NCBI GenBank assembly: GCA_003221005.1
Contig: QHTZ01000098.1
Location: 1 to 27,146, forward strand
Direction: 5' to 3'
Length of the DNA: 27,146 nucleotides
DNA from: Gemmatimonadota bacterium
GTDB taxonomy: Bacteria; Gemmatimonadota; Gemmatimonadetes; Gemmatimonadales; GWC2-71-9
Part shown: piece by piece, positions 1-27,146 of the stretch
Numbering within the stretch: position 1 is the stretch's first letter
How the letters are laid out: every line of letters begins with the position of its first letter
Made by a program: the position numbers and the translations under genes
The notes under the pieces: generated by a model
What the model was told of the DNA's origin: nothing
Databases searched by the model: none
What the model saw: only the letters and a program-made list of their open reading frames with translations

Positions 1-226
1 GTCCGGGTGCCAGCAGGTTGCCACCCCACAGACCGGTGTCCTTCTGCCTGCGCGCGATGGCCTGCGCGGGCTTGTACTGCAGCGCCGCCGTATGGAGTAC
101 ACCGAGCTGCTCGGGATCCTGGCCAGCATCCGGGACGACCTCGTGGTAGGCGCGGTACTGAATCGGTGGGCTTGCCGCTTGAAGCAGCCAGGACAGAGGC
201 AGCCGATGCGAAGTCGGGAGTTCCAG
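1..226 (-). CDS. Hypothetical protein, only the 5' part is in the window; probable CTG start; possible prenyltransferase/terpene-cyclase-like alpha/alpha barrel
   Basis: Manual translation of the minus strand from CTG at 226 is open to the window edge: (M)ELPTSHRLPLSWLLQAASPPIQYRAYHEVVPDAGQDPEQLGVLHTAALQYKPAQAIARRQKDTGLWGGNLLAPG. An AGGAG Shine-Dalgarno (234-238) lies 7 nt upstream. RQKDTGLWGG resembles a QW-type motif. Not in the ORF track. Confidence 0.7.
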   Translation of the reverse strand, partial: MELPTSHRLPLSWLLQAASPPIQYRAYHEVVPDAGQDPEQLGVLHTAALQYKPAQAIARRQKDTGLWGGNLLAPG

Positions 227-463
227 GGGCTCGCTCCTGGGTCAGGGGCGGCGCGAACGGCTGCCGAAAAACGGGCGCAAAGTTATGCGCCCGCTTGCAG
301 CTAGGCAAACAGGCGATGCGCGCGCCCCTATCACATGTTTTGGCAACGGCTTACGATCTTACGCCGAACTGCAAGAGTCTGCACTCAGGCGGCGACGGCG
401 ACGTGATCCGCGCCAGCCGCACGACGAATTGCTCGCTCTGCGGTGCCGGGTGATCTTTCGAAA

Positions 464-2494
464 ATGCTCGCCGCTCTGCGCGCCCGCGACGTCCACAGAC
501 TGCCCGACCGCGTGCGCTTCCAAGGCCGGATCCTGTTCCTCACCGCAGACCCCGCGCTCATACGCCGGCAGCTCGAGGGACACGACCTCGAGTGGACGCC
601 GGCGCTCAAGCTGCGCGACGACATCTCAACCGACGAGATCACTCCCGCCTACATCTGCTACTACTACGACGAGACGCTGGGAGACTTCCCCTACCTCGGG
701 CTCAAGTGCGGAGACGAGTTCCCCATCCCGCGCGGCGCCGTGAGGCGCGGCGGCTTCGTCGCCTCGGTGAGCGGCACGCGGCGCGGCAAGGGTTCGTCTC
801 GCGAGCAATCGCCGTACGCGGAGCTCTCCGCCGGGATCAAACTCGTGGTCGCGGAGAACGTGGAGCGCATCTATCGCGAGAACTGCCAGAACCTTGGGCT
901 CCTGGTCACCACCGACTTCTCGATCCTCGAGCGCGTGCGGCAGGGCGAGGAGATCCCCCTGGCGACTTTCTCGCGCGGGGAGGGTGAGATCACGCGCGGA
1001 ATCATCGAGTACGGTGGACTGTTCAACTACAACGTCGCCCGCCTCCAGGGGAAGGTGACGCTGCGGCCGCCTGTCACGGCGCCGCGGCCCATGACCCTCG
1101 GCGAGAAGATCCTGGCGCGGCACTGGGTGGTGGATCCGGCGGCGGGCCGCGTCGGGGTGCCGTCCGTGCGGCCGGGGGATGAAGGATTCGTGCGCACCGA
1201 CATCCGCTTCAGCCACGAATACGTGACGCCGATGGCGGCGATCTTCTTCGAGCAGCTCGTGGGGAAGGACGCGAAAGTGGTCGACCCAGGCTCGATACTC
1301 ATGTTCCGCGACCACTTGACCTTCCTGCCCGAAGCGATGACGCCGGAGCGGATCAAGGAAGGCCTGCTCGACGTGGCGCTGGAGCTCGAAAAGAAGCAGC
1401 GCGCGTTCGCGGAGCGGCAGGGGATCAAGTTGTACGGCGAGCTCAGGCTGGGCCATCACGGCTCAGAGGCGATTTGCCATTCGAAGATCCTCGAAGCGCA
1501 CGCGGAGCCGGGCCAGGTGATCATCGGGAGCGACTCTCACACTCCCCACGCCGGCGCGGTGGGGTGCGTGGCCTTCGGCGTGGGCACGACCGCGATCTTC
1601 AACTCGTGGATCACGCAGGACGTCCGGCTGACCGTTCCGGAGACGGTGAAGGTCGTGGTGCGCGGGCAGAAGCCCGACAACGTCACGGCGAAAGACTTCA
1701 TGCTCGAGATCCTGCGCCAGCCGTACGTGAAGAGCGGCAAGGCGATCGGGAAGCTGGTCGAATACTGTGGCGATGCTGTCGAAAAACTGTCCGTCGACGA
1801 GCGCGCCACGATGACGAACATGACCGCGGAGGTGGGCGGGTTTACCGGCTACGTTGCGCCGGACGCGCGCACGGTCGAATATCTGATGGAGTATCGCGGC
1901 CTGACGCGCGCCGCTGCGGAGGCGCTGTGCGCCGGCCTTGCGAGCGAGCAGGGGGCCGAGTACTGCGAGGTCCTTGAGATCGACGCGGGCGACGTGCGGC
2001 CGATGCTGGCGCTCCCCGGCGATCCCGGGAACGGCATCCCCATCGACGATGCCCGCGGGCGCATCCGGGTGGACATCGCCTACGCGGGCTCCTGCACCGC
2101 CGGCAAGAAGGACGACATGGACATGTACGCGCGCGTGCTGCGGGAGGCGGCGGCGCGCGGGGCGCGGGTGGCGCCTGGCGTGCGGTTCTACATTCAGTCA
2201 GGGTCGCAGGACGTGAAGCGCTACTGCGAAGAGCGGGGGTACCTCGAGCTGTTCCGGCAGGTGGGGGCCACGTTCCTCGAGCCATCGTGCGGGGCCTGCA
2301 TCAACGCCGGTCCGGGAGTTTCCAAGACGCGGGAGGAAGTGACGATCAGCGCAATCAACCGCAATTTCCCCGGCCGCTCGGGGCCGGGCCAGCTCTACCT
2401 CGCCAACCCCTACACGGTGGCGGCCTCCGCGATCGCGGGCTACGTCACCGCCTGGGAGCCCGGGCGGGCGCCTGCGCTACTCCCCACCGGCTGA
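464..2494 (+). CDS. Aconitase-family [4Fe-4S] dehydratase/isomerase; LeuD-like swivel domain fused N-terminal to a LeuC-like large domain
   Basis: N-terminal DDISTDEI and GSSRE motifs (small subunit), followed by TLGEKIL, SHE, RDH, GSDSHT, GSCT, CGAC and NRNFPGR motifs (large subunit, three cluster cysteines). ATG 464 is preferred; GTG 443 is the in-frame alternative. Confidence 0.9.
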   Translation: MLAALRARDVHRLPDRVRFQGRILFLTADPALIRRQLEGHDLEWTPALKLRDDISTDEITPAYICYYYDETLGDFPYLGLKCGDEFPIPRGAVRRGGFVASVSGTRRGKGSSREQSPYAELSAGIKLVVAENVERIYRENCQNLGLLVTTDFSILERVRQGEEIPLATFSRGEGEITRGIIEYGGLFNYNVARLQGKVTLRPPVTAPRPMTLGEKILARHWVVDPAAGRVGVPSVRPGDEGFVRTDIRFSHEYVTPMAAIFFEQLVGKDAKVVDPGSILMFRDHLTFLPEAMTPERIKEGLLDVALELEKKQRAFAERQGIKLYGELRLGHHGSEAICHSKILEAHAEPGQVIIGSDSHTPHAGAVGCVAFGVGTTAIFNSWITQDVRLTVPETVKVVVRGQKPDNVTAKDFMLEILRQPYVKSGKAIGKLVEYCGDAVEKLSVDERATMTNMTAEVGGFTGYVAPDARTVEYLMEYRGLTRAAAEALCAGLASEQGAEYCEVLEIDAGDVRPMLALPGDPGNGIPIDDARGRIRVDIAYAGSCTAGKKDDMDMYARVLREAAARGARVAPGVRFYIQSGSQDVKRYCEERGYLELFRQVGATFLEPSCGACINAGPGVSKTREEVTISAINRNFPGRSGPGQLYLANPYTVAASAIAGYVTAWEPGRAPALLPTG

Positions 2495-3667
2495 AATCGC
2501 GCGCACGACCTCGGGCCTGGTCGGGTAAGGCCGCAGCGCATCGCGCTGGTACACACTCCGCGGATTCCACAGCACCCAAGACGTAATCCCCACCTCTTCC
2601 GCCGCGCGGATCTGTTCGCGGATCTCGAATGGGGTGTAGCGCGGCAACCGGCGACCGAGCGTGAACGCCTGGAGGTAGGGGCGAATGGCGGCGGCGTCCG
2701 GCGCGCGGGAACGGCCGAGCGCCTCTTCGAGCGCGCGCCGCACCACCTTGTACGGTTGACCGTTGGGCCACGCCAACCCGTAGGCGCCGGCCTGATAATG
2801 ACTCGGGTACACCATCGGGAGGACGACATCCGCGATGGAGCTGAAGTCCTCCCAGACCTGGCCGATTCCCATGTCGTCGGTGGCCGATGCGGTCAGACCG
2901 AAGATGTCGAAGGTCACCGGCGCCCCGAAGGGGGCGACCAGCGCCTTGAGGAGCTGGATGTTGCGACGCACCGCGCTGCGCGGCGTGTCGCCCCGGCGGC
3001 GGGCCGGGAAGATGGCGGTCGCGAGGCGCTCGCGGGGCTCGTCTGGCATCCTGACGTAATCGAACTGCACTTCGGCGAAGCCCATGCGCACGGCCTCCTG
3101 AGCGAGCTGCGCCGAATAGACCCACACCGAGTCGTTGTAGGCGTCGACCCAGGCGCTCCCGATCCGATCACGCCACAGCTCGCCGTCCGCCAGGTGGACG
3201 GACCATTGCGCCTTGTGTTCAGCGAGCCGCGGGTCCTTCGCCACGACGATGCGGGCGATCGGATAGATGCCGTGTACGAGCAGGGTGTCGAGTCGCGCGC
3301 GCGCGTCGTGCGCGCGCGTGCACTGGTTAGCGCCGATTTGCTGCGCGGTCGGAACCGCTGAGGGATAGAGCAGGCAGCCCGTGTCGTCCTTGACGTCTAC
3401 GACGAAGGCGTTGATCTCGGTCTCATCGGCCAGGCGGACGAGCTGCCACAGGCGCGACGAGCCGAACGCCCAGGCATTGACATACAGCGCTTTTACCGTG
3501 GCGGGCGACGGCAGCAGGCGCGGGAGGGCGGGCTGCACGTAGCGTAGGTCCACGGGACGGAGCGCCACCCGCGATTGATCGGGCGGTGCGATCTGCGCAA
3601 AAAGGCCGCGACTCGTGACGAGCGCGGCCCAGAGCAAGAGGACGCTTGCCTGCCGGACCAACCGCAT
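2477..3667 (-). CDS. Putative glycoside hydrolase (DUF4015-like TIM barrel), secreted
   Basis: Signal peptide ending LFA-Q. Motifs KALY, INAFVVDVKDD, IARIVVAKD, WVDAY, EVQFDYVR, PMVYPSHY, RPYLQAF and VLWNPRSVY are typical of this family. Confidence 0.85.
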   Translation of the reverse strand: MRLVRQASVLLLWAALVTSRGLFAQIAPPDQSRVALRPVDLRYVQPALPRLLPSPATVKALYVNAWAFGSSRLWQLVRLADETEINAFVVDVKDDTGCLLYPSAVPTAQQIGANQCTRAHDARARLDTLLVHGIYPIARIVVAKDPRLAEHKAQWSVHLADGELWRDRIGSAWVDAYNDSVWVYSAQLAQEAVRMGFAEVQFDYVRMPDEPRERLATAIFPARRRGDTPRSAVRRNIQLLKALVAPFGAPVTFDIFGLTASATDDMGIGQVWEDFSSIADVVLPMVYPSHYQAGAYGLAWPNGQPYKVVRRALEEALGRSRAPDAAAIRPYLQAFTLGRRLPRYTPFEIREQIRAAEEVGITSWVLWNPRSVYQRDALRPYPTRPEVVRAISAGGE

Positions 3668-3726
3668 AGGGGGCTACACGATAGGAGGCGACCGCCGAAC
3701 GGACAAGAGACCGCCATCACGCTCTA

Positions 3727-6123
3727 TCAGGGCACCTGTAAGCTATTGAACAGCAACGGGTAAGTAGCCAGGCTCTGGCCCCGGTACTGCGGCCGGAAGC
3801 CGAACAGGACCACTCGCCCCCGGCCCAGGTGCACTTCCAGCAGGGCGGCCCGGCCGGCGACCCGTTCCGGATGCAACACCCACCCCGAGCGCAGCACCTT
3901 GTCCGGGTCGGTCGGATAGCGACCGATCACCCGCACGACGCTCGAGTCGAGCACGTCGAACGCCGGCCCGTCTTGGAACCACGCCACACTCTGCTCCGGC
4001 ATCCCCTTGGCGATGGGGTCGGTCGGGTCGAGGTCGAGCCGGAAGATCGAGCCCGGGGCGTAGAACTCGTCGTCCGCGACGCCTTCGAGGACGTTGCGCA
4101 CCGGGAGGAGCAGCTGCTCGACGGCGAAGCGACTCGCGTCGTTGAGCGCGACCAGCGTGCCGCCATCCTCCACGAACTTGCGCAGCTCGGTCACCCCGTC
4201 GCGCCCGATCCCGCCGCCGTAGGGCGCGGGGTAGATGCGGGTGGGCAGCCCTTCGAGCAATTCGCCGGGCGACTGATCGGGCAGCACGACCGCGTCGAAC
4301 TTCTCCTTGAGCTTGCCCGCCCGGATCGTGGAATCGGCGAGCGACACATACGGCACTCGCCAGGTGTCGAACACCCAGCGCGTCCACCCTTCGTCGATCG
4401 GCGCCGCATACGAGCGGTACACCCCGACCCGCGGGGCCTCGCCCGCGCCGAAGCCGGGATAGCCCGGCGTGGCGCGCGGCGCATCCACCGGTCCGGAGAG
4501 CGGCACCTTGAGCGAGTCGGGAGCGACCACGGCGGTCACGCCCATCAGCAACGGAAGCGTGTGGGCCGTGACGTCGTAGGGTGGCTGGGGCGGCCCGCCG
4601 GGATAGAGCCGGCGGTCGGGGTAGTGCTGCGGCTCGAGCAGCGTCTTTGCGAAGGCGGCGTACGGTTGCCGCAGCACCACGACGTAGCTCCCCGCGCTGA
4701 AGCGTTGACCGCCCACCGTCACCGGCTGGAGCGTCGAGCGGATCTCGACCTGGCCGCGGCGCAGGATGCCGAGCAGCGTCGCGAGCGCCACGGAGTCTTG
4801 GCGTTGGCGCGGAATCACGTACGCGTAGGGCCAGCCTCTCCAGCCGCGCACCGCGCGCGTGCCGACGGCGAGGAACGTGGCGAGCCAGCGATCGCGGTAG
4901 CGGGCGGCGTTCCCGAGCAGCGCGTACGCCGCATCGCTCTGGTACGTCACGATGTCGCGCAGCGTCCAGCGCCCGCCCGGCCAGGGCGCCGGGAAGTTCC
5001 ATGAGCGCTCCCGCGGGTTGTAGCCGCGCGCCCGCGACGCGAGCTCATCGAACGGGACTTCCACCGGCGAGGCCAGGTTCGCGCTCGCGGCTTCGACGAG
5101 GATGCGGACGGCGCCATGGTAATGCTCGTAGGCCCGGGCCGGTGTCCAGGCATCGTAGGTCGAGTTGATCGAGATGCCCGTCCTGCCCAAACCGGCAAGC
5201 TCCCAGGCGATCGCGGAGCCGAGCGCGTTGACGCCATCCACGAGCAGCGGCTCGACGTTAGGCTCGATCGGATCGAGGTACGGCGGTACGAACAGTCGCG
5301 AGGCGTTGCTCGCCTGCTGATGGATGTCCAGCACGATTTGCGGATGCCACACGTTGTACAGCGAGTCCACGGTGAGCTGGGTCTCGACCTGTGTGAAGGC
5401 GTACCAGTCGCGGTTGTCGTCGTGCCCGGTGTAGTGGTGGTAGAGCTCGGGGGGCCTGGACCCCTCGGCGGGCGTCCCCAGGGTGCGGTTGTACCAGCGG
5501 GTGACCAGGGTGACGCCGTCGGGGTTGAGCGCCGGCACCAGCAGCAGGATCACGTTCTCGAGGATGACGCGCGTCGCCGCGCTCGTGTCGGTCGCGAGCC
5601 GATGCGCGAGCAACACCGGTGCGAGGCTGCCGCCGTCCTCCGTCGAATGAACGCCCGACGTGATGAGCACGATCGCCTTGCCGTCCCGCACCGCCCCTGT
5701 GCCCTCGCCCGCGGAGCGGAGCGTGCGGGGATCGGCGATCTTGGCGTTGAGGAGACGGTAGGTGTCGAGGCGCTTCAGGTTCTGCGGGCTCGAGATGACG
5801 AGGGCGACGAACGGCGCGCCGAGCGTCGTACGCCCGAGCTCGCGGTAACGCACGCGGTCGCTGCCCCTGGCGAGCGCCTGGTAATAGCGTGTCAGCGTGG
5901 GCCAGTCGGCGAGCTTGCGGTCGTCCCCGGGCTCGAATCCGAGGACCGATCGCGGGCTTGGGATCGGGGCGGGAGCGGTGGCACGCCGCCGGGCCGCTGG
6001 CGGGTGGGGGGTGGGCGCGGGCTGCTGCCGGCGCTGCGCGACCAGCGGCGGCGTGATGCCAAGACTCGTCGCGAGGACGACCCACAGCGCGTGCGTGGTG
6101 AACACGGAGAGTCGAGCGTCCAC
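3727..6123 (-). CDS. M14 family zinc carboxypeptidase with C-terminal glutamine-amidotransferase-like domain, secreted
   Basis: Zinc motif HSTE, NPDG, DNRD, third ligand in DIHQQ, and C-terminal DEGWTRW and FGFRPQYRGQ motifs. Signal peptide ending LVA-Q. The exact start is uncertain. Confidence 0.9.
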   Translation of the reverse strand: MDARLSVFTTHALWVVLATSLGITPPLVAQRRQQPAPTPHPPAARRRATAPAPIPSPRSVLGFEPGDDRKLADWPTLTRYYQALARGSDRVRYRELGRTTLGAPFVALVISSPQNLKRLDTYRLLNAKIADPRTLRSAGEGTGAVRDGKAIVLITSGVHSTEDGGSLAPVLLAHRLATDTSAATRVILENVILLLVPALNPDGVTLVTRWYNRTLGTPAEGSRPPELYHHYTGHDDNRDWYAFTQVETQLTVDSLYNVWHPQIVLDIHQQASNASRLFVPPYLDPIEPNVEPLLVDGVNALGSAIAWELAGLGRTGISINSTYDAWTPARAYEHYHGAVRILVEAASANLASPVEVPFDELASRARGYNPRERSWNFPAPWPGGRWTLRDIVTYQSDAAYALLGNAARYRDRWLATFLAVGTRAVRGWRGWPYAYVIPRQRQDSVALATLLGILRRGQVEIRSTLQPVTVGGQRFSAGSYVVVLRQPYAAFAKTLLEPQHYPDRRLYPGGPPQPPYDVTAHTLPLLMGVTAVVAPDSLKVPLSGPVDAPRATPGYPGFGAGEAPRVGVYRSYAAPIDEGWTRWVFDTWRVPYVSLADSTIRAGKLKEKFDAVVLPDQSPGELLEGLPTRIYPAPYGGGIGRDGVTELRKFVEDGGTLVALNDASRFAVEQLLLPVRNVLEGVADDEFYAPGSIFRLDLDPTDPIAKGMPEQSVAWFQDGPAFDVLDSSVVRVIGRYPTDPDKVLRSGWVLHPERVAGRAALLEVHLGRGRVVLFGFRPQYRGQSLATYPLLFNSLQVP

Positions 6124-6180
6124 GTGCAGGGGAAACTTAACGAGGTGCGAGGGCGCATCGCGGCCCCCGCACCCGGTTCC

Positions 6181-7767
6181 TTACGGCAGCTTGTGCAGCT
6201 CCACGCGCCGGTTCTGCGCCCGGCCGGCGATCGTGGTATTCGGCGCAATCGGGGTGCGTGAGCCGTACCCGCGCGCGAGCATGCGCGTGGGGCTCACACC
6301 GTTGCGGGCGAGGTACGCCCGCACCGCGGCGGCCCGTGCCTGCGACAGCCGGATGTTCACGCCGACCGGGCCCGTGTTGTCGGTATAGCCAGCGATCTCG
6401 ATCTTGATCTCGGGATTCGCGAGCAATGAGGCCGCGACCTGATCGAGCACCGCGTACGAGTCGGCTGTCAGCACCGACCGTCCGGTTTGGAAGTTCACCC
6501 CGCGCAGGACGAGGGTGGGCCGCCGCGGGGGGGCCCCGGGCCGGGGTGGCGCCGCAGCCGATTCGGGACGGAACAGAATCATGCACCCGGTCGCGTCAAC
6601 CGGCACGCCCGGTGGCGTGTTGGGGCACTTGTCGAGCGTGTCCGGGACGCCATCTCCGTCCGCATCCTGAGCGACCGGGCATCCCACCGCGTCCACGGGC
6701 GTGCCCGCTGGCGTGTTGGGACACTTGTCGATCCCGTCGAGCACGCCGTCATGGTCCGTATCAGTTGGGCAGCCGGTAGCATCGACCGTCGCCCCGGCGG
6801 GAGTGTCCGGACACTTGTCGATGCCGTCGAGGACGCCGTCATGGTCCGAATCGCTCGGGCAGCCCGTGGCATCCACGGTCGCGCCAGCGGGTGTGTCCGG
6901 ACACTTGTCGATGCCGTCCGGCACACCGTCGTGGTCCGCGTCCATGGCGCAGCCGGTCGCGTCAACCGGGGTGCCCACCGGCGTGTCGGGGCACTGGTCG
7001 ATCCCGTCGGGGACACCGTCCTGGTCGGTGTCGAGCGGGCACCCTCGTACGTCCACCTTCGCACCGAGCGGCGTGTTGGGGCAGGCGTCGTCCTGGTCCG
7101 GCACGCCGTCCTGATCCGCGTCCTGCGCGGTGGGCGGCGGCGTGGGAAGCGCCGGCGTGGGTGGCGCAGCCGCGACTGGTGGCGGAGTCGCCGCCGGTGG
7201 GGGTGCCGGAGGAGCCGGTGTGCGCTTGCTGCCCGGCGCGAAGATCGCGAGCCCGGCCGAGCCCACGAGATGGGTGACCGAGTTTGCCGTAAGGGACGAC
7301 TTGGTGTCGGGGGTGTAGATGGCTCTGGCTTCGAGCCGCAGGGCGAGGTGGCGAGTCAAAAAGATGCGGTCGCCCACGCCACCGTGGATGCCGCCGTCCG
7401 TGAACTTGTACGGGGCCGTCGCGCCGAAATCGAGCAGTGAATACCCGCCCAGCACGTAGAGGCTGTTCCCCGCGCCGTGGAGCAGGTTGACCACCAGGCT
7501 CACGCCGCCGATCAGCGGCTCGATCGTCGAGTTTGACGTGCCGAGGGTGTATTCGGGCTGGAACAGCACATCGGCTTCCAGTCCGACGCGGTCGCCGAAC
7601 GCGTATCCCAGGCGCACTCCGCCGCCGATCTTCTTGGCGAGGTTGAAGGAGGCGTCGTACTTGGTGTATGAGCCGAACATGCTGAACTCGTACTCGCGGG
7701 CGTGTTGCGCCTCGAGGCCCGCGGCCCCGGTCAGCAGAGCCAGCCCAACCGTCGTGAGTGCGCGCAT
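6181..7767 (-). CDS. OmpA-family outer membrane protein: beta-barrel, Pro-rich linker, six TSP3-like Ca-binding repeats, peptidoglycan-binding domain
   Basis: Signal peptide ending LEA-Q. Six repeats of DxDxDGVxDxxDxCPxTP. C-terminal GYTDNTG, NIRLSQARAAAV and GRAQNRRVEL. AGGAGG Shine-Dalgarno upstream. Confidence 0.95.
   Translation of the reverse strand: MRALTTVGLALLTGAAGLEAQHAREYEFSMFGSYTKYDASFNLAKKIGGGVRLGYAFGDRVGLEADVLFQPEYTLGTSNSTIEPLIGGVSLVVNLLHGAGNSLYVLGGYSLLDFGATAPYKFTDGGIHGGVGDRIFLTRHLALRLEARAIYTPDTKSSLTANSVTHLVGSAGLAIFAPGSKRTPAPPAPPPAATPPPVAAAPPTPALPTPPPTAQDADQDGVPDQDDACPNTPLGAKVDVRGCPLDTDQDGVPDGIDQCPDTPVGTPVDATGCAMDADHDGVPDGIDKCPDTPAGATVDATGCPSDSDHDGVLDGIDKCPDTPAGATVDATGCPTDTDHDGVLDGIDKCPNTPAGTPVDAVGCPVAQDADGDGVPDTLDKCPNTPPGVPVDATGCMILFRPESAAAPPRPGAPPRRPTLVLRGVNFQTGRSVLTADSYAVLDQVAASLLANPEIKIEIAGYTDNTGPVGVNIRLSQARAAAVRAYLARNGVSPTRMLARGYGSRTPIAPNTTIAGRAQNRRVELHKLP
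6583..7122 (-). repeat. Six tandem ~90-bp coding repeats (thrombospondin type-3-like)
   Basis: Units of 30, 30, 30, 30, 32 and 28 aa. Units 3-5 are nearly identical (DxDHDGVxDGIDKCPxTPAG). Confidence 0.9.
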
Positions 7768-7915
7768 CCACCCTCCTGGGGGAAGCTGCCGCCTGTAAGG
7801 CTCGTCTAGCCTAATGATTTCGCTGACGATTAGAAACCCCGGCCGCCCTCCGAGACCCGCAAACGATCCCGCGCGGCGCTCGGCCGTGCGGTGTCGCTCG
7901 TCACCAGGCGTGTGG

Positions 7916-10069
7916 CTAGGGGTGGCCGTTTTCGCCGCGGGTCAGGCGGACCGCCTGAGCGAGATGTTGGGCGATGGTGGCGAGCTCGGTCGCGCCGTGC
8001 CGCAGGCTCTCGATCGCCTTGAGCTGCTGTGCCGCGGCCGCGGCGACCGCCCCCGTCTCGCGCGTGGACGCCTCCGCCCCCTCCTTCCCCTGGGCCAGCG
8101 ACTGGGAGATGCGCCCCGACAGGTCCGCGATGCTCCGGGCGACCTCGGCCACGCGCTTCCCGGCGCGCGCGGTCCCTGACGCCGCCTCCGCGATGCGGCC
8201 GAGGTCTTCCACCCAGCTCGCGGACCCGTGCACCACCTGCGAGAGATCCGTGCGGATGTGCTCGAGGAGCTGCACCGCGCGGTCGAGTGCGCGGCGCGTC
8301 TCCTGCGCCGACCGTCCCACGTTGCGCGCCTCGCGGCCGCTTTGCTCCGCGAGCTTGTGGACCTCGTCTGCCACCACCGCGAACCCCCGGCCGTGGACTC
8401 CAGCCCGGGCGGCCTCGATGGTCGCATTGAGGGCGAGGAGGTTCGTCTGATTCGCGATGAAGCCGATCGTTTCCGAGAACTTCTCGACCTGCTCGGCCAC
8501 GTCCCGGAGCCGGCGCACCTCGCCAGCGCTCTCGTCGGCCGTAGCCCCGAGATCCGTCAACTGGCGGACGGCGCCCTGCGTCTCCAGCCGGACTTTGCCG
8601 GCGGTTTGCTCCATCTGTGCGCCGGCCTCGCGCGTCTCGTCACCTGCCGCGGCCACGTCCGCGGCGTTCTGCTTCAGGGTCTCCGACTCGCGCGTGGCGG
8701 CGCTCACGAGTTTCGTCGCCTGCGCTGCGTCCTGGCTCGCCCGCCGCGCGGCGGCCGCCACTTCTTCGCTCGCCGCGTGGATCTGCTGCATCGTGGCCGT
8801 CAGCGTCCGAATGTAGCCCGCGGTCCGGTCTGAGGCCCCCACGACGGGTTGCACCGAGCTCTCGACGGCGAGCATGAGGGCGAGCTGCGGCGCGAGCAGC
8901 GCCAGTAGCGCGCCGTCCGAGTCACGGTACATCCCCGGATCCGAGTGCCGGACGCTCCATAGCCCGACGAGCTCACCGGCGTGGTACAACGGCAGCAGCA
9001 CCTCCGAGCCGGGGGTTTCGTCGCTCGGGAGTACGACTTGATCACGACGCAGTCCGTGAGCGATGACTGGATGCCGCAGGCGCACGGCGTCCCCCGTGAG
9101 TCCTGCATCGGCATCGAACCGAAACGCCGTGCGTTCCTTAGGCACGGCGGTATCCGCGACCAGCTCCATCTGGTGGGCTCGGGCGTCGTAGCGTGCGAAC
9201 CCCATGTGCTCCCACGGGACGAGGCGGCGCGTGAGCTCTTGAATTCGGGGGAAGCTGCGCGCCAGGCTGATATGCCCGGCGATCGTCTGCGAGAGGCCCT
9301 GGATCAGCTGAAGCTCGTCGGCCCGGACGGCCCGGCGGATGACGTAGGCCGACCCGGCGGTGGCCGCCGCGAGGAGCGCGCCCGCAGCCGCGGTCGTCTC
9401 GGGTTCGAGCCCTGCGTGCACCAGGCGCAGCCACGCGAGCGCCAGCAGCGCCGAGGTGGTATAGACGATCGCCTCCCACCGCGCGGTGAGGCGCGGCTCT
9501 ACCCACGCGACGGAACGATCCAGCGCGAGCGCCAGGTAGAACGTTCCGTTGGCGATCACCGGCAGGGCGACGAGCAGCACGCCAAGCGGCCCGAAGTTCG
9601 CCTGCACCAGCGCCTCGGCCCCCGAGGCTCCATGCACCCGCGCGTACAACAGGCCCGCCGCGGCGCTGCCAGCCGTGAGGTGAACGGCGTTCCCGAGCAC
9701 AGCGCGCGGCGGCAGGCGTCGCAGCAGCAGGTCTCCCGCCCCCACGGCGAGCGGCGCGACGACGACCGCGAGCGCCCAGCCGCGATCGAGCACCGCAAAG
9801 GCCATGACGCCGAGCACGTACGAGGAGAAGCCGTTGCCGGGAAGCCCGATGCCGTAGCGGCGGGTGAGCGCGCCCACCGCGGCGAGGGCGAGGACTTCGG
9901 CAGCGCCGCCCAGCGTAGCCCGTCCCGAGGTCGCGGCCAGCGTCGCGCCGGCGAGCGCCGCGGCGGCACCTAGGGCCACCAGCGCCTGCACGAGGAGTCC
10001 CGGCGCCAGGCGCGTGCTGCGAGGAGGATCGATGCCGCGCAAACTCGGCCGTGTGGCGCCACGTGTCAA
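7916..10069 (-). CDS. Methyl-accepting chemotaxis protein with multi-pass membrane N-terminus and a GAF domain
   Basis: Hairpin-tip motif [43 protein letters not shown]-like segment GLTGDAVR...[19 protein letters not shown]. Several hydrophobic helices. The true start is probably downstream of 10069. Confidence 0.9.
10041..10069 (-). promoter_or_regulatory. Candidate sigma70 promoter for the chemoreceptor gene
   Basis: Perfect TTGACA (10064-10069), a 17-nt spacer, then GAGTTT (10041-10046). The spacer contains the palindrome GTGGCGCCAC (10053-10062). Confidence 0.45.
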
Positions 10070-10090
10070 GCGTGACTATCCTTTTCCGAT

Positions 10091-10327
10091 ATGCGGGTCA
10101 CCATCGAGTACTGCGTAGTCTGAAACTACGAACCTCGAGCCGCCGGTCTGGCGGCTGAGATTCGCAAGACCTACCCCCAGGCGGACGTGAAGCTCATCGA
10201 GTCCTCGGGCGGCGTGTTCGAAGTCGAGGTCGACGGGCGCCGGGTGTTTTCGAAGAAGGCGCTCGGGCGGCACGCGCAGCCTGGCGAGGTGCTCAAGCTC
10301 ATACAGCAGCCACCGGCGAAGCGATAG
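10091..10327 (+). CDS. SelT/SelW/SelH (Rdx family) selenoprotein, 78 aa, selenocysteine at TGA 10121-10123
   Basis: Translation: MRVTIEYCVV-U-NYEPRAAGLAAEIRKTYPQADVKLIESSGGVFEVEVDGRRVFSKKALGRHAQPGEV. It has the CxxU motif and the Rdx GxFEV and FSK signatures, with a SECIS-like hairpin directly downstream of the TGA. Confidence 0.93.
10134..10159 (+). other. Bacterial SECIS element (selenocysteine insertion hairpin)
   Basis: CTC-g-AGCCGCC [GGTCT] GGCGGCT-GAG: a 7-bp upper stem, a bulge and a 3-bp lower stem. It begins 10 nt after the in-frame UGA and has a G-initiated apical loop. Confidence 0.85.
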
Positions 10328-10391
10328 CACCCCGGGCCCCAAGGCCGGCCCCGTTTGCGTTTTGCGCCCACGCCTTCTTGTATTCTGAATC

Positions 10392-12935
10392 GTGCACATC
10401 CCCCGCGACCATTTCCTTCCTCCCGATCCCCAGGCGTTTCTCGCCGCCGAGCCCGCCACCGGCCGGGTCATCGTCATCGCGCCGACCCGCGCTGCGTGCG
10501 AGACGATCGAGCTCGCGCTCGGGCTCCGCATCGAGACGCTGCTCGAGCGGGAGCACGGAGACGACATCCGCAGGCTCGCCGCGTCGGGTCGCGGGTTCGG
10601 CATCGTGGCGGGGACCGGGACCGGAAAGACCCTGGCGGTCCGGGCGATGGCAGAGACGATTCTCCAGGCGCCGCTCAGGGTCGGCGTGGTGAACCGCGAG
10701 CGCGAGGCGACCCCGGAGACGCCAACGTGGAACGTTGTGATCGTGACCACCGGCATCGCGCGGCGATGGTTCGAAGATGGGCTGATCACCGCCCGCGATA
10801 CGCTGGTGGTGGATGAGATCCATCAGACGTCGGCGGAGCTCGAGCTCTGCCTCGCCCTCGGCAAGCGCGCGCGCTGCCGCTTCATCTGGCTGTCGGCCAC
10901 AGTCGATCCGAGCTTCTACGCCCGCTACCTCGATTCGGCCGAGGTGCTCGAGACCGTGGCGTTCGACCCCGCGAAGGCCGCCGAAGTGCACGTCGTCCCA
11001 CAGCGGCCCCTCGAGTTCCTCGACGACCGCTGTGTGCGCCGGGCCGTGCGCGAGCGCCGGGGCGTCGCGGTGTTCGTGCCCACCCGGGCCGAGGTCGAGC
11101 AAATCGCCGGCGAGCTGGGGGACCGCTGGCAGGCCCTCGCGACCGCCTTCTACCATGGGGGGGAGCCGATCCGCGTGATCCGCCCCTTCCTGGACGGGAC
11201 CGTCCGCCGGCCCTTTCTCCTGGCCATGACCGCCGCGGGCCAGTCGGCTTTGAACATCCGGGGCCTCGACACCGTAGTCATATATGATGCGCGCTACGCG
11301 AACGTCGTGGAGCGCGGGCGGAACGTACTGACCCGGCTGTACCTCGGAGCGAACGAGATCTTGCAGATGGCGGGCCGCGTACACGGCCGCGTCGCCGGCG
11401 GACAGGTCTTCATCCTGAGCGACCGCGATCTCGCGTTCGACGAGCTCCGGCCCACCCCCCCCGAATTCCAGCTCGCCGGCGACGCGGAGCGCGTGGCTAT
11501 CACGTGCGCCGCGCTGGGCGTGGACGCCCAGGACCTCGAGCTCCCCGTGCCGCTGGATCGCCGCGCGTACCGGCGCGCCATGGAGCTCCTGACCGAGCGC
11601 GGACTGATCGAGGGGGGGCGGCTCACCCGGTATGGCCGCGAAGTGGAAGCGATGCCCGTCGAACGGCCCTGGGGCGAGCTCCTGTACCACGCCGACGCGA
11701 CGCTCATCCCGATGGTGGCCGTGGCCGCGAACATCGAATCGCTGCACCGCATGACGCGCGAGGAACGCCACCTCACCGGGCTGGTCGTGGCAGGGAGTGA
11801 TCACCTCACCGCCTACAACGTGTACGCCGAAGCCGTCAACAAGCACGGCTACGTGGGGGAGGTCTACGGGCTGCCGCGCCACCTGTTCCGTGAGACGGTC
11901 GACGCTTGGGCGGAGGGGCGCGGCGTTTTGGTGAAGGTGATCGAAGACGTGGCCCTCGGCATGGCCTCCGTGTACCGTCAGCTCGAGCTCCCGCTCCCCG
12001 AGAAGTTCGCGTACGCGGACGACCGCGCCCTCGCGGGCTTCGCCGACCTCGTCGCCAAAGTGATGCCGTTCGACCTCGTGATCGACGAGGAGACGGCGGA
12101 CGGCCGCGAGGCCCGGGTGAGCCGGGGCTCGGTGTGCGGGAGCTGGGGAGCTGTGGCGGGAACGTTGCGGTATTTCGCCGACCGCTTCGGCGTGCCGCGC
12201 GCGAGCATCGAGGGGACGCAGCTTCCTGAGCGAGCGATCCGCCGCTACGCTCGGCGCGGTGAGCCGGCGGTGGTGTTCGAGCAGCGGCGGCGGCGCGAAG
12301 GCCTCCTCGCCGTCCGCGCCGCGACCTACTTCGGGTTCGTCTTGGAACGCGACGTCGAGCCGCTTCCCAATCCCTTTCCCCCCGAGCTCGCCGCTGCGGC
12401 GCGCGCCGCCCTGGTCGAAGCGCTGCTCGCCGGCGCGACGCCGCACCCCGATCAAACGCGCCTCCGGCGCGCGCTGGATCGCTTCGACTTCTATTGGCGC
12501 CGCTCGGGGGGGCGGCTCGCGGCCGCCGCGCCCGAGCGTCTGGCCGGGCTCCTCGCGGAGCGCATTCGGAACGTCCGGTCGTGGGAGGCCTTCCTAGACG
12601 CGCGCTTGTCGCTGGATGTCGAAGCGACTATCCCGGCCGCCGCGCGCGCCGAGCTCGAGGCGTTGCCGGCCTCCGTGCACCTGCTGGGCGATCGGATCGC
12701 ACTCGAATACGAGGTAGGCCCCGGCGGCGGGGCGGTCCGGCTGCGGCTCAAGGAGGGGCAGGCACGTCGGTTGCGAGTCGGGGACCTGCCTCCCCTCGAC
12801 CGGCCGGTGCGATTCACCGTGGTGCGAGGTAAGCGAGAAGCGGCGCGTGCCGACAGCCTGGCGGACCTGCAGCGCCAGCTCTCCGGGCTCCCCCGAGGGG
12901 ACCGGCCGCGGCTCGCGCGGCGCCGGCGCCGCTAG
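10392..12935 (+). CDS. SF2 DExH-box helicase, divergent HrpA/HrpB-like
   Basis: Motifs GTGTGKT (I), TTG (Ib), DEIH (II), SAT (III), FVP (IV), TAAGQSALNI (V) and QMAGRVHGR (VI). LTRYGREVEAMPV is typical of the winged-helix/HA2 region. Confidence 0.9.
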   Translation: MHIPRDHFLPPDPQAFLAAEPATGRVIVIAPTRAACETIELALGLRIETLLEREHGDDIRRLAASGRGFGIVAGTGTGKTLAVRAMAETILQAPLRVGVVNREREATPETPTWNVVIVTTGIARRWFEDGLITARDTLVVDEIHQTSAELELCLALGKRARCRFIWLSATVDPSFYARYLDSAEVLETVAFDPAKAAEVHVVPQRPLEFLDDRCVRRAVRERRGVAVFVPTRAEVEQIAGELGDRWQALATAFYHGGEPIRVIRPFLDGTVRRPFLLAMTAAGQSALNIRGLDTVVIYDARYANVVERGRNVLTRLYLGANEILQMAGRVHGRVAGGQVFILSDRDLAFDELRPTPPEFQLAGDAERVAITCAALGVDAQDLELPVPLDRRAYRRAMELLTERGLIEGGRLTRYGREVEAMPVERPWGELLYHADATLIPMVAVAANIESLHRMTREERHLTGLVVAGSDHLTAYNVYAEAVNKHGYVGEVYGLPRHLFRETVDAWAEGRGVLVKVIEDVALGMASVYRQLELPLPEKFAYADDRALAGFADLVAKVMPFDLVIDEETADGREARVSRGSVCGSWGAVAGTLRYFADRFGVPRASIEGTQLPERAIRRYARRGEPAVVFEQRRRREGLLAVRAATYFGFVLERDVEPLPNPFPPELAAAARAALVEALLAGATPHPDQTRLRRALDRFDFYWRRSGGRLAAAAPERLAGLLAERIRNVRSWEAFLDARLSLDVEATIPAAARAELEALPASVHLLGDRIALEYEVGPGGGAVRLRLKEGQARRLRVGDLPPLDRPVRFTVVRGKREAARADSLADLQRQLSGLPRGDRPRLARRRRR

Positions 12936-12947
12936 CCGGGCGCGGTT

Positions 12948-12974
12948 GTGACCTCGGCAAATTCGCGGGGTCTA
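12948..12974 (+). promoter_or_regulatory. Candidate ECF sigma-factor promoter upstream of the PAS-Fis gene
   Basis: GTGACC-N16-GTCTA arrangement in an AT-richer intergenic gap. Confidence 0.3.
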
Positions 12975-13035
12975 TAGTAGATAAGCCGGTTCGAGCTGAA
13001 ACCTTGAAATGCTGGCCGAGGATACTCTGGCGCAT

Positions 13036-13500
13036 ATGACTCCTAGAGAAAAAACCGCGTCGTTGCCCCCCGTCTTCTCCGTGTCCCCGCTCGGCCAAGC
13101 CGTGATGGAGTCGTTCGGCGAAGGGATCGTGCTGTTCGATTCCTACGGTCGGATCGTGTACGCGAACGCGCACGCGAAGCGCGTCGCCGGGATCGAGGGC
13201 GACGTCGCGGCCCACCGTGCCGAGTCGCTGCGACCGCGGCTGCTGGCGCTCGGCGGGCGGGTCGCGCCGCTCCGCTCGGGCGCGGCGAGTTTAGGCGAGG
13301 CAGTGTTCCTGCCACGCACCAACGAGCCCCGCACGCTGGCGGAGCGGGAGCGTCAGGCGATCGTCGACACGCTGGAGCGGACGAGCGGTAAGCTCGCCGA
13401 GACCGCCCGGCGGCTGGGCATCAGCCGGACGACGCTGTGGCGGCGGCTGAAGGCGTACGGACTGCGCCCGCACAACGGGGGACGCGGCTCGCACCAGTAA
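13036..13500 (+). CDS. Small regulator: PAS-like domain plus Fis-type HTH (HTH_8), with no AAA+ domain
   Basis: PAS N-terminus AVMESFGEGIVLFDSYGRIVYANAHA. Fis HTH TLAERERQAIVDTLERTSGKLAETARRLGISRTTLWRRLKAYGL. ATG 13036 follows TACTCT by 7 nt; ATG 13009 is the alternative start. Confidence 0.85.
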   Translation: MTPREKTASLPPVFSVSPLGQAVMESFGEGIVLFDSYGRIVYANAHAKRVAGIEGDVAAHRAESLRPRLLALGGRVAPLRSGAASLGEAVFLPRTNEPRTLAERERQAIVDTLERTSGKLAETARRLGISRTTLWRRLKAYGLRPHNGGRGSHQ

Positions 13501-13577
13501 CCGCGGGCCCGCACATCCTGGCGGCTCTGGAGCACGCCGCCTAGCTTCCCCGCTTGCAGTGCCCCCGCGGGGAGCGA

Positions 13578-14039
13578 ATGGCCGCCAGACCGTACACCAT
13601 CGAAGAGTACGTCCGCTGGTCGGACGTGGATTTCGCAGGCATCATCTGCTACGGGGCATACCTTCGGTTTTTCGAAATCGCGGAGACGGAGCTGTTCCGC
13701 GCCGCCGGGCTCGCCTTCCACGACGTATTCGATCGCTACGACGTGTGGTTCCCCCGCGCGGCGATTCACAGTGAGTTCTACCGGCCCGCCCGTCTCGACG
13801 ACCGGCTCCGCGTGGCGGCGTACGTGGGCCGCGTCGGGACCAAGTCGCTGACGCTGAACTTCGACGTGCTGCGGGACGATCCCCCCGGCCTCGGCGCCGC
13901 CGGCTATCAGGTGCTCGTATGCGTCGAGCGGGCCGGTCTCACGCCGCGCCCGCTCCCGCCCAAAATGGTCGACGCGCTCGCCCCCTACACGCTCACCCTC
14001 GAAGTGGCGCGAGCTCAGCTCGGCGTCGCCGCGCCCTGA
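13578..14039 (+). CDS. Acyl-CoA thioesterase (hotdog fold, 4HBT/YbgC-like)
   Basis: Motifs VRWSDVDFAGII, YLRFFEIA, PARLDDRL and VGTKSL. GGGGAG precedes ATG 13578; TTG 13554 is the alternative start. Confidence 0.9.
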   Translation: MAARPYTIEEYVRWSDVDFAGIICYGAYLRFFEIAETELFRAAGLAFHDVFDRYDVWFPRAAIHSEFYRPARLDDRLRVAAYVGRVGTKSLTLNFDVLRDDPPGLGAAGYQVLVCVERAGLTPRPLPPKMVDALAPYTLTLEVARAQLGVAAP

Positions 14040-14542
14040 GACCGCTGCTCGCGCTGCTCCTGGTGGGCGCGTGCGGCCGCGCGGCTGGCCCGCCGGAGCC
14101 GGGCACGGTGCGCGCGGTGCTGGTGCGCCCGCCCCACGATACCGTGCGGTTTACCGCGCCCGCCGTGGCGCACCGCTGCGGCCGGGGCGCGGGCGTCCTC
14201 GTCGAGGGGATCGTGGGGGGAAACGGCGTCCTCCTGTGGGCGCGCTCCGGGGACTCGAGCGTGATCGGAGACTTTCCGCCCATCACGCGGGGCGACAGCA
14301 CGACGCCGCGCGGTGCCATGGCTTCGTTCCGGTTCATGCTCGGTGAAGACGCCCGCGGGGTCACCTTCGACAGCGGCAGCGTGATGCTGACGCGGTCCGA
14401 TGGGAGGCAAGCGCTCGAGGCGCAGGTTCGCGGCTCCGGGTTGGAGCCGGTGGCGGGTCAGCGCGTGCGCCTGGAGGCGACGTTCGCCGCCGTGCCGCTC
14501 GCTCCCGCCTCCGACACGGCGAGCTGCACGGTGCGGCTGTGA
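14036..14542 (+). CDS. Hypothetical lipoprotein, probable CTG start overlapping the upstream stop (CTGA)
   Basis: From CTG 14036 it reads (M)RPLLALLLVGA-C, a compact lipoprotein signal peptide. It is the same frame as track ORF 13919..14542, whose first 39 codons overlap the thioesterase. Confidence 0.7.
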   Translation: MRPLLALLLVGACGRAAGPPEPGTVRAVLVRPPHDTVRFTAPAVAHRCGRGAGVLVEGIVGGNGVLLWARSGDSSVIGDFPPITRGDSTTPRGAMASFRFMLGEDARGVTFDSGSVMLTRSDGRQALEAQVRGSGLEPVAGQRVRLEATFAAVPLAPASDTASCTVRL

Positions 14543-14572
14543 CGCAGGCGCTGCGCCGTTAGATTCCGCCTC

Positions 14573-15778
14573 GTGCCAGAGACCTACTTCCGCCGGGGCT
14601 TCGGACTCAAGGGCGCGATCGAGGGTGCGCTCGCCGCTGACTACCACAGCCGCATCGTGGATGTGATCCGCGGCCGCGGCTACACCCTCGTCGTGGGCGA
14701 CCTGACCTTCAGGCTGGCGCACGAGTTCGGGTTCTGCTACGGCGTGGACCGCGCCGTCGAGTACGCGTACGAGACGCGGACCAAGTTCCCGGATCGCCGC
14801 CTGTTCCTGGTGGGCGAGATCATCCACAATCCCCACGTAAACGCCAAGCTCCACGACATGGGCGTCGAGTGCCTGCATCGCCCTGAAGGCGGAGCCTTCG
14901 ACTTCGCGGCCGTGACGCCCGACGACGTCGTGATTCTCCCGGCGTTCGGCGTCACCGTCGGGGACTTCGAGCGCCTGCGCGAGATCGGGTGCGTATTGGT
15001 GGATACGACTTGCGGCTCGGTCCTCAATGTGTGGAAGCGGGTCGAGTCCTATGCCCGAGATGGCTTCACCGCGCTGATCCATGGCAAGAGCTACCACGAG
15101 GAGACCAAGGCCACGGCGAGCCAGGTGACCAAATACGCGGGCGGGAAATACCTCGTGGTCCGGGACATGGCCGAAGCGCGCGTGGTCTGCGCGTACATCG
15201 AAGGCACCGGGGAGCGCGAGGACTTGCTCGCCCGGTTTGCAGGGAAAGTCTCGCCCGGGTTCGACGCCGAGCGGGACCTCGTGCGCGTCGGCGTCGCGAA
15301 CCAGACCACGATGCTTTCGAACGAGTCGCTCGCAATCGCCGCTCTCGTGCGCGACAGCATGACGCGACGCTACGGCGCAGGCGAGCTCGCGGACCACTTC
15401 CGCAACTTCGACACCATCTGCTCGGCGACGCAGGACCGTCAAGACGCGGTGCTCAAGCTGATCGCCGAGCCGCTCGACCTGATGGTGGTGATCGGCGGAT
15501 ACAACTCGAGCAACACGACGCATCTCGCGGCGATCTGCCACGGGCGCGTCCCCACGTATCACATCGAGGACGCCACCGGCATCGATCCCGCGACGGGAGC
15601 GATCCGGTTCCGCCCGGTGGGCGCGCAGGGCGCGACGCGGGGCGAAGCCTGGCTGCCCGAGGGCCCGGTCAAGATTGGCATCACAGCCGGGGCGTCGACG
15701 CCGAACAACAAGATCGGGGAGACGATCGAGCGCATCGCCGCGACGCGCGGCGTCTCGCTGGCGGCCAGCCTCGCGTAG
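14573..15778 (+). CDS. ispH: 4-hydroxy-3-methylbut-2-enyl diphosphate reductase
   Basis: Motifs [54 protein letters not shown] and GITAGASTP. Confidence 0.97.
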
Positions 15779-15818
15779 CGTCCGAGCGTCTTCGGGAAAG
15801 TTTCGCCATATTTCAGCT

Positions 15819-18800
15819 GTGCCCCTGTCAGGGTTTCATCCGGTCGTCACGGGGTGGTTCGAGTCGCGGTTCCGCGAGCCGACCGAGCCGCAGCGCCGGG
15901 CGTGGCCCGTCATCCAATCGGGCGATGACGCGCTAATCGCGGCGCCCACGGGCTCAGGGAAGACGTTCGCCGCTTTCCTCGCCGCGATCGATGCCCTGCT
16001 GCGCCAGGGGCTGGACGGCGCCCTGCGCGACGAGATCCAAGTGCTCTACGTCTCGCCGCTCAAAGCCCTCTCGAACGACGTCCAGAAGAACCTCTCCGAG
16101 CCGCTCGCGGAGATCCGTGCCGCGCTTGCGGGGTTGGGTCTTCCCGAGGTGGACATCCGCACCCTCGTCCGCACCGGCGACACGCCGGCGTCCGAGCGCC
16201 AGGCGATGGTGAAGCGCCCGCCCCACATCCTGGTCACCACGCCCGAGTCGCTGTTCCTGATCCTTACGTCCGAGCGCGCGCGCGACATGCTGCGGACCGT
16301 GCGCACGGTAATCGTGGACGAGATCCACGCCGTGGCGCGGGACAAACGCGGCAGTCACCTTGCGCTGTCCCTCGAGCGGCTCGACCATCTCGCGGGCCGG
16401 CGGCTGCAGCGCATCGGCCTGTCCGCTACCCAGAAGCCAATCGAGGACATCGCTGCTTTCCTGATCGGGAACAAGCCACGCGCCGTGCCCGGCGCCCAGC
16501 CGTGCGCGATCCTCGACTCGGGCCACGCTCGGCAGCTCGATCTCGGGATCGAGATCCCGTCCTCGCCGCTCGAGGCGGTGATGGCGGCCGAGGTATGGGA
16601 CGAACTGTACGAACGGCTCGCGCGGCTCATCGCGGAGCATCGCACCACGCTGGTATTCGTCAACACCCGGCGGCTCGCCGAGCGCGTGACGCTGCACCTG
16701 TCCGAGCGCCTGGGCGCGGAGCAGGTGACGTCCCATCACGGCAGCCTCTCGAAGGAGAAGCGGCTCGATGCGGAGACCCGGCTCAAGGATGGGAAGCTGC
16801 GGGCGCTCGTCGCCACGGCGTCGCTCGAGCTGGGGATCGACATCGGGACGGTGGACCTGGTATGCCAGATCGGCTCGACGCGCTCGATCGCGACGTTGTT
16901 GCAGCGGGTGGGCCGCTCCGGCCACCATCTGGCCGCCGTCCCGAAGGGGCGGTTGTTCCCGCTCTCCCGCGACGAGCTGATCGAGTGTGCCGCCCTGGTG
17001 CGGGCGGTGCGCGAGCGGAAGCTCGATCGCCTCATCATCCCCGAGCATCCGCTCGACATTCTGGCGCAGCAGGTGGTCGCGGCGGTCGCGTGCGAGGACT
17101 GGGACGAGGACGCGCTGTACCAGCTGGTACTAGGGGCGTACCCCTACCGCGCGTTGGCGCGCAAGGACTTCGACGCCGTGGTGCAGATGCTCGCCGAAGG
17201 ATTTACGACCCGCCGCGGGCGGCGCGGCGCCTACGTGCACTACGATGGGGTGAACCGGCGGCTGCGCGGCCGCCGCGGGGCGCGGCTCGCGGCGATCACA
17301 TCGGGCGGCGCGATCCCCGACATCGGCGACTACCGCGTGGTGCTCGAGCCCACCGAGACGTTCGTCGGCACGCTCAACGAGGACTTCGCAATCGAGAGCA
17401 TGCCGGGGGACATCTTCCAGCTCGGCAACAGCTCTTACCTGATCCGCAAGATCGAGTCCGGGCAGGTGCGGGTGACGGACGCGCAGGGACAGCCGCCGTC
17501 GATCCCCTTCTGGCTGGGCGAAGCGCCGGCGCGGACGCCGGAGCTGTCGGAAGAGGTGTCGCGGCTGCGGGGTGAGATCGCGGCGCGACTGGAGGATCCC
17601 GCCGGCGCGATCGGCTGGCTCGTGGCCGCAGTCGGTCTCGAGGAGCCTGCCGCGCGCCAGGTGGTCGAGTATCTGGCCGCTGCGCAACAGATCCTGGGGG
17701 TGATTCCCACCCAGGAGACGCTCGTCCTCGAGCGCTTCTTCGACGAGGCGGGCGGGATGCAGCTCGTGCTGCACGCGCCGTTCGGGAGCCGGGTGAACCG
17801 CGCCTGGGGGCTCGCGTTGCGCAAGCGGTTCTGCCGCAGCTTCAACTTCGAGCTCCAGGCCGCCGCCACCGAGGACGCCATCGTCCTCTCGCTCGGCCCA
17901 CAGCACAGCTTCCCCCTGGAGCATGTGTTCCAGTACCTGAAGCCCGCCACCGCCGAGCAGCTGCTGGTACAGGCGATGCTCGATGCGCCGATGTTCGGGA
18001 CGCGGTGGCGCTGGAACGCGACCCGCGCGCTCGCGGTGCTGCGGGCCCGCGCGGGCAAAAAGGTCCCAACCCCGCTGCAGCGGATGGAGGCGGAGGACCT
18101 GGTCGCGGCCGTCTTCCCCGACCAGCTCGCGTGCCCGGAGAATCTCGTGGGGGACCGCGAGATCCCCGACCATCCCCTCGTGCAGCAGACGATCGCGGAC
18201 TGCCTGCTCGAAGCGATGGACTTCCCGAGCCTGCGGCGGATCCTCGAGCAGCTGGAGGCGGGCCAGTTCCGCCTCGTGGCGCGTGACACGCCGGAGCCGT
18301 CGCCGCTCGCGCACGAGGTGCTGAACGCGAAGCCCTATGCCTTCCTCGACGATGCGCCCCTCGAGGAGCGGCGCACCCAGGCCGTGATCACGCGCCGCGG
18401 GCTCGACGTGAAGACGGCGGAGGAGTTCGGTAAGCTCGATCAGGCGGCGATCGATCGGGTGAAAGACGAGGCCTGGCCGGACGTCAGCTCCCCCGACGAG
18501 CTGCACGATGCGCTGTTGATTGTCGGAGCCGTGACTGATGAGGAAGGGGGAACGGGGAAGGGGGACGCGTCATGGCGGGCGCATTTCGATGAGCTGGTGA
18601 AGGCCGGGCGCGCGGGAACGTTGCTGCGCGAGCCGCGCCTCTGGATCGCGGCCGAGCGCGTGCCGCTGTTCGAAGCGGTGTTCCCCGGTGTAGGGTGTGA
18701 ACCCCCACTCACGCCACCTGAGCGCGACCGCGCGAGGGCGTGGACGCGCGAAGAAGCCGTGCGCGAGCTGGTGCGCGGCCGCCTGGAAGCGGTCGGACCG

Positions 18801-20168
18801 ACGACGGTTCAAGAGCTCGCCCGCTCGCTCGGAGTGGACGCTCCCGACGTGGAGTTCGCGCTCGGGGCCCTCGAGCATGAGGGGTTCGTGCTGCGTGGTC
18901 GCTTCACGCCGGGGCAGAGCGAGCTCGAGTGGTGCGAGCGACGCCTGCTGGCTCGCATCCATCGCTACACCCTCGACCGGCTGCGGCAGGAGATCGAGCC
19001 CGTCACCGCCCGTGACTTTATGCGCTTCCTCTTCCGGTGGCAGCGGATCGCGGAGGATACGCGCGGGGAGGGGCCGGAGGGACTGGCCGCAGTGCTCGAG
19101 CTGCTCGACGGCTTCGAAGCCCCCGCGGGCGCGTGGGAGGGGGACGTCCTCCCGGCGCGCCTAGCGGACTACGATCCTCTGTGGCTCGACGGCCTCTGCC
19201 TGTCTGGGGAGATCGCGTGGGGGCGGCTCTCGCCACCGGGCACGGCGAATGGGCACCGCTCCGGTCCCGTCCGCACGACCCCCGTGGCGCTGTTCCGCAG
19301 AGAGCGCGGAGAGGTTTGGCGGTCGCTCACGGCCGAGCCCGATGTGGCGGCGGGTACGCTGTCGCACTCCGGCCGCGCGGTGCTCGACGTGCTCGAGCAG
19401 CGGGGGGCATCGTTCTTTGGCGACCTGGTGAACGCGACGGGGCTGCTGCGCACGGAGGTGGAGAAGGGTCTCGGGGAGCTCGTCGCCTGGGGGCTCGTGA
19501 CGTCGGACAGCTTCGCAGGGTTGCGTGCGCTGCTGGTCCCGTCGGACCGGCGGCGGCCGATCGGGGCGGGCGGCTTCCGTCGCCGCGGCCGGGTCGCGCC
19601 ATTCGGGGTCGAGACAGCAGGTCGCTGGTCGCGGGTACGGCGGGGCTCACCGCTCGGCGCGGAGCAGGTCGCCGAGGCGGTCGCCTGGCAGCTGCTGCGG
19701 CGCTACGGCGGCGTGTTCCGCCGCCTCGTCGCACGCGAGACGCTACTGCCGCCGTGGCGCGACATCCTCCGGGTGTACCGCCGCCTCGAGGCGCGCGGCG
19801 AGGTCCGGGGCGGGCGGTTCGTGGGCGGATTCTCAGGGGAGCAGTATGCGCTCCCCGAGGCAGTGGGCTCGCTGCGCGCGGTACGGCGGGTCGAGCCGCA
19901 GGGCGAGCTCACCGCGGTGAGCGGAGCCGACCCGCTGAACCTCGCTGGGATCGTCACGCCGGGCGACACCGTGGCCGCGCTCGCGACCAACCGGATTCTG
20001 TTTCGTGACGGCATCCCGGTCGCGATCAAGGAAGGGGAGGCCCGAGGCGAGCGGCTCCTCGTGGATGCTACGCCTGAAGAGGCCCAGGCACTGCGGACCA
20101 CGCTGGTACGGCGGCGCCCGGCGCCGCTCGTGCGCGCCTACCTGGGCAAGACACCTGCGGGCCGGTAG
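15819..20168 (+). CDS. lhr: Lhr family large ATP-dependent DNA helicase with C-terminal winged-helix/AlkZ-like region
   Basis: Motifs [65 protein letters not shown] and IPFWLGE, plus C-terminal [20 protein letters not shown] 15819 is chosen because the track start at 15675 overlaps ispH. Confidence 0.93.
18540..18567 (+). repeat. Four degenerate 7-mers read in frame inside lhr
   Basis: GAGGAAG GGGGAAC GGGGAAG GGGGACG, encoding the linker EEGGTGKGD. Confidence 0.5.
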
Positions 20169-20174
20169 CCGCCG

Positions 20175-20723
<549 letters not shown>

Positions 20724-20759
20724 CTGCATTCTCCTTATGTCGTTGATCGCCGACGCAAC

Positions 20760-20785
20760 AATGCCGAAGAGCGCGCCAGAGTTCC
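20760..20785 (-). promoter_or_regulatory. Candidate stress ECF sigma promoter for msrA
   Basis: GGAAC-N17-CATT on the minus strand, about 37 nt upstream of the start codon. Confidence 0.4.
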
Positions 20786-20852
20786 CGCGTCCGGCCCCCG
20801 CCCCGAGAAGGTGGCGCTGGGGCGGCCGCACGTGAAGGGGTAGCTTCTCCGC

Positions 20853-21749
20853 ATGCCCGAGCTTCCCGACATCGTGGTGTACCTGGACGCGCTGCGACCG
20901 CGAGTTCTGGGACAGACGCTCGAGGCGGTGCGCATCGGCTCGCCGTTCGTGGTCCGGAGCGTGGACCCGCCGATACAGGCAGCGGGGGGCCGCGGCGTCA
21001 CCGGGCTCAGCCGGCTCGGCAAGCGGATCGTGATCGCGCTTGAATCCGATCTGCGCCTGGTGATCCATCTAATGATCGCGGGCCGGCTGCGGTGGAAACG
21101 CCGCGGTGCCGTGATTCCCGGCCGGATCGGACTCGCGGCGTTCGACTTCCCCGACGGCACTTTGCTGCTCACGGAGGCGGGCACGCGCCGCCGCGCTGCG
21201 CTGCACCTCGTCCGGGGCGACGCCGGTGTAGCCACGCTCGGTCGGGGCGGGCTCGAAGTCCTGGAGGCAGCGCCGGAGGCGTTTCGGGCGGCGCTGCGGC
21301 GGGAGAATCACACGATCAAGCGCGCGCTCACCGACCCGCACATCCTCTCCGGGATCGGCAACGCCTATTCCGACGAGATCCTCCACGCCGCGAAGCTGTC
21401 ACCGTTCGCCCTCACCTCATCGCTCTCTGACGTCGAGCTCGATCGGCTGTACGCTGCGACCCGCGCTACGCTGAGCGCCTGGGTCGAGCGGCTGCGGGCG
21501 GAAGTGGGCGACGGCTTCCCGGATAAGGTGACCGCCTTTCGCGACGGGATGGCCGTGCACGGCCGCTACCGCCAGCCCTGCCCCGTGTGCGGCTCGCCGG
21601 TGCAGCGGGTGCGGTACGCGCAGAACGAGATGAACTACTGCGCGACGTGCCAGACCGGGGGCCGGGTGCTCGCGGACCGCGCGCTGTCGCGGCTGCTCAA
21701 GGACGACTGGCCGCGCTCGCTCGACGAGTGGGAGGAGCGGATGGGTTAG
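20853..21749 (+). CDS. mutM: Fpg/Nei family DNA glycosylase/AP lyase
   Basis: N-terminal PELPD, RLGK, HLMIAG, H2TH motif GIGNAYSDEIL and zinc finger CPVC...CATCQ. It may be a second Fpg-like paralogue rather than canonical MutM. Confidence 0.88.
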   Translation: MPELPDIVVYLDALRPRVLGQTLEAVRIGSPFVVRSVDPPIQAAGGRGVTGLSRLGKRIVIALESDLRLVIHLMIAGRLRWKRRGAVIPGRIGLAAFDFPDGTLLLTEAGTRRRAALHLVRGDAGVATLGRGGLEVLEAAPEAFRAALRRENHTIKRALTDPHILSGIGNAYSDEILHAAKLSPFALTSSLSDVELDRLYAATRATLSAWVERLRAEVGDGFPDKVTAFRDGMAVHGRYRQPCPVCGSPVQRVRYAQNEMNYCATCQTGGRVLADRALSRLLKDDWPRSLDEWEERMG

Positions 21750-22705
21750 TGCGCCGCCAGGTAGCGGAGCACCGTGGCGTTGAAGTACCCGGGGCTGGTT
21801 GCGTGAATGGCGTGCCCCGCGTCGGGTACGGTGACCACGGTGTCGCTAATCAGGCAGCGCGCCAGCTCTGCGGTAATCACGTGATACATGCGCGGGCTCC
21901 GCTCGCCCTGGAGCAGCAGCACCGGCATCGCCAGCCGGCTGAGCCCGGCGCAGTCGAGGGCAGGCAGGTACTGCTGACGGTCGGCCAGCAGCTCGCGCCG
22001 CAGCTCGAACGAGTGTGCCAGGATGCGGGCGCGGACCGGCGCGGGGAGGTTGTTGAAGCGGCCTGGCGTGCCGCTCAAGCCGTCTACGAACAGGCGGACA
22101 CCCGTGACCGAGTCCCGCCGCTCGAACGCCGCGCGGGCCGGGTCCAGGGAGCCGGCGAGCAGGGCGCGACGGAGCGTGTCACCCCCCGGCGATCGTAGCA
22201 GAAACGGGATGATCGGCGGCTCGCCCAGCACGAGCGTCCGCACCAGGTCGGGATGCTCGAGCGCCAGGGCGAGCGCGACGTAGGCCCCGTAGCCCCCACC
22301 CACGACATGCGCGGGAGCGAGGCCCAGCGCGACGAGTAGCGCGGCGAGGTCCTCTGCGTGGAGCTCGGGGGAGTACACCTGCCCGTCATCCTGCGGAGGG
22401 TTGGGCGGGTGGTAGCGGCGGCTGTACACGAGCACCCGGTGCGTCGCGCCGAACGCCCCGAGCTGGGCGCCCCAGTCGTCGAGATCCCCGTAACTGTCGT
22501 GCACTAGGACCACGGGGGTGCCGGCCGATCCGATCGTCCGGAAGGACAGCAGCGTGTGATTCACCTGCATGGAGAGCAGGCGACTGGCGACGACGGGAGC
22601 GCGAGCGGCCCCGGCAGGCGGGGGCGGTGGGGCACCCGACCGATGGCAGGCGGCGAGGCAGGAAAGGATGGCCAGCCTCAGGACAGGCACGCGAGCGGGC
22701 GGCAT
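21746..22705 (-). CDS. Alpha/beta-hydrolase-fold lipoprotein lacking the nucleophilic serine
   Basis: Lipobox LAA-C. Fold motifs PVVLVH, YSRRYH, HAEDLAAL, VGGGYGA, PVLLLQGE and AGH. Confidence 0.85.
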   Translation of the reverse strand: MPPARVPVLRLAILSCLAACHRSGAPPPPPAGAARAPVVASRLLSMQVNHTLLSFRTIGSAGTPVVLVHDSYGDLDDWGAQLGAFGATHRVLVYSRRYHPPNPPQDDGQVYSPELHAEDLAALLVALGLAPAHVVGGGYGAYVALALALEHPDLVRTLVLGEPPIIPFLLRSPGGDTLRRALLAGSLDPARAAFERRDSVTGVRLFVDGLSGTPGRFNNLPAPVRARILAHSFELRRELLADRQQYLPALDCAGLSRLAMPVLLLQGERSPRMYHVITAELARCLISDTVVTVPDAGHAIHATSPGYFNATVLRYLAAH

Positions 22706-22723
22706 GGCGATAAGATAGTAGGA

Positions 22724-22987
22724 CTACCCCCAGTCCTTCGAGTCGGGCGCGACGCGGCGCATCGTTTTTAGAAACGAATAGGGCCGGGATGCGGGATGGG
22801 AGATGGGGGATGAGTGGTCATCGGTCGCATCCCGCACCTCGCTTCCCGCATCCCGCATCCCGTGAAGTCTCAGCCCCCTCGCCTCCTCCGCGATCACGTT
22901 CACGGTTCCGTCGTCCTTCGTGAGCTTCCCGCTCACCCACAGGAACGGCTCCCCCCGGATCGCCACGCGGTGACGCTCGTAGACATC
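22724..22987 (-). pseudogene. dnaE2: Out-of-frame true C-terminus of dnaE2 (second half of the OB fold and terminal motif)
   Basis: Reads DVYERHRVAIRGEPFLWVSGKLTKDDGTVNVIAEE...RRVAPDSKDWG in a different frame from the main ORF. Confidence 0.8.
22785..22862. repeat. Inverted 7-mer tandem-repeat element (CGGGATG x4 / CATCCCG x5), 78 bp
   Basis: CGGGATG CGGGATG GGAGATG GGGGATG, a 15-nt spacer, then CATCCCG CACCTCG CTTCCCG CATCCCG CATCCCG. Confidence 0.85.
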
Positions 22988-25952
22988 CGAGGCCGGTGAC
23001 GGCGATGCGCGCCCCGTGCTCGAGCCCCGGGAGGCCGTCGCTCCGGGTCACGCCGGGGGGCAAGGCGTCATGTAGCAGCGCGAGCGGGTGGCCGCTCGCG
23101 GCGAAGCCCAGGACCTCGTACTCGGCGAGCATCCGCTCATCGGCCTCCATGCCGCCGAAGCGCAACCCCTCGTGCGGGTTGTTGAGCGGCAGCTCGATCT
23201 GGCGCCGCCCGCGCGCGTCAGCGCCGCGCTCGGCTTTGGGCGGCAGCCACAGCCCCACCTGCCACAACAGCTCACGCCGGGTGAGCCCGAAGTCGTCGCA
23301 CCCGCCCACCCACACGAGGTTCTCGATCCCGGTGCGCTTGAGCTTTGGAGGCGCGCGGCGCACGAAGTCGCCGAGGCTCCGGAAGGCCCCGCGCCGCTCG
23401 CGCTCGAGAACGACAGCCGTCGCGGTTTCCTCGCTCCAATCGCGAATGAATCCGAGCCCCACCCGCACCGCTTCCCGTTCGACCGTGCACCAGACGTCGC
23501 TCGCGTTCACGTCGGGGAGGCCGATCTCGATGCCGTTGCGCTTGGCGTCCCGTCCGAGGGCGTCGAGCGAGTAGAACCCCATCGGCTGGTTGTTGAAGAG
23601 GCCCGTGTAATACTCCGCGGGGTGATAGTGGCGCAGCCACGCCGACTGATACGCGAGCAGCCCGAACGCCGCCGCGTGCGACTTGGGGAAGCCGAACTCG
23701 GAGAAGGCGATCACCTGGGAGAAGACGCGCTCGGCAGTTGCCTCGGAGACCCCACGCGCGGCGGCGCCATCCTTGAAATCCACCCAAAAACTCGCCATCA
23801 GCTCGCGGCTGCGTCGCCGGCTCATGGCGCGCCGCAGCGCTTCGGCCTGTCCGGGCGTGAACCCGGCGAGCGCCTGGCACACCTGGAGCACTTGGTCCTG
23901 GTACAGGATGACGCCGAGCGTTTCCGTGAGGACATCCTTCAGGAGCGGGTGATCCACCGGGGGCTCGTAACTGCGGCCCGCCGCGGCGGCACGGCGCTGC
24001 TCCTCCCGGCGCCGCACGTAGGGGTTCACGGCGCCGCCCACGATCGGGCCGGGGCGCACGATTGCGACCTCGACCGCGAGATCCTCGAGGCTGCGCGGCC
24101 GGGTGCGACGGAGCATCTGGATCTGCGCGCGGCTCTCGATCTGGAACAGCCCCACGGTGTCGCCGCGGCAGATGCGGTCGTAGACCGCGGGATCGTCGAA
24201 ATCGATGCGCGAGAGATCAGGCGGCCGCCCCTGCCGCGCGGCCACGAGCTCCACGCACTCCTCCACCAGCGACAGCATTCCGAGCGCCAGGAAGTCGATC
24301 TTGATGAAGCGGGCGTCGTCGCAGGAATCCTTGTCCCACTGACACACGACCCGGTCCTCCATGGCGGCGCGCTCGAGCGGGACGAGCTCGACGAGCGGCC
24401 GGCTCGAGATCACCATCCCGCCGACGTGCTGCGAGACGTGGCGCGGCAGCCCAGCGATTTCTTCAGCGAGCTCGCACAGCTCCTTCCAGAGCGGGGCATT
24501 CTTGCGTCCCTCGAATCCGGGCAGCTGGTCGAGCTCATCCGCCAATCCGCCTGACCGCCGATCCGCCAATTTCGCGACCTGCTCGATCTGGCCCGCCGGC
24601 AGATCCAGCGCTTTGCCGATCTCTCGGACCGCGGAGCGGAGGCGGTAGGTGGGGAAGGAGCAGACGAGGCCGACGTGCTCGGCGCCGTAACGCTGGTACA
24701 CGCGCCGGATCAGCTCCTCGCGGATCTCCCGCGGGAAGTCGAGGTCGATGTCCGGCACCGACGCGAGCGTCTCGTTCAAGAACCGCCCGAAGAATAGGTG
24801 TGTGGCGGCGGGATCGACGTGTGAGAGGCCCAGCAGATAGCAGACGACTGAGGAGACCGACGAGCCGCGCCCGCGTCCGGGCAGCAGCCCGGCGGCAGCG
24901 CGGCGGGATCCACGGCGCACGTCGGCTGCTACCTCGCGCGCCAGGTCGAACAGGTCGTGGTAGACGAGAAAGAAGCCGGCGAGCCCGTGGTGCTCGATCA
25001 ACCGCAGCTCTTCGGCGAGCCGCCGTTCGGCTTCGGCGCGGTGCGTCGAGCCCTCGGGATAGCGCTCCTCGAGTCGCGCCCGACACAGCTCGGCGAGCGC
25101 GCGGGGCGCGCCCTGCTCGCCCGAGCCACGGAAATCCGGGAAGCGGTAGCCCAGGTCCCGCGTGAGATCGAAGGCGGCGCAGCGTTCGGCGAGCAGCAGA
25201 GTATTGGCGACAGCATCAGGACAGTCACAGAACATCATGGCGACATCCTGCGGTCGCCGTAGCGCGAATTCGCTGTTGGGGCGGCGCACTGAGTGCGAGC
25301 CGTCGAGCGTGGTGCGATGCCGGATCGCGACGAGCACGTCGTGCAGGCGGTGCCGCTCGCGGTGGTGATAATGCACGTTGCCTGACGCCACGACGCCAAG
25401 TTGCACGACACTCGCGATGTCGATCAGTGCCCGGGTCAGGGAGAGATCGCCCCGGACGAGGTTTCGTTGTAGCTCGACGTAGAAGCGCTCCGGCCCGAAG
25501 CAGGCGCGGCACCGCTCGGCGAGCCGCCGGGCAGCAAGCGGACCGTCGCGCTGCAGCGCGCGTGGCAACAAGCCGCTCCGGCAGCCGGAGAGGACGATGA
25601 GCCCGTCGCGCCGCGCCACGAGCGACGCGAAGTCGAGCCGGGGATCACGGCGGTCGGGCCCGCCGAGGTGCGCTTCGGTGAGCAGCCGGCAGAGGTTCGC
25701 GTAGCCGCGCGGCGTCTCGGCGAGCAGCGTGACGTGCGAGCCGTCGAGCAGCGTCACCTCGGCGCCGGTGATCGCCTGGAGACCGAGCTGCTTCGCTTCC
25801 TGGGCGAACGCCATCGAGCCGTAGAGGCCGTTGTGGTCGGTGAGCGCCAGCGCAGAGTAGCCGAGGTTCACGGCGGTGAGCGCGAGCTGCTCGGGAAGCG
25901 AAGCGCCGTCGAGAAATGAATAGGCCGAGTGGCAATGAAGTTCGACGTACAT
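22818..25952 (-). CDS. dnaE2: Error-prone DNA polymerase DnaE2 (ImuC), frameshifted near the 3' end; the intact gene would end at 22724
   Basis: PHP domain YVELHCHSAYSFLDGAS and TDH; GRGRGSS; catalytic PDIDLDF and KIDFLAL; PRHVSQHVGG, QWDKD, FPKSHA and NNQPMGFY. Family similarity stops after AVTGL at about 22990. Confidence 0.93.
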   Translation of the reverse strand: MYVELHCHSAYSFLDGASLPEQLALTAVNLGYSALALTDHNGLYGSMAFAQEAKQLGLQAITGAEVTLLDGSHVTLLAETPRGYANLCRLLTEAHLGGPDRRDPRLDFASLVARRDGLIVLSGCRSGLLPRALQRDGPLAARRLAERCRACFGPERFYVELQRNLVRGDLSLTRALIDIASVVQLGVVASGNVHYHHRERHRLHDVLVAIRHRTTLDGSHSVRRPNSEFALRRPQDVAMMFCDCPDAVANTLLLAERCAAFDLTRDLGYRFPDFRGSGEQGAPRALAELCRARLEERYPEGSTHRAEAERRLAEELRLIEHHGLAGFFLVYHDLFDLAREVAADVRRGSRRAAAGLLPGRGRGSSVSSVVCYLLGLSHVDPAATHLFFGRFLNETLASVPDIDLDFPREIREELIRRVYQRYGAEHVGLVCSFPTYRLRSAVREIGKALDLPAGQIEQVAKLADRRSGGLADELDQLPGFEGRKNAPLWKELCELAEEIAGLPRHVSQHVGGMVISSRPLVELVPLERAAMEDRVVCQWDKDSCDDARFIKIDFLALGMLSLVEECVELVAARQGRPPDLSRIDFDDPAVYDRICRGDTVGLFQIESRAQIQMLRRTRPRSLEDLAVEVAIVRPGPIVGGAVNPYVRRREEQRRAAAAGRSYEPPVDHPLLKDVLTETLGVILYQDQVLQVCQALAGFTPGQAEALRRAMSRRRSRELMASFWVDFKDGAAARGVSEATAERVFSQVIAFSEFGFPKSHAAAFGLLAYQSAWLRHYHPAEYYTGLFNNQPMGFYSLDALGRDAKRNGIEIGLPDVNASDVWCTVEREAVRVGLGFIRDWSEETATAVVLERERRGAFRSLGDFVRRAPPKLKRTGIENLVWVGGCDDFGLTRRELLWQVGLWLPPKAERGADARGRRQIELPLNNPHEGLRFGGMEADERMLAEYEVLGFAASGHPLALLHDALPPGVTRSDGLPGLEHGARIAVTGLGCLRASPRGDPGGAVPVGEREAHEGRRNRERDRGGGEGAETSRDAGCGKRGAGCDR

Positions 25953-25980
25953 AGGAAAAATGTGCGTGGTGCGTAGTTGC

Positions 25981-26274
25981 TTACGGTTTCTGCTCGAACC
26001 ACTCTCCCATCATCAAGTCTTCGAACACCACAGCCCGCTTCCCGCCATCGAGCACGACTTCGTAACAGCGACGTGAGATCGGCTGCCGCCACCACTCGTC
26101 GTCAATTCGCCAGACTTCGAGGACGGTCTCGACCGCTGCCTCTGACTCTTGACCGCCTGATCGCCTGACCGCCGCAGGTCGACCCTCCGCATCGAGTTCA
26201 ACCTGCACCGATTCCGGAACGTTCAGGGCTCGAAGTCGATCAGTGCGTAGCGACGCTCGGGAATGCGCGACCAT
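25981..26274 (-). CDS. Small conserved mutagenesis-cassette protein (DUF6504-like), 97 aa
   Basis: ATG 26274 gives MVAHSRASLRTDRLRALNVPESVQV...VETVLEVWRIDDEWWRQPISRRCYEVVL...FEDLMMGEWFEQKP. The WRIDDEWW pattern and the position between imuB and dnaE2 fit this family. It is the 3' part of track ORF 25981..27015. Confidence 0.85.
   Translation of the reverse strand: MVAHSRASLRTDRLRALNVPESVQVELDAEGRPAAVRRSGGQESEAAVETVLEVWRIDDEWWRQPISRRCYEVVLDGGKRAVVFEDLMMGEWFEQKP
26142..26172. repeat. Degenerate 8-mer tandem repeat (CTGACCGC) read in frame in the small cassette gene
   Basis: CTGACTC TTGACCGC CTGATCGC CTGACCGC, encoding AVRRSGGQES on the minus strand. Confidence 0.6.
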
Positions 26275-27146
26275 GGCTGAACCTCGATGACGTGATACAG
26301 CATCGCGCGTCGCAGCCGGAGCGCGATCTCCCGGACGGCGCGCTCGAGCGCCCGCCGGCGACCGGCTCGCGCGGCGGCGCTCGCGTCGCGGGCGAAGAGC
26401 TGCAGCTCGGCTGTCCCTGGAGCGAAACCGGTGAACTCGACGGCGAGCCGCTCGACGGCTTTGGCGGGCGGCGCTTGCTCGAGACGTGTCTTGAGCGGCG
26501 CGGCGATGCGGCTGCGCTCGGCGGTCGGATCCTTGAGCACCGCTTCGATCATCCAGGAAGCGCCGTGCTCGAGCTCGGCCCGCACGCGCACCTGCTGCAC
26601 GCGCCAACCCGTGCGACGCGGGTGTTTGAGCGCGCGCTCGATCAGCTGCTCCAGGGAGTGCGCCAGCATCTCCCGGTCGGCGACGGGAGAGAAAAAGGTG
26701 AGTCCCGCGACGATCGGCTCGGGCGCCTCGCGACCCACGACCGGCTCCACGAGCACTCCCGCCGCGAGCCGCCATAGCCGCCGGCCGGCGCGGCCGAACT
26801 GCGAGACGACTGCCTCTTCCGGCAGCGCCGCGAGATCGCCCAGCGTGCGCAGCCCGAGCTGCCGCAGGCGCCGGTGCGTGTCGGGATCGAGTGGCAACAC
26901 GGCGAGCGGTTGGCGCGCGAGAAACATCCCTTCCTCCCCGGGCGGTACGATCACCGCGCCCCCCGGTTTGGCGCGACTGGCGGCGACCCAGGCGACGAAC
27001 CTCCCCTTCCCCCACCCCACCCGGAACGTGGAACGTGGAAGTCGGAACGCGGAACAGGCGAAAGAATTTTCCGTCTCAGTTCCGCGTTCCGCGTTCCACG
27101 TTCCGCATTTTATTGCTTCGACGATCTGATCCGGCGAACCGTATAG
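26223..27146 (-). CDS. imuB: ImuB-like Y-family polymerase homologue, 5' end outside the window
   Basis: The frame is open from the right edge (LYGSPDQIVEAIK...RVGWGKGRFVAWVAA). It contains the Y-family HhH region PLAVLP...LRQLGLRTLGDLAALP...QFG and a C-terminal PWSRIPERRY, and lies upstream of dnaE2. Confidence 0.85.
   Translation of the reverse strand, partial: LYGSPDQIVEAIKCGTWNAERGTETENSFACSAFRLPRSTFRVGWGKGRFVAWVAASRAKPGGAVIVPPGEEGMFLARQPLAVLPLDPDTHRRLRQLGLRTLGDLAALPEEAVVSQFGRAGRRLWRLAAGVLVEPVVGREAPEPIVAGLTFFSPVADREMLAHSLEQLIERALKHPRRTGWRVQQVRVRAELEHGASWMIEAVLKDPTAERSRIAAPLKTRLEQAPPAKAVERLAVEFTGFAPGTAELQLFARDASAAARAGRRRALERAVREIALRLRRAMLYHVIEVQPWSRIPERRYALIDFEP
27022..27106. repeat. Inverted 7-mer tandem-repeat element (YGGAACG x5 / GTTCCRC x4) inside imuB
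   Basis: CGGAACG TGGAACG TGGAAGT CGGAACG CGGAAC, a 23-nt partly self-complementary spacer, then GTTCCGC GTTCCGC GTTCCAC GTTCCGC. Confidence 0.9.

Follow-up and report, generated by a model that had tools for sequence, protein, structure and literature searches.

The imuB gene, the dnaE2 gene and a small ORF between them, at the imu locus of a Gemmatimonadales genome, each carry a short-period repeat array that is read through in frame, and the three positions are array hot spots throughout the order. At the imuB site the two opposed arms of the array appear, from the alignment of orthologues, to evolve in concert, and both the hot spots and the concerted evolution go beyond what an earlier note on this DNA had described. 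Our preferred reading, held with rather more belief than doubt, is that the imu arrays are gene-less hairpin elements of the intervening-sequence (IVS) type, kept at permissive linkers by concerted evolution through a presumed homogenising mechanism.

Anatomy of the arrays in the imu genes

The window analysed was the whole contig QHTZ01000098.1 (27,146 nt) of a Gemmatimonadales MAG (GCA_003221005.1). Tandem Repeats Finder (TRF) and an inverted-repeat scan of the window recovered all the repeats that the earlier note had listed in imuB, the small gene and dnaE2, together with a TGCGTRG pair; the existence and the in-frame reading of the three genic arrays were confirmed. No Rfam family was matched in the window.

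The 3′ part of imuB occupies 26223-27146 on the minus strand (307 codons plus the stop at 26223-26225). Its product, a catalytically dead Y-family polymerase paralogue, was aligned with 15 orthologues and matched IMS_C (E 3.5e-5) and, from residue ~42, DNA polymerase IV models below the model cut-offs. The contig stops 40 nt past the array and so truncates the gene at its 5′ side; the N-terminal part was not found in the assembly with the orthologue from relative G033 as query, a result that shows nothing about its absence. The imuB hairpin (27023-27106, minus strand, in frame) is an inverted heptamer repeat with the sense-strand unit GGAACGY, made up by TRF of GGAACGT in 4.7 copies at 27023-27055 and the opposed GTTCCGC in 4.0 copies at 27079-27106; the 31-nt arms are 87% complementary and enclose a 23-nt loop (27056-27078). 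The reading frame stays open across the array, which codes for ~28 residues between LYGSPDQIVEAI and RVGWGKG.

The dnaE2 gene, which encodes the error-prone Pol III alpha paralogue, lies at 22724-25952 on the minus strand, with its start at 25952, its true stop at 22724-22726 and a frame shift at 22989/22990; PHP, DNA_pol3_alpha, finger and HHH_6 domains were found in the product. Its hairpin (22785-22862, minus strand, in frame) is an inverted heptamer repeat with the unit CGGGATG, situated in the C-terminal tether, past the OB-fold end (NVIAEEARGL) and before the conserved C-terminal motif, and consists by TRF of CGGGATG in 4.0 copies at 22785-22812 and the opposed CGCATCC in 5.3 copies from about 22826/22828 to 22862, with 28-nt arms that are 86% complementary and a 15-nt loop (22813-22827). 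Further downstream, still in the frame of the array (frame 0), positions 22727-22774 of the minus strand encode the peptide FLKTMRRVAPDSKDWG, which ends 13/13 of the DnaE2 orthologues shown, and the array is wholly read through in the frame of this motif. One ORF call ends at 22818, inside the loop, because of an apparent 92-nt deletion relative to three aligned orthologues (junction 22989-22990, minus strand), which takes out ~30 OB-fold residues and shifts the frame; this deletion is either a real lesion or an assembly error. The stretch is present in at least 20 soil-metagenome rows from 15 studies, with no RNA holder among the matches listed. Logan contigs of four soil runs covered the array regions, the sole listed variant being a 3-nt indel at 22623; the contigs of two of these runs start at 22988, none of the contigs listed spans the dnaE2 junction, and the contigs of the four runs are too fragmentary to judge the deletion or to reveal copy-number variants.

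The small ORF lies between imuB and dnaE2 (25981-26241, minus strand, stop at 25981-25983; 26241 is not an assigned start codon), with a conserved 5′ end that runs over the imuB stop in a different frame. Its protein (...DRLRALNVP...WRIDDEWWRQPISRRCYEVVLDGGKRAVVFEDLMMGEWFEQKP), conserved in the 11 orthologues shown, matched no family in Pfam or NCBIfam. The array in its variable middle (26150-26173, minus strand; TGACCGCC, period 8, 3.0 copies, single arm) is of the GGCGGTCA type on the sense strand and is translated in frame. When the coding strand was folded as RNA, the imuB hairpin reached −55.7 kcal/mol (z −9.4) and the dnaE2 hairpin −49.1 kcal/mol (z −6.1), and the 8-mer array did not fold (z 0.0).

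The TGCGTRG pair (25963-25976, no strand assigned) comprises two units in the spacer that separates the stop of the small ORF from the dnaE2 ATG. Two copies alone are not beyond chance. At the same position, before the dnaE2 start, relative G002 has a full TGCGTGG/CCACGCA hairpin and two other relatives (G005 and G006) have GTTCCGC remnants, and the pair is probably the leftover of one arm. A further TRF call inside dnaE2 (24537-24570, period 8, 73% matches) was rejected as a fourth array; it codes for the conserved protein segment KLADRRSGGLADELD, present without insertion in 25/25 aligned orthologues.

Arrays across the genome, at the imu sites and around PF05635 genes

The genome contains 74 strict period-7 and 36 period-8 arrays, against 0 of each in the chance control of five third-order Markov genomes matched in size; period-10 repeats are also present. 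Clean hairpins number 47 (48 less one dropped GC-only pair), with about four units per arm regardless of period, arms of 28-32 nt and the purine-rich arm at the 5′ side in 46/47, in line with the earlier claim that these arrays have geometry in common and not sequence. Roughly 15 unit families were distinguished, which are genome-specific and common to dozens of loci; the small-ORF array belongs to a genome-wide period-8 family with other GACCGCC arrays on seven contigs. The loops of same-family copies within the genome are unrelated to one another, a pattern at odds with simple copy-and-paste. As the earlier note had stated, neither a transposase nor a target duplication was found with the arrays: the longest word common to the 20-nt flanks averages 4.0 for the 47 hairpins and 4.3 for controls, which leaves inverted repeats lacking the target-site duplication of a MITE.

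Hairpins were classed as deep in a gene when at least 180 nt inside an open, GC3-periodic frame, a heuristic of our own with no annotation behind it; by this measure 15 of the 45 assessable hairpins are deep in genes, versus 1508 of 2946 random positions. About two-thirds of the hairpins are outside genes, among them all four assessable ones whose unit holds a stop codon. The hosts of in-gene hairpins include DnaX, DnaG, LigD, FtsK, NadE, MnmE, RsmB, KsgA and two E2 acyltransferases, and those of the deep ones are mostly housekeeping genes; within this genome the arrays thus do not single out the imu cassette, and its colonisation as described in the earlier note is not supported in that wording. 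As a side observation, four of the 15 deep in-gene hairpins have DNA-metabolism hosts (DnaX, DnaG, LigD, FtsK), to which ImuB and DnaE2 from the window can be added; an enrichment in such genes is suggestive only, the classification being post hoc and confounded by long multi-domain linker proteins.

For the survey of the imu sites, 80 named Gemmatimonadales loci were scored, with a period score of at least 12 defining an array. The imuB loop was occupied in 46/74, the small-ORF segment in 20/62 and the dnaE2 tether in 17/63, against 99/2999 random 120-nt windows of the same loci (3.3%). Array-bearing, one-armed, remnant and empty alleles were all found at orthologous sites, and cargo-bearing versions were found elsewhere in the genome. 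At the small-ORF site, relatives carry GGCGGTCR ×4 (G009), its complement (G002) or GGGACGG (G026). At the imuB site 24/46 arrays have no inverted partner at the threshold used, so the hairpin is not always kept, and in two orthologues (L084 and L074) both the loop and the right arm are gone. No insertion at the imu sites was caught in the act, and deletion alone can account for presence and absence.

Where both imuB arms are present they match each other: the pairing score of a site's own arms averages 20.3, versus 7.7 for arms drawn from different orthologues. In a 13-row alignment 89.3% of 364 cells pair, compared with 30-52% when the partner is slid by 1-3 columns, and double-sided changes occupy 30 cells versus 11.2 in shuffles (0/500 shuffles reach 30). 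The loop and both boundaries are homologous despite differing arms (GCGGAAC in L085 and GCGGAGT in L076, for example), and the peptides encoded at one site vary with the unit (CGVRNAECG, GTWNAERG, RIVDCGLRIG, EVQRCRGAE). The units at the imu sites follow the dominant family of each genome: imuB-site and dnaE2-site units of one genome differ by at most one mismatch in 9/12 genomes versus 49/132 cross-genome pairs, a comparison among 12 related genomes whose kin are not independent. By their fixed boundaries and homologous loop, the imu arrays are old, vertically inherited residents and not recent colonists.

The association of heptamer arrays with four-helix-bundle genes, which the earlier note had mentioned for other bacteria, was borne out here. 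Five of the six PF05635 genes in the genome lie between inverted arms scoring 20.5-24.5 (the sixth scores 11; the maximum of 400 control placements was 14.5), as do 23/26 in five relatives at a flanking-arm score of at least 15. One of the six sits 8 nt downstream of a 5S rRNA gene. Two of these cassettes share their units with imu arrays: GGAACGC, the arm unit of the cassette on contig C66, is the imuB array unit, and GGCGGTC/GACCGCC, that of the cassette on contig C52, is the small-ORF unit. In relative G033 the dominant unit CGGATTG (38 pattern hits) both flanks an IVP gene and builds the imuB array, and in relative G025 CGGGATG flanks an IVP gene. No IVP-bearing copy of the dnaE2 unit CGGGATG was found in this assembly, in which only ~5 of the roughly 15 unit families have an IVP-bearing copy. 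A full-text literature search, with subscription journals outside its coverage, returned no paper tying heptamer arrays to PF05635 genes outside rRNA and no description of arrays in imuB or dnaE2. We know of no catalytic activity for the PF05635 protein and of no nuclease fold among IVP proteins, and to our knowledge neither the heptamer repeats of bacteria nor the S23p/IVP protein family has found an explanation in decades.

Origin and upkeep of the imu hairpins

In the preferred reading, the three arrays would belong to one genome-wide class of hairpins, in which units of 7 or 8 nt are repeated some four times in each arm, the leading arm is rich in purines and the loop varies; the class would share its architecture with the stem of ORF-bearing 23S rRNA intervening sequences. 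In full-length members the loop contains a gene for a PF05635 four-helix bundle (IVP/S23p), and the imu copies would therefore be gene-less forms. Survival inside a gene would call for a unit that is stop-free on both strands (a heptamer run gives the identical peptide in all three frames), for a total length divisible by three and for a surface loop or inter-domain tether that tolerates 25-30 added residues; the palm loop of imuB, the mid-region of the small ORF and the tether at the C-terminus of DnaE2 would be such permissive sites. All three would have been occupied before the sampled Gemmatimonadales diverged, and the element would since have been passed on vertically, with its boundaries and loop conserved and its arms continually homogenised by slippage within an arm, by hairpin-templated (quasipalindrome) correction between arms and by conversion or re-seeding from other genomic copies. 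With arms homogenised in this way, a lasting geometry and pairing would be expected alongside units that change with the repertoire of the genome. We infer this mechanism, one that in the words of the earlier note 'recognises or generates structure', as we do any mobility of the elements, any role of the IVP protein and any RNase III cutting of the transcribed stems.

The arrays could instead be simple-sequence repeats that replication slippage and fold-back template switching make and renew purely in place, wherever a site is permissive and unconstrained; on this view they would never have been mobile, and their association with IVP genes would be a coincidence of the same mutational process. 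The missing target duplications, the unrelated loops among copies of one family, the vertical inheritance of the imu elements with a conserved loop, the commonness of one-armed arrays (the 24/46 at the imuB site) and the differences in copy number and arm loss among relatives would all suit such an origin. We nevertheless rate it as improbable, though worth keeping in view: arm polarity is strict, arms keep to about four units at any period, the unit families are discrete, genome-specific and common to dozens of loci, 5/6 and 23/26 IVP genes lie between arms of those same families, and two separate loci change units together within a genome, which is beyond local slippage alone. It is also conceivable, but in our judgement unlikely, that the imu hairpins are retained for a cis action on the RNA or DNA of the operon, as RNase III sites or ribosome pause sites that curb the error-prone polymerase, or as G-quadruplex (G4) elements. 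The share of Gemmatimonadales orthologues with an array at the three positions (27-62%, versus 3.3% of random windows) would fit this, as would compensatory change that maintains pairing and the very stable stems; in published work, like-built IVS stems are cut by RNase III (PMC4990558) and four-unit G-rich heptamers form G4 in vitro (PMC4692102). Against it, the array is absent (score 12) in 28/74 orthologues at imuB and in 46/63 at dnaE2, many others are one-armed, and like elements occur in unrelated housekeeping genes; moreover, GGAACGY (imuB), GGAATGC, CAGACGT, TGCGTGG and CATTGGA have no GGG tract, so G4 formation is unlikely to be general.

Selection of the arrays at the protein level, as Gly/Arg-rich and Pro/Ser-rich flexible linkers, would agree with the position of in-gene copies between domains and with the two E2 acyltransferases, in which the arms flank the E3-binding domain; the natural linkers around that domain are Pro/Ala-rich. 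The peptide varies freely with the unit, however, and nucleotide pairing is what stays conserved, array-free orthologues with 8-17-residue linkers exist, and some two-thirds of the hairpins are not in genes at all, which makes selection for a linker very improbable. That the arrays are assembly artefacts of the MAG deserves next to no credence and is already refuted for the arrays themselves: the contig does stop 40 nt beyond the imuB array and the 92-nt dnaE2 deletion is suspicious, but matching sites carry arrays in dozens of MAGs that many studies assembled independently, and the array regions are represented among the Logan contigs of four soil runs.

An extension of the preferred reading, that of gene-less IVS-type hairpins under concerted evolution, is offered as speculation that we ourselves doubt. 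Each IVP paralogue might maintain its own repeat family in trans, in a RAYT/REPIN-like manner, by recognising hairpins of the cognate unit and driving their re-templating; throughout the genome, arms at fixed sites would then be brought into line with whichever 'master' cassette is current. RNase III would target the transcribed 28-bp stems of imuB and dnaE2 and thereby hold the mutasome in check. If true, this would provide a function for the 30-year-old S23p/IVP family and a new route of repeat maintenance.

The imu locus amounts to a clean natural experiment, in which one insertion has been inherited across a bacterial order with its boundaries and loop kept. Both arms of the imuB site have switched unit several times, with pairing kept and the units in step with the rest of the genome, and we regard this as direct evidence of structure-preserving concerted evolution in a dispersed repeat. 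Hairpins are tolerated and read in frame inside essential replication genes and the error-prone ImuB/DnaE2 pair. In practical terms, arrays break assemblies (the present contig ends at one), inflate or split gene calls and can yield false C-termini.

Comparison with known systems

The helix-45 IVS of Coxiella burnetii with its S23p ORF has a 28-bp terminal stem with 3-4 tandem heptamers (GACAGAT) of strain-variable copy number, and RNase III cuts within the stem (PMC4990558). The elements described here resemble 23S rRNA IVSs in the length of the terminal inverted-repeat stem (~28 bp; imu arms 28 and 31 nt), in the tandem heptamers of the arm (4.0-5.3 copies in the imu arms) and in the PF05635 ORF within the loop of the full-length form. 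In contrast to the IVSs, the imu hairpins are ORF-free with loops of 15 and 23 nt, lie in imuB, the small ORF and dnaE2 and not in a 23S rRNA helix, and are translated in frame; dozens of dispersed copies, in several unit families, occur across the genome.

According to a MITE review (PMC10969869) that covers Ogata et al. (2000, 2002), Rickettsia palindromic elements are ~80-150 bp long and inserted in frame in unrelated genes at fold-compatible positions. The parallel drawn in the earlier note held insofar as the in-gene copies here are likewise palindromic repeats in frame within protein-coding genes; the Rickettsia families keep their sequence and peptide, whereas only the geometry is kept here, with a drifting unit and unrelated loops.

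REP/REPIN-RAYT systems likewise consist of dispersed hairpins without target duplication, each repeat family being associated with a single small gene between repeats of that family, comparable to IVP genes and their arm families. REPs are extragenic. The two Y1_Tnp genes of this genome (contigs C27 and C66) are flanked by non-periodic palindromes of their own and not by heptamer arrays, and mobilisation of the arrays by RAYT was rejected on account of these distinct REP-like flanks. DGR-like retrohoming (an Avd-like four-helix bundle with a reverse transcriptase) was rejected as well, no PF00078 reverse transcriptase having been found in the assembly, which is 93.9% complete, so that its absence is not proven.

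Among the closest published repeats are the heptamers of Rehm et al. (2015, PLoS One; PMC4692102), GGGAATC in Xanthomonas and GGGGAYT in Nostoc. In that paper many convergent inverted pairs (70-75 per genome) are reported for Xanthomonas, the repeats of both are under-represented yet present in coding regions and have no association with IS elements, and the authors interpret them as G-quadruplex motifs; neither 'S23' nor '23S' occurs in its main text. The heptamer unit, the preference for four units and the convergent inverted pairs are found here too, with the difference that there are many unit families, several of them without GGG tracts, and additional periods of 8 and 10 nt. The earlier note's description of the system as undescribed thus stands in part: inverted four-unit heptamers (Xanthomonas and Nostoc, PMC4692102) and heptamers in IVS stems (Coxiella, PMC4990558) had been published, and the conserved in-frame hot spots, the arm covariation and the link to PF05635 genes are new here.

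Arrays of the imu cassette and their reading frames

The whole contig C6 of a 2.79 Mb metagenome-assembled genome (141 contigs, 69% G+C; hereafter G000), assigned to the Gemmatimonadales by its named relatives, corresponds to the window. On its minus strand lie the 3' part (307 codons) of an imuB-like gene for a catalytically dead Y-family polymerase (26223-27146), a small conserved ORF (25981-26241, ending at 25981) and dnaE2, which starts at 25952. Each array listed by the earlier note was recovered with TRF and an inverted-repeat scan: a GGAACGY hairpin in imuB (27023-27106; RNA fold −55.7 kcal/mol, z −9.4), a CGGGATG hairpin in dnaE2 (22785-22862; −49.1 kcal/mol, z −6.1), a one-armed 8-mer array in the small ORF (26150-26173) and two TGCGTRG units (25963-25976). 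The contig ends 40 nt past the imuB hairpin (27107-27146); a search of the assembly with an orthologue found neither the N-terminal part of imuB nor imuA, and the assembly was probably broken there by the repeat. Elsewhere in the window, a solo GGAAGGG array of 3.4 copies (18542-18565, within a long plus-strand ORF, 15675-20168) belongs to a GGGAAGG family of G000 whose copies are mostly one-armed, and a 90-nt tandem repeat (6692-7080, 3.4-4.1 copies, 75-80% matches) probably encodes a 30-residue protein repeat.

The open frames that had been claimed through the coding arrays were borne out: the imuB frame continues through 27023-27106, and the dnaE2 array is read through in full. The ORF caller stopped dnaE2 at 22818, within the hairpin loop; this end was rejected as misleading, the conserved C-terminal motif lying in another frame, past the array. 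This motif (...FLKxMRRVAPDSKDWG) ends 13 of the 13 dnaE2 orthologues shown, and the G000 frame that carries it runs on through all of the array as far as the stop codon at 22724-22726. The frame switch results from a 92-nt deletion at 22989/22990, identified by alignment with three orthologues, which also costs the OB fold about 30 residues. A genuine lesion (pseudogene), a polymorphism or a misassembly may lie behind it; Logan contigs from two soil runs have their first base at 22988, and among those listed none spans the 22989/22990 junction.

The small ORF between imuB and dnaE2 (...DRLRALNVP...WRIDDEWWRxPIxRxYYEVVLxxGxxVVLFxDLxxGEWWxQxP) found no counterpart in Pfam or NCBIfam. The nucleotides of its conserved 5' end also encode, in G000 and six relatives, the imuB C-terminus (RYALIDFEP and stop) in a different frame, and there is no canonical start codon nearby. 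In five other relatives this segment of roughly 25 nt is duplicated, a one-armed array separates the copies, and an ATG within or just before the array is a possible start.

Unit families across the genome and at IVP genes

By a strict threshold, with one poly-C run included at every period, 31, 74, 36, 17 and 13 arrays were counted in G000 at periods of 6, 7, 8, 9 and 10 nt, respectively. Five third-order Markov genomes yielded none of period 7 or 8 and never more than 2 of any one period, and the expectation that such arrays exceed chance held. Within G000 they are not specific to the imu cassette: dozens lie elsewhere, including in unrelated genes. Families were GGGACGG, CGGGATG, GGAATGC, GGGAAAC, GGAACGC, CAGACGT, GGGAAGG, TGCGTGG and CATTGGA at period 7, GACGGAAG, GTCGGACG and GACCGCCY (that of the 8-mer array at 26150-26173) at period 8, and GGCGGTAAGG at period 10. 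Inverted heptamer pairs numbered 48, or 47 after one GC-only pair was dropped; arms were about four units long, loops 1 to 253 nt, and the 5' arm was purine-rich in 46 of the 47 (by symmetry, on both strands). Loops of same-family copies were without relation to each other, and no target duplication was found in the hairpin flanks. Two Y1-transposase (RAYT-like) genes (G000:C27:17690-18400 and G000:C66:6290-6800) form a second repeat system, each flanked by its own REP-like palindromes, unrelated to the arrays; mobilisation of the arrays by RAYT was without support, as was DGR-like retrohoming.

Heptamer arrays around small four-helix-bundle (IVP, PF05635) genes, mentioned in the earlier note for other bacteria, were seen in G000 and five relatives. 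All six PF05635 matches in G000 adjoin short-period repeats; flanking inverted arms of five score 20.5-24.5, against a maximum of 14.5 in 400 control placements, and the sixth (contig C132) scores 11, inside the control range. In the five relatives, 23 of 26 PF05635 genes had arm scores of at least 15. The imuB unit recurs in the GGAACGC arms of a cassette on contig C66 and the small-ORF unit in the GGCGGTC/GACCGCC arms of one on C52; no CGGGATG-armed IVP gene was found in G000, and one is present in the relative G025 (locus L179). A further cassette, with CCAATGT arms (C39, 1-832, locus L181), begins 8 nt beyond the 5S rRNA gene, where the rRNA operon ends (23S 3' end 1-122, 5S 182-298, array from 306). 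The G000 IVP paralogues are mutually 24-42% identical, except for the C135/C52 pair (65%), whose arms have a common GGCGGT core.

Using our own heuristic (open frame extending 180 nt or more to either side, plus GC3 periodicity), 15 of 45 assessable G000 hairpins were deep in genes, versus 1508 of 2946 assessable random positions. Hosts were DnaX, two E2 acyltransferases, LigD, asparaginase II, DnaG, KsgA, a heparinase-like protein, NadE, FtsK, one family-less protein, MnmE, a SucA-like fusion, an aldehyde dehydrogenase and RsmB, with most copies between domains. In the E2 acyltransferases (G000:C52:862-1162 and G000:C44:6107-6225) the E3-binding domain has inverted GGGACGG arms around it or directly adjoining it, and natural inter-domain linkers are thus encoded by repeat arms. 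Whichever of the three frames is used, a heptamer run specifies one cyclic peptide, and a unit must therefore be free of stops to persist within a gene; of the assessable hairpins, those whose unit contains a stop (CAGACGT type) lay outside genes in four of four cases, too few for statistics.

Hot spots and the history of the imuB insertion

The imuB site, between LYGxP..I and R[LV]GWG, was compared in 16 relatives. Hairpins of other units occupy it in G033 (GCGGATT), G002 (TGCGTGG), G016 (GCGGART) and G015 (mixed), double arrays in G014, direct arrays in G007 and remnants in G003, G005, G006, G009 and G020; G004, G019, G031 and G036 have no array. The dnaE2 tether follows the same pattern, and presence/absence variation at orthologous sites, which had been predicted, was thus found at both. 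(G020, an unpublished genome, supports only the imuB-site remnant and the 'no array' row of locus L050 at the dnaE2 site.) Among 80 named Gemmatimonadales loci, from related genomes and scored with our own thresholds (period score at least 12), arrays were present at 46 of 74 assessable imuB loops (27 of period 8, 19 of period 7), at 20 of 62 intervals from the imuB stop to the WRIDDEWW motif of the small ORF (11 and 9) and at 17 of 63 dnaE2 tethers (14 of period 7, 2 of period 8, 1 of period 10), versus 99 of 2999 windows of 120 nt placed at random in those loci. Such occupancy is compatible with hairpins kept for a cis-regulatory role in the imu operon, but the hairpin is missing in many orthologues and the same elements occur in unrelated genes.

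Units follow the genome. Three tandem CGGRWYG units matched in 17 of 61 genomes, the dominant units being genome-specific: CGGATTG in G033 (38 matches) and G009 (33), CGGGATG and CGGAACG in G025, CGGGACG in G030. The imu arrays of G033 and G009 are built of their dominant unit, and imuB and dnaE2 units differed by at most one mismatch in 9 of 12 genomes versus 49 of 132 cross-genome pairs, a small sample of related genomes. A reversed control pattern gave no match in 59 of the 61 genomes and 2 in G051; the 21 in G024 indicate that this genome expanded a heptamer family of mirrored sequence.

Inverted arms were found in 22 of the 46 imuB-site arrays; own arms scored a mean of 20.3, versus 7.7 for arms taken across orthologues. 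In an alignment of 13 heptamer-hairpin orthologues, chosen for having the feature and including two near-duplicate row pairs, element boundaries coincide; pairing at the 28 in-register positions is 89.3% and drops to 30-52% once the partner is shifted by 1-3 columns. Both-side changes occupy 30 cells versus 11.2 in shuffles (0 of 500 reach 30). Variation falls on positions six and seven of the unit and affects each of the four units in either arm. Orthologues that differ in their arms have homologous loops (for example, GGAAAGTTCGCTCGCC with GCGGAAC in locus L085, TGAAAGCTCGCTCGTC with GCGGAGT in L076). From the homologous loop and coinciding boundaries it follows that the imuB array is a single old insertion whose arms were altered in concert, not a series of insertions. 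Loop and right arm are lost in loci L084 and L074, which shows how one-armed arrays arise. Slippage and quasipalindrome template switching are known processes and could homogenise arms within one element; unit concordance between loci would need conversion or re-seeding among copies.

Comparison with known systems

In anatomy the imu arrays agree with the stem of those 23S rRNA intervening sequences (IVS) that carry an ORF. That of Coxiella is reported to have a 28-bp stem and 3-4 tandem heptamers, strain-variable in number, and to be cut by RNase III in the stem (PMC4990558). Dispersed four-unit heptamers in convergent pairs were described in Xanthomonas and Nostoc and read as G-quadruplex motifs, S23 or 23S going unmentioned in the main text (PMC4692102); palindromic elements inserted in frame occur in Rickettsia (PMC10969869). 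On the strength of this anatomy and these parallels, our reading of the imu arrays is that they are gene-less members of the IVS-type hairpin class, maintained at permissive linkers by concerted evolution. Our full-text literature search of non-subscription journals returned no paper that connects arrays of this kind with PF05635 genes other than in rRNA, or that reports them from imuB or dnaE2. To the known systems the imu locus adds order-wide hot spots, a conserved loop with rewritten arms and within-genome concordance of units.
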